A DNA stretch of 64,000 nt, from contig CAJOIQ010000004.1 of assembly GCA_905234795.1 (NCBI GenBank), forward strand, positions 1,582-65,581, read 5' to 3'. The notes under the pieces were generated by a model. That model saw only the letters and a program-made list of their open reading frames with translations, was not told where the DNA came from and searched no databases. Positions 1-64,000 of this stretch are shown here, in pieces (position 1 is the stretch's first letter; each line of letters opens with the position of its first letter). The position numbers and the translations under genes are program-made. The stretch comes from an uncultured Bacteroidales bacterium (lineage in GTDB: Bacteria > Bacteroidota > Bacteroidia > Bacteroidales > UBA932).

Positions 1-1088
1 CCCACGTCAAAGAAACGGCCCGGGAAGGCGGCGGCGAACTGCGTCATGCCGCAGCCCGATGCCATGGCGGGCGTGATACCCACCACCTTGGGGTCCTGCC
101 CGGCCAGTTCCGTGAGAACCTGCCCGAAGACATCCTGGTAACGGTCGGCCGGATACATCACCTTTACCCGCTCTCCGGTTTCCGGATTGAAGCGGCCGGG
201 GGCGTGCCACACGGTGGGATTGGCCTCGGCGGGGGCATAGCCGCAGCCTTTGCGGGTATGGATGTGCAGGATGCGCGGCCCGCGCAGGTTTTTCAGACGC
301 TGGAGGGTTGCCGTGAGCTGCTCGATGTCGTTGCCGTCGATGGGGCCGAAATAGCGGAATCCCAGCGCCTCAAAGATGGCGCCACCGCTGGAGCGCACCA
401 GGTTGGACTTGGTATCAATGACCTTCCGCTGCACCCAGTCGCGGGTCTTTCCTTCTCCCATGGAGTTCCACACCTTGTTCTTCAGGCGATTGTAGAAGGG
501 GTGCGTGGTCACCTTGAGGAGATAGTCGTGCAGTCCGCCGCGATTGGGATCTATAGAAATGTTGTTGTCGTTGAGGACGATGAGGATATCGGCCTTGGAG
601 GAGCCCGCGTTGTTCAGGCCTTCCCAGGCCAGGCCGCCGGTGAGGGCGCCGTCCCCGATGACGGCGATGGCCTTGTCATGGCTTCCCTGCAGGCGCGCAG
701 CCTCGGCAAAACCCAGGGCGGCCGATATGGAGGTGGAGGAATGCCCCGCGCCGAAGGCGTCGTAAGGACTCTCGGCCCTCTTGGGGAACCCGCTGATACC
801 TCCAGCCTTGCGGTTGTCCTTGAAGGCTTCCCGCCGGCCCGTAAGAATCTTATGGGCATAGGCCTGATGGCCCACGTCGAACACCAGTTTGTCCTGAGGA
901 GTGTTGAATACGAAATGAAGCGCTACAATCAGATCCACCGCCCCCAGGCTGGAGCCCAGGTGACCGGGATTCACCGCGCAGCACTCCACCATATACTGCC
1001 TGATTTCGGCGCACAGCTGCCTGAGCTGCTGCGTGGTCAGGCCCTTCAGGTCCTCGGGGCCGTTGATGGTGTTCAGCAATTCGTACAT
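1..1088 (-). CDS. dxs: 1-deoxy-D-xylulose-5-phosphate synthase (N-terminal part; runs off the window edge)
   Basis: Not in the ORF track. Manual translation from ATG at 1088 gives MYELLNTINGPEDLK...GHLGSSLGAV...FDVGHQAYAHKILTGR...GHSSTSISAALG...GDGALTGGLAWEGLNN...FEALGFRYFGPIDG, the canonical DXS motifs. Confidence 0.95.
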   Translation of the reverse strand, partial: MYELLNTINGPEDLKGLTTQQLRQLCAEIRQYMVECCAVNPGHLGSSLGAVDLIVALHFVFNTPQDKLVFDVGHQAYAHKILTGRREAFKDNRKAGGISGFPKRAESPYDAFGAGHSSTSISAALGFAEAARLQGSHDKAIAVIGDGALTGGLAWEGLNNAGSSKADILIVLNDNNISIDPNRGGLHDYLLKVTTHPFYNRLKNKVWNSMGEGKTRDWVQRKVIDTKSNLVRSSGGAIFEALGFRYFGPIDGNDIEQLTATLQRLKNLRGPRILHIHTRKGCGYAPAEANPTVWHAPGRFNPETGERVKVMYPADRYQDVFGQVLTELAGQDPKVVGITPAMASGCGMTQFAAAFPGRFFDV

Positions 1089-1130
1089 AAGTGTACAAAG
1101 GTAAGCATTTTTTTCTTTCCTTCTCCCGGC

Positions 1131-1176
1131 CATCCTCAACTAGGGCGCTTTTGCCCGTTTTTGCCCCTGTTCAGGA
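1131..1176 (-). repeat. REP-like ~46-nt unit, family TCCTSAAC...GTTRAGGA, copy 1
   Basis: Reverse complement tcctgaacaggggcaaaaacgggcaaaagcgccctagttgaggatg aligns with the copies at 5136-5180 and 5188-5233. Confidence 0.75.
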
Positions 1177-1190
1177 GCGGGGGCAAGAGT

Positions 1191-2015
1191 TTAAAGGCGG
1201 CGAAGGCCGACAGATCGGCGCATGAGGGCGTCCCACCAGCGGGTGGGAAGAAGGGCATGGAGCCAAAGCAGGAAGTAGGAGCCGCTGCCGGGATGATAGC
1301 GGTGGCGGGGATGGCGGGCGCCGACAGCCTTGCCGATGGCGTGGGAAACGCAGGAGGGTTGCGCCAGGTAATGGCCGGAATAGGCCAGGTGCATCAGACG
1401 GGCTTCTTTCTGGGCCGGTGCTGCATAGGGCGTTCCCTTGCACGAGGCTTCCAGGTGATCGGCGGCAATGTGTCCCCATTCGGTATCCACGCCGCCGGGT
1501 TCGATGAGCACCACGTCTATGCCGAAAGGCTTCAGCTCGATGCGCATGGCATCGCTGAGCGCTTCCACGGAGTATTTGGACACATGGTACCAGCCGCCGA
1601 AGGGCAATACCACACGGCCAACGACCGAGCCCACGTTCACAATACGGCCGAAGCCGTGCTCCCGCATGGACGGCAGCACCAGCTGGGTAAGGCGGGCCAG
1701 GCCGAAGACATTTACTTCCAGTTGCCGCCGGGCCTCGTCCAACGGCACATTCTCGATGGCTCCGAAATAACCATAGCCAGCATTGTTCACAAGGACGTCC
1801 AGGCGGCCTTCGGCAGCAAGGATACCATCCACGCACGCCGTCATGGATTCGTCGGAAGTAACGTCCAATGAAACGGGGATGACGCCAAAAGCGCGCAGCG
1901 GTTCCATGCGTTCCACACGCCGCGCTGCGCCATAAACCTTATGTCCCTTCTTCGCCAGAAGGGTGGCGGTTTCGTAGCCGATGCCGCTGCTGGCACCTGT
2001 GACAAGGATAATCAT
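1191..2015 (-). CDS. SDR family NAD(P)-dependent oxidoreductase
   Basis: TGASSGIG Rossmann motif, NNAG motif and YxxSK catalytic motif (YHVSKY). Confidence 0.93.
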   Translation of the reverse strand: MIILVTGASSGIGYETATLLAKKGHKVYGAARRVERMEPLRAFGVIPVSLDVTSDESMTACVDGILAAEGRLDVLVNNAGYGYFGAIENVPLDEARRQLEVNVFGLARLTQLVLPSMREHGFGRIVNVGSVVGRVVLPFGGWYHVSKYSVEALSDAMRIELKPFGIDVVLIEPGGVDTEWGHIAADHLEASCKGTPYAAPAQKEARLMHLAYSGHYLAQPSCVSHAIGKAVGARHPRHRYHPGSGSYFLLWLHALLPTRWWDALMRRSVGLRRL

Positions 2016-3439
2016 CGGTTGGGCTGGTCAAGTTTGAGTTCGGGATGGCGGGCCGATGTTTGGCGGAACAGGAATGCTACCGCCACGGCGGCGATACAAA
2101 GTCCCACAAACATCAGTTCTACGGAAACGGGGCCATGGCTACTCTTGCCCAGGATTACGCCAGCCACCCATTTGAAGGACAGCAGGCCCAGGTTCTGCAC
2201 CCAGTAGATAAGGGCAAAGGTGGTTCCCAGCACTTTGTCGGGAACAATCTTGGGAACCGACGGCCACAAGGCAGCCGGAACCAGCGAATAGCCGAAGCCC
2301 AGGAACACCATGGCCAGGTAACCCCAGAAAGGCACGCCCGCAGGAGCGAATGCCAGCAGCAGATGGGCAATCAGAGCCAGTACGGCGCCAATCACCATCC
2401 AGCGTGTGCCCTTGCCGGCTTTGTCCACCAGCATGCCGAACAGCGGGGCAAAAATCACCGTGGAAAACGGCAGCATGGAAACCATCCAACCAGCCGTTTC
2501 GGCCGGGATATCAAAACGGGGTATCAAAATGGCCCCCGCAAATTTCTTAAAAGCGATGATGCTGCTGTAAAACAGCACGCACAACAATCCCAGCAGCCAG
2601 AAATTCTTATTTCCCAGCACTCCCAGCACATCCTTGAAACGGAAGGTCTCCGTTTCCTCCGGCTCAGAGGCTTCGGGCCGGTACGCTCCTTCGGAGCTAT
2701 CCCTCCCAGACAAGTCTGGGCCCCTCCCGTTCACGGAGCCACGGGCGGCTACGCCGTCCGAAGCCTCTGAGCCGGAGGAACGGTCAGCACGGTCGGCGCG
2801 GGCATCCAGGGCCACGAAGAGGGCCCAGAGGATGAGCCCCAGGGCCATGAGGCTCATGCCCACCATGGCGGGACGGGCGGTTTCGGCCAGGGAATATACG
2901 TGACCGGGGATCTGCTGCACCAGCTTGGGAGAGAGTACCAGGGCGAAGGCCGTGCCCAGACGGGCGATGGCCAGCTGGAGGCCCATGGCCAGGGCCATCG
3001 GCCCGCCGCGGAACCATTTGGCGATGCTGCGGGTAACGGCTGTTCCGGCAATCTCACTGCCCAGGCCGAAGAGCATCACGCCCACATAGGCCAGGGTGAG
3101 GGACGCCGACGAGCCGCTCAGCAGGGCCCACAGGACCATTCCGGCACCGGCGGCCATCATGGTCACGAAGAGGGTTCCGCTCACACGAACGCCCCACTTA
3201 TCCAGCAGGATGCCGCCTATCACCAGTCCACCGAAGACGCACAGCACGCTATAGCCGCTGGCATACAGGCCGTAGCCCGCCGAATCCCAGCCCAGCGCCG
3301 TGAGGGAAGGATCCTCAAACAGGTACGAGATGCTGGAGAACATGTCGTCGAAGTAGTACGATGCGAACATCGGCACTACCAAACAGGCCAGCGCTATCCA
3401 AGCCGCTGACCTGTAGAATTTCTGAGCCGGAGCCGTCAT
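2012..3439 (-). CDS. MFS transporter carrying an in-frame repeat insertion in the central loop
   Basis: About 12 hydrophobic segments; paralogous to the adjacent MFS (shared GLQ/GSEMALARLG and SLVPAALWPSVPK motifs). Confidence 0.88.
   Translation of the reverse strand: MTAPAQKFYRSAAWIALACLVVPMFASYYFDDMFSSISYLFEDPSLTALGWDSAGYGLYASGYSVLCVFGGLVIGGILLDKWGVRVSGTLFVTMMAAGAGMVLWALLSGSSASLTLAYVGVMLFGLGSEIAGTAVTRSIAKWFRGGPMALAMGLQLAIARLGTAFALVLSPKLVQQIPGHVYSLAETARPAMVGMSLMALGLILWALFVALDARADRADRSSGSEASDGVAARGSVNGRGPDLSGRDSSEGAYRPEASEPEETETFRFKDVLGVLGNKNFWLLGLLCVLFYSSIIAFKKFAGAILIPRFDIPAETAGWMVSMLPFSTVIFAPLFGMLVDKAGKGTRWMVIGAVLALIAHLLLAFAPAGVPFWGYLAMVFLGFGYSLVPAALWPSVPKIVPDKVLGTTFALIYWVQNLGLLSFKWVAGVILGKSSHGPVSVELMFVGLCIAAVAVAFLFRQTSARHPELKLDQPNR
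2654..2780. mobile_element. MITE-like palindromic element inside the MFS coding sequence (core 2665-2769, 105 bp)
   Basis: Perfect 23-bp inverted repeat ttcctccggctcagaggcttcgg / ccgaagcctctgagccggaggaa; the core matches the reverse complement of 56333-56463. Confidence 0.8.
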
Positions 3440-5062
3440 TTAGTCCTGGATGTTAGGCAGTTCCAGACCCAGGTTTTTCTTGCGGTCCACCACCTTGAGC
3501 ACCAGGCCCAGGACGAGGGCGGCTACACCCAGGCAGGCCAGCATGACCAGCGGAGCGGTGTAGTTGAACTGGGTGGGATCCGTCACGCCGGGGTTGGTCT
3601 TGTCCAGTACCTTGCCGATGAGCAGGGGGAACAGCCACAGGCCGATGTTCTGAATCCAGAAGATGAGGGCGTAGGCGCTGCCGATCACTTTGGCATCGAC
3701 CAGCTTGGGAACGGACGGCCACAGGGCGGCGGGAACCAGGGAGAAGCTGGCGCCCAGCACCAGGATGGTGGTATAGGCCACGATGACGCCGCCAATGTTA
3801 TTACCCTTGAAGGCGGGCAGCACGAAGGCGAAGGTGAGGTGGCAGGCAATGAGCAGGATGGCGCCCAGCACCAGCATGGAGGCACCTTTACCCTTGCGGT
3901 CCAGATAGTTGCCCAGAATGGGGGTGATGAGCACGGCCAGCAGCGGGAACACGGCAAAGATGGATTCGGCGCTCTGACGCATGTAACCCATGAAGCAATA
4001 GCCGATGAGGGCTGCGATGGAAATGCCCAGGAACAGGTACTGGCGGCTCTTTACCTTCTGGAAGTTGCTGGCAAAGCCGGCGGCGGCCACCACCAGCATG
4101 ATGACATACTGGACGATGGTGACGCTGGAGCTGGCCCAATAGGAATCGGCAGCAGGCTCCGTGAGGGTAAGGTTGCACTGCAGCATGTTCACCGCATACT
4201 TCTGGAACGGGAAGATGGCGCTGTAATAAAGCACGCACAGCAGAGCCACAATCCAGAAACCGCCGTCGGAGAGGATTTTGCCGATGTCGGACACCTTAAA
4301 CGGATCGTCCTTTTCTTCGGCCTCACCGGTCTGGCTGTCCAGTTTCTTATCCATGAAGAAGTACACGATGGTCATCATGAGGGCGATGCACAGGAGCACC
4401 ACGCCGAAGGCCACGCTGCGGGACACGTCCACGCTGCCGCCCAACTTGGCGAAGAAGGGGCTGAAGATCATGCAGGTGGCAACGCCCAGGCGGGCCAGGG
4501 CCATCTCGGAACCCATGGCCAGCGCCATCTCGCGGCCCTTGAACCACTTCACGATTCCGCGGCTCACCGTAATGCCGGCCATCTCACAGCCGCAGCCGAA
4601 GATCATGAAACCGCAGGCGGCGAATTTGGCCGATGCGGGCATACCCCGGTAGAACGGGGAAACGCCCAACTCGTCAAAGAGCGGAATATAATTAAGGTTG
4701 TTGTTGAACCAGGCTTCCAGGCCGCTGCCCATGAAGGATTCGCTCACGGCGAACCACTTGATAAGGGCGCCAGCCAGCATGACACCGGCCGACAGGACTG
4801 CGGTGAACCGGACCCCCATCTTGTCCAGGATGATACCGGCGAAGATGAGGAAGAACACAAACACGTTGAGGAACACCTCGGAGCCCTGCATGGTACCGAA
4901 GGCGGTGGAATCCCAGCCGCGGGTCTCCTGCATCAGGTCCTTGATGGGAGACAGGATGTCCATGAAAATGTAGGAACAGAACATGGCCAGGGCCAGCAGC
5001 AACAGGGCTGTCCAGCGCATTGCGGCCGAATCGCGGAGGGTTTTCTTTACAGAATCTGCCAT
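3440..5062 (-). CDS. MFS transporter
   Basis: Multi-TM protein with the MFS motif A-like GIILDKMGVR; its TAA abuts the ATG of the downstream paralog. Confidence 0.9.
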   Translation of the reverse strand: MADSVKKTLRDSAAMRWTALLLLALAMFCSYIFMDILSPIKDLMQETRGWDSTAFGTMQGSEVFLNVFVFFLIFAGIILDKMGVRFTAVLSAGVMLAGALIKWFAVSESFMGSGLEAWFNNNLNYIPLFDELGVSPFYRGMPASAKFAACGFMIFGCGCEMAGITVSRGIVKWFKGREMALAMGSEMALARLGVATCMIFSPFFAKLGGSVDVSRSVAFGVVLLCIALMMTIVYFFMDKKLDSQTGEAEEKDDPFKVSDIGKILSDGGFWIVALLCVLYYSAIFPFQKYAVNMLQCNLTLTEPAADSYWASSSVTIVQYVIMLVVAAAGFASNFQKVKSRQYLFLGISIAALIGYCFMGYMRQSAESIFAVFPLLAVLITPILGNYLDRKGKGASMLVLGAILLIACHLTFAFVLPAFKGNNIGGVIVAYTTILVLGASFSLVPAALWPSVPKLVDAKVIGSAYALIFWIQNIGLWLFPLLIGKVLDKTNPGVTDPTQFNYTAPLVMLACLGVAALVLGLVLKVVDRKKNLGLELPNIQD

Positions 5063-5135
5063 AGTATATAATGTCTTAGTTTCCTTTGGGACCGCTAAAT
5101 TACTTAAATAATTTTAAATCCCCAACGGGGCCTGT

Positions 5136-5233
5136 TCCTCAACAGGGGCAAAAAATGGCAAAAGCGCCCCTGATGAGTACAGCCGTGTCCTGAACAGGGG
5201 CGAAAAGCGGCAAAAACGCACAAGTTAAGGACG
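5136..5233 (+). repeat. REP-like units, family TCCTSAAC...GTTRAGGA, tandem copies 2 and 3 (5136-5180, 5188-5233)
   Basis: tcctcaacaggggcaaaaaatggcaaaagcgcccctgatgagtac and tcctgaacaggggcgaaaagcggcaaaaacgcacaagttaaggacg; both inverted relative to 1131-1176. Confidence 0.75.
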
Positions 5234-5316
5234 GAGAGAGAGGAAAAGTAGAGGAAAAAGAGGGGAACGCGGCTAGTTTTTTGCAAAAAAGATTTGGTGG
5301 ATTCAAAAATCCATTT

Positions 5317-5324
5317 TATCTTTG
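5317..5324 (+). promoter_or_regulatory. Bacteroidota -7 promoter element (TATCTTTG) for the ABC exporter operon
   Basis: Matches TAnnTTTG, 32 nt upstream of ATG 5357. Confidence 0.6.
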
Positions 5325-5356
5325 CAGTGTAATAGGATACTAATACAGCGGACAAT

Positions 5357-6073
5357 ATGGCGCTTATCGAACTGAAAGACATCAATAAAACATACGACAA
5401 CGGGCAGCCGCTGCACGTGCTCAAGGGCATTGACCTGAGCATCGAGCAGGGAGAGTTCGTGTCCATCATGGGAGCCTCCGGTTCCGGAAAATCCACCCTG
5501 CTCAACATCCTGGGCATCCTGGACAACTACGACACCGGCACGTACACCCTGAATGGCACGCTCATCAAGGACCTGAGCGAGAAACAGGCGGCCGATTACC
5601 GCAACCGTATGATCGGCTTCATTTTCCAGAGTTTCAACCTCATCGGCTTCAAGACGGCCGTAGAGAACGTGGAACTGCCTTTATATTATCAAGGTGTCCC
5701 CCGCCGCGAGCGCCACGCCAAGGCCATGGAATATCTGGAAAAACTGGGACTCACCCAGTGGGCCTCCCACTTCCCCAACGAGATGTCCGGCGGCCAGAAG
5801 CAACGCGTAGCCATCGCCCGCGCCCTCATCACCCATCCGCAGATCATCCTGGCCGATGAACCCACCGGCGCCCTGGACTCCAAGACCAGTGTGGAAGTGA
5901 TGCAGCTCCTCAAAAAGCTGAACCAGGAAGAGGGCATCACCATCATCGTGGTCACCCACGAGAGCGGCGTGGCCAACGAGACCAACAAGATTATCCACAT
6001 CAAGGACGGCGTCATCGGACAAATCGAAGAAAACGCCCACCATGACGCCTGGGGCGGGCCCCTGATGAAGTAA
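5357..6073 (+). CDS. ABC transporter ATP-binding protein (MacB/LolD type)
   Basis: Walker A GASGSGKS, signature MSGGQKQR, Walker B ILADEPTG. Confidence 0.95.
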   Translation: MALIELKDINKTYDNGQPLHVLKGIDLSIEQGEFVSIMGASGSGKSTLLNILGILDNYDTGTYTLNGTLIKDLSEKQAADYRNRMIGFIFQSFNLIGFKTAVENVELPLYYQGVPRRERHAKAMEYLEKLGLTQWASHFPNEMSGGQKQRVAIARALITHPQIILADEPTGALDSKTSVEVMQLLKKLNQEEGITIIVVTHESGVANETNKIIHIKDGVIGQIEENAHHDAWGGPLMK

Positions 6074-7338
6074 TGAGAATAGAAATCATCCACGAAATAG
6101 CCAGTTCCCTGCGCAACAACAAACTGCGCACGGCCCTTACCGGCTTTGCAGTGAGCTGGGGCATTTTCCTGCTCATTGCGCTGCTGGGAGCCGGCAACGG
6201 TCTGATGAACTCTTTCTCCGGCAACATCCAGGAGTTCGTTTCCCAGACCATCGAGGTGGAAGGCTGGCGCACGGCCAAGCCCTACAAGGGCTATAAGGAA
6301 AACCGCCGCATCCAACTGGACCAGAAGGATGTGGAATACACGGAAGGAGACGAGTGGCAGGGCGTCATTGAGAATGTGACCACCACCACTACCTCCACAT
6401 CGGCCCAGCTGGCCTTGAACGGACGCACCGTGAACGGCTGGATCTCGGGCGTGATGCCGGAGTACAAGGACCAGAACAAAATCAAGATGGCCTATGGCCG
6501 TTTCCTCAACCGCAACGACCTCAATGACAGAAAGAAGGTGATTGTCATTTCCCTGGCCCAGGCCAAAGAGCTGATGCCCGACAAAACAGAAAGCATCATC
6601 GGGCAATGGATCAGTGCCGGAAAAATAGCCTTCCAGGTAGTGGGTGTGTACCATACCGACGAAGGGAATTTCCGCCGTGCCGTCAACATCCCCTACACCA
6701 CTTATAAAGGTATCTACGACAGCTCCGACAAGATTTCCAGCATCACCTTCAACGTCAACGGACTCAAGACCCTGGAGGACAACAAAGCCTTCGAAGACGA
6801 ATACATCGGCGCCCTCAAGCGCTTGCACGACATTGCCCCGGACGACAGCAGGGGAATCTGGTACAGCAACGGCTATACGGACAACCTGCAGATGAACAAG
6901 GCGTCCTCTATCCTGAACATCGCCCTGTGGATCCTGGGCCTCCTTACCTTGGTGAGCGGCATTGTGGGCGTGTCCAACATCATGCTCATCACCGTGAAGG
7001 AACGTACGCATGAGTTCGGCATCCGCAAGGCCATCGGCGCCCGTCCCGGCGCCATCCTCAAGCTCATCATTTCCGAGAGCATCTGCATCACCGCCGTCTT
7101 CGGCTATGTGGGCATGCTTCTGGGTATGATTGCCTGCCAGATCATGGACAAGACCGTGGCGCAAAATGGCGTGGACATCGGTATGGACGAGATCCATATG
7201 CTGGTGAATCCCACCGTAGGACTGGACGTAGCCCTGGAAGCCACCCTCCTGCTCATTATCGCCGGTACCCTGGCCGGGGCTGTCCCCGCCTGGAAAGCCG
7301 CCAAAGTGAAACCCATTGAAGCCCTGAGAGCCGAATGA
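6073..7338 (+). CDS. ABC transporter permease (MacB/FtsX family)
   Basis: N-terminal TM, periplasmic core, C-terminal GVSNIMLITVKERTHEFGIRKAIGA FtsX motif. Confidence 0.92.
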   Translation: MRIEIIHEIASSLRNNKLRTALTGFAVSWGIFLLIALLGAGNGLMNSFSGNIQEFVSQTIEVEGWRTAKPYKGYKENRRIQLDQKDVEYTEGDEWQGVIENVTTTTTSTSAQLALNGRTVNGWISGVMPEYKDQNKIKMAYGRFLNRNDLNDRKKVIVISLAQAKELMPDKTESIIGQWISAGKIAFQVVGVYHTDEGNFRRAVNIPYTTYKGIYDSSDKISSITFNVNGLKTLEDNKAFEDEYIGALKRLHDIAPDDSRGIWYSNGYTDNLQMNKASSILNIALWILGLLTLVSGIVGVSNIMLITVKERTHEFGIRKAIGARPGAILKLIISESICITAVFGYVGMLLGMIACQIMDKTVAQNGVDIGMDEIHMLVNPTVGLDVALEATLLLIIAGTLAGAVPAWKAAKVKPIEALRAE

Positions 7339-8591
7339 AAAAGTGGTTTGATACCGATACTTTCCGGGAAATCCTGGACAGCATCCTGCGGAACAGAAGC
7401 CGCAGCTTCCTCACGGGCTTCGGCGTGTTCTGGGGCGTCTTCATGCTCATGCTCCTCACCGGCGGCAGCCAGGGTCTGAAAGACCTCCTGAACCGGGAAT
7501 TGGACGGCTTTGCACAGAACACCTGCATCGCCTTCTCCAGCAATACTTCCAAACCGTTTAAAGGTTTCAAGAAGGGCCGATACTGGGATATGACCTATTC
7601 CGACGTGGACCGGCTCAAGAACCTGATGCCGGAACTGGAAACCGTCACACCCACCGTGAGCCTCTGGGGCAAGAGCGTCACCCGTGACGACTATTCCTAC
7701 GCCGACGCCGTGGTCAAAGGAAACAGCCCCGATTACGCCAATATCGAAACGCCCAAAATGAAATATGGCCGCTGGCTCAACGACAGCGACAACGCACAGG
7801 AACGGAAGGTGTGCGTAATTGGCAAACGCGTGTACACCAATCTGTTCCCCGAAGGTGGAGACCCCTGCGGCAAGCGCATCCGCATAGACGGCAGCTACTA
7901 CACCGTAGTGGGCGTGAACTGGAACGCCAGCAACAGCATCAGCATCAATGGCAGCGCGTCTGACACCGTTACCATTCCCATCAACCAGGCCAGGAAAGCC
8001 TATAACCTGGGCAACACCATCCAGATGCTGTGCTTCACCGCCAAACCGGGGTATACCATGAGCGACCTCACGCCCCGCGTGCGGGAAATCCTGGCCCGGG
8101 AGCACCTCTTCGATCCCACAGATGAACAGGCCCTGTTCCTGCTGAACACCCAACTCATCTTCGGCATTATAGACAACCTGTTCCGGGGCATCAACTTCCT
8201 GGTGTGGCTCATCGGCCTGGGAACCCTGCTGGCCGGCGTGATAGGCGTGTCCAACATCATGATGGTGAGCGTGAAGGAACGCACCACGGAGATCGGCATC
8301 CGCCGGGCCATCGGCGCCACTCCCAGCCAAATTCTGAGCCAGATCATTTCCGAGAGCATCGTGCTCACGCTGGTGGCGGGTATGCTGGGCATCGTGTTCA
8401 GCGTGCTCATCCTCTCCGGCGTAGAAATGCTCATGACGGAGGACGGCATCCTCAAAGCCGCCTTCCAGGTTCCCTTCGGCACGGCTGTGCTGGCAGCATC
8501 CCTGCTCACCGTGCTGGGAGTAGTGGCCGGCCTGATGCCCGCCTCCCGCGCCATGCAGATCAAGCCCGTAGATGCCATGAGAGACGAATAA
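7335..8591 (+). CDS. ABC transporter permease (MacB/FtsX family)
   Basis: GVSNIMMVSVKERTTEIGIRRAIGA motif; paralog of the preceding gene. Confidence 0.92.
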   Translation: MKKWFDTDTFREILDSILRNRSRSFLTGFGVFWGVFMLMLLTGGSQGLKDLLNRELDGFAQNTCIAFSSNTSKPFKGFKKGRYWDMTYSDVDRLKNLMPELETVTPTVSLWGKSVTRDDYSYADAVVKGNSPDYANIETPKMKYGRWLNDSDNAQERKVCVIGKRVYTNLFPEGGDPCGKRIRIDGSYYTVVGVNWNASNSISINGSASDTVTIPINQARKAYNLGNTIQMLCFTAKPGYTMSDLTPRVREILAREHLFDPTDEQALFLLNTQLIFGIIDNLFRGINFLVWLIGLGTLLAGVIGVSNIMMVSVKERTTEIGIRRAIGATPSQILSQIISESIVLTLVAGMLGIVFSVLILSGVEMLMTEDGILKAAFQVPFGTAVLAASLLTVLGVVAGLMPASRAMQIKPVDAMRDE

Positions 8592-8606
8592 TAAACAGTT
8601 ATAGAT

Positions 8607-9698
8607 ATGAAAAAGTTTGGTAAAATTATGTTGGTAGTGCTGGTGGCGGCCATTTTCATCGGCACCTTCGCCTACCTGTTCCAGCGGTCCAAGCCCAAGG
8701 AAACCCAGTACCAGGAAGTCGTGCCGGAGATGGGCAGCATCTCCAAGAGCACCGTGGTCACCGGCAAGATCCAGCCGCGCGACGAGGTGAACGTGAAGCC
8801 GCAAATCAACGGTATCGTGGCCGAGCTGTACAAAAAAGCCGGCGAGACCGTGCAGCAGAACGAGGTCATCGCCAAGCTCAAGGTGATTCCCGATATGAGC
8901 CAGCTGTCGTCGGCCCAGAGCCGCGTGCGCCTGGCCGATGTGAACCTGAAGCAGGCCCAGACCAACTACAACCGGGAGAAAGAGCTCTTCGACAAAAATC
9001 TGGTGAGCGCCGAGGAATTCGAAAAGGTGAGCCAGGCGCTGCAGCAGGCTCAGGAAGAGCGTTCCATCGCCCAGGAAACCCTGGAAATCGTGCGTGACGG
9101 CGTATCCTCCTCCAACAAGAGCGGAAGTACCACGCTGGTGCGTTCCACCATCTCCGGCCTCATCCTGGACATTCCGGTGAAGGTGGGTAACTCCGTCACC
9201 ATGTCCAACACCTTCAACGACGGCACCACCATCGCCACCGTAGCCAATATGGACGACCTTATCTTCGACGGCAACATCGACGAGACCGAGGTGGGCCACC
9301 TGCACGTGGGCCTGCCCGTACGCATCAGCGTGGGCGCCCTGCAGGACGTGCACCTGGACGCCGCCCTGGAGTACATCTCCCCCAAGGCTACCGAATCCAA
9401 CGGCACCAACCTCTTTGAAATCAAGGCTTCCGTCAAAGTGCCCGCCGGCATCACCATCCGCAGCGGCTACAGCGCCAATGCCGAGATTGTGCTGGACCAG
9501 GCCGACAACGTCCTCACCCTGGCCGAGAGTGCCATCCAGTGGGAAGGCGACAGCACCTTCGTATACATCAAAGCCGCCGACGGCTGGGACAAACGCCCCG
9601 TGGAGACCGGCCTGTCCGACGGCGTTAACATCGAAATCAGGAACGGCCTCACCCCGGGTGAAACCGTCCGCGGCACCGAAATCATTAAATCCAAGTAA
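8607..9698 (+). CDS. efflux periplasmic adaptor subunit (MacA/HlyD family)
   Basis: N-terminal anchor, lipoyl-hairpin-lipoyl pattern (TGKIQP...STISG), operon context. Confidence 0.92.
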   Translation: MKKFGKIMLVVLVAAIFIGTFAYLFQRSKPKETQYQEVVPEMGSISKSTVVTGKIQPRDEVNVKPQINGIVAELYKKAGETVQQNEVIAKLKVIPDMSQLSSAQSRVRLADVNLKQAQTNYNREKELFDKNLVSAEEFEKVSQALQQAQEERSIAQETLEIVRDGVSSSNKSGSTTLVRSTISGLILDIPVKVGNSVTMSNTFNDGTTIATVANMDDLIFDGNIDETEVGHLHVGLPVRISVGALQDVHLDAALEYISPKATESNGTNLFEIKASVKVPAGITIRSGYSANAEIVLDQADNVLTLAESAIQWEGDSTFVYIKAADGWDKRPVETGLSDGVNIEIRNGLTPGETVRGTEIIKSK

Positions 9699-9701
9699 GC
9701 G

Positions 9702-11015
9702 ATGAAAGCACTGCTCATTGCCCTGGCCTTTATGGCCCAGCCCACCGATTCCCTTCCGGACCTCTCTCATCCCTGGTCCCTGCAGGAGTGCACCCAGTGG
9801 GCCCTGGAGCACAACCTCACGGTAGCTGCCCAGGAAGTGACCGTACAAGGCAGGGAAATTGACAAGAATACGGCCGACATGGCCTGGCTGCCCTCGGTGA
9901 ATGGTTCCGTGAGCGAGAACTGGAGCTTCGGCCGCGGTATCGGCGGAAACAATACCTATGAGAGCGGTAACTCGGCCAGCACCGGCTTCAACCTGGGTGC
10001 CAGCATGAACCTCTTCGACGGCCTGGCCACGCCCCGGCGCATGCAACTGGCCAAACTGAACCTGGAAGCGGCCACCGAAGACCTGGAGAAAGCCCGTAAC
10101 GACATCCGCGTACAGGTAGCTCAGGCCTATGTCCAGATCCTTTACAATTATGAAATAGCCGATGTGGCCCGGGAACAGCTGGCCATCGACTCCCTGCAAG
10201 TGGAGCGGCTGGAAGGCCTCTTCGGCACCGGCAAGGCCAGCGCCGCCGAGGTATCCCAGCAGAAAGCCTCCCTGGCTCAGAGTCAGGTAACCCTGATCCA
10301 GGCCCGGAACAACGTGCGCACGTCCCTGCTCACCCTGGCCCAGCTGCTGGAGCTCCCTTCCTGGGAACAGTTCTCTGTCTTACGACCCAAGGTGGAGATG
10401 GAAGAGCTGTACATCGGCCATCCCGACGACATCTATGCCGAAGCCCTGGGCGTCCGTCCGGAAATCCGTGCGGAACAGCTGCGGCTGGAAGGCAGTGCCA
10501 AACAGCTCCAGATCACCAAGGCGGCTTACTACCCTTCCCTGTCCCTGAGCGCCGGCATGGGCACCAATTACTACTCCTCCTTTGCCACGCAGAGCTTCTG
10601 GAACCAGCTGAGCAACAACTTCAGCCAGTATGTGGGCCTGTCCCTGAACATCCCCATCTTCAACAAGTTCAGCACCCGCAACCAGGTGCGCACCGCCAAG
10701 CTGCAGCAGACCAGCCAGCAGCTGCAGCTGCGCCGCACCCAGCAAACGTTGTATAAAGAGATTCAGCAGGCCTGGAACAGTGCCGTGGCGGCCCGCGCCA
10801 AGTGGGAAGCCTCCAACACCGCCGCCAGCGCCGCCCAGGACGCCTTTGTCCTCACGCAGGCCAAATACGAGAACGGGAAAGCCACCTTTACGGAATTCAA
10901 CGAGAGCCGCAACCGCCTGGTCAAAGCCCAGTCCGACGCCGTACAGGCCACCTATGAATACCTGTACCAGACCCGCCTGGTAGAATTCTACCGCGGCGGC
11001 GCGCTGGTGCTGTAA
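9702..11015 (+). CDS. TolC family outer membrane efflux protein
   Basis: WSLQECTQWALEHN start, two OEP repeats, PSLSLSAG and LNIPIFN motifs. Confidence 0.92.
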   Translation: MKALLIALAFMAQPTDSLPDLSHPWSLQECTQWALEHNLTVAAQEVTVQGREIDKNTADMAWLPSVNGSVSENWSFGRGIGGNNTYESGNSASTGFNLGASMNLFDGLATPRRMQLAKLNLEAATEDLEKARNDIRVQVAQAYVQILYNYEIADVAREQLAIDSLQVERLEGLFGTGKASAAEVSQQKASLAQSQVTLIQARNNVRTSLLTLAQLLELPSWEQFSVLRPKVEMEELYIGHPDDIYAEALGVRPEIRAEQLRLEGSAKQLQITKAAYYPSLSLSAGMGTNYYSSFATQSFWNQLSNNFSQYVGLSLNIPIFNKFSTRNQVRTAKLQQTSQQLQLRRTQQTLYKEIQQAWNSAVAARAKWEASNTAASAAQDAFVLTQAKYENGKATFTEFNESRNRLVKAQSDAVQATYEYLYQTRLVEFYRGGALVL

Positions 11016-11016
11016 C

Positions 11017-12297
11017 TTAATTGCCTTTCCAGATATAGACTTTGTCGTTCCGGCGGGGGTGGATGCTCTCGCCGGATTCCGTCTTGTCTTGGGGCATGGA
11101 TTCCGGCGGAATGGCCACCGAGCAGCGGATGCCCTGGGGGGCCACGTCGGCAGGTTCGTAATCCACGCGCAGGTCGTCGGCCGTCACTTCCAGCATGCCG
11201 GTCTTGTGGCCGATGAAAAGCAGCCTGTCTCCCTTATGAAGGTCCGTGGCATCCACCTGGATTTCCACCACGTTCAGTTTGGCGAACCAGTTGGTCACCG
11301 GCCCTACATATACTTTGGTGCGGGTGGCGCTACTGCCGTATTTCGCGCTCCATTCGCCCATTTTCTCTCCCAGATAGTATCCGTTCCAGAAGCCGCGGTT
11401 AAACACGGTGGACAGCGCAGACTTATAGCTGGCGCCTAGTGACGGGGTGAAAGTGCCGTCGGCCACGGCATCGGCCGCCTTCCGGTAGCATTCGGCGGTC
11501 ACTTTTACATAGTCGGCGCTGCGGGCACGGCCTTCAATCTTGAACACTTTGACGCCGGCTTCCACAAACTTGTCCAGGAACTCGATGGTGCACAGGTCCT
11601 TGGGGGACATCAGGTATTTGTTGTCCACATGGATGGCGTCGCCGGTCTCGTAGTCCGTGAGCAGGTAGCCGCGGCGGCAGGCCTGCAGGCAGTTGCCCCG
11701 GTTGGCGCTTTCGCCATAGGCCGACAAGGACAGGTAGCATTTGCCGGAAACAGCCATGCAGAAGGCCCCGTGGGCGAACATCTCTATGCGCACCAGGTTC
11801 CCGGACGGACCTTTGACCTGCTCCCGGATGATGCCTTCATGAATGGCCTTCACCTGTTCCAGCGTGAGTTCCCGGGCCAGGACCACTACATCGGCCCACT
11901 GGGCGTAGAACTTGAGGGCCTCCAGGTTGGAAATGCTCAGCTGGGTGGAAATATGGACCTCCAGGCCAATCTGGCGGCAGTACAGGATGCAGGCCATGTC
12001 GGAGGCGATGATGGCGTCCACCCCGGCGGCCTTGGCGGCGTCCAGCGTCTCGCGGGCCTCCTGGAGTTCCTCCCCATAAAGCGTGATGTTCAGGGTCATA
12101 TAGGCCTTTACGCCGTACGCGCGGCAGATGCGCAGGATTTCCGGAAGGTCCTCCCGCGTGAAATTGTTGGCCGAATGGGAACGCATGTTCAAATGGCCGA
12201 TGCCGAAGTACACGGAGTCCGCCCCGCCCTGTATGGCGGCCAGCAGGCAGCCGAAGTTTCCCGCCGGCGCCATGATTTCCAGTTCTTTCCGGTTCAT
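11017..12297 (-). CDS. U32 family peptidase-like protein (probably an RNA hydroxylation-type family member)
   Basis: ELEIMAPAGN, GADSVYFG, HGAFCMAVSGKC, CLQACRR and KIEGRAR motifs. Start moved to ATG 12297 because the longer track ORF overlaps the promoter. Confidence 0.88.
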   Translation of the reverse strand: MNRKELEIMAPAGNFGCLLAAIQGGADSVYFGIGHLNMRSHSANNFTREDLPEILRICRAYGVKAYMTLNITLYGEELQEARETLDAAKAAGVDAIIASDMACILYCRQIGLEVHISTQLSISNLEALKFYAQWADVVVLARELTLEQVKAIHEGIIREQVKGPSGNLVRIEMFAHGAFCMAVSGKCYLSLSAYGESANRGNCLQACRRGYLLTDYETGDAIHVDNKYLMSPKDLCTIEFLDKFVEAGVKVFKIEGRARSADYVKVTAECYRKAADAVADGTFTPSLGASYKSALSTVFNRGFWNGYYLGEKMGEWSAKYGSSATRTKVYVGPVTNWFAKLNVVEIQVDATDLHKGDRLLFIGHKTGMLEVTADDLRVDYEPADVAPQGIRCSVAIPPESMPQDKTESGESIHPRRNDKVYIWKGN

Positions 12298-12301
12298 GGC
12301 G

Positions 12302-12329
12302 CAAAGGTAGCACATTTTTTGTACCTTTG
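12302..12329. promoter_or_regulatory. Divergent pair of -7 elements (TACCTTTG on - at 12302-12309 and on + at 12322-12329)
   Basis: Two TAnnTTTG matches back to back between the divergent U32 and S41 genes. Confidence 0.65.
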
Positions 12330-12337
12330 TCCCAGTT

Positions 12338-13963
12338 ATGAAACGAATCTTTGTTGTGCTGGCCGCCCTGGCGGTCACTTTGAGCGCCGCGGCGCAGTCC
12401 AAGAACTTCTCCCTGGGCAAGTGGGTGGAGGTACAGAATGCCATTTTGAAAGAATTGAACCGTTCCTATGTGGATTCCCTGGAAGTGGGCCGCATCGAAC
12501 GGGAGGGCATCGACGCCATGCTGGAAGCCCTGGATCCCTATACTGTATATGTGCCGGAGGAAGAGCAGGAGAACTTCCAGATGATGATGTCCAATACCTA
12601 CGGAGGCATCGGCGCCATCATTTACAAGCCCGACGTGAACGGCAACGTCATCATCAACGAACCTTACGCCAATTCCCCTGCCGCCAAGGCGGGGCTGCGC
12701 TGCGGGGACGAGATTGAGACCATCGACGGCGTCACCACCCACGGCCTCACCAGCCAGGAAAGCAGCGACCGCATGCGGGGAAAGCCCGGAACCACCGTGG
12801 TGTTCCGTGTGAAGAAACTGCGTGCCGGGGAAAAATGGAAGGCCGGTGAAACCATAGAGGTGTCCGTGGTGCGGGAACGCATCGTGCTGCCTTCCATTTC
12901 CTATGTGGGTATGCTTAACAGCAAGGACGGCTATATCCTGCTGGACAAGTTTACCGACGGCGTGGGCCAGGGCATCCGGGACGCTTACTATCGGCTCAAA
13001 AACCAGGGCATGCAACGCCTGGTGCTGGATTTGCGCGGCAACGGCGGCGGCGTAATGCAGGAGGCCGTAAACATTGTCTCGCTCTTTGTTCCCAAGGGCT
13101 CGGTAGTGGTGACGGCCAAAGGCCGCGGCAACGGTGCCGATGCCACCTATAAGACCACCACAGATCCCATCGACACCCAAATCCCCATCCTGGTGCTGGT
13201 GGACGGCGGCAGCGCATCGGCCAGCGAGATTGTCTCCGGCGCCCTGCAGGACTACGACCGTGCCACCATCGCGGGCACCCGTACCTACGGCAAGGGCCTG
13301 GTGCAGAGCATCCGCCCGTTGCCCTACAACGGCCAGCTCAAGGTGACCACCGCCAAATATTACACACCTTCGGGCCGATGCGTCCAGGCCATCGACTACT
13401 CCAACCGCAAGGAGGACGGCAGCGTGGGGCAGATTCCGGATTCCCTCACCCACAGCTTCACTACGGCACACGGCCGCACGGTGAAAGACGGTGGCGGCAT
13501 CACCCCGGACTTTGAGGTCAAGGCACACAAGTACTCCCGCCTCACCTATTCCCTGGTGTACAGCGGCGTGCTGGAGGAATATGCGCTCCATTATGTGAAG
13601 AATCACGCTTCCATCCCTCCCGTGGCCGATTTCCACTTTGCCGACTACGACGACTTCATCGCCTTCGCCGCCGACAAAAAGTTCGACTACCGTTCATCGG
13701 CCCGGGCCCTCTTCGATGAGATGAAGAAGAACCTGGAGGAAGACGGTCTCACGGAGGCCATGGGCAGCGAACTGGAAGCCCTGCAGAAGTCCCTGGAGAT
13801 GGATAAGGAGACCTTCCTGCGCCTGAAGAAGGATGAAATCATCCCCTTCATCGAGGAAGAGATTGTGGTGCGGTATTACTTCCAGGAAGCGGGCGTGGAG
13901 GTGCGTCTCCGCGTGGACGAACAGCTGCACAAGGCGCTGGAGGTGCCCGCTATCAGCTACTAA
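12338..13963 (+). CDS. S41 family C-terminal processing peptidase
   Basis: Signal peptide, LDPYT, PDZ domain, DLRGNGGG, SASASEIVSGALQD and GKGLVQ motifs. Confidence 0.94.
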   Translation: MKRIFVVLAALAVTLSAAAQSKNFSLGKWVEVQNAILKELNRSYVDSLEVGRIEREGIDAMLEALDPYTVYVPEEEQENFQMMMSNTYGGIGAIIYKPDVNGNVIINEPYANSPAAKAGLRCGDEIETIDGVTTHGLTSQESSDRMRGKPGTTVVFRVKKLRAGEKWKAGETIEVSVVRERIVLPSISYVGMLNSKDGYILLDKFTDGVGQGIRDAYYRLKNQGMQRLVLDLRGNGGGVMQEAVNIVSLFVPKGSVVVTAKGRGNGADATYKTTTDPIDTQIPILVLVDGGSASASEIVSGALQDYDRATIAGTRTYGKGLVQSIRPLPYNGQLKVTTAKYYTPSGRCVQAIDYSNRKEDGSVGQIPDSLTHSFTTAHGRTVKDGGGITPDFEVKAHKYSRLTYSLVYSGVLEEYALHYVKNHASIPPVADFHFADYDDFIAFAADKKFDYRSSARALFDEMKKNLEEDGLTEAMGSELEALQKSLEMDKETFLRLKKDEIIPFIEEEIVVRYYFQEAGVEVRLRVDEQLHKALEVPAISY

Positions 13964-13973
13964 GACCTATAAG

Positions 13974-13993
13974 CAGAAGAGATGTCTCTTCTG
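13974..13993. terminator. Hairpin after the S41 gene (possible terminator)
   Basis: cagaagaga-tg-tctcttctg perfect stem; no strong U-run. Confidence 0.4.
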
Positions 13994-14142
13994 TCACGGA
14001 ATGCAACCTACAACGCGAAAAACGTCAAAATCGCGTAACCGGTTGCCGGCGGGGGGTGGGACCTGCACCATTCAAAGGCGAGACCTGCGCCATTGACATA
14101 ATCGGCAAAAAGGATTATCTTTGTAAACTAATCTTCCACGCC

Positions 14143-15117
14143 ATGATTGAGGACAAAGTGATTGACCAGGCCATCAGGGACCTGTTTGACAATATCCAAT
14201 TCCAGAAATCCCCCGAGGGCCTGTACGACCCTCTCCGGTACATGATTGCCATCGGCGGCAAGCGGATACGGCCGCGGCTGTGCCTTACCACCTATGGCAT
14301 CTTTGCCGACGAGCTCAAGCCGGAGATCCTGGAACCGGCCGCCGCTCTGGAGGTCTTCCACACGTTTACCCTCATCCACGACGACATCATGGACCGCAGT
14401 CCCCTGCGCAGGGGTCACGACACCGTTTGGAAAAAATGGAACGAGGACACGGCCATCCTGAGCGGAGACGTCATGTTCATAGACTCCTACCGGCGTATTT
14501 CCCAGGCACCGGCCGCCTTGCTCCCGCAGGTACTCGACCTGTTCTCCAAAACGGCCAGCGAGGTTTGCGACGGCCAGCAGATGGACATGGACTTCGAAAA
14601 ACGCCAGAGCGTCTCCATGCAGGAATACATGCAGATGATCGGCCTCAAAACCGGCGTGCTCCTGGCCTGCGCCGCCCAGTTGGGCGCCCTCATTGGCGGA
14701 GCCGACCAGTGGAGCCAGGACTGCATGTACGAATACGGCTATTACCTGGGCCTGGCTTTCCAGGTGGCCGACGACTACCTGGACGCCTACGGTGACGAGA
14801 AAGTGTTCGGCAAACCCATCGGCGGAGACATCCTCAACGGCAAAAAGTCCTGGCTCACCGTAAAAGCCATGGAACTGGGTGCCGAAGGCCTGGAAGAGGC
14901 GCTGGCCACCCCCGCCAATACGCCGGAGGAAAAAGCCGCCAAGATTGCCCGTGTAAAGGCCATCTACGACACCCTGGGCATTCCCGAAGCCGCCCGTAAA
15001 GACATCAAGCACCTCACTACCCGCGCCATCTTCAAAGGCACCGACGCCCGCATGGGAGGGGATGGAATGCAGGTGCTGGAAAACTTCGCCCACAGCCTCA
15101 TCAGCCGCACGGTTTAG
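14143..15117 (+). CDS. polyprenyl synthetase (FPP/GGPP synthase, IspA-like)
   Basis: GGKRIRP, HDDIMDRS, GQQMD, KTG and FQVADDYLD motifs. Start set at ATG 14143. Confidence 0.92.
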   Translation: MIEDKVIDQAIRDLFDNIQFQKSPEGLYDPLRYMIAIGGKRIRPRLCLTTYGIFADELKPEILEPAAALEVFHTFTLIHDDIMDRSPLRRGHDTVWKKWNEDTAILSGDVMFIDSYRRISQAPAALLPQVLDLFSKTASEVCDGQQMDMDFEKRQSVSMQEYMQMIGLKTGVLLACAAQLGALIGGADQWSQDCMYEYGYYLGLAFQVADDYLDAYGDEKVFGKPIGGDILNGKKSWLTVKAMELGAEGLEEALATPANTPEEKAAKIARVKAIYDTLGIPEAARKDIKHLTTRAIFKGTDARMGGDGMQVLENFAHSLISRTV

Positions 15118-15185
15118 TTATTAAATTTTTTTATTAATAAAATTTTTCGTACCTTTGCGCCCGGTTAGTTAGTATTTGATTCGTT

Positions 15186-15812
15186 ATGAAGATCGTATTT
15201 GCAACGGGCAATCCCGGGAAAATCCGGGAAGCTGCTGAGATTTTGGGCGAGGGTTTTGAGCTCGTTACCCCCGCTGAGCTTGGGATCACAGAGGATCTCC
15301 CCGAAACCGGCAACACTCTCAGGGCCAACTCCATGCAGAAGGCCGACTATATCTATAAGAAGACGGGAATGAACTGCTTCGCCGACGATTCCGGCCTGGA
15401 AGTGGACATCCTGGGCGGCGCACCCGGCGTAGAGACCGCGCGTTATGCCGGTCCGCAGCGCAATGCCGACGCCAACATCGACAAACTCCTGAGCGAGATG
15501 GCACGCCGGGAAAAAGAGGCCGCCATGGCCCGCACCAACGGCCTTTCCACCGCCAAAGCGCAGCGCACGGCCCGCTTCCGCACTTCCGTCACCCTCATCC
15601 TTAACGGTGAGCACCACTTCTTCGACGGCGTGATGGAAGGGACCATCGGCACAAAACGCGCCGGAAAAGGCGGATTCGGCTACGACCCTATCTTCATTCC
15701 CCAGGGATACACCCAAACCAATGCCCAGCTGGGCGACAGCGTCAAAAACGCCATTTCCCACCGCGGGAAAGCCCTCAGGGCCATGGCGGAATTCCTGAAT
15801 GGACAACATTGA
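15186..15812 (+). CDS. rdgB: non-canonical purine NTP pyrophosphatase (RdgB/HAM1)
   Basis: ATGNPGK, ETGNT, ADDSGL, FGYDPIF and KNAISHRGKA motifs. Confidence 0.93.
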   Translation: MKIVFATGNPGKIREAAEILGEGFELVTPAELGITEDLPETGNTLRANSMQKADYIYKKTGMNCFADDSGLEVDILGGAPGVETARYAGPQRNADANIDKLLSEMARREKEAAMARTNGLSTAKAQRTARFRTSVTLILNGEHHFFDGVMEGTIGTKRAGKGGFGYDPIFIPQGYTQTNAQLGDSVKNAISHRGKALRAMAEFLNGQH

Positions 15813-16446
15813 ACTCATAGTGCTGGGAACCACCAAGGTGGGCGAAAACGCCCTGGTGGTACATACCTTGTCGCGTGAGTGGGGCCGGCGGGGCTTTCTG
15901 GTGCGCAGCGCACGGAAGACCGGCACGGCCCTCTTTCTTCCCCTGAACATCCTGGAGGCCGACGTGGTGGAAAACAGCAAGAGCGAGCTGTGGAGCCTGA
16001 AGGGCATCGTTCTCAAAGACGCCCTGCCGGGCATCCGGGAGAACCTCCAGAAAAACACCATGACGCTGTTCCTGGCCGAAGTCCTGTTCCGCACCATCCG
16101 GGAAGGCGTGAACGAAGACGGCCTGTACGACTGGTGCGTGAGCAGCATCCTCACACTCAATGCGCTGGAGGCCGACTACGCCAACTACCCGGTGCGGTTC
16201 CTGCTGGAATTGTCCGGCGCCCTGGGTTTCCGTCCCAGCTTTGACAACATCGCCCCCTTCGCCGGGGAGCATCTGGAGCCCATGAAGGCCATGGTGACCG
16301 GCAGTTTTGCCGACTGTATGCTGCTGCCCCTGAACGGCGCCACGCGCAACGCCCTGTGCGAAGAACTGCTCCAGTACCTGTCCTATCACACCGATTCCAG
16401 GATTCAGGTAAAATCATTGGCGGTTTTACGGGAATTGTACCGATAA
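15799..16446 (+). CDS. recO: DNA repair protein RecO
   Basis: N-terminal OB-type pattern (VLGTTKVGENALVVHTLSREWGR) and Bacteroidota-type C-terminus KSLAVLRELY. Confidence 0.8.
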   Translation: MDNIELIVLGTTKVGENALVVHTLSREWGRRGFLVRSARKTGTALFLPLNILEADVVENSKSELWSLKGIVLKDALPGIRENLQKNTMTLFLAEVLFRTIREGVNEDGLYDWCVSSILTLNALEADYANYPVRFLLELSGALGFRPSFDNIAPFAGEHLEPMKAMVTGSFADCMLLPLNGATRNALCEELLQYLSYHTDSRIQVKSLAVLRELYR

Positions 16447-16482
16447 TTTCGTACATTTGTGTGCTAAATCCACACAAACGTA

Positions 16483-17625
16483 ATGAAACTCACCAAACCC
16501 CGCCGTTCCACTATTGAGGCCCTTGTATTTCTGGCCCTTCTCATTGTTGTATTCACCCTGCTGGGCAGCAGGATGGGTGGCGGCAATATGATCAAGACCG
16601 TTATGAACACGGCTCACGACCTCCTGCTCAATACCGTGTTCTATCTGATGGGCATCACCGTGCTCACCGGTGCGCTGAGCAAGCTGATGTCCGAATTCGG
16701 CGTAGTTACCCTGCTGGAAAAAGTGCTCCGGCCCCTCATGAAGCCCCTGTACAACCTGCCCGGCGTGGCGGCCCTGGGTGGCGTGATGACCTTCCTCAGT
16801 GACAACCCCGCCATCATTTCCCTGTCTAAGGACAAGAAATTCAGTTCCTATTTCAAGAAATACCAGCTCATTTCCCTCACCAACTTCGGCACCGCCTTCG
16901 GCATGGGCTTCGTGGTCATCATCACCATGATCGGCTACGGCCAGGTGACCGGTGCCCTCGTCGGCCTGGCGGGCGCCATCTGCGGTTCCGTCATCAGCAC
17001 CCGCCTGATGCAGCGCAGCTGCCTCAAGGAGTATCCGGAGCTGGACCAGCCCGTGGCCGATACCATACAGGAGGAAATCCCGGAGGACAATGCCGTCAAG
17101 AAGAAGGACGGCATCTTCATGCGTTTCCTCAACGCCATCCTGGACGGCGGCAAGAACGGTGTGGAACTGGGTCTGCAGATTATTCCCGGCGTGCTCATCA
17201 TCACCACCGCCGTCATCATGATTACCTTCGGCACCGGTACCGCGGGCGTCTATAACGGATCTTCCTCCCAGGGCGTTCCCATCCTGCCCTGGCTGGCCGA
17301 GAAAATCCACTGGGTGTTCGAGTGGCTCTTCGGCTTCAACAGCATGGAACTCATCGCCTTCCCCATGACGGCCCTGGGTGCTGTGGGTGCCGCACTGGGC
17401 CTGCTGCCCACCTTCAACGCCGCCGGCATCCTGGACGGTAACGCCATAGCCGTTTTCACCGCCATCGGCATGTGCTGGAGCGGATACCTTTCCACCCACA
17501 CCGCCATGCTGGACAGCCTGGGATACCGCAAAGTCATTTCCAAGGCCCTGGGCGCCCACACCATCGCAGGCCTCTGCGCCGGCATCATCGCCCATTTCCT
17601 TTATTTACTGGTTTCGCTGATATAG
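16483..17625 (+). CDS. uncharacterised multi-pass membrane protein (resembles the CD0519/CD1768-type, nucleoside-recognition Gate-like family)
   Basis: About 9-10 TM segments; LYNLPGVAALG, FLSDNPAII, LTNFGTAFGMG and WSGYLSTHTAMLD motifs. Family recalled, not searched. Confidence 0.6.
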   Translation: MKLTKPRRSTIEALVFLALLIVVFTLLGSRMGGGNMIKTVMNTAHDLLLNTVFYLMGITVLTGALSKLMSEFGVVTLLEKVLRPLMKPLYNLPGVAALGGVMTFLSDNPAIISLSKDKKFSSYFKKYQLISLTNFGTAFGMGFVVIITMIGYGQVTGALVGLAGAICGSVISTRLMQRSCLKEYPELDQPVADTIQEEIPEDNAVKKKDGIFMRFLNAILDGGKNGVELGLQIIPGVLIITTAVIMITFGTGTAGVYNGSSSQGVPILPWLAEKIHWVFEWLFGFNSMELIAFPMTALGAVGAALGLLPTFNAAGILDGNAIAVFTAIGMCWSGYLSTHTAMLDSLGYRKVISKALGAHTIAGLCAGIIAHFLYLLVSLI

Positions 17626-17626
17626 G

Positions 17627-19756
17627 CTATTTGCCTTTCTTGCGGCGCGGCCTGCGTTCGTGCCGGGCCATGGCGCGTTCCATGTCGGCCTCGGGGCTGT
17701 CAAAGTCCTCGGAAGAAGAGGCCTCGGGCATGTCTTCCACCAGTTCGTAGTCCAGCAGTTTCTGCTCCAGGGAGGTGGCTTTCACGCGGATACGCAAGGG
17801 GTCTCCCAGGCGGATGGAACGGTGGGTACGGCGGCCCACGGCGCGGTAGTGTTCTTCGTCGTAGATGAAAAAGTCGCTGCGGATGGTGCGGTAAGGAATC
17901 ATGCCCTCGATCTTGGTGGGCTCAATCTCTACGTAAATGCCCCATTCCGTCACGCCGGACACATGACCGTCGAACTCCTGTCCCACTTTGTCCTGCATGA
18001 ATTCCACCAGCTTGTATTTGATGCTTTCCCGTTCGGCCTCGGCGGCCACAACTTCCCGTTCGGAGGCGTGTTTGCACTGCAGGGCATAGTAGTCGGCATT
18101 GGCGCTTTCCCCGCCCTTTAGGTAGCGGTACAGCAGGCGGTGCACCATCATGTCGGGATACCGGCGGATGGGGGAGGTGAAGTGCGTATAGAAATTGAAG
18201 GCCAGGCCGTAGTGGCCGATGTTGTCCACGGAATAACAGGCCTTGGCCATGGAGCGCAGCGCCAGGATTTGGATGGCGGCCAGCTCCGGTTTGTCTCCGG
18301 CCTGCTCCATGAGCGCGTTAAGGCTCCTGGCAATCTCCCGGCTCCCTTCCATGGATCCCATTTTATAGCCGAAGTGGCCGGCGAAGTCCCGCAGACCGCT
18401 CAGTTTTTCCATATTGGGCTCGTCGTGCACGCGGTACACAAAGGTCTTGGCCTTGGCCAGGGCCTTGCCGCCCATCTTGCCGCCGGTGGCCACGAACTCG
18501 GCCACATTGCGGTTGGCCAGCAGCATAAATTCCTCGATGAGCCAGTTGGCTTCCTTGGAGAACTTCTGATGCACGCCGACGGGCTTGCCGTTTTCGTCCA
18601 CGTCCACTTTCATTTCGGGACGGTCGAAGTTCACGGCGCCGGCCTTGAAACGCTTGGCGCGCAGTTTCAGGGCCAGGTCGTTGAGGGTGAGGATGGCTTC
18701 CTTTACATCGGCCGGCACAATCCCGCACTCGGTTCCGGCGCCGAATTCCTGTTCCATGGCTTTGTCGCCCGCCTCGATGATGGCCTGGGCGCCCTCGTAG
18801 TCAAAGCGGTAGTCGGAGATGATATGGGTGCGGCCGAACCAGGGGTTGATGACCTTGGCCTGGGGCGTAATCTCAAAGACGGCTGAGAAGGTGAGCTTTT
18901 CCTCGTGCGGGCGCAGGGAGCACAGTTTGTTGGACAGTTTCTCCGGCAGCATGGGCACCGTGCGGTCCACCAGGTATACGGAAGTGCCGCGAGCCTGGGC
19001 TTCCCGGTCCACGGCGGTGTCGGGACGCACGTACCAGGTGACATCGGCAATATGGACACCTACCTCGTAGTTGCCGTTTTCCAGTTTCTTGAAGCTGAGG
19101 GCGTCGTCATAGTCCTTGGCGTCGGTGGGGTCGATGGTGAAGGTGAGGGTGTTCCGGAAATCCCGCCGATGTGCCCGGTCTTCGTCGGTGATGGTGTCCG
19201 GAATGGCATCGGCCGCATTCTCCACGTTTTTCTCGAAGCGGTACGGAAGGCCGAATTCGGCCAGGATGGCGTGCATCTCGGTCTCGTTCTCTCCGGGCAT
19301 GCCCAGTACGTCCACCACATGGCCGTAGGGGCCTGCGGCTCCGCGCTCCCAGCCGTCCACCACGGCGGCCACTTTCATGCCGCGCTCTCCGCCTTCCGGT
19401 ACGGGAACGGCAATGTCATAGGGCATGGTCTTGGAGCTCATGAGCACCCAGGCCTGCTTGCCCACGATGTGCAGGATGCCCACGAAAGGTTTGTCGGAAC
19501 GCTGTACAATGGCAATGACTTCTCCGCTGCGGCGTTTGGCCTGTCCGTCCTTTTCCTGCGTGACGACCACCCGCACGATGTCCCCGTTCAGGGCGCCGCG
19601 CGTTTTGGAGGCCTTTACGTAAATATCGTCTTCCTGCCCCTCTACACGCACAAAAATAAAACCCTCGCGGGACATGAGGGCCTTCCCCTCGTACTCGGGG
19701 ATTACGCGTTTCTGCTTATGGTTTTTTCTGTTGGGACTGTTTTTTCGGCGGGACAT
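17627..19756 (-). CDS. rnr: ribonuclease R
   Basis: Cold-shock domain, TIDPTDAKDYDDALS, HFTSPIRRYPD and C-terminal S1 domain. Start set at ATG 19756 because the track GTG overlaps the -7 element TAACTTTG at 19780-19787. Confidence 0.95.
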   Translation of the reverse strand: MSRRKNSPNRKNHKQKRVIPEYEGKALMSREGFIFVRVEGQEDDIYVKASKTRGALNGDIVRVVVTQEKDGQAKRRSGEVIAIVQRSDKPFVGILHIVGKQAWVLMSSKTMPYDIAVPVPEGGERGMKVAAVVDGWERGAAGPYGHVVDVLGMPGENETEMHAILAEFGLPYRFEKNVENAADAIPDTITDEDRAHRRDFRNTLTFTIDPTDAKDYDDALSFKKLENGNYEVGVHIADVTWYVRPDTAVDREAQARGTSVYLVDRTVPMLPEKLSNKLCSLRPHEEKLTFSAVFEITPQAKVINPWFGRTHIISDYRFDYEGAQAIIEAGDKAMEQEFGAGTECGIVPADVKEAILTLNDLALKLRAKRFKAGAVNFDRPEMKVDVDENGKPVGVHQKFSKEANWLIEEFMLLANRNVAEFVATGGKMGGKALAKAKTFVYRVHDEPNMEKLSGLRDFAGHFGYKMGSMEGSREIARSLNALMEQAGDKPELAAIQILALRSMAKACYSVDNIGHYGLAFNFYTHFTSPIRRYPDMMVHRLLYRYLKGGESANADYYALQCKHASEREVVAAEAERESIKYKLVEFMQDKVGQEFDGHVSGVTEWGIYVEIEPTKIEGMIPYRTIRSDFFIYDEEHYRAVGRRTHRSIRLGDPLRIRVKATSLEQKLLDYELVEDMPEASSSEDFDSPEADMERAMARHERRPRRKKGK

Positions 19757-19821
19757 GCTATGCAATTTGATTTCAGGCACAAAGTTACAAAAAAAGCCGG
19801 AACAAAAGCGATTGCCTGGAC

Positions 19822-19978
19822 GCTCCCGTCACAAATGGTGCAGGCTCCCGTCACAAATGGTGCAGGCTTCGAAATAGCATCGAAGCCTGCACCAACAGAA
19901 TGCACATAAGGCCGATATGCGGCGCAGGCACCAGCCCTCTTTTGGAACCTGCGCCAATCAGAGGCAGAGCCTGCGCCA
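19822..19978. repeat. Cluster of CCTGCRCCA motifs: 22-bp tandem repeat, perfect 15-bp hairpin and a second 22-bp-spaced pair
   Basis: gctcccgtcacaaatggtgcag x2 (19822-19865); stem 19858-19872/19880-19894; cctgcgcca at 19948 and 19970. Confidence 0.8.
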
Positions 19979-20079
19979 CCCAAAGTGAACGGGCATGAAA
20001 AGTGCCCCAAGCGTGCCAGATAAGTTGCGGGCGGGAGTGATTATGTCATGAAAAATGATTATCTTTATGGGTTGAATAG

Positions 20080-24024
<3,945 letters not shown>

Positions 24025-24035
<11 letters not shown>

Positions 24036-24441
24036 TACGGTAACGCTCAAAGACATAGCCCGGGAAGCCGGGGTAAGCGTCGCACTGGTCTCCTTTGTGT
24101 TGAACAATCGCCTGGAGGCCGACGGAAAGCCCAAATACCGGGTGGGAGAAGCCACCCGGGAGCGCATCCTGGAAGTGGCCCGGCGCCTGGGTTACCTGCC
24201 CGTGGACAAGAACAAGCCCCTGGCACACACAGAAACGCGACTGGTGGCGGTGCTGCTCAGAGAACCGGACCCGGTGCTGGAGCAGGCCCGGGAAAAGGAA
24301 TTGTACCGGCAGGGATATACCGTACTCTTTGGCTACAGCTGGGGGGACCCCATCCGTTATACCCGCCTGTTGAGGCTGGCCCAGGAGCAGAAAGCCGAAG
24401 TGGTCGATTTAATAAATCCGGACAATCCAGAAAATTATTAG
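24025..24441 (+). CDS. short LacI-family HTH protein with no ATG/GTG/TTG before the HTH (probable ACG start, or pseudogene)
   Basis: The frame reads (ACG)RNNTVTLKDIAREAGVSVALVSFVLNNR...ATRERILEVARRLGY. An in-frame TGA at 24001-24003 closes the frame upstream. Confidence 0.7.
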
Positions 24442-24490
24442 TATATTTGTAAACTCATATATACGCGAGATAATTATAAAGACCGATCAT

Positions 24491-27142
24491 ATGAAGAAAA
24501 TCGTCATGACTTTCCTGTGCATCCTGCTCACCGCAGTGGCGTTTGCACAGTCTGCCTCCATGCTGTCCATGGCCCGCGAAGAACTTGAAAAACGAGGCCT
24601 GGAAGAAGGCGCCGTAAGAGCTCGTCTGCTGGAAAACGGCATTGATGTCGATGCCATTTCCCCTTCCGAGTACGCCTCCTACCAGGGCCGTGTCCTGGCT
24701 ATCCTGGACCAGATGCAGAAAGAAAAAGCCGGCGCCACCACCGGTGCTGCCGCCGATTCCGTCCGCATCGTCTATATGCCTCAGCCCACCACTACTCCCA
24801 GCGAGCAGGAAGCTGAAGCAGAGAACGAGGCCAAGAAGAAACAGGCAGCCGAAATCGATCCCAACGAGATTTACGGACACTCCCTGTTCGCCGGCAACGC
24901 CCTGGATATCTACCGCACCACGGACGGTGCCCAGGCTCCCGACACCTATGTGCTGGGAGAAGGCGATGAAGTTCATATTTCCATCTTCGGTTCCTCCCAG
25001 ACGGAAATCCACCAGCGCATTTCCCCGGACGGCTCCATCCAGCCCAACGGTTCCACCAAGATTTTCCTGAAAGGCCTAACCCTGGCCCAGGCCCGTCAGG
25101 TCATCAAGAGCAAACTGGCCCAGCACTATTCCTTCCGCCAGGACCAGATTGCCGTCACCATCACCACTGCCCGTACCGTCATGGTGAGCATCTACGGGGA
25201 AGTGGGCGTCCAGGGTGGCTTCACCCTCAGCGCCCTCAACACGGCCTTCAACGCCCTGGCTGCCGCCGGCGGTCCCTCCGAGATTGGTTCCGTGCGTAAC
25301 ATCCAGCGCTCCCGCGGCGGCAAGACCGCCCGTCTGGACCTGTACAAGTTCATGACCGGCGCTGCCAGCGGAGACCTGTTCGACCTCCAGAACAACGACG
25401 TCCTCTTCGTTCCCGTGGCCGACAAGGTCGTGACCATCGAAGGTGCCGTGAACCGTCCCATGCGTTATGAGATGGTGGAAGGTGAAGGTGTCGCAGACCT
25501 CATCAAGTATGCCGGCGGCCTCACCTACAACGCCTATTCCAACTATGTCAATATCGAGCGTTACAACAACGGCGAGAAAGAACTGCTGGACTTCGACCTG
25601 AACAAGATCCTCTCTGGTGCCCAGAAGGTTGCCCTGCAGGGCGGCGATATCGTCCGCATCAAGACGAGCGACCGCGAACTGGAGAACCACGTCCACATTG
25701 CCGGTGACGTTTACTATCCCGGCAGCTTCAACCTGGAGAAGAACCGCAGCCTCATTGCCCTGCTGGACAATGCCAAGCCGCGCCACACCGCCCGCACCGA
25801 CTACCTGCTGGTGCAGCGTACCGCCAAGGACGAAACCATGGAAGTTTACACCGTTCCGTTCCCCGGCCAGAAGGGCAACCCGGACTTCATCCTCCAGGCC
25901 CGCGACTCCGTGACCGTCCTTTCCCTGGACAGCTTCCGCGACATTGACACCCTGGTGGTGAGCGGTCAGGTGCGCAAGCCCTTCACCCGCCCGTTCCGCG
26001 CCAACGACCGTATTAGCGTAAGTCAGGCCATCGAACTGGCCGGCGGCCCGTATATGAACGTCTATCCCGTGGCCTACATCTTCCGCAAGGACCTCACCAA
26101 CGACGCCAAGATGGAGTACATCCCCGTCAACCTGGAAGACGCCGACAACGTGATGCTGCAGGCCGGCGACCAGCTGCGAGTGTATGACAACAGCTCCTAC
26201 ACCAATATGGGTGAGGTGCACATCAGCGGCGCCGTGAAGAATCCTTTCGGTACCACCTTCGATTCTTCCCTCAGCGTCCACGACCTCATCACCATGGCCG
26301 GCGGTTTTGAAGTGGGTGCAGCTCTCGACCGCGTGGAAGTGTTCCGCCTTAACCTGGACAATCCCAAGGAAGCCACCTTTGACCTCATCAACCTTCAGGT
26401 AGACGAGAACTACAACCCCACCCAGCCCTTCAGCCTGATGCCATATGACCACGTGGTCGTGCGTCAGATGCCCAACTTCGCCATGGGCCGCAGCGTTGAA
26501 ATCAACGGCCGTGTACGTTATCCCGGCACCTATGTGCTGGAAGACAGCCGCACCCAGTTGTCCGAAGTGATCAAGATGGCCGGCGGCATCATGGACGATG
26601 CCTCCCCTTACGCCACCCTCTTCCGTACCTATAACGGCCGCGGTTCTATCGGCGTCAACCTGACCGAGGCCAACAAGAGCACCCGCAAGACGAAGGACGA
26701 CCCTATCCTGATGGAAGGCGACGTCATCAACATCGTCCGTATGGAGAACACGGTTACCATCCGTGAAACCGGTACCCGTATGGCCCAGTACGTTCCCGAG
26801 GATTTCGCCTCTACCCAGAAGACCATCACCTACCGTGGCGGCAAGAATGCTGCCTGGTACATCCGGAATTACGCCGGCGGCTTCCAGAAATTTGCCGACA
26901 AAAATTCGGTCACCGTTACCCTGCCCAACAACCAGAGCAACAGCACCAAGCACTTCCTGTTCTTCCGCATCTATCCCAAGGTAGAGCCCGGTTCCACCAT
27001 CACCCTGGCCATGGATACCAAGCGTCAGGAGAAGGCCGCCGAGCCGAAGGAACCCGTCAAGTGGGAGCAGATTGCCGCCAGTTCCCTGAGCGCCCTCACC
27101 TCCGTGGTTTCCATGATCCTGCTCATCGAAAGACTTAACTAA
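24491..27142 (+). CDS. polysaccharide export protein with multiple SLBB domains (Wza/KpsD-like)
   Basis: YVLGEGDEVHISIFG poly_export motif followed by repeated SLBB units (V.I.G.V..PG.Y...LIxxAGG). Confidence 0.88.
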   Translation: MKKIVMTFLCILLTAVAFAQSASMLSMAREELEKRGLEEGAVRARLLENGIDVDAISPSEYASYQGRVLAILDQMQKEKAGATTGAAADSVRIVYMPQPTTTPSEQEAEAENEAKKKQAAEIDPNEIYGHSLFAGNALDIYRTTDGAQAPDTYVLGEGDEVHISIFGSSQTEIHQRISPDGSIQPNGSTKIFLKGLTLAQARQVIKSKLAQHYSFRQDQIAVTITTARTVMVSIYGEVGVQGGFTLSALNTAFNALAAAGGPSEIGSVRNIQRSRGGKTARLDLYKFMTGAASGDLFDLQNNDVLFVPVADKVVTIEGAVNRPMRYEMVEGEGVADLIKYAGGLTYNAYSNYVNIERYNNGEKELLDFDLNKILSGAQKVALQGGDIVRIKTSDRELENHVHIAGDVYYPGSFNLEKNRSLIALLDNAKPRHTARTDYLLVQRTAKDETMEVYTVPFPGQKGNPDFILQARDSVTVLSLDSFRDIDTLVVSGQVRKPFTRPFRANDRISVSQAIELAGGPYMNVYPVAYIFRKDLTNDAKMEYIPVNLEDADNVMLQAGDQLRVYDNSSYTNMGEVHISGAVKNPFGTTFDSSLSVHDLITMAGGFEVGAALDRVEVFRLNLDNPKEATFDLINLQVDENYNPTQPFSLMPYDHVVVRQMPNFAMGRSVEINGRVRYPGTYVLEDSRTQLSEVIKMAGGIMDDASPYATLFRTYNGRGSIGVNLTEANKSTRKTKDDPILMEGDVINIVRMENTVTIRETGTRMAQYVPEDFASTQKTITYRGGKNAAWYIRNYAGGFQKFADKNSVTVTLPNNQSNSTKHFLFFRIYPKVEPGSTITLAMDTKRQEKAAEPKEPVKWEQIAASSLSALTSVVSMILLIERLN

Positions 27143-27144
27143 TT

Positions 27145-28281
27145 ATGGAAGAGAACAAGACCTACGTCCAGCCTCCCGTGCAGGAAGAAGAGGAGGGCAT
27201 CGACATCATCGGCCTCATAAAACAACTGTGGGATGGCCGAAAAACCATCATCATCGTCACCGCCGTCTTCATTGCGCTGGGTTTGGTGGCCGCCCTTACC
27301 ATGAAGCGCACGTATACGGTTTCCAGCACCATGGTTCCGCAGATGGGATCGTCCCGCAGTTCCTCACTGGGAAGCCTGGCCGCCCTCGCCGGTCTTAACC
27401 TGGACATGGCCAATACCGGATCCGACCTCTCCCCGCTGGTTTATCCCCAGATTGTGAGCAGCGTCCCCTTCCGCAAGGAGCTCATGTATACGCCGCTGCA
27501 CTATGAAAAGGCCGACACCGCCGTTTGCATGTTCACCTACGCCAAAGAGTACACCAAACCCACAATAATGGGAACAGTGCTCAAGTATACCATCGGCCTG
27601 CCGTTTGTCATCATGGACGCCCTGCGCAAGGAGAAACCGGATCCGGTCATTGAAGGAGGGGAAGGCGAAAACACTACGCCCAGGCCGCTGCTGCTCACCA
27701 AGGACGAGGAAAAAATCATGAAGGCCATCGCCCAGAACGTAAACCTGGCGGTGGACAAGAAGGAAGGTTACCTTACCCTTACGGTAGTGGGGTCCGAACC
27801 CCTGCAAACCGCCGAACTGGCCCTTAAGGCACAACAGCTGCTGCAGGAGGAAATCACCCGTTTCCGCACAGAGAAAGCGCAGGACAACCTGCAATACATC
27901 CAGGCCCGCTACAATGAAATCAAAGCCGAGGCCGAATCCTACCAGACCGCCCTGGCCACCATCCGGGACCGTTCCCAGAACATGACCACCACCCGTTCCC
28001 AGATTGAACGGGAGCGTCTCCAAAACAAGTACAACGTTGCCAACGCCATTTACTCGGAAATGGCCAAACAACTGGAACAGGCCAAGATGCAGGTAAAGCG
28101 GGATACGCCCATGCTCACCATCATCCAGCCTGTAACCGTTCCCCGCAAGTCGTCCAACAGCCGGGCCAAGACGCTCATCGTCTGGACCTTCTTAGGAGGT
28201 ATTCTGGGCTGCGGCATTGTCCTGGGCAAGAGTTACCTGCCCAAGGTGAAGGAGATGTTTGCTAAAACCGATACAGATTAA
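27145..28281 (+). CDS. polysaccharide chain-length determinant (Wzz/Wzc-N family)
   Basis: EEEGIDIIGLIKQLW start, two TMs flanking a coiled-coil periplasmic region, Pro-rich QPVTVP motif. Confidence 0.88.
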   Translation: MEENKTYVQPPVQEEEEGIDIIGLIKQLWDGRKTIIIVTAVFIALGLVAALTMKRTYTVSSTMVPQMGSSRSSSLGSLAALAGLNLDMANTGSDLSPLVYPQIVSSVPFRKELMYTPLHYEKADTAVCMFTYAKEYTKPTIMGTVLKYTIGLPFVIMDALRKEKPDPVIEGGEGENTTPRPLLLTKDEEKIMKAIAQNVNLAVDKKEGYLTLTVVGSEPLQTAELALKAQQLLQEEITRFRTEKAQDNLQYIQARYNEIKAEAESYQTALATIRDRSQNMTTTRSQIERERLQNKYNVANAIYSEMAKQLEQAKMQVKRDTPMLTIIQPVTVPRKSSNSRAKTLIVWTFLGGILGCGIVLGKSYLPKVKEMFAKTDTD

Positions 28282-28687
28282 GACCGGTTTCTTCGTCGGC
28301 CCTGCGGCCGGGGTGTAAGGACGGACAAGCGTCCACCGTGAGTTCGCAGGCGCCATTGATTTTTGCATCCAGGAGATGACCGCCCACGCAGGTGTAGTCC
28401 CTCCTGGATGCTGTTATATGTACATGCAGGTAGGGGTTCCCGTCTTTTTGGGAGATGTTGCCGGTGAGATTGGTGATTTCCATCTGTTCGGCAAACGTCT
28501 TGTCCACATACTTCCTGGTGGCAGGGTCCAGAAAACGGAAGGTGGCCTCATTGATGGCGCCCAGGCCACCGATTACTCCGGAAAGGATGTGCTGCTCTGT
28601 GCAGAAACGGGTGAGGGCCTCCATCAGGCTCACATGGTTGTCCAGGCTCAGGATATAATGATCACCGGACTGAATGAACTGATACAT
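28262..28687 (-). CDS. PPC/DUF296 domain putative DNA-binding protein
   Basis: GLGAI, EITNLTGNI, HVHIT and GGHL motifs. Start set at ATG 28687. Confidence 0.85.
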   Translation of the reverse strand: MYQFIQSGDHYILSLDNHVSLMEALTRFCTEQHILSGVIGGLGAINEATFRFLDPATRKYVDKTFAEQMEITNLTGNISQKDGNPYLHVHITASRRDYTCVGGHLLDAKINGACELTVDACPSLHPGRRADEETGLNLYRF

Positions 28688-28688
28688 A

Positions 28689-29555
28689 TTACTCAAAAAG
28701 GCGGAATGTTTTCTCCAAGAACGTGAATTGGTCGTCGGCAATGATGCAATCCTCGGTTTTCCCGTCCACTGTCATGGTTACATGGGCGCCGCTTGGGGTA
28801 TAGGTTCCCTGGGATATCTGGCAAATTGTGCGGCTGGACAACAAGACTCGCGTGAAGCAGCTGTTGGTATCAAACAGGATGAGCCCCGGATAACCGCCGG
28901 TCTCGTAGGTCCAGATACTGCCGTTCAAAGCCGAACTGCCCGAATCTTCGTTTACCGGGAAATGCATGAACCAGGTATCCTCAACCAGCATCACCTCCGG
29001 AAACAGGATTCCGCTTTCCGTCCCCATGGAAACGTTGCTGCCGGTGTGAGAATAGGCAGTCTCCTCTACAAACCAGCCATAAGGAACGCCCTCCTGATGG
29101 GTCACATTATCAAAGCGCGCCTGCATTACCTTGCCATCGGCCTTGAAATAAAGCAGCCTGAACACATCCTGCTTAATGCTTACCCACACCGTATTGATAA
29201 GGTTGTCGTAATCCTTAGACCCGAAAGAGGAAAAATTCTTGTTGCTGCTGTTCTTCAGGTGCGAGAAAGTACGGGTAAAACGATGGGAACTGCCCTCGTC
29301 CGTCAGGACATCCACAGCATGGCCCTTAACCGAGAAAGTTCCGTTGAGAAACTGAACGGCGCCATTGCTGCTGCTACGCTGCAAAATGGTGGCTCTTCCA
29401 TTGGTGTCGAAATGTACAAACGCACGTTGATCGGCCTGTTCCAAAGACCAGTTGGTGTTGGGGATAGAAATATACAGGGGATCCAACAGCTTTCTACAGG
29501 AAAAGAGCACCAACAGCGATGCAAGAACAAGAATGGTACGAAAAATGCTTCTCAT
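28689..29555 (-). CDS. hypothetical lipoprotein with three internal repeats
   Basis: Lipobox LFSC; repeated xNTxW...F(D/K)xxG units. Confidence 0.7.
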   Translation of the reverse strand: MRSIFRTILVLASLLVLFSCRKLLDPLYISIPNTNWSLEQADQRAFVHFDTNGRATILQRSSSNGAVQFLNGTFSVKGHAVDVLTDEGSSHRFTRTFSHLKNSSNKNFSSFGSKDYDNLINTVWVSIKQDVFRLLYFKADGKVMQARFDNVTHQEGVPYGWFVEETAYSHTGSNVSMGTESGILFPEVMLVEDTWFMHFPVNEDSGSSALNGSIWTYETGGYPGLILFDTNSCFTRVLLSSRTICQISQGTYTPSGAHVTMTVDGKTEDCIIADDQFTFLEKTFRLFE

Positions 29556-29627
29556 GTGCGAAAAGATTATTTATCAACAAAAGTAAGTATTTTTTCGTAT
29601 TTTTGCACTCTGGAAAACGAAAATCAG

Positions 29628-30614
29628 ATGAAGAAAACCCTATTGGCCATCGTGGCTGCAGGCTTGGCCCTTTCCCTTCAGGCCCAGACCATCCGCACCA
29701 ACTACCGCGAGGAAGGCATCACCCATATTTCCACCGAATACGAAGAAGTTCAGCTGGACGGCGTCCCCACCCAGGTGAGAGTGGAGCTGGCCGGCTTTGC
29801 CGACGGTTCCACCCTGTATCTGCTGTATATGAACATGCTCCAGAAAACCAGCGTGGTGGTCCCCAAGGGCGTTAAAATGGCCGTCACCCTCAGTAACGGC
29901 AAACTCCTGCGACTGGAACAGATAGGGGCCGATTCCGCCACCAAACGCCGGCTGGACAACGGCCTTTTCCTGAACCGCTTCAAGTATGCCGTGGAATCGG
30001 CCGATATGGAAAAGATGGTGGGCGGCATCAAGAGCCTGGATATCATCACCGGCTGGAACCCCGACGACTATATGCAGGCCACCTTCGGCAACAATGAGCT
30101 GGGAGACCTTCTCAAGCGTCACTGTCAGGCCATCCTCAAGGCGGCCGATGTCACCATTGACCTCACCTCCAGCCTGTCCGGTTATACAGAGAACCTCAAC
30201 AGCGTCCTCACCACCAGCAATCCCATGGTGGCGCGCGGAGCCAGCTTCGACTACAACATCCTCATGTCCCACCTGTATTACAAGAACAACAATCAGGAGG
30301 ACCTGGACCTGGCTTTTGTCATCGGCACGGAGAATCAGTACCATGTTCCCTATGACGCCGCTGTCAAATTTACCTTGAACGACGACTCCGTCATCGGCCT
30401 GCTGCAAACCCGCGACGACGTGAACTTCGTGTACGTATACCCTACGCTGGAAGACCTCTCCCGCATGGTTTCCGTGGGCATCAAGAGTCTCTCCATCGAC
30501 TACGAAGACGGCATTCTCACCGACGACTTCCCGGCCCGCGAGGACGGCGCCCTCACCTTCTCCCAGGCCGTGAACCAGGAGCTCCAGCTGCTGCTGTCTT
30601 TGAGTAAGAGATAA
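29628..30614 (+). CDS. hypothetical secreted protein with an internal domain duplication
   Basis: Signal peptide MKKTLLAIVAAGLALSLQA, host-like codon usage, GIKSLDI/GIKSLSI repeat. Confidence 0.75.
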   Translation: MKKTLLAIVAAGLALSLQAQTIRTNYREEGITHISTEYEEVQLDGVPTQVRVELAGFADGSTLYLLYMNMLQKTSVVVPKGVKMAVTLSNGKLLRLEQIGADSATKRRLDNGLFLNRFKYAVESADMEKMVGGIKSLDIITGWNPDDYMQATFGNNELGDLLKRHCQAILKAADVTIDLTSSLSGYTENLNSVLTTSNPMVARGASFDYNILMSHLYYKNNNQEDLDLAFVIGTENQYHVPYDAAVKFTLNDDSVIGLLQTRDDVNFVYVYPTLEDLSRMVSVGIKSLSIDYEDGILTDDFPAREDGALTFSQAVNQELQLLLSLSKR

Positions 30615-30642
30615 GGAATTGTGCTATTTGCGGATTTTTCAC

Positions 30643-30650
30643 TATCTTTG
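30643..30650 (+). promoter_or_regulatory. -7 promoter element (TATCTTTG) of the tRNA
   Basis: TAnnTTTG ending 16 nt before the tRNA 5' end. Confidence 0.6.
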
Positions 30651-30666
30651 CACTCCCATTGAGGAT

Positions 30667-30740
30667 GGTTCCGTAGCTCAGCTGGATAGAGCAACAGCCT
30701 TCTAAGCTGTGGGTCTCGGGTTCGAATCCCGACGGAATCA
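30667..30740 (+). tRNA. tRNA-Arg (anticodon TCT); CCA not encoded
   Basis: Cloverleaf GGTTCCG/CGGAATC acceptor, GCTC/GAGC D-arm, ACAGC-CTTCTAA-GCTGT anticodon arm, TCGGG-TTCGAAT-CCCGA T-arm. Confidence 0.97.
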
Positions 30741-30743
30741 CGA

Positions 30744-30770
30744 AAAATGGAGACGTAAGGTCTCCATTTT
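30744..30770 (+). terminator. Hairpin terminator after the tRNA
   Basis: aaaatggagac-gtaag-gtctccatttt, 11-bp stem. Confidence 0.65.
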
Positions 30771-30806
30771 CGTTGATGGCCCGTGGCAGGGTCGGGGATT
30801 TGTCAA

Positions 30807-30827
30807 AATCCCGACGGAATCACGAAA
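30807..30827 (+). repeat. 21-bp direct repeat of the tRNA 3' end (att-like)
   Basis: aatcccgacggaatcacgaaa is identical at 30725-30745 and 30807-30827. Confidence 0.85.
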
Positions 30828-30849
30828 GAGACCACACGGTCTCTTTTTT
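30825..30849. terminator. Bidirectional terminator-like hairpin
   Basis: aaagagacc-acac-ggtctcttt followed by a T-run; the convergent ORF ends at 30848. Confidence 0.6.
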
Positions 30850-31156
30850 ATATCCACTCCACGTCAGAGAGATCCAGTTCCTGCTCGGGGCCGCCCCAGA
30901 GGGGGGAATAGATGAATGTATAGCCCCGGAGCTCGGAGGGAATGCGATCCAGGAAGCGGAAGTCGGGTTCTCCGTAGTCTCCGCTGCTGCCGTAGAGGGT
31001 CATCACCTTGCGCCGGTCATCTTTATCGTACCAACCGCCGCCGTGGGTTTTCACATATCCCCGGACCAGTTCCTTATGCTGGCCCACCATCCCATAGACA
31101 AAAGTGCCGATGAGCGGGGTGCGGGGGTCCGATATGAGCAGAAATTTGGGATTCAT
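30848..31156 (-). CDS. hypothetical protein (102 aa)
   Basis: Fills the gap, plausible composition, upstream -7-like element; no recognisable family. Confidence 0.6.
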   Translation of the reverse strand: MNPKFLLISDPRTPLIGTFVYGMVGQHKELVRGYVKTHGGGWYDKDDRRKVMTLYGSSGDYGEPDFRFLDRIPSELRGYTFIYSPLWGGPEQELDLSDVEWI

Positions 31157-31206
31157 GTGGCTCTTCGGCCAAAATTACGTAAATTTGAAGCAAAATACAA
31201 ACAGCT

Positions 31207-32370
31207 TTGAAAGTAGGTCTTTTCATCGATACGTGGTACCCCATGGTGGACGGGGTCATCAAGGTGGTGGACAATTATGCCCGCCGGCTGGTAAACTACT
31301 GTGAAGTAATTGTTTTCTGCCCGGCCACCCGCGGCAGCCACAAGGCCGAGGACGCTGCCCTGCCCTACAAGGTGGTGCGCTGCCGTTCCCTGCCGCTCAT
31401 CCACTACGACTACGACATCCCCACCCCGGCCCTGGACCCGCGTTTCGAAGCCAAGCTCATCAAAAGCGGGATAGACCTGGTCCATATCCATTCCCCCTTT
31501 GCGGTGGGACTGGCCGGCGTGCTCTTTGCCAAAATCCATAAACTGCCGGTGGTGGCCACGCTGCATTCCCAGTACAAGCAGGATTTCCAGAAACCCCTCA
31601 AATTCAAACCGGCCCTGGAGATAGCCATGGACAGTATCATGCGCGTCTTCAACGCCTGTGACGAGTGCTGGGCCGTGAATGGTGGAATCAAAGACCTGTA
31701 TGTGAATGAGTATGGTCTTACTGCCCCCTGCAAGGTGAGGCTCAACGCCACCGACCATCGGCCTGTGGCCAACCCGGAAGAAGCCGCCCAAAAGGTGAAC
31801 GAGGCCTACGGCATCCCCGCCGATGCAACGGTATTCCTCTTTGTGGGCCGCATCAATTTCATCAAGAACATCGACTTCACGGTCCGGGCCCTGGCCAAGG
31901 CCAAGTCCATGGGACTCAAGAACTTCCGCATGCTATTTGTGGGGCAGGGGCAGGACGAGGATAAACTGGCCGCCCTGGTGCGGGAGCAAGGTTTGGAGCA
32001 GGAAGTGGTGATGTGCGGCCTGGTCTCCGGCAGGGAAATGCTGGAGAATCTGTACTCCCGGGCCAAGCTCTTCCTTTTCCCCTCCCTCTACGACGCCAAC
32101 TCGCTGGTTCAGATAGAGGCCGCCTGCCAGGGCACGCCCACCGTCTTTCTGGAGGGCGCCAGGACATCGGCCACTGTCACCGCAGGCGTCAACGGCTATA
32201 TATCGGCCCCCGGAGAGGACAATTATGCCCGCATGATCCTGGATATCATGGCCGATGAACCCGGCTACCGACGCGTTTCGGCAGCGGCCAGGAAGGACCT
32301 GTACCTCAACTGGGACGACGTAGTGCGGGACGTCTTTACCGACTACGTCTCACGACTTTCCAGCCGATGA
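31207..32370 (+). CDS. glycosyltransferase family 4 (GT-B; glycolipid synthase-like)
   Basis: DTWYPMVDGV, HIHSPF, FVGRI and FPSLYDANSLVQIEA motifs; TTG start. Confidence 0.88.
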   Translation: MKVGLFIDTWYPMVDGVIKVVDNYARRLVNYCEVIVFCPATRGSHKAEDAALPYKVVRCRSLPLIHYDYDIPTPALDPRFEAKLIKSGIDLVHIHSPFAVGLAGVLFAKIHKLPVVATLHSQYKQDFQKPLKFKPALEIAMDSIMRVFNACDECWAVNGGIKDLYVNEYGLTAPCKVRLNATDHRPVANPEEAAQKVNEAYGIPADATVFLFVGRINFIKNIDFTVRALAKAKSMGLKNFRMLFVGQGQDEDKLAALVREQGLEQEVVMCGLVSGREMLENLYSRAKLFLFPSLYDANSLVQIEAACQGTPTVFLEGARTSATVTAGVNGYISAPGEDNYARMILDIMADEPGYRRVSAAARKDLYLNWDDVVRDVFTDYVSRLSSR

Positions 32371-33775
32371 CGCCCACCAGGATGGACATCAGCGGAGACA
32401 GGATGCAGAACAGACAGAAAGGAGCGTAAACCAGGGTGGGCACGCTCAGGATGGTGGCCTGGGTCATGCCGCAACTGGACCAGGGGAACAGGGGCGATGT
32501 GACCGTGGCCGAATCTTCCACGCTGCGGGAAAGCAGCCGGGCCTCGTAGCCATCCTTTTCATACGTGTTCCGATAAATATTGGAGGTGAGGATGATGGAC
32601 AGGTACTGGTCCGACACAATGCCGTTGAGGGCCGTACCGGTAACCACCGTGGAGCTCACCAGACCGGCGCGGGTGCGCGTGAAAGGCTGCAGGATGCGGG
32701 ACAGATCGGCTATCATGCCGGAGGCCTGCATGGCAGCGCCAAAGCACATGGCGCACAGAATCAGGTAAATGGTATTGAGCATGCCCAGCATGCCGCGGGT
32801 GGCCACCAGCTGGTTCACTTCCGGCACGCCCGTCTCCAGATTCACGGAATTATAGATGGTTTCCACAATGCCGGCAAAGAAAATCCGGGCCGATGACCCC
32901 TGCGCCACGCCCTGCCCGATGGAACGCACGATGTCCGGCTGGAAGATAAGGGCTGCCGCCGCTGCGGTGAGGACGGAGACGGCCAGCACGATGATGGCCG
33001 GCAACCGCTTCCAGATGAGCACCAGCGTAATGACCGGCACCAGCATCAGCCAGGGGGTGATGTGGAACTGCGTGGCCAGCGTGGTGGTGTACACCTCCAT
33101 CGGCACATCCGGCGCCGTTCCGTGCGTGAACCCCAGGACGGTAAACACCAGCAGGGTTATCAGGAACGACGGGATGGTGGTGAAATACATATAGTGGATG
33201 TGGTCGAAGAGCCCCACCTTGTTCACGGAAGATGCCAGTACGGTGGTATCCGACAACGGAGAGATTTTGTCTCCGAAATAAGCGCCGGAGATGATGGCGC
33301 CGGCCGTCATGGCGTCGGAAAAACCTTCGGCCCGGCCGATGCCCAGCAGCGCAACGCCCACCGTAGCGATGGTGGTCCAGGAGGATCCTGTCATCACACT
33401 CACCACCGCACACAGCACACAGGCGGTGAGCAAAAAGACCTTTGGACTGATGATTCCTATCCCATAATAAATAAAGGAAGGCACCACGCCGCTCATGGTC
33501 CAGGTGCCGGAAATGGCGCCGATGAGCAGCAGGATAAGGATGGCCGTAGCCACGTTGCCCACGTTTCCGGTGATCTCTTTCTCAAACTGGCTCCAGGGAA
33601 TCTTGTACAGCCACATGCCCAGCCATACGGCCAGGCCCGCCGCCACCAGCAGCGCCACCTGGGATGCGCCCAGAATGGAATCGGCCCCAAAGATGGAAAT
33701 GTCCAGGGCAAGCAGAAACACCAGCACCCCCAGGGGAATCAGGGCGATGAGTGTCCGTTTCAAGTTCGTTTTCAT
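32336..33775 (-). CDS. nhaC: Na+/H+ antiporter NhaC family
   Basis: GSSWTTIATVG, SGAYFGDKISPLSDTT, LSRSVEDSATVTSPL and PWSSCG motifs. Confidence 0.9.
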   Translation of the reverse strand: MKTNLKRTLIALIPLGVLVFLLALDISIFGADSILGASQVALLVAAGLAVWLGMWLYKIPWSQFEKEITGNVGNVATAILILLLIGAISGTWTMSGVVPSFIYYGIGIISPKVFLLTACVLCAVVSVMTGSSWTTIATVGVALLGIGRAEGFSDAMTAGAIISGAYFGDKISPLSDTTVLASSVNKVGLFDHIHYMYFTTIPSFLITLLVFTVLGFTHGTAPDVPMEVYTTTLATQFHITPWLMLVPVITLVLIWKRLPAIIVLAVSVLTAAAAALIFQPDIVRSIGQGVAQGSSARIFFAGIVETIYNSVNLETGVPEVNQLVATRGMLGMLNTIYLILCAMCFGAAMQASGMIADLSRILQPFTRTRAGLVSSTVVTGTALNGIVSDQYLSIILTSNIYRNTYEKDGYEARLLSRSVEDSATVTSPLFPWSSCGMTQATILSVPTLVYAPFCLFCILSPLMSILVGVIGWKVVRRSR

Positions 33776-33846
33776 GGCCGCAAAGGTACAACAATTCTTG
33801 TAAAATAACGGATTTTCGTTAACTTTGCTGTACTAACACTATCGCT

Positions 33847-35223
33847 ATGACCTTCACCATGATTATCGAGCTGCTCATCGTATTGGCAGCACTGTATGTG
33901 GGTTCCCGTTACGGTTCCCTGGCGTTGGGCGCCATCAGCGGCATCGGCCTGGCCATCCTGGTCTTCGGCTTCGGCCTCAAGCCCGGCACGCCCCCCACCG
34001 ACGTCATCTACATCATCATCGCAGCCGTCACCTGTGCCGGCACCCTGCAGGCCAGCGGCGGTATGGACTGGATGATCCAGATAGCCGAAAAGATGCTGCG
34101 CAAGCATCCGGAACACATCACCTTCCTGGGCCCGCTGGTGACCTTCTTCCTCACCGTGCTGGTGGGAACCGGTCACGTGGTATACACCATCATGCCCATC
34201 ATATGCGACATCGCCCTCAAAAAGAATATCCGGCCGGAGCGCCCCTGCGGCGTGGCTTCCGTGGCCTCCCAGGTGGGTATCACCTGCAGCCCCATCGCTG
34301 CGGCCGTAGTGGCCTTTGTGACCATCTCCAATGCCAATGGCTATATGGTTAGCATCCCCCAGGTGCTCATGGTGACCATTCCCGCCTGCGTCATCGGCCT
34401 GATGTGCGCCGCGGCCGCCTCCTACAAGAGAGGCAAAGATCTGGACAAGGATCCCGCCTTCCTGGCCCGCAAGGCCGATCCCGAGCTGTACCAGTATATG
34501 TACGGCAACACCGCCACCACGCTGGACCGGGTCATTACCAAAGAAGCCAAGGCCTCCGTATTCATCTTCCTGGGTTCCCTGCTGGTGATTGTGGCTTTCG
34601 CTTTCTGCCAGATGATTCATACGGCCGACGGCAGCACCCTGGCCAAGGCCATCAACCTGCCCAAGATGAACATCTGCATCCAGATCATCATGCTCATGGC
34701 AGCTGCCGCCAACATCATGTTCTGCAAGGCCCAGCCCAAGAAAGCCGTGGCCGGCGCCGTATGGCAGAGCGGCATGGTGGCCGTGGTGGCCATCTACGGC
34801 ATCGCCTGGCTGGCCGATACTTACTTCGGCAACTACATGGACCAGATGAAAGTGATGCTGTCCGATCTTGTCACCAACTATCCCTGGAGCATCGCTTTTG
34901 TGTTCTTCCTGGTTTCCGTACTCATCAATTCACAGGGCGCCGTGGTGGTAGCTATGCTGCCCCTGGCCTATGAACTGGGCATTGCGGGTCCCGTGCTCCT
35001 GGGTGTGCTTCCCAGCGTGTATGGCTACTTCTTCATCCCCAACTACCCGTCCGATATCGCCACGGTAAACTTCGACCGTTCCGGTACCACGGTCATCGGT
35101 AAGTACCTGCTGAACCACAGCTTCATGATGCCGGGTCTCATCAGCGTGATCGTCTCCACCATCATCGGCTACCTGGTCACCAACGTCTTCTTTGCCGGCT
35201 ACTTCGCCAGCTTTATCCAGTAG
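33847..35223 (+). CDS. anaerobic C4-dicarboxylate transporter (DcuA/DcuB family)
   Basis: GTGHVVY, RPERP, ITCSPIAAA, YFFIPNYPSDIA, FDRSGTT and LNHSFMMPG motifs. Confidence 0.93.
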   Translation: MTFTMIIELLIVLAALYVGSRYGSLALGAISGIGLAILVFGFGLKPGTPPTDVIYIIIAAVTCAGTLQASGGMDWMIQIAEKMLRKHPEHITFLGPLVTFFLTVLVGTGHVVYTIMPIICDIALKKNIRPERPCGVASVASQVGITCSPIAAAVVAFVTISNANGYMVSIPQVLMVTIPACVIGLMCAAAASYKRGKDLDKDPAFLARKADPELYQYMYGNTATTLDRVITKEAKASVFIFLGSLLVIVAFAFCQMIHTADGSTLAKAINLPKMNICIQIIMLMAAAANIMFCKAQPKKAVAGAVWQSGMVAVVAIYGIAWLADTYFGNYMDQMKVMLSDLVTNYPWSIAFVFFLVSVLINSQGAVVVAMLPLAYELGIAGPVLLGVLPSVYGYFFIPNYPSDIATVNFDRSGTTVIGKYLLNHSFMMPGLISVIVSTIIGYLVTNVFFAGYFASFIQ

Positions 35224-35265
35224 GGTGTGACACCCGTGAGTTGGATGTAATTGACACTGAATATA

Positions 35266-35311
35266 TTATAGAAATCCTCCTGGGCGGTTTTACCCAGGAG
35301 GATTTCTATAA
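35266..35311. terminator. Perfect 19-bp stem hairpin between convergent dcu and rnfA
   Basis: ttatagaaatcctcctggg-cggtttta-cccaggaggatttctataa. Confidence 0.7.
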
Positions 35312-35370
35312 AGTACTAACAGTGAGCAACTTGCGCAGCACTGGTAAAAACCCGCAAGCGCAAGAAAACG

Positions 35371-35970
35371 CTATTTCACCATTCCGCTGAAGCCCATGAA
35401 GGCCAGGGCCAGGATACCCACGCTGATGATGGCGATGGGCACGCCTTTGAAGGCCTTGGGGACATTGTTCAGGGCCAGGTGTTCACGGATACCGGCGAAG
35501 ATGACCATGGCCAGGCCGTAACCCAGGGAGGTGGCGAAAGCGTACACCAGGGCCTGACCCAGGTTGAGCATGCCGCCGGGCACAAAGGAGAACTCCTTGG
35601 TAACCACGTTGATGGCAACACCCAGCACGGCACAGTTGGTAGTGATGAGGGGCAGGAAGATACCCAGGGCCTGATACAGGGACGGGGAAACCTTCTTGAG
35701 CACAATCTCTACCATCTGCACCAGGGCGGCAATCACCAGGATGAAGGCGATGGTCTGCAGGAACGTGATGCCCAGGGGTACCAGCAGGTACTGGTTAATG
35801 AGGTAGGTGACCAGCGTGGCCAGGGTAATCACAAAGCAAACGGCCATGGACATGCCTGTGGCGGTGGACAGTTTGTTGGACACGCCCAGGAAGGGGCAGA
35901 TACCCAGGAACTGCGCCAGGACAATATTGTTGACGAATATGGCCGAAATAATAATCAGAAAGTACTCCAT
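35371..35970 (-). CDS. rnfA: Rnf electron transport complex subunit A
   Basis: [18 protein letters not shown] and [12 protein letters not shown] motifs. Confidence 0.93.
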
Positions 35971-35973
35971 AGC

Positions 35974-36561
35974 CTAGCTCTTTTTAACGAATTTGTTGAA
36001 CAGGACCATCAGGTAACCCAGGCACAGGAAAGCACCGGGAGCCATGACGAAGGCCAGCATGCCGTCGTTTCCGCCAATGAAGTTGAAGCCGAAGGCGCTG
36101 CCGGAACCAAGGACCTCACGCACCAGGCCCAGCACGGTGAGCGAGCAGGTGAAGCCCAGGCCCACGCCCAGACCATCCAGTGCGCTCTCCCCTACACCAT
36201 GCTTGTTGGCAAAGGCCTCGGCACGGCCCAGGACGATGCAGTTCACCACGATGAGCGGGATGAACAGGCCCAGGGTCTCGTACATGGCCGGGGTGAACGC
36301 CTGCATGAGCAGCTGTAGCAGTGTCACGAAGGTGGCGATGACCACAATATAGACCGGGATATGCACTTTGTCCGGCACCACAGGGGCGATGGCCGAAATG
36401 GCCATGTTGGACAGGACCAGCACAAAGAGGGTGGCAAGACCCATGGACAGGCCGTTGATGGCGCTGGTGGTAGTGGCCAGCGTGGGGCACATGCCCAGCA
36501 GAAGTACAAAGGTCGGGTTGTTCTTGACCAGACCGTCGGTGATCAGTTTGAACTTACTCAT
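35974..36561 (-). CDS. rnfE: Rnf electron transport complex subunit E
   Basis: NNPTFVLLLGMCPTLA and IPLIVVNCIVLGRAEAFA motifs. Start set at ATG 36561. Confidence 0.93.
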   Translation of the reverse strand: MSKFKLITDGLVKNNPTFVLLLGMCPTLATTTSAINGLSMGLATLFVLVLSNMAISAIAPVVPDKVHIPVYIVVIATFVTLLQLLMQAFTPAMYETLGLFIPLIVVNCIVLGRAEAFANKHGVGESALDGLGVGLGFTCSLTVLGLVREVLGSGSAFGFNFIGGNDGMLAFVMAPGAFLCLGYLMVLFNKFVKKS

Positions 36562-37111
36562 GGCAGCATCCTCCTTCATTAAGGGTTGCGAATGTCTTCA
36601 ACGCATTCTCCACGGCCAGGGTATAGGCACGGGAGGTGATGGTGGAAGCCGTGATGGCGTCTACGTCACCGCCGTCCTTCTTCACGGAAAGCTTCTTAAT
36701 GGAAGGGTTGAATCCCCGCCACTGGTCCATGAATTTGGAATCGGTGGTGCACTTGGCGCCCAGACCGGGAGTCTCGGCATGCGAGAGCACGGAAGTGTTG
36801 TACACCACACCGTCGGGAGTGACGCCCACGATGAGGGACAGGGGGCCGCCGAAGCCCACGGTGGTGGTTTCAATGGCATAGCCCACCAGGTTTTCTCCGT
36901 CGGTGGCCTTGTAGTACTTGCCCTCGGCATTATACTCCACATCGGTGAAATGCGGCAGTACCATGGCGATGGCAGCGTTGGTCTTTTCGGCCGCAGCGGC
37001 GGCGATGGGTTCCTTGGTGAGGACGTAGGCTCCGCCCAGCACAGCCGAGCACAGCAGGCAGGTGAGGCCCAGCACCAGAACCATATTGGTCAAATTGGAT
37101 TTTGCAGCCAT
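36554..37111 (-). CDS. rnfG: Rnf electron transport complex subunit G
   Basis: GFGG, HAETPGLG and FMN-binding DAITASTITS motifs. Confidence 0.93.
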   Translation of the reverse strand: MAAKSNLTNMVLVLGLTCLLCSAVLGGAYVLTKEPIAAAAAEKTNAAIAMVLPHFTDVEYNAEGKYYKATDGENLVGYAIETTTVGFGGPLSLIVGVTPDGVVYNTSVLSHAETPGLGAKCTTDSKFMDQWRGFNPSIKKLSVKKDGGDVDAITASTITSRAYTLAVENALKTFATLNEGGCCHE

Positions 37112-37114
37112 ACC

Positions 37115-38092
37115 TTATTTCCTCCCGAATTTTTTCTGTTTGAACCACATGTTAAGCAGCGGTACCACAGAGTTCATAATCAAAATGGCGAAGCTCACAC
37201 CTTCCGGGTAAGAGCCGAAGTAACGGATCATCATGGTGAGGAAGCCGATGCCAACGCCGAAGACTACTCCGCCCCACAGGGACATCGGGCTGGTCACATA
37301 GTCGGTAGCCATGAAGCAGGCACCCAGAATGAGACCGCCGGTGAGGAGGTTGAACAGAGGATCGGTGAAGCGGGATGGGTCGATTCCCCAGAAGATAAGG
37401 GACGTGAGGGCCACGGTGGCAAAGATGCTCAGAGTGATCCAAGGCTTGATGACCCGGCGGCAGCACAGATACACGAAGCCGGCCAGCAGCGCCAGGGCGC
37501 AAACCTCACCGGCACTGCCGCCCAGATTGGCGAACAGCAGGTCCTTATAATTAAAGGAAGCGGTGAGTTCCTGTACGGTGGAGCCCTGCATCAGGCCTTC
37601 CTGGATGGTGCCCAGGGGCGTGGGACCGGAAATGGCATCCACGCCGAAAAGGCCCTGAGGCTGGCTCCAGCTGGTCATGTAGGTAGGGAAGGAAACCAGC
37701 AGGAACACACGGCCCACCAGGGCGGGATTCCAGATGTTCTGGCCGATGCCTCCGAAGGTCATCTTGGCAACGCCGATGGCCACCACGGCGCCGATGAATA
37801 CCACCCACCAGGGCGTGGTGTACGGCAGGTTGAGGGCCAGCAGGATACCGGTGATGACGGCGGAAAGGTCTCCCACGGTAGAGGGCTTCTTTAACATATA
37901 TTTGGTGATGGCCCATTCCAGCAGCACGCAGGAGGCCACACTCACGCCCAGCACCAGCAGTTCCTGCCATCCGTAGAAAACAACGGAGCAGATGACGGCC
38001 GGCACCAGCGCAATGACCACATCCCGCATCAGGGACTTGGTGGAGTCCTTGGAATGGATGTGGGGATTAGGAGATACTATCATATTGCTCAT
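37115..38092 (-). CDS. rnfD: Rnf electron transport complex subunit D
   Basis: SPNPHI, KMTFGGIGQNIWNPAL, DAISGPTPL and FMATDYVTSP motifs. Confidence 0.94.
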   Translation of the reverse strand: MSNMIVSPNPHIHSKDSTKSLMRDVVIALVPAVICSVVFYGWQELLVLGVSVASCVLLEWAITKYMLKKPSTVGDLSAVITGILLALNLPYTTPWWVVFIGAVVAIGVAKMTFGGIGQNIWNPALVGRVFLLVSFPTYMTSWSQPQGLFGVDAISGPTPLGTIQEGLMQGSTVQELTASFNYKDLLFANLGGSAGEVCALALLAGFVYLCCRRVIKPWITLSIFATVALTSLIFWGIDPSRFTDPLFNLLTGGLILGACFMATDYVTSPMSLWGGVVFGVGIGFLTMMIRYFGSYPEGVSFAILIMNSVVPLLNMWFKQKKFGRK

Positions 38093-38098
38093 GGTCCT

Positions 38099-39472
38099 TT
38101 ACTTTTTAGCGGCTTCGGCAGCGGCCTTGGCGGCGGCTGCGCGTGCGCGGATGGCACCTAACACAGAGCCCTTGCCGATGCGGATGCTGTCCAGCAGCGG
38201 AATATGGGCGGGGCAGGAATACAGGCAGCAGCCGCACTCGATGCAGTCCTGGGCGGCATTGGCCTCCAGGGCTTCGACGTCCCCGGCGCGGGAGAGCCGC
38301 ACCAGCAGGAAGGGCTCCAGGCCCATGGGGCAGGCATCGGCACATTTGCCGCAGCGGATACAGTTGGTTTCGGGAGCACGGCGGGTCTGGGCCTCGGTGA
38401 GGAAGAGCAGGGCGCCCGTTCCCTTCACGGTGGCGGCATCCAGGTTGGCCACGGCGCGGCCCATCATGGGACCGCCGCTGATGATCTTGGCGGCATCGGC
38501 CGGCACACCTCCCAGATAATCCACAATATAACGCAGGGGCGTACCCACGCGCACCAGCAGGTTGGCCTGATGGGGGAAGCACTCACCCGTCACGGTGACG
38601 GAATTGTCCACAATGGGTTTGTTCTTCTGTACGGCGTCGTACACGGCCAGGGCGGTAGCCACGTTCTGCACCACGGCACCCACGCTGATGGGCAGGGCGC
38701 CGGAACCCACCTGACGGTGCATCACAGCGTCAATGAGCTGCTTTTCACCGCCCTGCGGATAACGCATCTTCATGGACATCACTTCGATGCCTTCATAGCC
38801 CAGTTTGGCAATCACGTCCTTGATGTGGGCGATGGCCTCGGGCTTGTTTTCCTCGATGGCGATGGTGCAGGGAACGTCACCCATCACTTTCTTGAGGATG
38901 GCGGCGCCCACCACCACCTGTTCTCCCTTCTCCAGCAGGGTGCGGAAGTCGGAGGTAAGGTAAGGCTCGCATTCGCAGCCGTTGATGATCACGCGCTCGC
39001 ACTTGGAGCCCGGAGGCGGGCTCAGCTTCACGTGCGTGGGGAAAGTGGCGCCCCCCAGGCCCACAACGCCACCCAGACGGATTTTCTCGATGGTGGCCTT
39101 GTTGTCTTCGGGCAGCGTAGTGATAAGGGTGTCGGAGGTATCAATCCCTTCCAGCCACTCGTCTCCTTCCACGGCAATCTCGATGTGCGTGGACATGCGG
39201 CCGGCCAGATCGGCCCGGGGGCCGATGGACTTGACCGTACCGGAAACGGAGGAATGGATGAAGGCGCTCACGAACCCGCCGGGCTCGGCAATCACCTGAC
39301 CCACCTTCACTTTGTCTCCCACGGCCACGCAGGGCACGGCGGGGGCGCCGATGTGCTGGGCCAGGGAAATGTAAACGACAGGGGCAATGGGCAGCGGCTG
39401 AATGGCGCACTCCCTGGAAATCTTGCTGTCGTGCGGATGAACACCGCCTATGGAAAATGTCGGCTTACTCAT
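38099..39472 (-). CDS. rnfC: Rnf electron transport complex subunit C
   Basis: GGVHP, QHIGAP, GLGGATFPT, NGCECEPYLTSD, YPQGGEKQL and two CxxCxxCxxxCP motifs. Confidence 0.95.
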   Translation of the reverse strand: MSKPTFSIGGVHPHDSKISRECAIQPLPIAPVVYISLAQHIGAPAVPCVAVGDKVKVGQVIAEPGGFVSAFIHSSVSGTVKSIGPRADLAGRMSTHIEIAVEGDEWLEGIDTSDTLITTLPEDNKATIEKIRLGGVVGLGGATFPTHVKLSPPPGSKCERVIINGCECEPYLTSDFRTLLEKGEQVVVGAAILKKVMGDVPCTIAIEENKPEAIAHIKDVIAKLGYEGIEVMSMKMRYPQGGEKQLIDAVMHRQVGSGALPISVGAVVQNVATALAVYDAVQKNKPIVDNSVTVTGECFPHQANLLVRVGTPLRYIVDYLGGVPADAAKIISGGPMMGRAVANLDAATVKGTGALLFLTEAQTRRAPETNCIRCGKCADACPMGLEPFLLVRLSRAGDVEALEANAAQDCIECGCCLYSCPAHIPLLDSIRIGKGSVLGAIRARAAAAKAAAEAAKK

Positions 39473-40460
39473 CTTTCTTGTCCTCCTTCACTTTAGCCGC
39501 AGCGTCGGCGACAGATGCTTCTGCCGGAGCATCGGCCTTTTTATTAGCGACGGCAGAAGCATCTGTTGCCAAAGCGGCCGCTTCTTTTGCTTTTTGCTGA
39601 CGGATTTTTATGCGCTCTTTAATAGCGTCTTTGTCCAGGGGTTTGGGGAAACCTATGCCATGGATGGCGCCGGTAGGACACATGGCCTCGCACTCTCGGC
39701 AAAGCTTGCACTTGGCGGGATCGATGTAGGCGATGTTGTTTTCAACGGTGATGGCATCGTGGGTGCAGGTCTTGGCGCAGATGCCGCAGCCGATGCAGGC
39801 ATTGGTGCAGGCTTTCTTGGCCACAGGACCCTTGTCCTTGTTCACGCAGGACACGAATTCACGCATGCCGCGGGGGCCTTTGGGACGCAGCTCGATGATG
39901 AGCTTGGGACAGGCTTTCACGCAGGAGCCGCAGGCGGTGCACTTATCCTGGTCCACCACCGGAAGGCCGGTAGCGGGATCCATGGAAAGAGCGCCGAACT
40001 GGCAGGCCGATACGCAGTCTCCGCAACCCAGGCAGCCGAAGGCACAGCCGGTGTCGCCGGTGTACAGGGTGGATTTCACCACACAGGAGGCAAAGCCGTC
40101 GTAATCGTTCACGCGGGGACGGGCCTCGCAGGTGCCGTTACAACGGACGACGGCCACCATGGGAGCCTTGGCTTTCACCTCGTACCCCAGGATGGCCGCC
40201 ACCTTGGCCATGGTGTCGTTGCCGCCCACCGGACAATAGTTCTTGTCCAGGTTGGGGGCCTTCACGGCAGCCTCGGCAAAGGCACGGCAGCCTGCGAATC
40301 CGCAGCCGCCGCAGTTGGCGCCGGGCATCACCTTCTCTACCTCGTCGATGCGCGGATCCTCCTCCACCTTGAACTTTTGCGCCACAAGGTAAAGGACAAG
40401 CGCCAGCACCAGGCCCAGGACGGTGATTACCGCAACAGTCCAGATAATAGTACTCGTCAT
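39465..40460 (-). CDS. rnfB: Rnf electron transport complex subunit B
   Basis: PGANCGGCGFAGC and several ferredoxin motifs; Ala/Lys-rich tail. Confidence 0.93.
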   Translation of the reverse strand: MTSTIIWTVAVITVLGLVLALVLYLVAQKFKVEEDPRIDEVEKVMPGANCGGCGFAGCRAFAEAAVKAPNLDKNYCPVGGNDTMAKVAAILGYEVKAKAPMVAVVRCNGTCEARPRVNDYDGFASCVVKSTLYTGDTGCAFGCLGCGDCVSACQFGALSMDPATGLPVVDQDKCTACGSCVKACPKLIIELRPKGPRGMREFVSCVNKDKGPVAKKACTNACIGCGICAKTCTHDAITVENNIAYIDPAKCKLCRECEAMCPTGAIHGIGFPKPLDKDAIKERIKIRQQKAKEAAALATDASAVANKKADAPAEASVADAAAKVKEDKKDE

Positions 40461-40463
40461 AGT

Positions 40464-40874
40464 TTATTTGATTGTAAATATATATTCCTTTTTCAGTTTG
40501 TCCCGCAGCAGGTACAGGCCCAGGTAGTACAGGCCGATGGCCCCGAGGCCCGCCAGGGCCGAGGGAACTTCGGCCACGCCCAGGGCGATGAGCCCCAGAA
40601 TCACGGCCAGCAGGATGAGCAGCGGAATGAAGTAGGCCAGCCACACGGCTTTCATGCCCATGGAGGCCTTGAGCAGCACCTCTACCTGGTCTCCCACGCC
40701 GTAGCCGGCATAAGGGTCCGTGGCCACCTCCACCGCTTTCTCGGCGATATCGGCCATACCGCACAACCCCGCCGCATGGCATTCGCTGCACGCACCATGT
40801 TGCAAAATGGCCACCGTAGTTGTCTGCGGGGTCATCTTGATTACTTTTCCTTTATGTGATACACTCTGGCTCAT
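40464..40874 (-). CDS. rseC: SoxR reducing system RseC family protein
   Basis: ACSECHAAGLC, GDQVEV and AYFIPL motifs; directly upstream of rnfB. Confidence 0.85.
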   Translation of the reverse strand: MSQSVSHKGKVIKMTPQTTTVAILQHGACSECHAAGLCGMADIAEKAVEVATDPYAGYGVGDQVEVLLKASMGMKAVWLAYFIPLLILLAVILGLIALGVAEVPSALAGLGAIGLYYLGLYLLRDKLKKEYIFTIK

Positions 40875-41671
40875 TACAGGCGGGCGTCTAAATTGTATTT
40901 GAGGTTTTCGGCGCCTTTGAACCAGGCCCAGACGTTACCCACCTTCAAGGGCACCATCACGGCCATGGGCAGATGGTTGTTGTCGTCGGAAAGCCATACC
41001 TGCAAGCGCTGGTCTCCCTCGAAGAGGACGCCGGCCACCACCGAGCAGGAGAGGTGCATGGCGCGGAACCGGCCCAACCTGCGGACTTTGATGATTTCCG
41101 TGCCCTGATAGGTGGCATCCACGTTGAACACCGCGTCATCGATGGCGAAGGGAACATTGCACACCTGGCCCTCCTGAGCACTCCCCCAGTCCAGATTCCT
41201 CAAGTAATAGATGAGGGTGACCATGTCCAGGGAAAGGCTGTTCAGCGGGATTTCCATGTACTCCGGCGCCGCGCCTCTGTAGGATACCTCGGCCCGGATA
41301 ATCCCGGCCTCCCAGTCATAGATGAAATGGTTGGTGGCGGTGTACCCGCTCTCGTAGGTGTCCCGGATGGCCTCCATCGGCCGCAATTCGTCCAGGCTGA
41401 AGCGGCTCTGGAAGTTTTCCCGGATTTTGTAAAAGACATCGAAGAAGGGAGCCGTCCTGGCGGCCAGGACAGCATGATAGCAATCCTCTTCCTCCTCCAG
41501 TGTGAGGGAAGCCTGAGCCACCTCGGTATTGATGGCTCCCCACTTGAACATGACCGTCATGGAAATCTTTTCTCCGTCCTGAAAAACATTATCTTCAAGC
41601 AGGGGAAGTCCCTGGGCGGAAAGTGCCAGGGAAAGCATCGCGGTGCAGGCAGTCAACAAAAACTTTCGCAT
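40874..41671 (-). CDS. DUF3108-type secreted beta-rich protein
   Basis: Signal peptide, GEKISM..FKWG and VWLSDDNNHLP motifs. Start set at ATG 41671. Confidence 0.7.
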   Translation of the reverse strand: MRKFLLTACTAMLSLALSAQGLPLLEDNVFQDGEKISMTVMFKWGAINTEVAQASLTLEEEEDCYHAVLAARTAPFFDVFYKIRENFQSRFSLDELRPMEAIRDTYESGYTATNHFIYDWEAGIIRAEVSYRGAAPEYMEIPLNSLSLDMVTLIYYLRNLDWGSAQEGQVCNVPFAIDDAVFNVDATYQGTEIIKVRRLGRFRAMHLSCSVVAGVLFEGDQRLQVWLSDDNNHLPMAVMVPLKVGNVWAWFKGAENLKYNLDARL

Positions 41672-41672
41672 A

Positions 41673-43154
41673 CTAGAAGTCGTTTTGGCTGTCGAAGTTG
41701 TAGTCTGTGCCGGCCGCGCCGGGTTCATTGGCAGCGCTGGCCACCGGTCCCTGGCGTGCATACACGTCCAGGCTCTGGTCCGGTTCCACAAACTTCACCT
41801 GGGAAGCCTTGTACTTCATCTCTATATCACAAACCTCGCCATTGCGGTGTTTTGCGATAACAATATATGCTTTTTCTTTATCTTCGGGGTTGTCACTCAT
41901 GCCCACAAAGTCCGGGCGATGGATGAAAATGACCATGTCGGCATCCTGCTCGATGGAGCCGGATTCACGGAGGTCGCTCAGCTGGGGCTTGCCGGTACCG
42001 CCCGTACGCTGGACCGCGTTACGGGACAGCTGGGAAAGGGCGATGATGGGAATGTTCAGCTCCTTGGCCGTAGCCTTGAGGGTACGGGAGATGGCGGCCA
42101 CTTCCTGTTCACGCAGGCCTCTTAATTCCACGGGGCCCTGCATCAGCTGAAGGTAGTCCACCACAATGAGGCGGACGCCTTTCTGCTTGACCAGACGCTT
42201 GGCCTTGGTACGGAATTCCATGATGGGAATACCCGGGGTGTCGTCTATGTACAGCGGAGCCTTGGCCAGACGCTTGAGGGTATCCTCCAGCTGGACCCAT
42301 TCGTACTGTTCCAGCTTGACGCCGCCCTTGATCTTTTCTCCGGAAAGGCCGCTCTCGGTGGTGATGAGACGCTTGCCCAGTTGGTCGGCGCTCATTTCCA
42401 GGGAGAATACCGCAACCGGCATATTGGCGTCGACGGCGGCGTTGCGCGCAATATTCAGCGCAAAAGCTGTCTTACCCACGGACGGACGGGCGGCCAGGAT
42501 AATAAGGTCGCTCTTTTGCCACCCCTGGGTGACACGGTCGATGGAAGGATAGCCGGAAGGTACGCCGGAAGGACCGGTGATGCCCTGCAGCTCCTGCAGA
42601 TTGTCCAGCACGGAATTGATGATGGAGCCGATGTCCTGCACATCCCGCTTCACATTGTTCTGAATGGCGGCAAACACCTTGGATTGCGCGTTGTCGATGA
42701 GGTCGTCCACGTTGGTGGACTCGTCGAAGGACTGTTTCAGAATCTCATAGGAGGCGGTGATGAGGTCCCGCTGGATGGTTTTCTGCTTGAGGATTTTGAT
42801 GTAGTACTCGATGTGGGCCGCAGCGCCGATGTTCTGGGACAGGTTAGCCAGCACCACGGGGCCGCCGATAATCTCCAGATTGCCCTTGGACCGGAGTTTC
42901 TCGCTCACCGTGACCAGGTCTATGGAAACGTGCTCGTTCACCAGCTCGCTCATGGCCTCGAAGATGAGGCGGTGGTGCTGGTCATAGAAGCAGTTGGCCG
43001 TGAGCTCCTCCATGGATTCGTCGATGGTGGCGGGCTCTACCAGCATGGCGCCCAGGATGGCCGCTTCCACGTCCAGCGCCTGAGGGGGTTTGTTCCCCAT
43101 CAGGGCTTCCAGGTTCTGCGGTTCCTGTGCTTTCTTTCCTCTGGGCTCCGGCAT
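41673..43154 (-). CDS. dnaB: replicative DNA helicase
   Basis: AARPSVGKT, FSLEMS, VDYLQLM, LSQLSR, SDLRESGSIEQDAD and IAKHRNG motifs. Confidence 0.97.
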   Translation of the reverse strand: MPEPRGKKAQEPQNLEALMGNKPPQALDVEAAILGAMLVEPATIDESMEELTANCFYDQHHRLIFEAMSELVNEHVSIDLVTVSEKLRSKGNLEIIGGPVVLANLSQNIGAAAHIEYYIKILKQKTIQRDLITASYEILKQSFDESTNVDDLIDNAQSKVFAAIQNNVKRDVQDIGSIINSVLDNLQELQGITGPSGVPSGYPSIDRVTQGWQKSDLIILAARPSVGKTAFALNIARNAAVDANMPVAVFSLEMSADQLGKRLITTESGLSGEKIKGGVKLEQYEWVQLEDTLKRLAKAPLYIDDTPGIPIMEFRTKAKRLVKQKGVRLIVVDYLQLMQGPVELRGLREQEVAAISRTLKATAKELNIPIIALSQLSRNAVQRTGGTGKPQLSDLRESGSIEQDADMVIFIHRPDFVGMSDNPEDKEKAYIVIAKHRNGEVCDIEMKYKASQVKFVEPDQSLDVYARQGPVASAANEPGAAGTDYNFDSQNDF

Positions 43155-43173
43155 AGAATACTACGGCAGACGG

Positions 43174-43998
43174 TTAATCTGCAAAGTCCGGGTTGATGAT
43201 GATGCGGCCGCAATGCTCGCAGATGATGAGCTTCTTGTTGGAAGCAATCTCCACGCGGCGCTGGGGAGTGATGGTGTTGAAGCAGCCTCCGCAGGAATCT
43301 CCGTTGTAGATGCCCACCACGGCCAGGTGGTTGTTCACGCTGGCGCGGATGCGCTCATAGGCGCTCATGGTACGGGCGTCGATCTTGGCGGCGCACTCCT
43401 CACGGCGTGCACGCAGCACGGCCTCTTCCTTGGCAGTCTCTTCCACGATGGTCTCCAGTTCCTGCTTCTTGGCGGCCAGGTCCTCCTGACGGATGTTCAG
43501 ACGGTCCTTGAGCTCGTCCAGTTCGGCCTTCTTGGCACCAATCTCATAGCGGGTGTCGTTGATGGTCTTCTCGCCGATCTGGCGCAGCAGCTCCTGGTTC
43601 TCGATTTCCTTGTTCAGGGAATCGTACTCACGGGAATTGGAGATGGTCTCCAGCTGGCGCTGGTATTTCTCGATGATGCTTTCGTGCTCGGCGATAGCCA
43701 GCTTGGCATCGGCAATATTGCGGTTGAGCTGGTCGATGACGGCGCTGATGGAAGCGCTACGTTCCTTGAGGCCGGCGATCTCTTCTTCCAGGGCGGCTAC
43801 CTCGGCGGGAAGCTCACCGCGCAGCTGGATGATCTTGTCAATTTCGGAATCCGCAGCCTGCAGCTGGTACAGGGTCTTGAGCTTTTCCTCTACCGGCATG
43901 TCGGAATCGGCGAAACTCTTCTGGAGGGAGACGAAAGTTTCACGGTTGTCGATAGGGGCCTGCACTTTGGCAGCGGTGGTTTTTTTGGTACTTGCCAT
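43174..43998 (-). CDS. coiled-coil protein with C4-type zinc ribbon (DUF164 type)
   Basis: Long coiled coil plus CGGC...CEHCGRI; follows the Nif3 gene as usual in Bacteroidota. Confidence 0.88.
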   Translation of the reverse strand: MASTKKTTAAKVQAPIDNRETFVSLQKSFADSDMPVEEKLKTLYQLQAADSEIDKIIQLRGELPAEVAALEEEIAGLKERSASISAVIDQLNRNIADAKLAIAEHESIIEKYQRQLETISNSREYDSLNKEIENQELLRQIGEKTINDTRYEIGAKKAELDELKDRLNIRQEDLAAKKQELETIVEETAKEEAVLRARREECAAKIDARTMSAYERIRASVNNHLAVVGIYNGDSCGGCFNTITPQRRVEIASNKKLIICEHCGRIIINPDFAD

Positions 43999-44017
43999 AT
44001 TATAAATCGATTTATCT

Positions 44018-44806
44018 TTACATCACAAAATAGTGGACCGGATTGCTCCTGTCCAGCGCGCTACTTTTGTAGCTTGCAAAGGTAGGGAATTTTTTCCGGA
44101 TTTCCTCAAGGAAAATGTCCACAATCTCCACTTCGCTCTCAAAATGGCCCACATCCATGACCATAAAGCCTTCCGGGGTAAAGAAGTTGTGGTAGGAAAT
44201 GTCGGCGGTGATGTATAACTGAGCGCCTTTGGCCTGTGCCTGAGGGATTTCTCCCTGACCGCTTCCCCCCAGCAGGGCCACCTTGGTGATGGTTTTTTCC
44301 AGCGGCTTGGAACTCTTGATTACCTTGAGGCCGAATTTCTCCTGCACATACCGCAGGGCCTCCGTTCCGGTCATGGGCCGGGGCAGTTCTCCCAGGCATC
44401 CCAGTCCGATGGTTCCGTCTTCCTCCGGTACCATGATGGTCACATTCTTCAGCTGCAGCCGGCGGGCCATGGCTCCGCTCACGCCGGCAATCACTTTATC
44501 GGCCGTAGTATGGGCGGCATACACCGCCACCCCCTTGCGGATGGCCTGCATGATGGCAGCCCCCACGGGGTCCTTGCTGTCGATACGGCGGATGCCCTTG
44601 AAGATGAGCGGATGGTGGGTGACCACCATGTCGCAGCCCTTCTCCACGGCTTCTTCAATGAGGGCCGGGGTGCAGTCGAATCCCACCAGCACGCCGTGGA
44701 CTTCGTCCTCCGGGCTGCCGATGATGAGGCCGCTGTTGTCCCAGCTCTCCTGGATGCGGAGCGGGGCGAAAGCCTCCAGCACCGCGGTAATGTCCCCGAC
44801 TTTCAT
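44018..44806 (-). CDS. Nif3-like dinuclear metal centre protein
   Basis: QESWDNSGL, THHPLIF, YAAHTTAD and DVGHFESE motifs. Confidence 0.92.
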   Translation of the reverse strand: MKVGDITAVLEAFAPLRIQESWDNSGLIIGSPEDEVHGVLVGFDCTPALIEEAVEKGCDMVVTHHPLIFKGIRRIDSKDPVGAAIMQAIRKGVAVYAAHTTADKVIAGVSGAMARRLQLKNVTIMVPEEDGTIGLGCLGELPRPMTGTEALRYVQEKFGLKVIKSSKPLEKTITKVALLGGSGQGEIPQAQAKGAQLYITADISYHNFFTPEGFMVMDVGHFESEVEIVDIFLEEIRKKFPTFASYKSSALDRSNPVHYFVM

Positions 44807-44807
44807 G

Positions 44808-45125
44808 TTAGAGTGCTTTTTTCACCTGCATAAGATCGGCCCGGATCTCCTTGAGCATGTCCAGCGCCTTCACGCGTTTCTCCACACTGCGCCGGTCCTC
44901 CGTCATGCGCTGCCGGGCCCCCTCCAGCGTGAGCCCCTGGTTCTTCACCAGGTACTGGATCTGCTTAAGGGTCTCAATGTCCTCGGGGTGGTACAGACGG
45001 TTCCCCTTGGCATTGCGCTGCGGTTTCACGAACTGCTCGAAGTAATTGCTCCAGTAACGTATGGCCGAGGTGTTCTCCCCCAGCTCCTGCGCTACTTCGC
45101 CCATTGTAAAAATCAGTTTAGCCAT
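44808..45125 (-). CDS. MerR family transcriptional regulator
   Basis: TMGEVAQELG...IRYW, RNAKGNRLY and GLTLEGA motifs. Confidence 0.9.
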   Translation of the reverse strand: MAKLIFTMGEVAQELGENTSAIRYWSNYFEQFVKPQRNAKGNRLYHPEDIETLKQIQYLVKNQGLTLEGARQRMTEDRRSVEKRVKALDMLKEIRADLMQVKKAL

Positions 45126-45190
45126 AGTGTCACAAATATAGGAAAAAAAATCGAATTTTGCGCACCTTGGCTAACGTGGTGGTTTACAAT

Positions 45191-45249
45191 AACTTATGTT
45201 TTTCTCTTGACTCTATTTGGGATCAAGAGAAAAAGATAAATGGTTGATT
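45191..45249. repeat. 59-nt element, copy 1 of a direct repeat flanking trmB
   Basis: aactta..tttttctcttga(N5)tttgg.atcaagagaaaaa...aaNNNNttgatt; colinear with 46251-46309. Confidence 0.75.
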
Positions 45250-45275
45250 TTTAATGAGTTAGAGCCGATGCGTGA

Positions 45276-46232
45276 TTAGCGCTTGGCGGGTTGGTGGGAA
45301 AAAGAGCGGCGGGGCCCTTCGGCCTCCAGCCATTTTTCATGGTCAAACGCCTCCCCCGGGAACCGGTACGGCCCCTCGTGGTCTATGCAGAACGCCATAT
45401 ACGTAATGGGCAATCCCATCTCCAGGAACATCTTCTCATAAAACGTCTGCACCGCGGTCACCTCATCGCCGTCGGAATGCACACACCCAAATCCGTGGCC
45501 ACCCTCGGCCAATTTGAGGGGGCGCTGCCCCCTATTATCCCCCGCGGCCTTTTCTCCCTCTATGACTTTGCTCGCGCAAAGTCCCGGGTACGGCCGGGCG
45601 CCTGCTGGCGCCTGATAGCCCACGCACCGCACTCCATCGGCATAGATATCTGTGCCGAAGGCCAAAACTTCCAAATCATTGACCTTCACGACGGCCCGGG
45701 TGTATTCGTAGAGATAGCGGGAGTCGGTTTTGAGGTGGATGATGCCGCCGGAACGGAGGAAGTGCCGGTAGCGCTCCAGGAAGAGGGGTGAGGAGAGGCG
45801 GGCATTCTCGCTGCCGCGGAGTTGGGGGTCGGAGAAAGTGAGCCAGATTTCGGCCACTTCGCCGGGGCCGAAGAAGGCGTCGATGAACTCGATGCGGGTG
45901 CGCAGGAAGGCCACGTTGGGCAGGGCGTTTTCGGTGGCATATTTGGCCCCTTTCCACAGGCGGGCGCCCTTGATGTCCACGCCGATGTAATTGATTTCCG
46001 GATGTCTGACCGCCAGGGCGATGGTGTAGTCCCCCTTGCCGCAACCCAGTTCCAGGACGATGGGATGGTCGTTGCCGAACATCTCCTGCCCCCATCGGCC
46101 CTTGATGGCGTGGTCGTTCAGGCGCAGTTCTTTGCTTCCGGGCTCCTTGTTCAGGATGGCCGACGCATCGGGCTGCAGCAGGCAGCGGAACGTCTCGTTC
46201 TCGGCGAATTTTTTCAGTTTTCCGTGGCCCAT
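45276..46232 (-). CDS. trmB: tRNA (guanine-N7)-methyltransferase with a repeat-derived insertion
   Basis: LELGCGKG, GVDIKGARL, FSDPQ, IHLKTDS and QTFYEKMF motifs. Confidence 0.92.
   Translation of the reverse strand: MGHGKLKKFAENETFRCLLQPDASAILNKEPGSKELRLNDHAIKGRWGQEMFGNDHPIVLELGCGKGDYTIALAVRHPEINYIGVDIKGARLWKGAKYATENALPNVAFLRTRIEFIDAFFGPGEVAEIWLTFSDPQLRGSENARLSSPLFLERYRHFLRSGGIIHLKTDSRYLYEYTRAVVKVNDLEVLAFGTDIYADGVRCVGYQAPAGARPYPGLCASKVIEGEKAAGDNRGQRPLKLAEGGHGFGCVHSDGDEVTAVQTFYEKMFLEMGLPITYMAFCIDHEGPYRFPGEAFDHEKWLEAEGPRRSFSHQPAKR
45515..45612 (-). repeat. REP-like element inside trmB; homolog at 58311-58372
   Basis: Exact 19-mer agggggcagcgccccctca plus aggccgc and gcgcccggcc, in the same order at both sites. 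Confidence 0.78.
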
Positions 46233-46250
46233 AACTAGCTATCTATCAGA

Positions 46251-46309
46251 AACTTAACTTTTTCTCTTGATCCCGTTTGGCATCAAGAGAAAAAACCAAC
46301 CTATTGATT
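46251..46309. repeat. 59-nt element, copy 2 of a direct repeat flanking trmB
   Basis: Same length and same invariant positions as 45191-45249, offset 1060 bp. Confidence 0.75.
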
Positions 46310-46735
46310 ATCAGCCGTTTGAACATTAAGCGGAGAGCGTCGCACCACCAGCCCCATGCCGCGAAGACCTTCCGGCGGGTTGGGAACGGTGACGGTGACC
46401 GTCCAGATTCCCGGCACGGCGGGCACCACATCGACCCGGTAGGGGGCGTACGATTCCTGGGAGAAGAAGGCCGATCCACGCTCCACGGGGAGGTAGACGA
46501 TTTCCGTGAAGGAGGAACCCTCGGGGGCCAGCCATTTCACGTTCAGGGGCAAGCGGGCGGGGAATTCCGTGGCGTCGATCCGGGTAAAAAGGTCGAAGCT
46601 GTATGCCGACGTGCTGTCCGTCATGTCCACCGTGAACTCGTACGGTCCCTCTCCCCGGATGAAAGATTCCGTGGAACGGGGCTGGCTGCAGGCAAAGGCC
46701 AGGAGCAGGGTGAATAATGGCAGGAGATTCTTCAC
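46301..46735 (-). CDS. GldH-like lipoprotein
   Basis: Lipobox AFAC; holB-ricT-gldH synteny typical of Bacteroidota; GTG start. Confidence 0.65.
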   Translation of the reverse strand: MKNLLPLFTLLLAFACSQPRSTESFIRGEGPYEFTVDMTDSTSAYSFDLFTRIDATEFPARLPLNVKWLAPEGSSFTEIVYLPVERGSAFFSQESYAPYRVDVVPAVPGIWTVTVTVPNPPEGLRGMGLVVRRSPLNVQTADNQ

Positions 46736-46751
46736 TTCGTTCAGAATGACA
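46723..46751 (-). repeat. GTCATT...AATCTCC type REP-like repeat overlapping the gldH start
   Basis: tgtcattctgaacgaagtgaagaatctcc; same termini as the nested unit at 56388-56416. Confidence 0.65.
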
Positions 46752-46752
46752 A

Positions 46753-47910
46753 CTAAGACTCTTTGGGAGCTCCTTTCTTGTTGCGGTTGCGGTTTTTGCG
46801 GCGGCGCTTCTTCTTTTCGGGGTCGAAGCGGTTGATGGCGTCGTCTCCCACGGCGGTGATGAATTCGGGGGCCGAAAGGTCCTCCTGACGCAGGGTGGCG
46901 GGCTTTTCTCCACGGCGGTTCATGGCCTGGATCTCACGCACTTCATCGGCCGACAGGGGGAAGACCTGGGCCAGGGAGCCTTTCTCGTAGGAGAAATACA
47001 GGGTCTCGGCCAGGATGTCCGTCTTCACCAGCCAGGCCTGGCCATCCTCCAGTTCCAGGGGTTCGTTCACCCGCGGGATGCGGGAATGGGCGTCAAGATA
47101 GGCCTCAACCTCGTAATTGAGGCAGCACTTGAGCTTGCCGCACTGGCCGGCCAGTTTCTGGGGATTCAGGGAAAGGTCCTGCGTACGGGCGGCCGATGTG
47201 GTGATGGACTTGAACTCCGTGATGTAGTTGGCGCAGCACAGTTCGCGCCCGCACACGCCCAGGCCGCCGATGAGGCCGGCTTCCTGGCGTGCGCCGATCT
47301 GCTTCATCTCCACGCGGATGTGGAATTCCTCGGCAAAGTCCTTGATGAGTTGGCGGAAGTCCACGCGGCCATCGGCAATATAGTAGAAGATGGCCTTGGT
47401 GCCGTCTCCCTGGAACTCCACGTCCCCAATCTTCATCTCCAGGCCCAGGTTATTGGCCAGCACACGGGCACGGATCATGGTTTCCTGCTCCCGGGCGATG
47501 GCTTCCTGCCAGCGCTGGATGTCGAAGGGACGGGCCTTGCGGTAAATTTTCTTGAGTTCCTGCTGCGAAGGATCCACCCCTTTGCATTTCATCTGCCGGC
47601 CTACCACGGGGCCTTCCAGCGTCACAATGCCCAGGTCGTGGCCCGTGGCGGCTTCCACCACCACCAGGTCACCGGTCTTGATGCTCTGGCCGCTGCCATT
47701 AATGTAAATGCCCTTTCGGGTATTTTTGAAACGGACCTCGTAATAGTCGTTGAACTGCTCCTGGGCAATGCCCTTGAGCGTATCGTATACCTCCAGCTTG
47801 CAACAGCCCTGCCGGTAGCGGATGTCCTGCTCACCGGTTTTTTCGTCCGTGGCGATGGAACAGCCGCGGAAGCAGTCGAACTGAATGGTCTCGTTAGAAT
47901 AATCGGTCAT
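46753..47910 (-). CDS. ricT: PSP1-domain protein (RicT/YaaT family)
   Basis: KIGDVEFQGDG, RVDFRQL, GVCGRELCC and GQCGKLKCCLNYE motifs. Confidence 0.9.
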   Translation of the reverse strand: MTDYSNETIQFDCFRGCSIATDEKTGEQDIRYRQGCCKLEVYDTLKGIAQEQFNDYYEVRFKNTRKGIYINGSGQSIKTGDLVVVEAATGHDLGIVTLEGPVVGRQMKCKGVDPSQQELKKIYRKARPFDIQRWQEAIAREQETMIRARVLANNLGLEMKIGDVEFQGDGTKAIFYYIADGRVDFRQLIKDFAEEFHIRVEMKQIGARQEAGLIGGLGVCGRELCCANYITEFKSITTSAARTQDLSLNPQKLAGQCGKLKCCLNYEVEAYLDAHSRIPRVNEPLELEDGQAWLVKTDILAETLYFSYEKGSLAQVFPLSADEVREIQAMNRRGEKPATLRQEDLSAPEFITAVGDDAINRFDPEKKKRRRKNRNRNKKGAPKES

Positions 47911-48890
47911 GGATTCTGTATGGTATATAATTGATTCACCAGGGTGGTGAAAAGGATTTTCTGGTTCACGTTGCGCTCAATCAGGAGCAGGGACCGGTCC
48001 AGGGCTTCCATGCCCAGCCGGGGAAAAGTGGGCCGAAGGCGTTGTGCCATGGGCCGATAGTATTCTTCTGTCCCGGCGGGAAGCTGGGCCAGCTGCTGCA
48101 TTTTCTGCAGCATGAAAATGCGCCTGAGATCCTCGGAGGCCAGTTTGCAGAAGGACTTCTGCTGCTCCCGCACTTTCAGGTCGGCCACGGCCTCTCCGGT
48201 CTCCAGCGCCTTGAGCAGGTCCCGGGCCACGATGGCGTCCAGGAGGTCGTGAAACAGGTCTGTCAGCATCACGGAGCCGGCGGCTTCCCGGGCGTGGACC
48301 TCGGCATCGGCCTCCGGACTCAGCGGCTGCACCCGCAACTGCAGGCAGCGGGACGATATGGTCACCAGCACTTTCTCCGGGGCCTGGGTTATGAGGAGAA
48401 ACAGCGTTTGCTGCGGCGGTTCCTCCACCATTTTGAGGAGGGCGTTTGCGGCCTGCGCGTTCATCTTTTCCGGCAGGTACATCACCACCGTGCGCCAGCC
48501 GCCCTCCACCGCAGTCAGCGACAGCCGCTCCAGGATGCTGCGGGCCTCGTTCACGGAAATGTTGCTTTGCTTGCCTTCTATGCCGATGGCCGCATACAGC
48601 TCATTCTCAAAAAAATAGGGATTGTCCTGCAGCAGTTCCCGGAAAGGGCCGATATACTGCAGGGAAACGGGTTTGTCGGCACCCGCCACGGGGAAAACGA
48701 AGTGGATGTCGGGGTGGATGAGTCTGGCTACGCGCGGATTCCCGCCGTAGAGTTCCTCCAGGAAATTGATGACCAGAGGAAATGCTCCCCCGCCGTCGTC
48801 CTGGTGAAACAGCATGGCATGGGGAATGTGGCCGCTTTCCACCATCTGGTGGAGCGCCTTCACAATTTCCTCATTGCCATAAACTCTCAT
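47907..48890 (-). CDS. holB: DNA polymerase III subunit delta'
   Basis: HPDIHF, AANALLKMVEEPP and TISSRC motifs. Confidence 0.88.
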   Translation of the reverse strand: MRVYGNEEIVKALHQMVESGHIPHAMLFHQDDGGGAFPLVINFLEELYGGNPRVARLIHPDIHFVFPVAGADKPVSLQYIGPFRELLQDNPYFFENELYAAIGIEGKQSNISVNEARSILERLSLTAVEGGWRTVVMYLPEKMNAQAANALLKMVEEPPQQTLFLLITQAPEKVLVTISSRCLQLRVQPLSPEADAEVHAREAAGSVMLTDLFHDLLDAIVARDLLKALETGEAVADLKVREQQKSFCKLASEDLRRIFMLQKMQQLAQLPAGTEEYYRPMAQRLRPTFPRLGMEALDRSLLLIERNVNQKILFTTLVNQLYTIQNP

Positions 48891-49871
48891 TTACTTATTT
48901 CTTTTGCCTACGTATCGGGCAAGTTTTGCAAGATAACACTTTTCTTTGGAATCCGGAAGGATATCCAGGCAGGAAATGGCCTTATCCACGTACGAGTCCA
49001 TCACCAGAGCCGCTTTTTGGATTCCGTCCTGCGCCTTCACAAACGCACGGATTTCGTCCACATACTCCGGATGGTCCGGAATGTCCCTAACCAGGGCGCG
49101 GATGCGGGCTCCTTCTTCGGGCCCCACAGCCTCCAGGGCGCACAGCAGCGGCTGGGTAATCTTCTGTTCCTTCAGGTCAATGCCCACCGGCTTACCAAGA
49201 TCGGCAACATCCTCATAATCAAAGATATCGTCCTTCATCTGGAAAGCCAGGCCCACCTGGTAGGCGAAGTCTCCCATGGCCCGTTCCACGGCCTCCGGGG
49301 CGCCCACCGAAATGGAGGCCGACAACGCCGCGCTCTCGAAGAGCGAAGCGGTTTTGCCGTAGATGATGCGCAGGTAGTCGGCCTGGGTGGTATCGGCCGT
49401 CGTGGCTTTCTGCATCTGGAGAAGTTCCCCTTCTGTGAGGTGGCCGATGGTCTGGGCGAACAGACGGAGCACGCGCTCGGTCTCCCGCCGGGCGCCCAGA
49501 ATGAGCTGCAGACACTTTTCCAGCCAGTAATCGCCGATGAGCACAGCCGTAGAACCGCCCATCAGAGATGCCACCGTGGGCATGCCCCGGCGCTCCGTAG
49601 CGCCGTCCACCACGTCGTCGTGCAGGAGCGTGGCATTGTGCAACAGTTCCGTGGCGGCGGCATGACGGTAGGCATCCTCCGGCGGACGCGTGGCCTCACC
49701 GGCGGCACCCGCCACCAGCAGGGACAGCATGGGGCGCATCATCTTGCCCGGATGTTCCCGCAGGGAACGGTTGGTGGCATCCAGAAGAGGGATGTCACTG
49801 AGGAGCGCCATGTTGATATAGGCGTTCACGCGTTCCATTCCCGGCTGGAGATAGGCGACGATCTCTTCCAT
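48891..49871 (-). CDS. polyprenyl synthetase (long-chain, IspB-like)
   Basis: GKMMRP, HDDVVD, GELLQ, KTA and FQMKDDIFDY motifs. Confidence 0.92.
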   Translation of the reverse strand: MEEIVAYLQPGMERVNAYINMALLSDIPLLDATNRSLREHPGKMMRPMLSLLVAGAAGEATRPPEDAYRHAAATELLHNATLLHDDVVDGATERRGMPTVASLMGGSTAVLIGDYWLEKCLQLILGARRETERVLRLFAQTIGHLTEGELLQMQKATTADTTQADYLRIIYGKTASLFESAALSASISVGAPEAVERAMGDFAYQVGLAFQMKDDIFDYEDVADLGKPVGIDLKEQKITQPLLCALEAVGPEEGARIRALVRDIPDHPEYVDEIRAFVKAQDGIQKAALVMDSYVDKAISCLDILPDSKEKCYLAKLARYVGKRNK

Positions 49872-50401
49872 TACTTGAAACAGGCTATCAGTTCTTGCAC
49901 GGTACGGGGGAAGTGCACCAGGTCCCGGTCCACGGCCTCCATGGCGCCGGTCTCCACAAAATGGTCCAGCAGCGCGATGTAAGGGTCCCAGTACCCGTCC
50001 AGGTTAAGGGCGAAGAGTTCTCCGTCCCACTTGTGCAGTTTTTTCAGGGTGTGGGTTTCAATGAACTCGTCCACCGTGCCGATTCCTCCCGGCAGGGCGA
50101 TGGCGGCGCAGGCGCCTTCCCGCATCTTTTCCTTGCGGTCGGCCATGGTGTGCGTCCAGATGACTTCTTTGATCCCCGGGTTTTCCAGCCCCCGCATAAA
50201 TTCCGGAAGCACAGCGACATGCCGTCCTCCCAGTTTTACGGATTCCGAGGTGATGGCACCCATGGTGCCCACCTTTCCTCCGCCGGAGACGATGGTATAA
50301 TTTAAAGCATGCAGCGCGCGAACTACTTCACGCGCTGCATCGTTGTATTTTTCATCAATTTTTACGCTTGCAGCGCAAAAAATGGCTACTTTTCTATCCA
50401 T
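49871..50401 (-). CDS. LOG family protein (TIGR00730-type)
   Basis: GGG..GTMG, RKEKM and PGGIGTVDE motifs. Confidence 0.9.
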   Translation of the reverse strand: MDRKVAIFCAASVKIDEKYNDAAREVVRALHALNYTIVSGGGKVGTMGAITSESVKLGGRHVAVLPEFMRGLENPGIKEVIWTHTMADRKEKMREGACAAIALPGGIGTVDEFIETHTLKKLHKWDGELFALNLDGYWDPYIALLDHFVETGAMEAVDRDLVHFPRTVQELIACFK

Positions 50402-50976
50402 TAAAAGAAGAAACCGGCAGTAATCTTGACACCCTGGTAGTTGCTCTTCTGCAGGATGGCGGCCTTCGTCTGGTCCACAGCCTCAGTGATGTTCGTTCCG
50501 GCCAGATGACCCAGGTTCTTGTACCATTCGATACGGAGCTGCAGGTGCTTGAGGACATCGGCGCCGATACCGATACCGAAGCCATATTCCAGCTTGTTGG
50601 CGATGTTCTTGATATCGTCGTTATTGCCATAAAGCTGATATCCCAAGAAGGGTTCCAGCACCACGAAAGGACGGGCCACCAGGAGGTCGAGACCCACCTG
50701 CGCACCCACGGAAGCCTCCAGATAACCGGTCTTATACTGGACATTGTCAATGGAAGTACCCTTCATGGCATAGGTAAGGGAAGGCTGAATGGCCAGGGAT
50801 CCGATGTTAATCTTATAGGCCACACCGGCATGCCACAGGCTGGCGGTCTTGAAGTCGGCGGCTGCATCCTTGATCTTGGTGGAAGAAGAGTTGTAACCGG
50901 CAACGATACCAAACTGAGCGTGGGCCAGCGTCACGGACATCAGGGCCACGGCGATAACGGTAAGGAGTTTTTTCAT
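50401..50976 (-). CDS. outer membrane beta-barrel (porin-family) protein
   Basis: Signal peptide, alternating beta strands, C-terminal Phe. Confidence 0.8.
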   Translation of the reverse strand: MKKLLTVIAVALMSVTLAHAQFGIVAGYNSSSTKIKDAAADFKTASLWHAGVAYKINIGSLAIQPSLTYAMKGTSIDNVQYKTGYLEASVGAQVGLDLLVARPFVVLEPFLGYQLYGNNDDIKNIANKLEYGFGIGIGADVLKHLQLRIEWYKNLGHLAGTNITEAVDQTKAAILQKSNYQGVKITAGFFF

Positions 50977-50988
50977 AACGGGTTTATT

Positions 50989-51303
50989 TTATAAGTTAGC
51001 GTTAATTCTTGCGACAAGGTCGGCCTTGGGCATGGCACCCACGGTCTTGTCCACCACCTGGCCGCCCTTGAAGAACAGCAGGGTGGGGATACTCATGATT
51101 CGGAACTGGGCGGCCACTTCGTCGGCATCGTCCACATTCACCTTCACCACCTCCATCTTACCCGCCATTTCCTCTTCTACCTCGTCCAGGATGGGAGAAA
51201 GCATGCGGCACGGACCGCACCACGTGGCCCAGAAATCCACAATAACCAGCTTCTCGCTCTGGAGAAGCTCGTTGAAATTGGTATTGGTTGCAACTTTTGC
51301 CAT
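50989..51303 (-). CDS. trxA: thioredoxin
   Basis: WCGPC active site. Confidence 0.96.
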   Translation of the reverse strand: MAKVATNTNFNELLQSEKLVIVDFWATWCGPCRMLSPILDEVEEEMAGKMEVVKVNVDDADEVAAQFRIMSIPTLLFFKGGQVVDKTVGAMPKADLVARINANL

Positions 51304-51413
51304 AGTCTAATACGTTCTATATCTTTGCAAATATAAGCATTTTTTCCAAAAGTGTACTATTCCCCGCCGCCTCCCTTGATATTGCCATAGGGAACCCTTT
51401 CACATATTGGGTG

Positions 51414-51554
51414 TATTATGACCGCGTTGACAACCAGAACGCATAGAACGGCGATTCCGTGTCAACGCGGCCGCGTTTTTCCCAAAAAAGGCCGATTCTG
51501 TTGCCGCGTTGACAAAAAATCGGCCTCTGGTGCATTCTGCGTGTCAACGCGGCT
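51414..51554. repeat. BIME-like doublet (unit A 51421-51471, 31-nt linker, unit B 51503-51553); left terminal repeat of the 6.4-kb segment
   Basis: Each unit is (G)CCGCGTTGACA-N27-TGTCAACGCGGC; near-identical inverted copy at 57660-57800. Confidence 0.9.
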
Positions 51555-51575
51555 GGGGAAGAACACGGGGGCCTG

Positions 51576-51606
51576 TTTGAATTCTCGGGGCTTTTGGGTA
51601 CCTTTG
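51576..51606 (+). promoter_or_regulatory. Full Bacteroidota sigma-A promoter for the EamA gene
   Basis: TTTG (51576-51579), 19-nt spacer, TACCTTTG (51599-51606). Confidence 0.7.
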
Positions 51607-51616
51607 CTCTTAAGTT

Positions 51617-53119
51617 ATGGACGAGAGACGCTTTCGATATCACCTTCTTGCACTGGCGGTTGTGGCAGTGTGGGGTGTGACCTTTGTCTCCACGAAGGTG
51701 CTCATTGGGGCAGGAATGCACCCGGTGGCCATATTTCTGGTCCGTTTTATCCTGGCCTACGCAGGAATCTGGCTGTATATTGGCCTCACAAGGCAGAAGG
51801 CTCAACTCTGGTACGGTTGGAAAGACGAACTCGTTTTCCTGATTCTGGGGGTGACCGGCGGGTCCTTCTATTTCCTCACGGAGAACACCGCCCTGGCCTA
51901 TACACAGGCGTGTAATGTGGCTTTCCTGGTTTGTTCTGCGCCGCTTTTTACGGCCATTTTCACCTTGATTTTCAAGCGGTTGTGGAAAGGACGTTTCGCC
52001 GATGGCCTGGAGAACATCCGCCTGGGATGGCCCCTCATAGGGGGGACGTTGCTGGCACTCGGAGGAATGGCCATCGTGGTTTTTGACGGAGCCAGGCTGC
52101 AGCTATCTGCTAAAGGGGACCTGCTTGCCATCGGCGCCGCCCTCTGCTGGGCTGCCTACAGTCTGTTTATGGCCCAGATGACCAAGGATTATGGAACTGT
52201 AACGGCAACCAGGAAAGTATTTTTCTACGGGCTCTTCACCATTTTGCCTTTCATCGGCGGCTACCGGGATTCCTTTACTCCCGCCATCCTGGGCCAGACG
52301 GCCGTGTGGACCAACCTCCTCTTCCTGGGACTCATCGCTTCCCTGGTGTGCTTCATCTTTTGGAACCTGGTAATGGAAAAGCTGGGGAACGTCACTTCCA
52401 CCAATTACGTGTACCTGAACCCGGTCTTCACCCTTCTTACGGCCACAGTGCTTCTGGGAGAGCGGATGACCCTGCTGGCAGGCATCGGCTGTGCGGCCAT
52501 CCTGGCTGGTGTCATCTGGGCCGGCGGCGCCCATGCTCCGGCCGACAAAGAAATGAAGCGCGCCCTCCACACGCCCCTTGTTGTCCTTTTCTGCCTTTTC
52601 CTATTGCCGGGTTGCTCCAGCCTGCGCGGAAAGGAAGCTCTACGGCAGGGAATCGAGTCTATCTCCTTGATGAAGCAGCTGGGTACCGTGGAATGCCGGG
52701 TGCGGAAGATCATCAAGGCCGATGACCAGGGCGAATGGTACAAGATTGGGGACCGCAAAATCCTTTTCACCTGCACGGCTTATCTCAAGGCCGGCATCGA
52801 CCTTTCTTCCTTCAGTGCCGATGACATCGTCACGGACCGCCTGGCCAGGAAAGTGACCGTCACCCTCCCTCACGCCACCCTTCTTTCGCTGGACATTCCC
52901 CCCTCCGAGATTCGGGAAGAGTACGATCAGGTGACCCTCTTCCGCTCATCATTTTCCATCCAGGAGCGAAACGACCTTCTCAAGCAGGGGGAACGGCAAA
53001 TCCGCAACAGCGTCCCTTCCCTGGGCATTCTCCAAAAAGCCGAGGAGAACGCCCGGAAGTTTTTTGAATCGGCCTTCGGAGCCATGGGTTTCACTACCGT
53101 GGAGGTGGAGTTTAGATAG
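51617..53119 (+). CDS. EamA/DMT transporter read in frame into a DUF4230-type lipoprotein
   Basis: First ~300 aa: two EamA repeats (WG.TF, GDLLA, YVYLNPVF). From internal ATG 52553: MKRALHT...LLPGC lipobox plus LKAGIDL and VTLPHATLL. Confidence 0.75.
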   Translation: MDERRFRYHLLALAVVAVWGVTFVSTKVLIGAGMHPVAIFLVRFILAYAGIWLYIGLTRQKAQLWYGWKDELVFLILGVTGGSFYFLTENTALAYTQACNVAFLVCSAPLFTAIFTLIFKRLWKGRFADGLENIRLGWPLIGGTLLALGGMAIVVFDGARLQLSAKGDLLAIGAALCWAAYSLFMAQMTKDYGTVTATRKVFFYGLFTILPFIGGYRDSFTPAILGQTAVWTNLLFLGLIASLVCFIFWNLVMEKLGNVTSTNYVYLNPVFTLLTATVLLGERMTLLAGIGCAAILAGVIWAGGAHAPADKEMKRALHTPLVVLFCLFLLPGCSSLRGKEALRQGIESISLMKQLGTVECRVRKIIKADDQGEWYKIGDRKILFTCTAYLKAGIDLSSFSADDIVTDRLARKVTVTLPHATLLSLDIPPSEIREEYDQVTLFRSSFSIQERNDLLKQGERQIRNSVPSLGILQKAEENARKFFESAFGAMGFTTVEVEFR

Positions 53120-53128
53120 GGAGGTGCC

Positions 53129-53764
53129 ATGAAAAAAACAATAATATTTTTTCTGTCCATCCTGATGCTGGCCGGCCTCTTCTTGATCCGTTCCCGGCAC
53201 AGGACGGAACGCGGCCTTTCCATTGACGACACGCCCGTCATCGCTACCCGGATACGGGCTCTGGGAGAACTGACCACCGCCTGTTTCTACGACGAAATCA
53301 TCATTTCCGACACCAAAGAAAACGCCCTGTCTTCTTCCCAGCTGGGTTCTCTGGCAAAGGAGAAGCTGGGGAAGGACCTGGACGACCATCTGGTCATCAT
53401 CGCCCGCGGAACCGTCCGTGCAGGAATCGACCTCCGGCGGATGGATGACCACAATATCCGCGTTGCGGGAGATACCGTCGTCGTCCGGCTGCCTTATCCG
53501 CAGTATCTGGACATCATCCTCAACCCCTCCGACTTCGAAGTGTTTGCCGAATCGGGCCGATGGACCCAGCGACAGTTCTCCAGGCTCCAGGAATCAGCCC
53601 GGCGCAGACTGCTCATGGAGGCCGATGACGCCGGCCTTCTGCAAAAAGCCTACGACGGCGCGATGGACGCCATCGTCGATCTTCTTACCGCCTGCGGCTA
53701 TACCTACATCCGCTTCGACCACCCCGGCTCCCAACTCCGGATGCCTTCGCCCCAGCCGCGTTGA
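53129..53764 (+). CDS. DUF4230-type protein
   Basis: N-terminal anchor, IRALGELTT, VRAGIDL and VVVRLPYPQ; paralog of the preceding C-terminal domain. Confidence 0.8.
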   Translation: MKKTIIFFLSILMLAGLFLIRSRHRTERGLSIDDTPVIATRIRALGELTTACFYDEIIISDTKENALSSSQLGSLAKEKLGKDLDDHLVIIARGTVRAGIDLRRMDDHNIRVAGDTVVVRLPYPQYLDIILNPSDFEVFAESGRWTQRQFSRLQESARRRLLMEADDAGLLQKAYDGAMDAIVDLLTACGYTYIRFDHPGSQLRMPSPQPR

Positions 53765-53805
53765 CACGCAGAATGCACCAGGGGCCGATTTTTTGTCGAC
53801 GCGGC
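53755..53805. repeat. Single unit B repeat between the DUF4230 gene and the transposase 3' end
   Basis: GCCGCGTTGACA-N27-TGTCGACGCGGC; contains the TGA of the DUF4230 gene and ends 1 nt before the transposase stop. Confidence 0.9.
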
Positions 53806-53806
53806 A

Positions 53807-54724
53807 TTACAGTATTACCAGGCAACGCCGAATCTGGGCATCGGGGAGGTGGAAATCGTATTGCAGCTGTTGGGCCAGGCGCTGTTTCTGGGTGTCAGTG
53901 AGTTGGTAGACGGACGTCGCTCCATATCTGGGGAGAAGGTCGTGGTCGATTAAGTGGCAGACATCCAGATCCTGCAAACGGGAGCGGCTAAACTGACGCC
54001 CATTCTCGTTCTTCAGCATCTGAGCGATTGACTTTTCATCGGCATTTTCTACCATCTCCAGTGTGATGGGGGCTCCCGTCCGGTCTTGTTCCTGATCGCG
54101 CGACCAACTCTCGTCTGTGAGTCGGTTCATCTGGTACAGGTAGTTGCGGGGTGAGGCATAGTATTGCTCGGCCCGGCGAATCTCCATAAAACTGCTGCGG
54201 AGGAAAACGCCCTCGGCATTCATCTGGTACTGGTCCGGGAACTCCGAATGTCGGGGTAGATAAGAGGCAATCTCCTGCCGGGACAATGACGCCGCTGTTT
54301 CTGACGACAGGCCGATATCCTCGGCAAAGAGGTCTCGCGCCGTGCAATACTTATAGCCCAGCGCCGTTGCCGCCGCACCGTGATGAAGCCCGTTCCGGAG
54401 AATGTAGTTCTGCAAAACCATCTGGTGATAGAAGCCCTCCACTTTCAACAGATAAGTGTATTTTTCTCCGAAACGGCCCTTCCGGTCATATTTGTGATTG
54501 AAGTATTTGGTGTAGGACATCCTGAGCGCTGCGGCAAACGCCAACGGCGTACTCGTAAACACATTCTGGTGTACGTGAGTGGACATTTCCGCATCCACGA
54601 GGATTTCCGTATCAGAAGCAAATGCCCGTAGCGCCATCAGATTCAACATCATGTTGTGGTCTTCCTCGTCCCGAAACATCACCTCCTGATGGGATGTGAA
54701 ACAGATATGATACGATTCCTTCAT
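53807..54724 (-). mobile_element. HUH/Y1 (IS200-like) transposase, REP-associated tyrosine transposase (RAYT) type, with C-terminal extension
   Basis: N-terminal YHI, F.D.ED, HUH motif MSTHVH, YFNHKYDRKGRF, and catalytic Tyr in YILRNGLHHG (cf. RAYT YIxxNP); adjacent palindromic repeats. Confidence 0.8.
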
Positions 54725-54892
54725 GGAACAAACATAAGGCAAAGTGGATACAAAACCAAGGACTGTTTTGCCATCGGCTAAAAGAATTTACGTTTTGACG
54801 GATTGAGGTGCATTTTTTTAAGTTTTAGCCGATTATTCGGCTGAAAAATATCTGTTTTGCAGGTTGCCAAGCTACGATTCTAGAATAATTCG

Positions 54893-54900
54893 TATATTTG
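54893..54900 (+). promoter_or_regulatory. -7 element (TATATTTG) upstream of the MTase leader
   Basis: TAnnTTTG match about 250 nt upstream of ATG 55153. Confidence 0.6.
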
Positions 54901-54903
54901 TAG

Positions 54904-55128
54904 TGTATCCCCGGTGGATACAAGACATATGTAATTTAGCATTTGCTATTTATTCGGTTGCCCGAAACCTGAGAAATTTCACCTGTCAACCCGGATGAGT
55001 CAGCGAATGTCTGCGCCTTGGCGTGGACTGGACTTATCTGTTGACTAGGCTTTCTCAGGGCCGCGGGCATGGATTAGAAAAGTCCATGCCTTTTTCGTGC
55101 CCTGGAGCGCCTGAGTCAAGGATAAGTC
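54904..55128 (+). ncRNA. candidate structured leader/attenuator RNA with a 17-codon uORF (54995-55048)
   Basis: Hairpin tgtatcc/ggataca, long stem 54968-54990 with 55040-55059, terminator, and downstream segment 55109-55128 complementary to 55031-55050. Confidence 0.55.
55066..55095 (+). terminator. intrinsic terminator inside the MTase leader
   Basis: ggcatgga-(9-nt loop)-tccatgcc-ttttt. Confidence 0.75.
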
Positions 55129-55152
55129 GCAAGTGCCGTAAGAGCGCAGCTT

Positions 55153-56331
55153 ATGGCCAACAATTCGAATCTTGGCGCCGCTAAGGCTGCCAAGAACGAC
55201 GAGTTCTACACCCAGTATGCCGATATCCAAAAAGAAGTCAATGCATACCTGGAGTACAACCCGGACACCTTCCGTGACAAGACGGTGCTTTTGCCGTGCG
55301 ACGACCCGGAATGGAGCAATTTCACCCGATTCTTTGCCCAGAACTTCGAACGCCTGGGTTTGAAACGGCTCATCAGCACTTCTTACGCCGTTGAGAGCAA
55401 GAAGTACAAGGACTACGAGCCCACCCTTTTTGAGACAGAGAGTCCCTTGTTCGACATGGACAAGACCCGCATCAAGGGCAAAATCTTCGAACTTACCCGG
55501 GACACCAACCAGAATGGCCGCATCGACATCGATGACCTCGAGTGGCATTACTTGGAGGGTGATGGTGACTTCCGCAGTCCGGAAGTGTGCGCCCTCCGCG
55601 ACCAGGCCGATATCATCGTTACCAATCCTCCGTTCTCGTTATTCAGAGAGTTCGTTGCGTGGATAATTAATTCAAATAAACAGTTTCTTATCATAGGGCA
55701 TCAAGGAAGTATTGGGTACAATGAAATCTTTCCCCTGATTCAGTTCAACAAGATGTGGTTGGGAATGGGATTCGCCGGTGGTGCCGGGCATTTTATAAGC
55801 CCTTATGAAGATCATGCTGTTGCTGGGAACCATAAAAAAGGAATGATACGAGTTTCGGGTGTAACATGGTTTACAAACATAGATCATGGTCGACGTCATC
55901 AGCCGATGATACTGATGAGCATGAAAGACAACATACGATATGGGAAGCACAAGGATCTTAAAGAAAGTGGATATCGAACATATGACAATTACGATGCTCT
56001 TGAGGTCCCGTATTCAGATGCCATTCCTTCCGACTACGAAGGGGTTATGGGTGTTCCAATCACTTATTTGGATAAGTACTGTCCGGATCAATTCGAAATC
56101 GTTGGTATTACAAAAACTAAGTTTAAATTGGCCTCCAAGATTTACCCGGAGCAGATTCAGATCAATAAAGACGGAACAAAACAAAGGGTAACAAAGCTAA
56201 ACGACGGTCCTGTACTAAAGATAAATAATCCTCCTGCTAACCAGGTGTACTATATGGTTGGGAACGAAATGTATATTCAATTATACACTCGAATTCTTAT
56301 TCGCAAAAAACATAATGACCAGGCTGAATAG
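55153..56331 (+). CDS. adenine-specific DNA methyltransferase, EcoRI family
   Basis: AKNDEFYTQY, LPCDDPEWSNF, GDGDFRS, motif IV TNPPFSLFREF, and YDNYDALEVP...MGVPITYLDKY. Confidence 0.88.
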   Translation: MANNSNLGAAKAAKNDEFYTQYADIQKEVNAYLEYNPDTFRDKTVLLPCDDPEWSNFTRFFAQNFERLGLKRLISTSYAVESKKYKDYEPTLFETESPLFDMDKTRIKGKIFELTRDTNQNGRIDIDDLEWHYLEGDGDFRSPEVCALRDQADIIVTNPPFSLFREFVAWIINSNKQFLIIGHQGSIGYNEIFPLIQFNKMWLGMGFAGGAGHFISPYEDHAVAGNHKKGMIRVSGVTWFTNIDHGRRHQPMILMSMKDNIRYGKHKDLKESGYRTYDNYDALEVPYSDAIPSDYEGVMGVPITYLDKYCPDQFEIVGITKTKFKLASKIYPEQIQINKDGTKQRVTKLNDGPVLKINNPPANQVYYMVGNEMYIQLYTRILIRKKHNDQAE

Positions 56332-56466
56332 ACAGAGGCTTCGGACGGCGTAGCCGCCCGTGGCTTCGTGAACGGGAGGGGCCCAGAGGAGATTGCCGGT
56401 CGAAGCCGGCAATGACGAATGGGAGGGATAGTCCCGCAGGGACGTACCGGCCCGAAGCCTCTGTCT
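56330..56466. mobile_element. MITE-like element (core 56333-56463) with a nested GTCATT...AATCTCC repeat
   Basis: 15-bp IR agacagaggcttcgg/ccgaagcctctgtct; inverted homolog of 2665-2769; nested unit at 56388-56416. Confidence 0.8.
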
Positions 56467-56488
56467 GTCAGCCCAAAAAGACAAAGAT

Positions 56489-57661
56489 ATGATAGCACGA
56501 CTTGTAACCGACTGGAGCATCGGCGACATTTGCAAAGGATTCCAGTACAACGAATACGAAGGCAAGGGGCTGTACGGCCTGTCCGGGCGGCTGACCATTC
56601 AGCCCGAATTCCAGCGCCATTACCTTTATGCCGAGAACGGCGGCAAGAAGGAGGTAGATGTCATCCAGTCCGTGCGGAACGGCTATCCGCTGGGCCTCAT
56701 CTATTTCTCCAAGGTAGGAGAAGACCGTTATGAGGTCCTCGACGGCCAGCAGCGCATCACCTCGCTGGGCCGTTTCATCACCGAGAAATTCGCCTGGATT
56801 GATGCCGATGGCAAGCCCTGGTACTTCACTGCCTTCAATAAAGACGAGCAGGAGAAGTTCCTGAACACCAAACTGCTCATCTATGTCTGTGAAGGCACGG
56901 AGAAGGAAATCAAGGACTGGTTCCGCACCATCAACATTGTCGGCATTCCGCTCAACAATCAGGAGACGCTGAATGCCGTATATTCCGGGCCGTTTGTAAC
57001 CAAGGCCAAAGAGGAGTTCTCCAACTCCAACAACACCAACATCAACAAGTGGAACTGCTTCATTCCCGGTACCGCTAAGCGGCAGGACTATCTGGCCGCC
57101 GCGCTGGACTGGGTAAGCAAGGGAAATGTGGAAGAGTATATGGCGGCCCATCGGTACGACGATGACATCACCGAACTCAAGGCCTATTTCACTTCCGTCA
57201 TCGACTGGATTACCTCCGTTTTTGACATCACGCCGGAGAAGGAAATGTGCGGGCTCAAGTGGGGTGAGCTCTACGAGCGCTTCCATAAATCGGCCTATGA
57301 TCCGGCCGCCGTGGCCGAAAAGGTCCGGGAACTGTACGAGAGCTTCTACGTGAAAGAGAAGAGGGGCATCTACGAATACATACTGGACGGCTGCCAGAAC
57401 ACGAAACTGCTCAACGTCCGCGTGTTTGATGAGCCCACCAAAAAGGCTGTTTATGCCCAGCAGACGGCCGCTGCCAGGGAGAAGGGCGAATCCAACTGCC
57501 CGCTATGCGCCATCGGCCACGATGCCAATCACACCAAAATCTGGGACTTGAAGGATATGGACGCCGACCACGTCACCGCGTGGAGCAGGGGCGGCGCGAC
57601 GGACATCGGCAATTGCCAGATGCTTTGCAAAACCCACAACCGCGCCAAAGGTAACCGTTAG
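56489..57661 (+). CDS. DUF262 (GmrS-like) plus HNH endonuclease domain protein
   Basis: QPEFQRHY and [11 protein letters not shown]262 motifs; C-terminal CPLC...[12 protein letters not shown]...[16 protein letters not shown]. Confidence 0.88.
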
Positions 57662-57800
57662 CCGCGTTGACACGCAGAATGCACCAGAGGCCGATTTTTT
57701 GTCAACGTGGCAATGAAATCGGCCCTTTTTGGGAAAAACGCAGCCGCGTTGACACGGAATCGCCGTTCTACGCGTTCTGGATGTCAACGCGGCCATAATA
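57660..57800. repeat. BIME-like doublet (unit B 57661-57711, 31-nt linker, unit A 57743-57793); right terminal repeat
   Basis: Inverted near-identical copy of 51414-51554, including terminal tattatg/cataata. Confidence 0.9.
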
Positions 57801-57820
57801 AAATGTTGCCTCCAGAGGGG

Positions 57821-57972
57821 AGAGAGACTCCCGCCGGGGGGCTTGTCCACCCCCGGACGAGGGCAGGGGGAGGGGCCCGCCGGAGACAAGTTCCCAAAGG
57901 GGACGAAGGAAACGGTGGGAGGGGCCGGAATGGAGCGAAGCGGAATGGAGTCCCCCCGGTGGGAGTCTCTCT
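57821..57972. repeat. 152-bp MITE-like element with 21-bp terminal inverted repeats
   Basis: agagagactcccgccgggggg (57821-57841) and ccccccggtgggagtctctct (57952-57972), one mismatch. Confidence 0.65.
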
Positions 57973-57992
57973 TCCCGCTGCCCTAGCAACCC

Positions 57993-58286
57993 TTACAGCG
58001 CATCCTCAACGGGGAGGACGTAGGCGCGGAGGCCGAGGTCCTTGTTGGCGGCGTCGGTGGCGCGGAGGGCGTCCATCACCTTGGGGACAAGGGCGTCTTC
58101 CAGGGCGGTGAAAAGGGCGTGGTTCTGGGTGGGCCAGGCGTGGTTGCCCAGGTGGGGCTCGCCGTCCACGGTGCCGCGGCCGCCCACCTGTTCCCACACG
58201 GTATACCCGCGCTGTCCAAAACCCGCCAGCAGCTCTACAATCTCCTGATTGTAAGCCTGGTTATATGCTACGAATATTGCTTTCAT
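57993..58286 (-). CDS. P-II-like small protein associated with the RND operon (PG0541-type)
   Basis: MKAIFVAYNQA...GYTVWEQVGGRG...EPHLG..AWP, a GlnB-like pattern; last gene of the efflux operon. Start set at ATG 58286. Confidence 0.7.
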   Translation of the reverse strand: MKAIFVAYNQAYNQEIVELLAGFGQRGYTVWEQVGGRGTVDGEPHLGNHAWPTQNHALFTALEDALVPKVMDALRATDAANKDLGLRAYVLPVEDAL

Positions 58287-58310
58287 CTTTTGTTTCTTTG
58301 TCTTTTCCAA

Positions 58311-58372
58311 GGCGCTCTGCAGAGCGCCCGGCCAGAGGCCGCAGGGGTTTTTAAGGGGGCAGCGCCCCCTCA
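58311..58372 (+). repeat. REP-like element, intergenic homolog of the trmB insertion
   Basis: Perfect palindrome ggcgctctgcagagcgcc, then cggcc..aggccgc..agggggcagcgccccctca. Confidence 0.75.
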
Positions 58373-58374
58373 GA

Positions 58375-61300
58375 CTATTTTTGCGCGCGAGCCTTGCGTT
58401 TCTGCCGGTGCTCCGTAAATCCGCAATAAAGAACCGGAATGAGCACCAGGGTAATCAAAGTGGAGATAGACAAACCCCAGGCAACGGTGATACCCAGGCC
58501 GCGCCACATCTCGGAGCCTTCGCCCTGACCCAGGGCCATGGGCAGCATGCCCAGCACGGTGGTGAGGGTGGTCATGAGGATAGGACGCAGACGGCTCTTG
58601 GCAGCCACCACGGAGGCGTCACGCACGCTGTAGCCGCGTTCCTGCAACAGGATGGTATAGTCGATGAGCACGATACCGTTTTTCACCACAATACCCAGCA
58701 GGATGATAATACCCACCATGCCCATCATGCCGATGGCCATGTTGTTCACCAGGTTGCCCAGGGCAATGCCCGTGAAGGCAAACGGGATGGAGAACATGAT
58801 GACGAACGGGCCCATCAAACTCTCGAACTGGGAGGCCATCACCATGTACACCAGGATCACGATGAGCGCCACCAGCAGCAGCAGGGAACCGAACATCTCC
58901 TGCTGTTCCTCGTAGTCACCGGCGATGGCGTAGGAAAGCTCGGCGGGGAGAGGTTCGGCCGCCATCATCTCTTCGATGACCTCAACGGCCTCCGACAAAG
59001 CGGTACCCCGTTTAACCATACCTGTGGCCGATATGTAACGCTCACGGTTCTTGCGCTGGATGGTGGGCGGAACCTTGGATTCCACAATGCGGCCCAGGTC
59101 TCGCACTTTGATGCCCTGCCCGGCGGCATTGTACACCACGATGTTCTCGATGTCGTCCATGCTCTGGCGGAACTCCGGGGCATAGCGCACGCGGATGTTG
59201 TACTCGTCACCGTCTTCCCGGAAGAAAGAGCCCACGGAACCGCTCATGGCGGCGGAAACGGCCGCGGCGGCGGTGGTGGAAGTGAGCCCGTTGAGGGCCA
59301 GTTTCTCACGGTCGAAGTCCACTTCATATTCGGGCGTATAGTCGTCTCGGCCCAGCATTACCTGGGTGAACTTGCCGCTCTCCAGCATCTGTTCCCGGTA
59401 CATCTTGGCGGCCCGCTCGGTTTCCTCGAAGTCGTAGCCATAGATTTCCAGGACCACGCGGGAAGCGCCGCCCATACCCATGCCGCCTTCCGTCACGTTG
59501 AACTTCTTCAGTTCCGGGAACATGCGGAGGTCGGCACGCACCACATCGGCAATCTCCGACGTTGTGCGGAAGGGAATGCCCTTTTCGGCCTGCAGCGCCT
59601 TACGCTCCGTGGCCGTGTGCACGTTGATATTGTAGGAGATGATGTAGGTGCCGTTGGAACGCATGTTGGCGAAGGTGTTGTTGGCATCGGCCTGGCCGAA
59701 GTTGTAGCTGAGCACCTTGATTTCGGGCACATCCTGCCGGATTTGGGCATAGATGGCCGCCGCCACTTCTCGCGTGACGTCCTGCGCCGTGCCGATGGGA
59801 AGTTCGGCCGATACCGTCACACGGCCCTGGTCCTGCGTGGGGAAGAACTCCGTCTTCATCTTGGGACCATAGATGCCCAGCACCGCCGCAAAGATGACCA
59901 GCGCAGCCAGCAGGATGAGCTTCTTGTGCCGCATGCACCAGGCAATCATGCGGCTGTATCCGGCCGACAGGCCGTCCAGGAATGCGTTCACGGGCTTGAA
60001 CAGAATCTCATGGAAGCGGGAAGAGGAACCACCGCGGCCCAGCAGCTGCGAGCACATCATGGGCACTAGCGTAAGGGCTGCCGTGGTGGACACAATCATG
60101 ATGATGGACACAATCCAGCCCAGCTGCTTGAACATGATACCGGTCATGCCGTTGATCATGGTGAGCGGCAGGAACACGCACAGCATGGTGAGCGTGGAGG
60201 CTATGACGGAGATACCTACCTCGGCCGTTCCGTGTACGGCGGCCTCCTTGGGCTTCTCTCCCCTTTCGATATGGGAGGTCACGTTCTCCAGCACCACGAT
60301 GGCGTCGTCCACCACCATACCCACGGCAATGGCCAGGGCGCTCATGGAGATGATGTTCAGGGTGTTACCCGTAAAGTACAGGTACATGAGGGAGGCCAGC
60401 AGGGCCATGGGGATGGACAGCACCACAATGAAGGTACCCTTCCATCGGCCCAGGAAAAGGAACACCACCAGCATCACCACCAGGAAGGTGATGAGGATGG
60501 TCTCCAGCAGGGAGCGGATGGTGTTGAGGATGTTGCGGGAAGAGTCCACCACCGTGGTGATCTTGATATCCGAGGGCAGGTTGTGTTCCAGCGTGGCCAG
60601 GGTTTTCTTCACCTGCTTGATGACGTTCACCGTATTGTAGCCGGACTGCTTCTGGATAATGATCTGGGCGCCGCGGGTACCGTTGGTGTAGGACTCCTGG
60701 GATTTTTCCTCCAGGCCGTCCTCCACGCGGGCCACATCCCGCAGATAGACGGCCGAACCGTTGCGGTTGCCCACAACGATGTCCAGCAGTTCCTGCGGAT
60801 CCTCGAATTCCTTCTTGATGCGCAGGGAATAGGTGCTGGAGCCGATGTCGATGCTGCCGGAAGGCACATTGCGGTTCTCGGCGGCAATAATGCTGGAAAG
60901 GGAGCTGATGCTGAGGCCGTAGGCTTCCAGCTTGGCGGGGTCGCAGTACACCTTGATTTCACGGTTGGGAGCGCCGGTCACCGACACCGTACCCACACCG
61001 GAAACGCGGGCCAGCGGCGTGGCCACGCGGTCGTCCAGGATTTTGTTCAGGGCCGATACGCTTTGGTCGGCGGTGCAGGCCAGGATCATGATGGGCATGT
61101 CGTCGGCGCTGAACTTGAAGATGGTGGGATTGGAGGCGCCGTCGGGCAGGGAGGACTTGATCATGTCCAGCTTGTCACGGACGTCGTTGGTTGCCACCTC
61201 GATGTCGATACCGTACTGGAATTCCAGCGTGAGCATGGACACGTTCTCACGGGAGGAGGAGCTCACGTTCTTGAGGTTGGCCACGGAGTTGAGGGAGTTC

Positions 61301-61503
61301 TCCAGCAGCTTGGTAAGGTTGGTCTCCACGTCTTCGGCCGATGCCCCGGGATAGGAGCTCATCACCATGATGGTGTTGGATTCCATGTCGGGGTAGTTGT
61401 CCACCGGCAGCTGCACCAGGGCGAAAACGCCCAGGATGGCAAACGCCAGGAACACCAGGGCCGTGGTGACGGGTTTTTTGACGGCTGTTCTGTAGATGCT
61501 CAT
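58375..61503 (-). CDS. RND efflux permease (AcrB/AcrD/AcrF family)
   Basis: AVKKPVT, GMVVDDAIVVLENV, GIVVKNGIVLIDY and RLRPILMTT motifs; 1042 aa. Confidence 0.95.
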   Translation of the reverse strand: MSIYRTAVKKPVTTALVFLAFAILGVFALVQLPVDNYPDMESNTIMVMSSYPGASAEDVETNLTKLLENSLNSVANLKNVSSSSRENVSMLTLEFQYGIDIEVATNDVRDKLDMIKSSLPDGASNPTIFKFSADDMPIMILACTADQSVSALNKILDDRVATPLARVSGVGTVSVTGAPNREIKVYCDPAKLEAYGLSISSLSSIIAAENRNVPSGSIDIGSSTYSLRIKKEFEDPQELLDIVVGNRNGSAVYLRDVARVEDGLEEKSQESYTNGTRGAQIIIQKQSGYNTVNVIKQVKKTLATLEHNLPSDIKITTVVDSSRNILNTIRSLLETILITFLVVMLVVFLFLGRWKGTFIVVLSIPMALLASLMYLYFTGNTLNIISMSALAIAVGMVVDDAIVVLENVTSHIERGEKPKEAAVHGTAEVGISVIASTLTMLCVFLPLTMINGMTGIMFKQLGWIVSIIMIVSTTAALTLVPMMCSQLLGRGGSSSRFHEILFKPVNAFLDGLSAGYSRMIAWCMRHKKLILLAALVIFAAVLGIYGPKMKTEFFPTQDQGRVTVSAELPIGTAQDVTREVAAAIYAQIRQDVPEIKVLSYNFGQADANNTFANMRSNGTYIISYNINVHTATERKALQAEKGIPFRTTSEIADVVRADLRMFPELKKFNVTEGGMGMGGASRVVLEIYGYDFEETERAAKMYREQMLESGKFTQVMLGRDDYTPEYEVDFDREKLALNGLTSTTAAAAVSAAMSGSVGSFFREDGDEYNIRVRYAPEFRQSMDDIENIVVYNAAGQGIKVRDLGRIVESKVPPTIQRKNRERYISATGMVKRGTALSEAVEVIEEMMAAEPLPAELSYAIAGDYEEQQEMFGSLLLLVALIVILVYMVMASQFESLMGPFVIMFSIPFAFTGIALGNLVNNMAIGMMGMVGIIILLGIVVKNGIVLIDYTILLQERGYSVRDASVVAAKSRLRPILMTTLTTVLGMLPMALGQGEGSEMWRGLGITVAWGLSISTLITLVLIPVLYCGFTEHRQKRKARAQK

Positions 61504-61512
61504 GGCCGCTGA

Positions 61513-62532
61513 TTACTTAAGTACGTTCACTTTTATGCCGTCCTTGAGAGTGGACTGGCCCTTGAGCACCACCTGGGCACCTTCGGCAAGGCCCCCGGTG
61601 ATTTCATATTCGCTGCCGATATGACGGCCCAGCGTCACGGGGACGAAGCTCACGGTTTCGTCGGTGTTGAGGACATAGACGAAGCGCTGGCCGGTGCCTT
61701 CCATGCGCACCACGGCCTGGTCCGGCAGCACCACATTGTGCTGGCTGCCGAAGTTCACCGTCACGCGGGCATACATGCCGGGACGGAGGACTTTGTCCGT
61801 GTTGGGCACGTTCACTTCCACTTTGAAAGTGTGGGTGGCTGCATCCACGGTGGGATACAGGCGCTCGATCTTACCGGCAAAGCTGCGGCCGGGGAGGGCA
61901 TCCACGGTGAGGGTCACTTTGTCCCCCTTCTTCACCTTGGTGTATTCGCTCTCGCTGATACCCACCAGCAGCTTCACGGGAACCACCTGTTGCACCACGA
62001 AGAGCGGGGCGCTCATGGAGAACATGTCTCCGCTGTCAAAGTTGCGGGCGGTGATAAAACCGCTGATAGGGCTGCGCAGGATGGTGTTTTCCTTGATATT
62101 CTCATAATTGGTCTTGCGCACCTTGTAACCCAGTTCGGCAGTCTCGAAGTCACTCTGGGACACGCCGCCTTCCTTGTACAGGCTCTTGAGGCGTTCGTAC
62201 TCCAGTTCGTCGTTCTGGATCTGGAGTTCCAGCTGGGCCAGCTGCATGCGGTCCATCTCGGCCAGTACCTGGCCTTTCTGCACATAGTCTCCCACCTCCA
62301 CGTTGATCTTGCGGATGCGGCTGCCCTGCTGGGGCATGATGTTGTTCACGGCATAGGCCTGGATGGTGGAGGCGTAGGTGCTTTCCTGGGGAACGTCGCG
62401 GGCTACAGCCTGGGTAACTTCCACATTGGGCGTTGTGGCTGCGGGTGCGGCAGGGCCGTTGTTGGAGTTGTTGCTGCCGCAGGATACGGCAGCGAGGGCC
62501 AGTGCGGCGATGAAGAAGGATTGGATTCTCAT
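61513..62532 (-). CDS. RND efflux periplasmic adaptor (lipoprotein)
   Basis: Lipobox AVSC; VEVGDYVQKGQVLA, RSPISG and LRPGMYA motifs. Confidence 0.93.
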   Translation of the reverse strand: MRIQSFFIAALALAAVSCGSNNSNNGPAAPAATTPNVEVTQAVARDVPQESTYASTIQAYAVNNIMPQQGSRIRKINVEVGDYVQKGQVLAEMDRMQLAQLELQIQNDELEYERLKSLYKEGGVSQSDFETAELGYKVRKTNYENIKENTILRSPISGFITARNFDSGDMFSMSAPLFVVQQVVPVKLLVGISESEYTKVKKGDKVTLTVDALPGRSFAGKIERLYPTVDAATHTFKVEVNVPNTDKVLRPGMYARVTVNFGSQHNVVLPDQAVVRMEGTGQRFVYVLNTDETVSFVPVTLGRHIGSEYEITGGLAEGAQVVLKGQSTLKDGIKVNVLK

Positions 62533-62539
62533 ATATCGT

Positions 62540-64000
62540 TTATTTTTCTTCGGTGAAATCGTAGCCCAGGGTCTGTTCCAGGCCGGCCTTGGCCACTACA
62601 AAATTGTATACGGCCTGCGCCACCTGCAAACGGGTTTGGGTAAGGGTGAGCTCCGTATTGTTGAGGTCTGTAAGCGTGCTCTTGCCCACCTGATAGCTCT
62701 TGGAGGCAATGTCATAGGCTTTCTCGGCGCTCTTGAGGGCTTCCTTGGCGGCGTCGTAGGTTTTCATGGACGTGTCCATGGTGGAAAGGCTCTGACGGAT
62801 GCCAATTCGCAGCTGGCGCTCGGCATTCTCCCGCTGGAGGGCCAGTTCATCGGCCTGCACACGGGTTTGCTTGATGGCATGGTAGCGCTGGCCGCCGGAG
62901 AAGATGGGGATGCTCAGGCTGAACACCAGGGTGCTGGAGGGCAGCCATTTCCACTGGCTCAGGTTGAACTTGTCGCTCTGTGTATAATAGTTGTAGGAGA
63001 TTTGCATGGACAGGGACGGGAGGTATGCATACTGCTGCATACGGATCTGTTTGGCCAGCATCTCGGCCTGGGAGGCCAGCTGGCGCAGCTGGGAGTTGCG
63101 GTCCAGGGAGGCTTCTTCCCCTTCGTTCAGGTCATAGAACATGTGCTGGGCATAGTCTTCCAGCGTGCCCTGCACATCCACGGCGCGGTCCAGGTCCACA
63201 CCCATCACGGCCTTCAGCTGCCACAGGGAAAGGTAAATGGCGTTCTCGGCATTATACAGGTTGGGGATGGCGGCGGCCAGGGAGCTCTGGGCCCGGGCCA
63301 TTTCCAGTTCCGAAGCTCTGGCGGCCTTGTAACGGGTTTCCGTGAGCTTGTAGTTCTGCACCGCATTCTCGTACACGGCGTTGTATACGTCGTAGGAGGC
63401 TTTGGCCATGAGCACGGCAAAATAGGCCTGCTTCACGCTGGCCACGGTACCCAGACGGGATTCGCGGGCCTGCTCCACAGCCAGTTCCACCTGGTCTCCG
63501 GTAATGCGCAGGCTCTGCCACAGCTGGAAGTTCACCACCGGCATGCTGGCGCTCAGGCCCAGGGTCACCTGATGGGTTCGGCCCATCTCAATGGCGCCGT
63601 CCCCGGAAGAGGAAGACCCGCCGCTGCCGGGAGTGGTGGGAGCCACATAAGGGACGAAGGGCGTTCCGGTCACCGTATACAGCTGCTGGATGTAGTACAT
63701 GATGGGCTCCAGCATGGAGGCGTACATGGCAGCCATACCTCCGCTGGAGGATGATCCGCTGCTGCTGTCGTCGGAGTCCGATCCGAAGTACACCTTCTGT
63801 TTCTTGATGGCGTAATTATAGGCCCCGGTGGCGTTGATCTGCGGGAAAAGCTGGCCGTAGGAGCCCTTCTGCGCATACTTCATGCGCTGGATTTCCATAT
63901 CGGCCACCTTCACGGACGTATTCTCCGAAAGGGCTATCTTGAGGGCGTCGTCCAGGCTGAGCACAATGGTGCTGTCCGTTGCCGGACGCTCCTCCCCCAT
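62540..64000 (-). CDS. TolC family outer membrane protein (5' end lies outside the window)
   Basis: LSLDDALKIAL, two OEP repeats, LPSLS and LSIPIFSG motifs. Confidence 0.9.
   Translation of the reverse strand: MGEERPATDSTIVLSLDDALKIALSENTSVKVADMEIQRMKYAQKGSYGQLFPQINATGAYNYAIKKQKVYFGSDSDDSSSGSSSSGGMAAMYASMLEPIMYYIQQLYTVTGTPFVPYVAPTTPGSGGSSSSGDGAIEMGRTHQVTLGLSASMPVVNFQLWQSLRITGDQVELAVEQARESRLGTVASVKQAYFAVLMAKASYDVYNAVYENAVQNYKLTETRYKAARASELEMARAQSSLAAAIPNLYNAENAIYLSLWQLKAVMGVDLDRAVDVQGTLEDYAQHMFYDLNEGEEASLDRNSQLRQLASQAEMLAKQIRMQQYAYLPSLSMQISYNYYTQSDKFNLSQWKWLPSSTLVFSLSIPIFSGGQRYHAIKQTRVQADELALQRENAERQLRIGIRQSLSTMDTSMKTYDAAKEALKSAEKAYDIASKSYQVGKSTLTDLNNTELTLTQTRLQVAQAVYNFVVAKAGLEQTLGYDFTEEK

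Follow-up and report, generated by a model that had tools for sequence, protein, structure and literature searches.

Two open reading frames on the plus strand of the window (the whole 64,000-nucleotide stretch of an uncultured Bacteroidales contig that was analysed) encoded a DNA methyltransferase (MTase) and, downstream of it, a nuclease (Table 1). As far as can be judged from the sequence, they form an intact two-gene restriction–modification cassette, composed of an EcoRI-family adenine methyltransferase and a DUF262-HNH nuclease. An earlier note had described this co-oriented pair from an NPPF motif in the first product and from QR, DGQQR and HNH motifs in the second, and both reading frames, the motifs and the corresponding Pfam domains were recovered. 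The limits of the cassette (54883–57661) were set by similarity to related cassettes, two of which (L008 and L009) shared DNA similarity with it from positions 54883 and 54922, respectively. The cassette stood out as a low-GC insert within the window; the GC3 of the MTase gene was 0.54, compared with 0.70–0.83 in host genes. The promoter-like motif in the leader may act as a promoter, on the basis of the Bacteroides consensus TAnnTTTG.

Table 1. Features of the restriction–modification cassette and its surroundings, in window positions.
Feature	Position	Strand	Basis or remark
Single REP-like hairpin	53755-53805	-	neighbours the cassette
Conserved hypothetical ORF, 311 aa	53807-54742	-	invariant H-x-H and Y-x-x-R-N motifs
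Cassette upstream leader	54883..55152	+	DNA similarity to cassettes L008 and L009
Bacteroidetes-type -7 promoter-like motif TATATTTG	54893-54900	+	read directly in the sequence
EcoRI-family N6-adenine DNA methyltransferase, 392 aa	55153..56331	+	Pfam PF13651, PADLOC MTase_II
Structured palindromic repeat, ~135 nt, in the spacer between the genes	56331..56465	.	RNA fold, second copy in the window
DUF262-HNH restriction endonuclease, 390 aa	56489..57661	+	PADLOC REase_II, Pfam GmrSD_N and HNH, AlphaFold2 model
DUF262 / ParB-Srx-like domain, aa 36-165	56594..56983	+	Pfam GmrSD_N, Foldseek, profile search
All-helical middle region, aa 168-332	56990..57484	+	helices of the AlphaFold2 model
Zinc-finger HNH nuclease domain, aa 337-390	57497..57658	+	Pfam HNH, profile matches
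Pair of 51-nt REP-like hairpins	57661..57793	.	starts at the last base of the nuclease stop codon

The cassette was inserted at a REP/RAYT-like hotspot, and every sampled contig from the lineage of the window strain carried it at one and the same site. The paired hairpins behind the nuclease gene were missing from the related cassettes L008–L014 and flanked solitary homologs of a 305-aa ORF in other loci (L173–L178). They mark where the cassette ends on the right and are part of a REPtron-like element of the host, not of the restriction–modification unit. The two genes were separated by 157 nt; in most relatives they overlapped by 4 nt or stood 2–8 nt apart, and overall an overlap or a gap of 2–15 nt was usual. 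The repeat within this spacer had a terminal 14-nt inverted repeat (GACAGAGGCTTCGG), a predicted RNA fold of −77 kcal/mol (z −5.0) and a second copy at about 2660–2775 of the window. An Rfam search of 51.0–58.5 kb, which included the repeat, gave no match. The repeat was probably inserted secondarily, as a MITE- or REP-like element, and lay outside the ancestral operon. The 311-aa ORF had no match in Pfam, PHROG, PADLOC or PDB, and its identification as an HUH/Y1 transposase was unsupported by Pfam, PHROGs and PDB profiles. It was rejected as a component of the system, since its homologs were solitary in unrelated contexts and it is thus not a conserved partner.

The first product matched the Pfam EcoRI_methylase family over the whole model (E = 7.9e-124) and the PADLOC profile MTase_II PDLC03297 (2.5e-84). 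Its catalytic motif NPPF was intact (aa 158–161, nt 55624–55635), and the invariant CDDP block was located at 55291–55308. It is homologous to the genuine M.EcoRI of an E. coli plasmid, with which it shared 43% identity, the Pfam family and NPPF. In contrast, R.EcoRI, a PD-(D/E)XK enzyme, is unrelated to the nuclease of the window, and the EcoRI system has the endonuclease gene first whereas the cassette has the MTase gene first. Among the loci compared, a genuine R.EcoRI adjoined M.EcoRI in one (L004). The C-terminal third of the MTase was mosaic relative to its closest relatives, with a break in similarity at about 56100.

In the nuclease, Pfam matched GmrSD_N/DUF262 at residues 36–165 (E = 1.2e-17) and HNH (PF01844) at residues 355–390 (E = 3.2e-7). 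The QR motif (nt 56612–56617) was part of EFQR at residues 40–43, and DGQQR occupied residues 85–89 (nt 56741–56755). The HNH end contained CPLC (aa 337–340), DADH (aa 358–361) and a 10-residue motif with N375 and CKTHN (aa 375–384). C337, C340, C380 and H383 are the likely zinc ligands; in the alignment consensus the last of these positions is Cys in most homologs, compared with His in the window copy. His361 of DADH is the predicted catalytic residue. Across 84 representatives (33–59% identity), Q42, R43, D85, G86 and R89 in the DUF262 domain and C337 and H361 in the HNH domain were invariant, while Q87, Q88, C340, D360, N375 and C380 were conserved in at least 90%. More than 8000 homologs were scored, and the window nuclease retained all family-invariant residues; the motif and family matches of both ORFs are far beyond chance.

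An AlphaFold2 model built on an alignment of 84 diverse homologs reached a pLDDT of 94.1, compared with 43.5 for a shallow alignment. Foldseek returned ParB CTPases and BrxU as weak, domain-level matches to the model. Profile searches matched the DUF262 domain to BrxU (7p9k, E = 7e-4) and the HNH domain to Gme HNH (4h9d), Cas9 HNH and McrA. For the helical middle region, neither Pfam nor PDB gave a domain-level match, and it fell into no recognisable family; it may serve to recognise DNA or to dimerise. A solved structure for the DUF262-HNH nuclease architecture was not found.

The pair had been presented as a candidate defence system, but it is not an uncatalogued one: for the nuclease, the REBASE-derived PADLOC profile REase_II PDLC03418 matched it end to end (E = 7.7e-79; residues 20–389, profile positions 17–371 of 372), and the methylase had its own profile in the same resource. 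By our reading of its rules, PADLOC would assign the pair to RM type II. The pair resembled the type II family of PDLC03418 and PDLC03297 in its two-gene layout and its DUF262-helical-HNH architecture. The window nuclease scored 263 bits against PDLC03418, compared with 404–453 bits for the 'short' subfamily to which the prototype of that profile belongs. It was placed in a sister clade to this subfamily, about 36–40% identical to it, and members of the window clade carried two small insertions before the HNH domain. NCBIfam had no model for the nuclease, and the only public names of homologs were 'DUF262 domain-containing', 'HNH endonuclease family', 'GmrSD (restriction endonuclease) domain-containing' and 'McrA'. 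Neither biochemical nor genetic data on a family member turned up in the searchable literature; the earlier note likewise knew of no biochemical characterisation of the pairing. A DUF262-HNH restriction enzyme with an EcoRI-family MTase was described neither in the type II review nor in the Orlowski-Bujnicki classification, and the pairing was absent from the GmrSD phylogenomics, His-Me classification, Menshen and BrxU papers. With Menshen and PD-T4-2, the nuclease shared the DUF262 part alone (NsnA residues 33–177, PD-T4-2_A residues 33–189), and the cassette contained none of their partner genes.

The domain order of the nuclease was that of GmrSD and BrxU, namely a QR-type DUF262 domain with DGQQR, a helical linker and a C-terminal His-Me-finger nuclease. 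However, it was about 200 residues shorter than these enzymes, and it ended in a zinc-finger PF01844 HNH domain (CxxC...CxxH, DADH...N...HN) rather than the DUF1524/DHxxP type; no Pfam match to PF07510 (DUF1524, (D/E)HxxP) was obtained. GmrSD and BrxU, whose targets are modified cytosines, are solitary enzymes. Membership of the GmrSD/BrxU/SspE family would imply action on modified DNA and the lack of a cognate protective MTase, whereas the genomic context of the window nuclease family was MTase-linked throughout. SspE of the SspABCD-SspE system is a DUF262 nuclease coupled to a self-marking DNA-modification module, as in the window pair. That module consists of four proteins and performs backbone phosphorothioation, in contrast to the base methylation by a single MTase predicted here, and SspE possesses the DUF1524 domain that the window nuclease lacks. 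The HNH-type type II enzymes KpnI, Hpy99I, PacI, MnlI and HpyAV combine a beta-beta-alpha-metal/HNH module with a structural zinc site (PMC4081073). Like the window pair, they place HNH restriction next to a separate MTase, but beyond the HNH core no similarity between them and the window nuclease was detectable. To our knowledge, none of the five carries a ParB/Srx-fold nucleotide-binding domain.

Related cassettes were found in hosts of numerous phyla, gut Bacteroidales and CPR bacteria among them, as well as on actinobacterial and lactic-acid-bacterial plasmids and in phages. Nuclease identities of 61–94% extended across Bacteroidota, Clostridia, Patescibacteria, Chloroflexota, Planctomycetota and one Pacearchaeota MAG. 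Actinomycetota, Bacillota and Pseudomonadota carried the pair on plasmids, and a Flavobacterium phage had it too; in Macrococcoides and Lactiplantibacillus, plasmid-borne members were likewise paired with EcoRI-family MTases. Cultured carriers included Enterococcus faecium BN83 (pBN83-1), Lactiplantibacillus pentosus BGM48 (pBGM48-4), Pseudarthrobacter psychrotolerans YJ56, Maribellus sediminis Y2-1-60 and Gillisia mitskevichiae DSM 19839. The cassette thus shows horizontal mobility.

An EcoRI-family MTase gene lay upstream of the nuclease gene, on the same strand, in all 66 genome loci (species representatives with enough upstream DNA) and in 70 of 71 viral-contig loci, which bears out the view that the genes are conserved as a pair. 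The partner belonged to the EcoRI MTase family without exception, down to a nuclease identity of 36%. Seen from the MTase, the linkage was looser: a DUF262-HNH gene followed it in 47 of 68 MTase-centred viral loci, which made it the commonest partner in the sample, and the nuclease was missing from the remaining 21. A PD-(D/E)XK enzyme, taken earlier to be the usual partner of this MTase family, proved to be so for EcoRI itself only, with an EcoRI-like endonuclease beside 1 of 80 MTase genes. The proposal of a restriction–modification-like unit agrees with this pattern, in which the nuclease hardly ever occurred without the MTase and the MTase often stood alone. The asymmetry, with the nuclease needing the MTase but not the reverse, reads as the classical signature of restriction–modification. 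Viable orphan MTases and rare orphan nucleases, as seen, are to be expected if the nuclease is toxic and methylation neutralises it. Ordinary methylation protection fits the asymmetry best, better than the earlier suggestions that the nuclease might borrow its specificity from the MTase or sense modified DNA.

We therefore consider it likely that the locus is a horizontally mobile restriction–modification operon with classical logic, in which the DUF262 domain is a probable nucleotide switch. The MTase would N6-methylate adenine in a short target sequence across the host chromosome. The DUF262-HNH protein would be the cognate endonuclease, its HNH domain cutting DNA without that methylation, such as that of an incoming phage or plasmid. 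By analogy with EcoRI, the target may be related to GAATTC. AATT, GAATTC and other xAATTx sites were not depleted in 37 host flanks or the window; the host flanks, showing no avoidance of AATT-core palindromes, therefore gave no independent support for any target. We would guess, but do not claim, that the nuclease is an AATT-core cutter of the ApoI or MluCI type. On sequence grounds, the DUF262 domain retains every nucleotide-binding or nucleotide-hydrolysing residue of BrxU and GmrSD. In BrxU, both the hydrolysis of NTP and resistance to phages depend on the Gln and Arg of DGQQR (PMC8565348). Because these nucleotide-site motifs are intact, the NTP regulation suggested in the earlier note is plausible. 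The domain would most likely serve as a nucleotide-dependent switch that controls dimerisation and the engagement of DNA; a role in sensing modified bases is less likely.

Some features fitted the classical logic less well. Three viral contigs carried an intact nuclease gene beside a missing or disrupted MTase gene (L129; L098, with an IS3 insertion; L168, with a chimeric gene), and a constitutively toxic endonuclease should not survive the loss of its MTase unless a second one is encoded elsewhere. Moreover, when 2080 cassette pairs were compared, the nuclease was the more conserved protein in 94%, and its divergence did not track that of the MTase (rho 0.15), unlike in most type II systems. 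These observations would suit a methylation-sensing, Ssp-like or MTase-dependent nuclease of low specificity, which m6A or the MTase licenses or directs and which is inert rather than lethal on its own. Its constant pairing with one family of MTases, themselves mosaic, would also be in line with this. So would the response of related DUF262 proteins to modified DNA, as documented for GmrSD and BrxU (BrxU: PMC8565348) and, as reported in PMC9646914 and in reviews, for SspE. We nevertheless judge this explanation unlikely: the exceptions amount to 3–4 metagenomic contigs of about 137 informative loci and may be decaying copies or be protected by another MTase elsewhere, the nuclease lacks the DUF1524 domain found in GmrSD and SspE, a translationally coupled operon that starts with the MTase gene is typical of systems with protective methylation, and the nuclease family falls within a REBASE-derived type II model.

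The same N-terminal Pfam domain, together with the names 'GmrSD restriction endonuclease domain-containing protein' and 'McrA' given to homologs by NCBI and JGI, could point to a type IV, modification-dependent nuclease of the GmrSD kind that travels with an unrelated MTase, for example an anti-restriction or epigenetic gene. This appears very improbable, as type IV enzymes are typically solitary whereas the nuclease was nearly always adjacent, on the same strand, to one MTase family, as its C-terminus is a PF01844 HNH domain instead of DUF1524, and as a nuclease attacking m6A-DNA would clash with the adjoining adenine MTase. The wide spread of similar nucleases across distant phyla (including the Pacearchaeota MAG), on plasmids and in phages, and the insertion at a REP/RAYT-like hotspot, would also be expected of a selfish addiction or homing cassette that maintains itself through post-segregational killing and horizontal transfer and defends against phages only as a by-product. 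We regard this explanation as improbable: the cassette held the same site in all sampled contigs of the lineage, and the explanation is an evolutionary framing that leaves the molecular mechanism unchanged.

Within the restriction–modification reading, type II enzymes in the strict sense cleave within or close to a fixed recognition sequence, are blocked by their cognate methylation and require Mg2+ only and no NTP, and an NTP requirement would contradict this class. Given the invariance of the nucleotide-site residues in the DUF262 domain, it is doubtful that the nuclease works without NTP. We tentatively propose, as a somewhat unlikely extension, a nucleotide-gated restriction enzyme in which an NTP switch of the ParB/Srx type controls an HNH cutter and may also read methylation status or cooperate with the MTase. 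If so, the widespread cassette would be a mechanistic class of restriction–modification outside types I–IV as defined, and this would account for the higher conservation of the nuclease and its occasional tolerance of MTase loss. For defence discovery the value of the locus is small, because the PADLOC models for type II components already cover both genes. No mechanism was found in the literature for the combination of a ParB/Srx-fold DUF262 domain with HNH. Should the conserved nucleotide site prove functional, the textbook type II classification would fail to describe the nuclease, and chromosome segregation and type IV restriction would be joined by a further role of the ParB-CTPase-like switch. 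The nuclease family is small, soluble-looking and easily cloned, and its mechanism is therefore directly testable.

The two ORFs that the earlier note had described, a methyltransferase with an NPPF motif and a DUF262-HNH protein, were both found on the plus strand, and every detail of that description was confirmed, because the ORF positions, Pfam domains and motifs were all present. The catalytic NPPF of the methyltransferase (MTase) was located at aa 158–161. The MTase was 43% identical to genuine M.EcoRI, the reference gene of which, on an E. coli plasmid, adjoins 'type-2 restriction enzyme EcoRI'.

Features of the restriction-modification cassette and its surroundings in the window
Feature	Position	Strand	Description
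MTase ORF	55153..56331	+	392 aa; Pfam PF13651 EcoRI_methylase across whole model, E 7.9e-124
Nuclease ORF	56489..57661	+	390 aa; GmrSD_N/DUF262 aa 36-165 (Pfam, E 1.2e-17); HNH PF01844 aa 355-390 (E 3.2e-7)
Nuclease motifs (from sequence)	EFQR aa 40-43; DGQQR 85-89; CPLC 337-340; DADH 358-361; further motif 375-384	+	
REP-like hairpins, 51 nt	51421-51553, 53755-53805, 57661-57793		12-bp stem GCCGCGTTGACA / TGTCAACGCGGC, ~27-nt loop
Conserved hypothetical ORF	53807-54742	-	311 aa (305 aa as called by others); 335 homologs in Bacteroidales
Strongly structured palindromic element, ~135 nt, in MTase-nuclease spacer	56331-56465		fold z -5.0

One genome per species was scanned with the nuclease, which returned 80 loci (61–94% nuclease identity) from Bacteroidota, Clostridia, Patescibacteria, Chloroflexota, Planctomycetota, Spirochaetota and one Pacearchaeota MAG. 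Wherever the contig reached 1.3 kb or more upstream of the nuclease (66 loci), an EcoRI-family MTase preceded the nuclease on the same strand; in six genome loci without an MTase match, the contig ended there. The MTase stop and nuclease start mostly overlapped by 4 nt or were 2–15 nt apart. The MTase was also present in 70 of 71 informative viral-contig loci, down to 35% nuclease identity, and both samples thus contradict the possibility, raised in the earlier note, that the genes are not conserved as a pair. The pair was further detected in Flavobacterium phage laban6-1 and on plasmids of Pseudarthrobacter, Enterococcus faecium, Macrococcoides and Lactiplantibacillus. Separately, 21 Lactococcus plasmids (H94–H106) carried only a 52-aa EcoRI-family MTase remnant (73% identity to aa 27–78), which looks like a relic of a decayed cassette.

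In a sample centred on the MTase, the nuclease was found downstream in 47 of 68 loci and the MTase was an orphan in the other 21, while an EcoRI-like restriction enzyme occurred in only one of 80 loci. The commonest partner in this sample was therefore the DUF262-HNH protein and not, as had been presumed, a PD-(D/E)XK enzyme. We conclude that the pair is real and intact and is probably a functional restriction-modification (R-M) operon, in which adenine methylation would protect self DNA and the HNH domain of the nuclease would cleave. The asymmetry seen, with the nuclease almost never found without the MTase and the MTase often found without the nuclease, is what would be expected if the nuclease were toxic and methylation kept it harmless.

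Several atypical features leave some room for a nuclease that depends on the MTase or on the methyl mark, a reading to which we assign a low probability. Among 65 cassettes (2080 pairs), conservation was higher in the nuclease than in the MTase (mean identity 69.7% vs 56.5%; nuclease above MTase in 94% of pairs) and the divergences of the two were barely correlated (rho 0.15), a pattern untypical of type II systems. The window cassette is also mosaic, since its MTase and nuclease differ in composition (GC3 0.54 vs a host-like 0.76; host genes 0.70–0.83). DNA similarity to the two closest related cassettes (L008, L009) was ~76% at 54883–56099 and ~84% at 56475–57660, and broke at 56100–56474, where the C-terminal part of the MTase and the spacer lie. 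The two genes have separate histories. Finally, three viral contigs carried an intact nuclease with an MTase that was split by an IS3-family transposase (L098, 3502–5004), missing within 5 kb (L129), or reduced to the C-terminus of a chimeric ORF with a PAPS-reductase-like N-terminus and TDRQ repeats (L168, 4022–4990). Protective methylation coupled to HNH cleavage remains our preferred reading; these atypical features, together with the invariant nucleotide site of the nuclease, raise the pair from low to moderate interest. The closest relative of the nuclease was 94% identical, its MTase only 69%. A 283-aa gene that looks by eye like a Bro-N/antirepressor protein was inserted between the two genes in a set of gut viral contigs (L125, L128–L134; seen directly in L125, L129 and L130).

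The suggestion of a new candidate defence system did not hold, as both genes are covered by PADLOC-DB type II models. REase_II (PDLC03418, profile length 372) matched the nuclease end to end (residues 20–389 to profile positions 17–371, E 7.7e-79), and PDLC03297 matched the MTase (2.5e-84). Further defence models that include DUF262 (NsnA of Menshen, PD-T4-2_A, HEC-05/06) matched the nuclease in its DUF262 part only. PADLOC assigns RM type II where both components adjoin, and we take its two models to come from clusters of type II enzymes built on REBASE. The pair thus adds a new member to a type II family that had been catalogued before. REase_II scored members of a 'short' sister clade, ~36–40% identical to the window nuclease, higher (Macrococcoides plasmid, 453 bits; Lactiplantibacillus plasmid, 404; viral contig, 435) than the window nuclease itself (263 bits); the prototype behind the model therefore belongs to that clade. 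No description of the pairing was found in the searchable literature, NCBIfam had no model, and public annotations of its homologs were generic.

An AlphaFold2 model of the nuclease, built on an alignment of 84 representatives (33–59% identity), was confident (pLDDT 94.1, pTM 0.83). It comprised a small N-terminal beta unit, a DUF262 alpha/beta part to ~aa 165, an all-helical part (aa 168–332) and a beta-beta-alpha HNH domain (aa 337–390). Foldseek against the PDB gave no match at E 0.001 or better, with weak domain-level matches to ParB CTPases, BrxU, sulfiredoxin, Gme HNH and McrA; sequence profiles matched Gme HNH (9e-7) and BrxU (7e-4), and neither search of the PDB found a solved structure for the family. 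In the DUF262 nucleotide site, Q42, R43, D85, G86 and R89 were among the residues invariant in the 84 sequences, as were C337 and H361 in the HNH domain; Q87, Q88, C340, D360, N375 and C380 were at least 90% conserved. The Gln and Arg of DGQQR correspond to BrxU residues that place the gamma-phosphate and on which both NTP hydrolysis and phage resistance depend, and nucleotide binding switches BrxU from dimer to monomer before cleavage (PMC8565348). By homology, a nucleotide-dependent step in the nuclease is plausible.

The cassette (54883–57661) was low in GC (0.51 vs 0.58 for the window) and flanked by the minus-strand 311-aa ORF and a pair of 51-nt hairpins starting at the final base of the nuclease stop codon. 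All five hairpin copies in the window lay within 51.4–57.8 kb and included a 141-nt inverted repeat (51414–51554 vs 57660–57800); copy number beside the cassette differed among strains (L090 and L092 vs the window). The hairpins were absent from related R-M cassettes, and homologs of the 311-aa ORF stood alone between housekeeping genes in other genomes with the same hairpins on their flanks (L173–L178). The hairpins and this ORF form an independent REPtron-like element. Many homologs were on contigs of ~1–1.5 kb, suggesting a multi-copy mobile gene. The invariant H56-x-H58 and Y113-x-x-R116-N motifs of the family resemble those of a HUH/Y1 REP-associated transposase; searches of Pfam, PHROG, PADLOC and PDB profiles returned nothing to support that identity. 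Two DUF4230 genes lay in the interval from the left hairpin pair to the single hairpin: an EamA transporter fused to DUF4230 (500 aa, 51617–53119) and, directly after it, a lipoprotein-like gene (53129–53764). All five metagenome contigs with an identical neighbouring DUF4230 protein had the arrangement of the window, and the four long enough to include the R-M pair all showed it; runs with the locus were gut and bovine-gut metagenomes. The spacer palindrome, which matched no Rfam family, had a second copy at ~2660–2775 (minus strand), 54 kb away and without the 26-nt inner hairpin, and is probably a MITE-like repeat inserted into the operon.

M.EcoRI was the sole target precedent tested. In a Markov-based test of palindrome avoidance, AATT, GAATTC and other xAATTx sites showed no depletion in 37 host flanks or the window. 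CTAG (observed/expected 0.18) and GATC (0.45), unlike AATT-type palindromes, were strongly under-represented in the 64-kb window, which hints at other restriction pressure in the lineage, for example GATC-specific.
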